A stretch of DNA of 6,527 nt from Candidatus Wukongarchaeum yapensis. GTDB lineage: Archaea > Asgardarchaeota > Wukongarchaeia > Wukongarchaeales > Wukongarchaeaceae. Position 1 is the first letter of the stretch. Each line of letters begins with the position of its first letter. Shown here piece after piece: positions 1 to 6,527 of the stretch. The position numbers and the translations under genes are program-made. The stretch is from positions 1 to 6,527 of the forward strand of contig JAEOSI010000130.1 of NCBI GenBank assembly GCA_016840425.1, read 5' to 3'. The notes below the pieces were generated by a model, which made no database searches, had not been told where the DNA came from, and was given only the letters and a program-made list of their open reading frames with translations.

Positions 1-23
1 GGTTTGTTAAGGTTGAAGGAATC

Positions 24-590
24 TTGATATTAGAGACCAAGCTTGAAGAAGTAACGGTAAGATGGGGGAAACTTCGTACATTTTTATTGCACACTATCAG
101 CCTTATTTTAATAGTTTTTCCTGCTTATGCTATTTTCATAACACTGGAGGAAATTTCTCCTCCTAACGGATTTTTGGACCTATTTTTCATTTATGGGGCT
201 ATTTTGTGCATAATGCTTTTTCCGATACAGTTAGGTTTGCAGTTCGGCGCCCTATCTTTAAGGGAGACGCCCCCGCTACTGCTTGCCTACTATTTTCAAC
301 ATGAAGCGAAGTTGCCTCATGAAATCCTTGACCCTATAAAAAGCCGTATTGGAGCAGTTTCCCTCCTTGGACTTTTGCTTGGGGGTTATGTAGCTTGGCC
401 TCTTTATACGATTCTTGGTATGGTGATTGTTTTTGTTCATTTCTGGCGAGGAGATCCTTCACCTTTAGAGATAGAGCAGATCATTAGACGGTTTTTAAAA
501 GCTATTCCCCCTGTCTTTTTAGCATACCTGTTTTTTACCGCTTTTGCCATAGCTTTTATACAGTGGGGTAGAGGAAAGATTAAGAGATAG
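24..590 (+). CDS. Hypothetical integral membrane protein (~4 TM helices); possibly 5'-truncated by the window
   Basis: 188-aa ORF with four hydrophobic segments (TFLLHTISLILIVFPAYAIFITL; FLDLFFIYGAILCIMLFPIQLGL; IGAVSLLGLLLGGYVAWPLYTILGMVIVFVHFW; PPVFLAYLFFTAFAIAFIQW) and a basic tail. The frame is open back to position 3, so the TTG at 24 may not be the true start. Ends TAG 588-590. No family recognised. Confidence 0.75.
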   Translation: MILETKLEEVTVRWGKLRTFLLHTISLILIVFPAYAIFITLEEISPPNGFLDLFFIYGAILCIMLFPIQLGLQFGALSLRETPPLLLAYYFQHEAKLPHEILDPIKSRIGAVSLLGLLLGGYVAWPLYTILGMVIVFVHFWRGDPSPLEIEQIIRRFLKAIPPVFLAYLFFTAFAIAFIQWGRGKIKR

Positions 591-608
591 AAAAAGGACG
601 AGTTTAGA

Positions 609-1493
609 ATGGTTGTCAATAAACTGTATTTTAAGGCCGGCGAAATCGCCTCTAAAGCCTTAAAAGAAGGTATAAAACTTGTAAAGCCTGGGGCAAGCTT
701 GCTTTCAATTTGTGAAACTATAGAAAACCGTATACTAAACCTTGGAGGACGATGCGCTTTTCCTGCTAACATAAGCGTCAACCAGATAGCTGCCCACTAC
801 ACCTCCCCTCCAGAAGACACCGCGAAAATTCCTGAAAAAGGCGTGGTAAAAGTCGATTGTGGAGCACACGTAGACGGCTACCTCTCAGATACTGCTAAAT
901 CAGTTGCCCTCAACCCAGAATACGAGCCTCTAGTAGAAACGGCTGAAAAGGCTTTAAATTCCGCGATTAAATGGGTTAGAAGTGGAGTAAAAATATCAAA
1001 AATCTCCGCAGTAATAGCGCAAACCATAAAAAAACAGGACTTTAAACCGGTAGAGAACCTTACCGGTCACGAAATGAAAAGGTGGAATCTTCACGCAGGC
1101 CTCTCAATCCCTAACATACCTTCCCTATCCACCAACACAAAATTAAGAGAAAATATGGTCATCGCCATCGAACCCTTCGTAACCACTAAAAAAGGCAGAG
1201 GAAGGGTAGAAGCAGGCAAAAACGCTTACATCTACAAAGTAGATAATAAGAGGAGAAGAGATCCGTCGGTAAAAAATTTTGTAGAAAAATACAAGACATT
1301 GCCTTTTGCTTCAAGATGGGTTGTGAAAGATTTTGGAAAACCCGCCCTAAACGAGGTTAAAAAACTTGTTGAAAAAGGAGTCCTAATTTCATACCCTGTC
1401 TTAAAAGAGATAGGCAGGGGGATAGTAGCCCAAGCAGAACACACATTAGTTATTGATAAAAACAAAGCTTTGGTAACCACTAAAAGAACATAA
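609..1493 (+). CDS. map: Methionine aminopeptidase, type II (archaeal)
   Basis: 294 aa with MetAP motifs FPANISVNQIAAHYT, VKVDCGAHVDGYLSDTA (two metal-binding Asp), NLTGH, AIEPFVT and AQAEHTLVI, plus the type II helical insertion between the EPF and EHT motifs. ATG start with purine-rich AAGGACGAG upstream. Confidence 0.97.
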   Translation: MVVNKLYFKAGEIASKALKEGIKLVKPGASLLSICETIENRILNLGGRCAFPANISVNQIAAHYTSPPEDTAKIPEKGVVKVDCGAHVDGYLSDTAKSVALNPEYEPLVETAEKALNSAIKWVRSGVKISKISAVIAQTIKKQDFKPVENLTGHEMKRWNLHAGLSIPNIPSLSTNTKLRENMVIAIEPFVTTKKGRGRVEAGKNAYIYKVDNKRRRDPSVKNFVEKYKTLPFASRWVVKDFGKPALNEVKKLVEKGVLISYPVLKEIGRGIVAQAEHTLVIDKNKALVTTKRT

Positions 1494-1538
1494 CAAAAAA
1501 ACCTAAAAAATCAGAAAAATAAAACAAAAACTCCTTAC

Positions 1539-3680
1539 TTGCCTTTTGGGGCTGTGTCATTTTTGAACGAAAATATCCTCCTTGAGCACATGCACGGATA
1601 CCAGCCGCGTCGCATAGTCGACGCTTTTTTAGGGGTTGAGCGGGAGAATCTCAGCGAAAAAGAATTGAACCTTACAAAATATGTGAGGGATAAAGCTGTA
1701 AACGGTCCTAACTGGTTTGAAATAGTTTTAAAACCTGGATCAGTCTATGATGAGATCATAAACTTGTTACCTGAAAGATCCTTAAACGTTGAACCTATAA
1801 CCCTTAAAGCCCTTCAAGAGCTCAATTCCCCCGTTTTTAATCGCCTTCTTAAGCTCATTCTCAATAATGAAGCTACAATTGCTTGTACTACTTATTCTCA
1901 TCCAATAATGCCTGTAGCGATTTCACAATCACCTTTTGACGTTTACATAAATCTTTCTTGGAGCATTGATTTTTACTTTGAGCTTTTCTGGAAAAAATTA
2001 TGGGAAAAAGAACAAATCTTTCCCCTAATTTTTTTCTGGTTGCCTGAATGCGCTGTAAACTCAGAAACAATCAACTTAATAGTAGACACTATAAGGAAAA
2101 AAACTATAGAATGGGGATGGGAAAAAGAAGTTTTCATAATCTTCATACTAGATGAATACCAGGTCGAAAATAATTATAGAAGCGGAATCTACAAACTACA
2201 TAGTGAGCAAATCCCATCTGAAATTTACCCTTTCGTCCTATTAAGGGATCATGCTTTTTCAGATGCTATATCTTTTTCCAGCAATTTAGGCGTAATAATC
2301 CATGCTTTAAAAATGGCTATATCTACCGGAATGGATCTTGTGGTGACTGCTTCTGATGCCGAAAACTTTGGAGGAAACTACGATCCTTGGAAACCGGTAC
2401 TCTTTGAAGAACTTAGTGAAAGGATGATAAACACTACTTTAAGCGATATAGCCACTATTGTGAGAAGGCTTCAAGCCTCCGAAGCGTTCCTAGAATACAA
2501 ATTCTGGGGTCGATTAGAGAACCTGTCAGAAGCAAAAATTTTTGAAAACTCTGCCTGGTCAGATTTTGGACACTGGTCTATTCTTAGCGAAGATGGTGGC
2601 TTCATAGTTTCCAGAAGAGTAGGCGGATTAATGAGGTGGACCGGTAAAGTAAGAGCAAAGTCAGGAAAAACTTTAGAAGAGACATACTTTCTGATCCATG
2701 AACGATTTAATCCATACGAACCCAGACGTGAACTAAGATTAACTAACTCCATATGGAAGATCGCTTTTAATCACATCTCAGCAGAAGTAAGGAAGTTTAT
2801 CAGTTTTCACGTTTGCGAATTCATAAAAAATCTCCTTAAAAACGAATATGCCACAGAAAATGTCCTTAAAAAATATTGGAAAGTTGCCTTAAAGATAGAA
2901 AATGAAGAAGATTTTCTCAAAAATCTTGAAGATGAAGAAATAATACGCCCTCTCTCTGAAGAGGAAAGAGAGGCCTTTAAAAGAGGATTGAGAGCCTATA
3001 AAATGGCCTCCCAAGACTCCTGTATAAGCTGCCCTACCTTTTGGAGCGATGTCGAAACAGAACTAACATGGACATCTCTCGCCCTATCTGCGGCAGGAAT
3101 GGTGGAACTTTCATGGATGTTTAAGCTTTTAAATGAAGAAGATCTCCTCAAAAAATCGATTTCAAAATACTCTCAACTTTTTTTAGAGCTTGGAGAAAAC
3201 AGCTATTGGAAAGAGTTTACACTCCGCCACAAAATGCCTCTAGATCTCCTCCTATCAATTCTTAAAAAAAGGGCAGCAAAAAGAGGCTACTCTCTTGAAG
3301 ACGAAATCCAAGAGATCATACATGCAGAAGATGTGCTGCAAGAGAAAGACCTCAAAAAAAGAGCCGTACAAATGGCGGAAAAATTGTTTAAAGCAGCCCT
3401 TGACTGGAGGGAAAATCTTCGCGAAGAAGACGTAAACCCCTACATAATACTTGTCGAAATATTTCGCGCTTTTGGAGATTATAAAAAAGCAGGCGAATAT
3501 ATAGACCAAGCAATATGGTATGAATGGGAAAAAAGCATAGCCCCCCTCTTTAAAAAAACAAAAAACATTTTCCAAAGAGTAGGCCTCCTCCACGCAAAAC
3601 ATCTACCCTCCTATTTTGAAAAAATAAAAAAAGTAGGAGAAAAAGAAGAAGAAAAAGTAGACATACGCACAGGCTGGTAA
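1539..3680 (+). CDS. Glycoside hydrolase family 57, probably of the maltose-forming (PF0870-like) amylase subgroup, cytoplasmic
   Basis: GH57 conserved regions in the expected order: HMHGYQP (1587-1607), TTYSHPIMP, FWLPE (putative nucleophile Glu170, codon 2046-2048), FILDEYQ, RDHAFSDAISF, ASDAEN (putative acid/base Asp273, codon 2355-2357), SAWSD, then MRWTG, IWKIAF and SCPTFW. No signal peptide. The true start may be the TTG at 1563, 8 nt after GGGGCTG. Confidence 0.88.
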   Translation: MPFGAVSFLNENILLEHMHGYQPRRIVDAFLGVERENLSEKELNLTKYVRDKAVNGPNWFEIVLKPGSVYDEIINLLPERSLNVEPITLKALQELNSPVFNRLLKLILNNEATIACTTYSHPIMPVAISQSPFDVYINLSWSIDFYFELFWKKLWEKEQIFPLIFFWLPECAVNSETINLIVDTIRKKTIEWGWEKEVFIIFILDEYQVENNYRSGIYKLHSEQIPSEIYPFVLLRDHAFSDAISFSSNLGVIIHALKMAISTGMDLVVTASDAENFGGNYDPWKPVLFEELSERMINTTLSDIATIVRRLQASEAFLEYKFWGRLENLSEAKIFENSAWSDFGHWSILSEDGGFIVSRRVGGLMRWTGKVRAKSGKTLEETYFLIHERFNPYEPRRELRLTNSIWKIAFNHISAEVRKFISFHVCEFIKNLLKNEYATENVLKKYWKVALKIENEEDFLKNLEDEEIIRPLSEEEREAFKRGLRAYKMASQDSCISCPTFWSDVETELTWTSLALSAAGMVELSWMFKLLNEEDLLKKSISKYSQLFLELGENSYWKEFTLRHKMPLDLLLSILKKRAAKRGYSLEDEIQEIIHAEDVLQEKDLKKRAVQMAEKLFKAALDWRENLREEDVNPYIILVEIFRAFGDYKKAGEYIDQAIWYEWEKSIAPLFKKTKNIFQRVGLLHAKHLPSYFEKIKKVGEKEEEKVDIRTGW

Positions 3681-3748
3681 TATTCTAACACTTTCCCCCA
3701 TCCCTCCTCCTATATAATGGAAAACTTAATCTTTTTAGTTATAATTTT

Positions 3749-3895
3749 CTATTTCCTTTCTCTGAGTCTTTTTATAAGTTCATTAGCCTTCCTTACTTGT
3801 TTTTCAGCCCGTTTAGACATCTCTAAAATAAACTTTTTATGCTCTTTATCAATAGCCTGTGACGTTTTATCTCCTAATCCTTTTGGATAACTCAA
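3749..3895 (-). CDS. Small basic helical protein, 48 aa (not in ORF track): MSYPKGLGDKTSQAIDKEHKKFILEMSKRAEKQVRKANELIKRLRERK
   Basis: TTG at 3895-3893 lies 5 nt downstream of a perfect SD (AAGGAGGTGA, 3910-3901). 48 sense codons end at TAG 3751-3749. It fills an otherwise empty intergenic gap. Confidence 0.75.
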   Translation of the reverse strand: MSYPKGLGDKTSQAIDKEHKKFILEMSKRAEKQVRKANELIKRLRERK

Positions 3896-3900
3896 ACAAG

Positions 3901-3910
3901 TCACCTCCTT
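3901..3910 (-). promoter_or_regulatory. Shine-Dalgarno sequence AAGGAGGTGA for the 48-aa ORF
   Basis: The + strand reads TCACCTCCTT, a 10-nt match to the canonical 16S anti-SD, at canonical spacing from the TTG. Confidence 0.8.
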
Positions 3911-3940
3911 ATTATCTAACCTGCAATTACACTAGTAATC

Positions 3941-3948
3941 ATATAAAA
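3941..3948 (-). promoter_or_regulatory. Candidate archaeal TATA box (TTTTATAT) for the 48-aa ORF
   Basis: Lies ~31 nt upstream of the SD, which would put a TSS near 3915-3920. No convincing purine-rich BRE, and the region is AT-rich, so a chance match is possible. Confidence 0.35.
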
Positions 3949-4170
3949 CAAATAGCGCTTGATTAGGTTAAAAAGATTCTGGTAATTCTTTGCTCAAAAA
4001 CTTCTATTTACTAATAGTCTTTTCCATTCATAATATCATAATTTATAGTTTCCTATCTTCGATAAATAATAAATATCTTTTCGGTATATATTCATAATAA
4101 TTACATAATGTTTCCTTAGGGGGATAATTTTAGGTTTTGGAAACAGGAAAAATATGAAGGGATTAATTTT

Positions 4171-5064
4171 TTGAAAAAAGAAATCATTTTGCCTCCAAAA
4201 GTACTAGTTGATGTGACTAGGGAGATTACAGATACCATTTTATATGGTAGTCCTGACCCTAATAATCAAAACGCTCAAATTCAAAAACTAATAGGTGTTA
4301 GGCCAAATACCAAAAATGCGCGTTGCGAGCGTAGGATTGAAGATATTCTTTTTACGGATAGAAATACTTATACTGAATGGTTAAAATCTGTTGGAAGTTT
4401 TGATTCTGAAGTTTTTAGTCAAATACTGGAAGAAACAATGTTTGAAGTGCTAAATTTCGAATTCGGGAAAAAAATTGCAAACGAAATAATAAACCACTTA
4501 TTACCCCCGGTGAAAACCCTTTATTTTTTGAACGATGATGTTTTTACAAACTATATTTATGACAAATACGTGAAACTAACACCTTATCCCAACGAATACT
4601 GGCAAAAAATCTCGCGAAATCTCTTAGAATTTTGGAAAAATATAGAGAAAAACCAGTCCCAATATCCAAAAAAAGCTTTACAAGTCAGTGGTCCTACCCA
4701 CTTTTCTCTATGGTTACATGAAAACATATTCAAGGGAAAAGTTTTCCGATCTATTAACTGGGAATCTTTAAGGTATGATGAATGTGGAAATTTCTATAAA
4801 AAACACCCCCAAGGGCTCCCTATATGGAACCCCTATTATCCATACCCTCTAGCAAATAATATCTGGGGTAAAATGAAACAAGACATTCGCGGGATTTTAA
4901 TCGTTTATAAGCTGGAAGTTATCGCTATAAAATTTCCGAAAAAATTTGAAAAATCTCGGGGGTATATAACGTTTAAAGAACTAGAAAAACGCCCATCTCT
5001 CGAAGAAATAATTCTAATGAACCAAAATAACCTAGAACCTTACATACCTAGCGAGTTTCTCTAA
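4171..5064 (+). CDS. Hypothetical protein, 297 aa; C-terminal third has a pattern reminiscent of an ADP-ribosyltransferase fold
   Basis: Long ORF, TTG start ~8 nt after GAAGGGA, TAA stop. No family recognised with certainty; the ART-like reading is inference only. Confidence 0.8.
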   Translation: MKKEIILPPKVLVDVTREITDTILYGSPDPNNQNAQIQKLIGVRPNTKNARCERRIEDILFTDRNTYTEWLKSVGSFDSEVFSQILEETMFEVLNFEFGKKIANEIINHLLPPVKTLYFLNDDVFTNYIYDKYVKLTPYPNEYWQKISRNLLEFWKNIEKNQSQYPKKALQVSGPTHFSLWLHENIFKGKVFRSINWESLRYDECGNFYKKHPQGLPIWNPYYPYPLANNIWGKMKQDIRGILIVYKLEVIAIKFPKKFEKSRGYITFKELEKRPSLEEIILMNQNNLEPYIPSEFL

Positions 5065-5103
5065 TGTGAACATTAATAAACAGCAAAAACGTTTAGCTTC
5101 TCC

Positions 5104-5111
5104 TATAAAAA
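5104..5111 (+). promoter_or_regulatory. Candidate TATA box (TATAAAAA) for the 307-aa gene, short-leader or leaderless transcript
   Basis: 33-40 nt upstream of ATG 5144, which has no SD. Weak evidence in AT-rich DNA. Confidence 0.25.
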
Positions 5112-5143
5112 AATAGAAAAAAATTTCAAGGTCTTGTCTTTAA

Positions 5144-6067
5144 ATGAGTTTTTTCCAAGATAAACTTCGAAAATCTCCCTCGAAATTAAGTGAAAATCAA
5201 GAACTCCTTTTAGAACGAATAAAGTCGCGGGAAAAACGCGTTCAAGAAGCAAAAAACACCCTATCAAACGTTTTTGAAAACTTCAAAAAAGAAAAAAAGA
5301 AAGAGATTACCGAAATCAGCGGGCCTTTTAAAGTAAACGAAGTAGATCACTATATTCTTGTCGCTTTTAAACGGAAGTTTTTAGGCAGAAAGGGAAATCT
5401 AACCCGTATAGAAATGGTAAAAAATGATGGCGAGATAGTGAAGGAGGAGGAAACCGCAAAAAAAATCTTCTTAACAAGCCTTTTCCAAGCTCTTATACAA
5501 AATTTTCCCGTCCACATGATAATTCGCGATGAACTTAACAAAGACTTATTTTTCATTAAAAAATTCTCATCACTGATTGAAAATGGTCATCTCACAATAC
5601 AAATGGGGCAAGAAATTCTCAATATCACATTAAGCAATGAACTTTTAAATCCTGAAGAAGAAAAACAGTTTATGGTTGAAACCTGTAAAAACTTTCACTC
5701 TTCTGTTGATAACCTACTATCTTCCATTGCAGAATATTCAGAAGTTATAGAGAAACTTTCAGACTTAGAGATAAATATTCTAAGCGATCCTTCCAACGAA
5801 GATATCAACAAGTGGTTGAAATTAAAAGAAGAACAAATTTCAATGGTAGAAAACCTAGAAAAAAATAGAAACGATTATATCTCCTCATCAAAGAAGGTTT
5901 TAGAAAAAATTTCCACCTCAGAAAATATACATCTAATAAACAAAATCTTTGAAAATTCAAAATCCTTCCTAGACCAGGTTGAAAATGCTTCCCATGAACT
6001 ATCAAATTTCATAATACAAATAAATCAAGTGGTTGAAAATGCTCTTATGCCTTTATGGCAAAGATAA
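5144..6067 (+). CDS. Hypothetical coiled-coil-rich protein, 307 aa
   Basis: ATG to TAA. An N-terminal charged helix, a short beta-rich segment (FKVNEVDHYILVAFKRKFLGRKGNLTRIEMVKNDGEIV) and long E/K/N/S/L/I-rich amphipathic helices C-terminally. No family recognised. Confidence 0.8.
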   Translation: MSFFQDKLRKSPSKLSENQELLLERIKSREKRVQEAKNTLSNVFENFKKEKKKEITEISGPFKVNEVDHYILVAFKRKFLGRKGNLTRIEMVKNDGEIVKEEETAKKIFLTSLFQALIQNFPVHMIIRDELNKDLFFIKKFSSLIENGHLTIQMGQEILNITLSNELLNPEEEKQFMVETCKNFHSSVDNLLSSIAEYSEVIEKLSDLEINILSDPSNEDINKWLKLKEEQISMVENLEKNRNDYISSSKKVLEKISTSENIHLINKIFENSKSFLDQVENASHELSNFIIQINQVVENALMPLWQR

Positions 6068-6082
6068 AAATTTAACCATTTT

Positions 6083-6526
6083 CTAAGATGTTTTTCTTTT
6101 CCATCCGTATTTTATTTCATCAAATAGAGGAAAGTTAGAAATTTTGGCTGTATATCCTTTTTCCCTTATTAAAATCGCTATTTCCGTTCCTTCTTCTGCA
6201 TATTGAGGTTTAACATAAGCCATACCAGCCCCCCGCTTTACTGTAGGACCAAAAATACCGCTAGTAACCTCCCCAACAACCTTTTCATCCTTTTTTATTT
6301 TCTATCCTTGTCTAGGGTTTGGTCCCTTTTTTTCCATGATAAAACCTATACGAGTTTGTTGAATTGGTTCCTTCTTTTTCCTCTCTAACGTTACTTTTCC
6401 CACAAACCATTCTTTATCCATGGAAACAAAAACAGGAACATCTAAACGCGCTTCTATTGGTGTAGTTTTTTCATCAATATCAGTACCATAAAGCACAAGA
6501 CCTGCTTCAAGCCTAAGGGTATCCCT
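6083..6526 (-). CDS. gcvT: Glycine cleavage system T protein (aminomethyltransferase), 3' part; 5'-truncated by window, with in-frame TAG at 6304-6302
   Basis: Translation RDTLRLEAGLVLYGTDIDEKTTPIEA...FVGK...RIGFIMEKKGPNPRQG*KIKKDEKVVGEVTSGIFGPTVKRGAGMAYVKPQYAEEGTEIAILIREKGYTAKISNFPLFDEIKYGWKRKTS*. It contains the GcvT signature RDTLRLEAG and the C-terminal-domain motifs GEVTSG, F-x-PT and MAYV. Terminal TAG at 6085-6083. Whether the gene is functional depends on the internal TAG. Confidence 0.93.
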
Positions 6527-6527
6527 A

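Follow-up and report, generated by a model that had tools for sequence, protein, structure and literature searches.

A probable nonsense allele of gcvT on a minor strain haplotype of Candidatus Wukongarchaeum yapensis

The gcvT remnant and its surroundings on contig C129

The window analysed here is the whole of contig C129 (6527 bp), which belongs to a 2.16-Mb assembly of 277 contigs (G000; 92% complete, GC content 38%) and carries at its right-hand end, on the minus strand, the 3′ portion of gcvT with an internal TAG ahead of the normal stop codon (Table 1). Across this site the minus strand reads CCT AGA CAA GGA TAG AAA ATA, corresponding to the protein PRQG*KIKKDEKVVGEVTSG. The original prediction had placed the TAG in this frame, with 72 codons following it that keep recognizable GcvT motifs, and translation and Pfam searches bore out its coordinates, strand, codon count and motifs alike. 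The piece upstream of the TAG matches PF01571 (GCV_T) with E 1.8e-8 at profile positions 225–253 of 255, and the piece downstream matches PF08669 (GCV_T_C) with E 8.1e-17, so that one domain lies on either side of the TAG; moreover, the downstream piece, aligned via the C264 allele described below, matches the C-terminus of the Pyrococcus horikoshii GcvT of known structure (1V5V).

The accompanying description of the gene as otherwise intact could not be upheld, since the window covers just the last 147 of about 384 gcvT codons, the 5′ 60% of the gene lying beyond the contig end and being unassembled for this allele, and since the same 5′ part is frameshifted in C264. The genome has a single gcvT locus, and among the alleles of the species seen here there is none with an uninterrupted frame of ~380 codons, a nonsense codon, a frameshift or a deletion being found instead.

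Table 1. Positions of the features discussed, on C129 unless another contig is named.
Feature	Position	Strand	Description
Overlap with contig C225	1-144		Exact reverse-complement overlap
195-aa ORF	3-590	+	No Pfam match
M24 metallopeptidase ORF	609-1493		Precedes the 713-aa ORF
713-aa ORF	1539-3680	+	Maltose-forming alpha-amylase-like (PSMA-like N and C) and GH57 domains
Intergenic region	3681-4170		490 bp, AT-rich
51-aa ORF	3749-3904	-	Inside the intergenic region; GTG start, TAG stop
297-aa ORF	4171-5064	+	No Pfam match
307-aa ORF	5144-6067	+	No Pfam match
Strain-variant tail of C129	5457..6527		Second haplotype versus C264:1-1071 (blastn within the assembly)
Normal gcvT stop TAG	6083..6085	-	Same place in C264 and G001
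gcvT part after the internal TAG	6086..6301	-	72 sense codons, C-terminal barrel domain
Internal TAG	6302..6304	-	From TAC (Tyr), C-to-G at the third codon position
gcvT fragment before the internal TAG	6305..6526	-	74 codons, ending at the contig edge; end of the folate-binding GCV_T domain
C129-specific SNPs around the TAG	6249, 6254, 6272, 6311, 6314	+ (numbering)	
gcvPA/gcvPB deletion junction	C238 about 1174-1219 versus G001:C5 4304-9904		Flanks joined

Outside gcvT, the ORFs of 297 and 307 aa have conserved counterparts in the same-genus Hodarchaeota genome G001 and in the NCBI assembly GCA_030587675.2, the 307-aa ORF being rich in Glu, Lys, Ile and Asn and the 51-aa ORF in Lys, Glu and Arg. 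The 195-aa ORF, gcvT and the 51-aa ORF are the three in the window that end in TAG, as had been pointed out in the original prediction. Scanned against Rfam with E values up to 0.1, the whole window gave no match.

Strain haplotypes and the codon at the TAG position

The tail of C129 in which the internal TAG lies has a counterpart elsewhere in the same assembly, window 5457–6527 aligning by blastn to C264:1–1071 with 97.3% identity, 29 substitutions and 0 gaps, while 5′ of position 5457 C129 is identical to the main haplotype. A contig from a JGI metagenome, L020, matches C264 at 100% identity and then runs into the body of C129 without further differences. L020 thus links C264 to the C129 body, which makes C264 the main haplotype; the final 1071 bases of C129 are the tip of a variant strain. 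The 29 SNPs of this tail are spread evenly, at 2.7–2.8%, over two genes, and 12 of the 19 that fall in the comparable part are common to contigs of three other studies. Judged by this pattern of substitutions, the tail is a coherent and partly corroborated haplotype rather than a set of scattered errors. In the assembly the two parallel 1071-base stretches form a strain bubble, and the far end of C264 overlaps contig C39 by 144 bases.

At the codon that reads TAG in C129, the C264 allele has TAC (Tyr), and the same TAC is found in L020 and in G001, where gcvT is uninterrupted and 384 codons long. The comparison with relatives suggested at the outset returned Tyr in these three sequences, and TAC is the ancestral codon, with TAG derived on the C129 haplotype. 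Most of the differences between the two haplotypes in gcvT share this polarity, 10 of the 12 being derived on the C129 side and 7 of those 10 being non-synonymous. We considered pN/pS between the haplotypes as a sign of relaxed selection on gcvT and set it aside, since the value for gcvT (0.54; 8 non-synonymous and 4 synonymous differences) shows no clear excess over that for the adjacent ORF (0.45; 11 and 6), the counts being too small to tell the two apart. The statement that GcvT typically has P-R-x-G-Y at this place holds in part: the closest relatives keep this Tyr, as do the GcvT proteins of known structure 1V5V and 1YX2, but among more distant Asgard GcvTs the residue varies between Y, F and L.

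Metagenomes from marsh, mangrove, sediment and marine sediment contain contigs that are close to this stretch, and the TAG allele had no match in any other dataset searched. With a haplotype-specific 126-nt probe (window 6215–6340), one of eight sampled words was found, in one estuary run only; scanning metagenome contigs with a TAN-degenerate pattern yielded one contig, with the TAC allele, and no TAG allele. The TAG allele was likewise absent from the contigs of runs X1, X2, X3 and X6 that could be placed on C264, of which X6 lists the TAC allele only and X1, X2 and X3 are uninformative, the TAG position falling inside a 1016-bp deletion that they carry (see below). That words of the TAG allele occur in no public run is probably explained by the site falling inside this deletion.

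Further null alleles and the glycine cleavage partners

Two further lesions of gcvT were found in this species. In C264, a run of six A residues at 1393–1398 of the minus strand, against five in G001 (G001, TTCAAAAAC; C264, TTCAAAAAAC), produces a +1 frameshift that divides the gene into ORFs of 133 and 260 aa. This A6 allele recurs in L020, in GCA_030587675.2 (L025), where the gene is annotated as two of 132 and 260 aa, and in runs X6 and X3, from two studies, whose contigs cross the site without a gap. The second lesion was seen in contigs of X1, X2 and X3, which come from three studies (of marsh, mangrove and sediment) and join C264 position 729 directly to 1746. This junction corresponds to a 1016-bp deletion (C264 730–1745) that leaves about 12 5′ and 34 3′ codons of gcvT, has 4 bases of microhomology at the joint and lies in contigs that are 97–99% identical to C264.

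The partners of GcvT are also affected. The original prediction had proposed verifying that gcvH and gcvP are intact, and we found the former intact, at C238:1207–1620, and the latter missing: the P-protein domain GDC-P (PF02347) has no match in the 92%-complete G000 genome, while G001 has both gcvPA and gcvPB, in a cluster with the order lplA, gcvH, a GNAT gene, gcvPA, gcvPB, a 201-aa ORF and an NAD-kinase-like gene. In G000, the two sides of a 5.6-kb segment of this cluster both align to contig C238, where only ~45 bp lie between them (Table 1), the missing segment comprising the NAD-kinase-like gene, the 201-aa ORF, gcvPB, gcvPA and the GNAT gene. Because the two flanks are joined in C238, the absence of gcvPA and gcvPB is a deletion seen in sequence and not a mere assembly gap, as far as a 92%-complete assembly and one contig junction can tell. 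The glycine cleavage system thus appears to have been lost in this species, and, with gcvPA and gcvPB deleted and the system dismantled, gcvT would be out of selection. The dihydrolipoamide-dehydrogenase-like gene adjoining gcvT is still open.

Other genes related to this pathway were noted in the genome. Loss of lplA was considered and rejected: the gene is missing beside gcvH in C238, yet two LplA-type genes are present, on C258 and C244. Two pieces resembling GcvH, at C228:1099–1299 and C228:2473–2670, are interrupted by TGA or TAA; outside these, the genome has five GcvH-family genes that are intact.

Stop-codon recoding, sequence error and gene decay

Of the three explanations offered in the original prediction, insertion of pyrrolysine or another form of amber suppression, by which a tRNA with a CUA anticodon would allow full-length GcvT to be made, would account for a frame that stays open for 72 conserved codons past the TAG, and pyrrolysine systems are known in one Asgard class, Sifarchaeia (PMC9723677). 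The genome, nonetheless, gave no sign of the machinery. The profile for the C-terminal domain of PylS (TIGR02367), whose search a Methanosarcina control passes, reached at best 22.2 bits against a cut-off of 178, its matches being other class II synthetases, and that for PylD (TIGR03911), through which pyrrolysine biosynthesis was probed, reached 21.2 bits against a cut-off of 150. MtmB was not found in the genome, and its sole MttB homolog has no internal stop. ARAGORN at default thresholds predicted no tRNA with a CUA anticodon, nor was this anticodon present among the 26 typed Infernal tRNA matches (0/26), in a tRNA set that is incomplete and includes 6 weak, untypable matches. TAG is moreover a regular terminator, ending 261 of the 1570 ORFs of at least 150 aa (17%), and pairs of in-frame ORFs split by one stop involve TAA in 163 cases, TGA in 127 and TAG in 73; this last count is no higher than terminator usage predicts, so TAG is not enriched at interruptions. 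Add to this the TAC codon in the sister haplotype and the congener, and the disappearance of the partners of gcvT, and pyrrolysine insertion or amber suppression becomes highly improbable. Given a genome that is 92% complete, with about 26 tRNAs typed, the machinery could be unassembled, and a suppressor or pyrrolysine tRNA encoded in the remaining 8% might then decode UAG in part and permit synthesis of full-length GcvT; to this version we attach an equally slight probability. Readthrough of the TAG, programmed or leaky, could instead be driven by an RNA hairpin that begins 13 nt past it, with a predicted stability of -20.4 kcal/mol (z -2.15; 4 of 200 shuffles as stable). This z-score is modest, the hairpin lies within coding sequence and its arms bear SNPs between the haplotypes, and the stop is not conserved, every relative examined having a sense codon there, all of which makes readthrough very hard to credit. 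Stop-codon recoding, whether by pyrrolysine or otherwise, is thus not supported as an account of the TAG; with no machinery found, no surplus of internal TAGs and Tyr in the relatives, the results approach the refutation set out in the original prediction, though they do not reach it in full.

An error of sequencing or assembly has more to be said for it, but is still unlikely. The true codon would then be TAC, with TAG arising solely as a consensus artefact at a poorly covered contig tip, and indeed the TAG lies 223 bp from the contig end, within a tail that competes with another haplotype, and its allele is found in no other assembly or run. Against this stand the consistency and partial corroboration of that tail as a haplotype, the a priori rarity of a lone consensus mistake that happens to create a stop, and a gene in which a stop comes as no surprise, since gcvP is missing and other alleles carry a frameshift or a deletion. 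We therefore infer that this base call reflects a true variant. On the sequence data at hand, the internal TAG is most probably a true nonsense allele of a decaying gcvT, changed from TAC and found on a minor strain haplotype. The proposal, also contained in the original prediction, of a recent nonsense mutation one substitution away from a Tyr codon is accordingly the one that fares best, backed by TAC in the relatives, the other null alleles and the loss of gcvPA and gcvPB. Loss of gcvPA and gcvPB would presumably have come first and relaxed selection on gcvT; the gene having become dispensable, strains may then have come to carry different null alleles, namely the frameshift, the large deletion and the TAC-to-TAG change. 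Translation of the C129 allele would end at the TAG, leaving gcvT as a pseudogene.

Some observations on tRNA genes were made along the way. Just 2 or 3 of the about 26 typed tRNA genes are without an intron, several of the introns lie off the canonical 37/38 position according to ARAGORN, and without its intron mode this program finds 4 tRNAs only. Lowering its thresholds to 80–90% raised the number of calls to between 246 and 2235, including many labelled 'Pyl', 'SeC' and 'Stop'; we discarded these as noise, none of them overlapping an Infernal match.

Had recoding proved true, it would have meant amber recoding in an Asgard archaeon of the Heimdall/Hod type, outside the pyrrolysine-type methyltransferases, and it would have been new to see pyrrolysine use or amber suppression in the archaea most closely related to eukaryotes. 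The evidence points instead to routine gene decay. The apparent loss of glycine cleavage nevertheless matters for metabolic reconstruction of these organisms, and the case illustrates that recoding can be mimicked when a contig of a metagenome-assembled genome ends in a strain variant.

Compared with known systems, the locus shares with pyrrolysine decoding (pylTSBCD; Methanosarcina and Asgard Sifarchaeia, PMC9723677) an in-frame UAG beyond which conserved coding sequence continues. It differs in that the searches here turned up no pylS, pylD, tRNA-CUA or methylamine methyltransferase interrupted by TAG, in that the TAG is not conserved in orthologs and in that the gcvT product is not a known pyrrolysine protein. 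Like the GcvT proteins of P. horikoshii (1V5V), which the C264 allele matches with E 3e-43 over the second half of the protein, and of Bacillus subtilis (1YX2), the product has GCV_T and GCV_T_C domains, and their P-R-x-G-Y aligns at the TAG position; unlike them, it is encoded by a broken frame in all alleles of the species seen here. The closest likeness is to ordinary pseudogenisation after loss of a pathway: as in such cases, gcvT is disabled where an ortholog is intact, has several null alleles of independent origin, lacks its partners (gcvPA and gcvPB) and carries a lesion one substitution from the ancestral codon. There is no difference in kind between the two, the special point here being that three null alleles segregate across metagenomes of one species.
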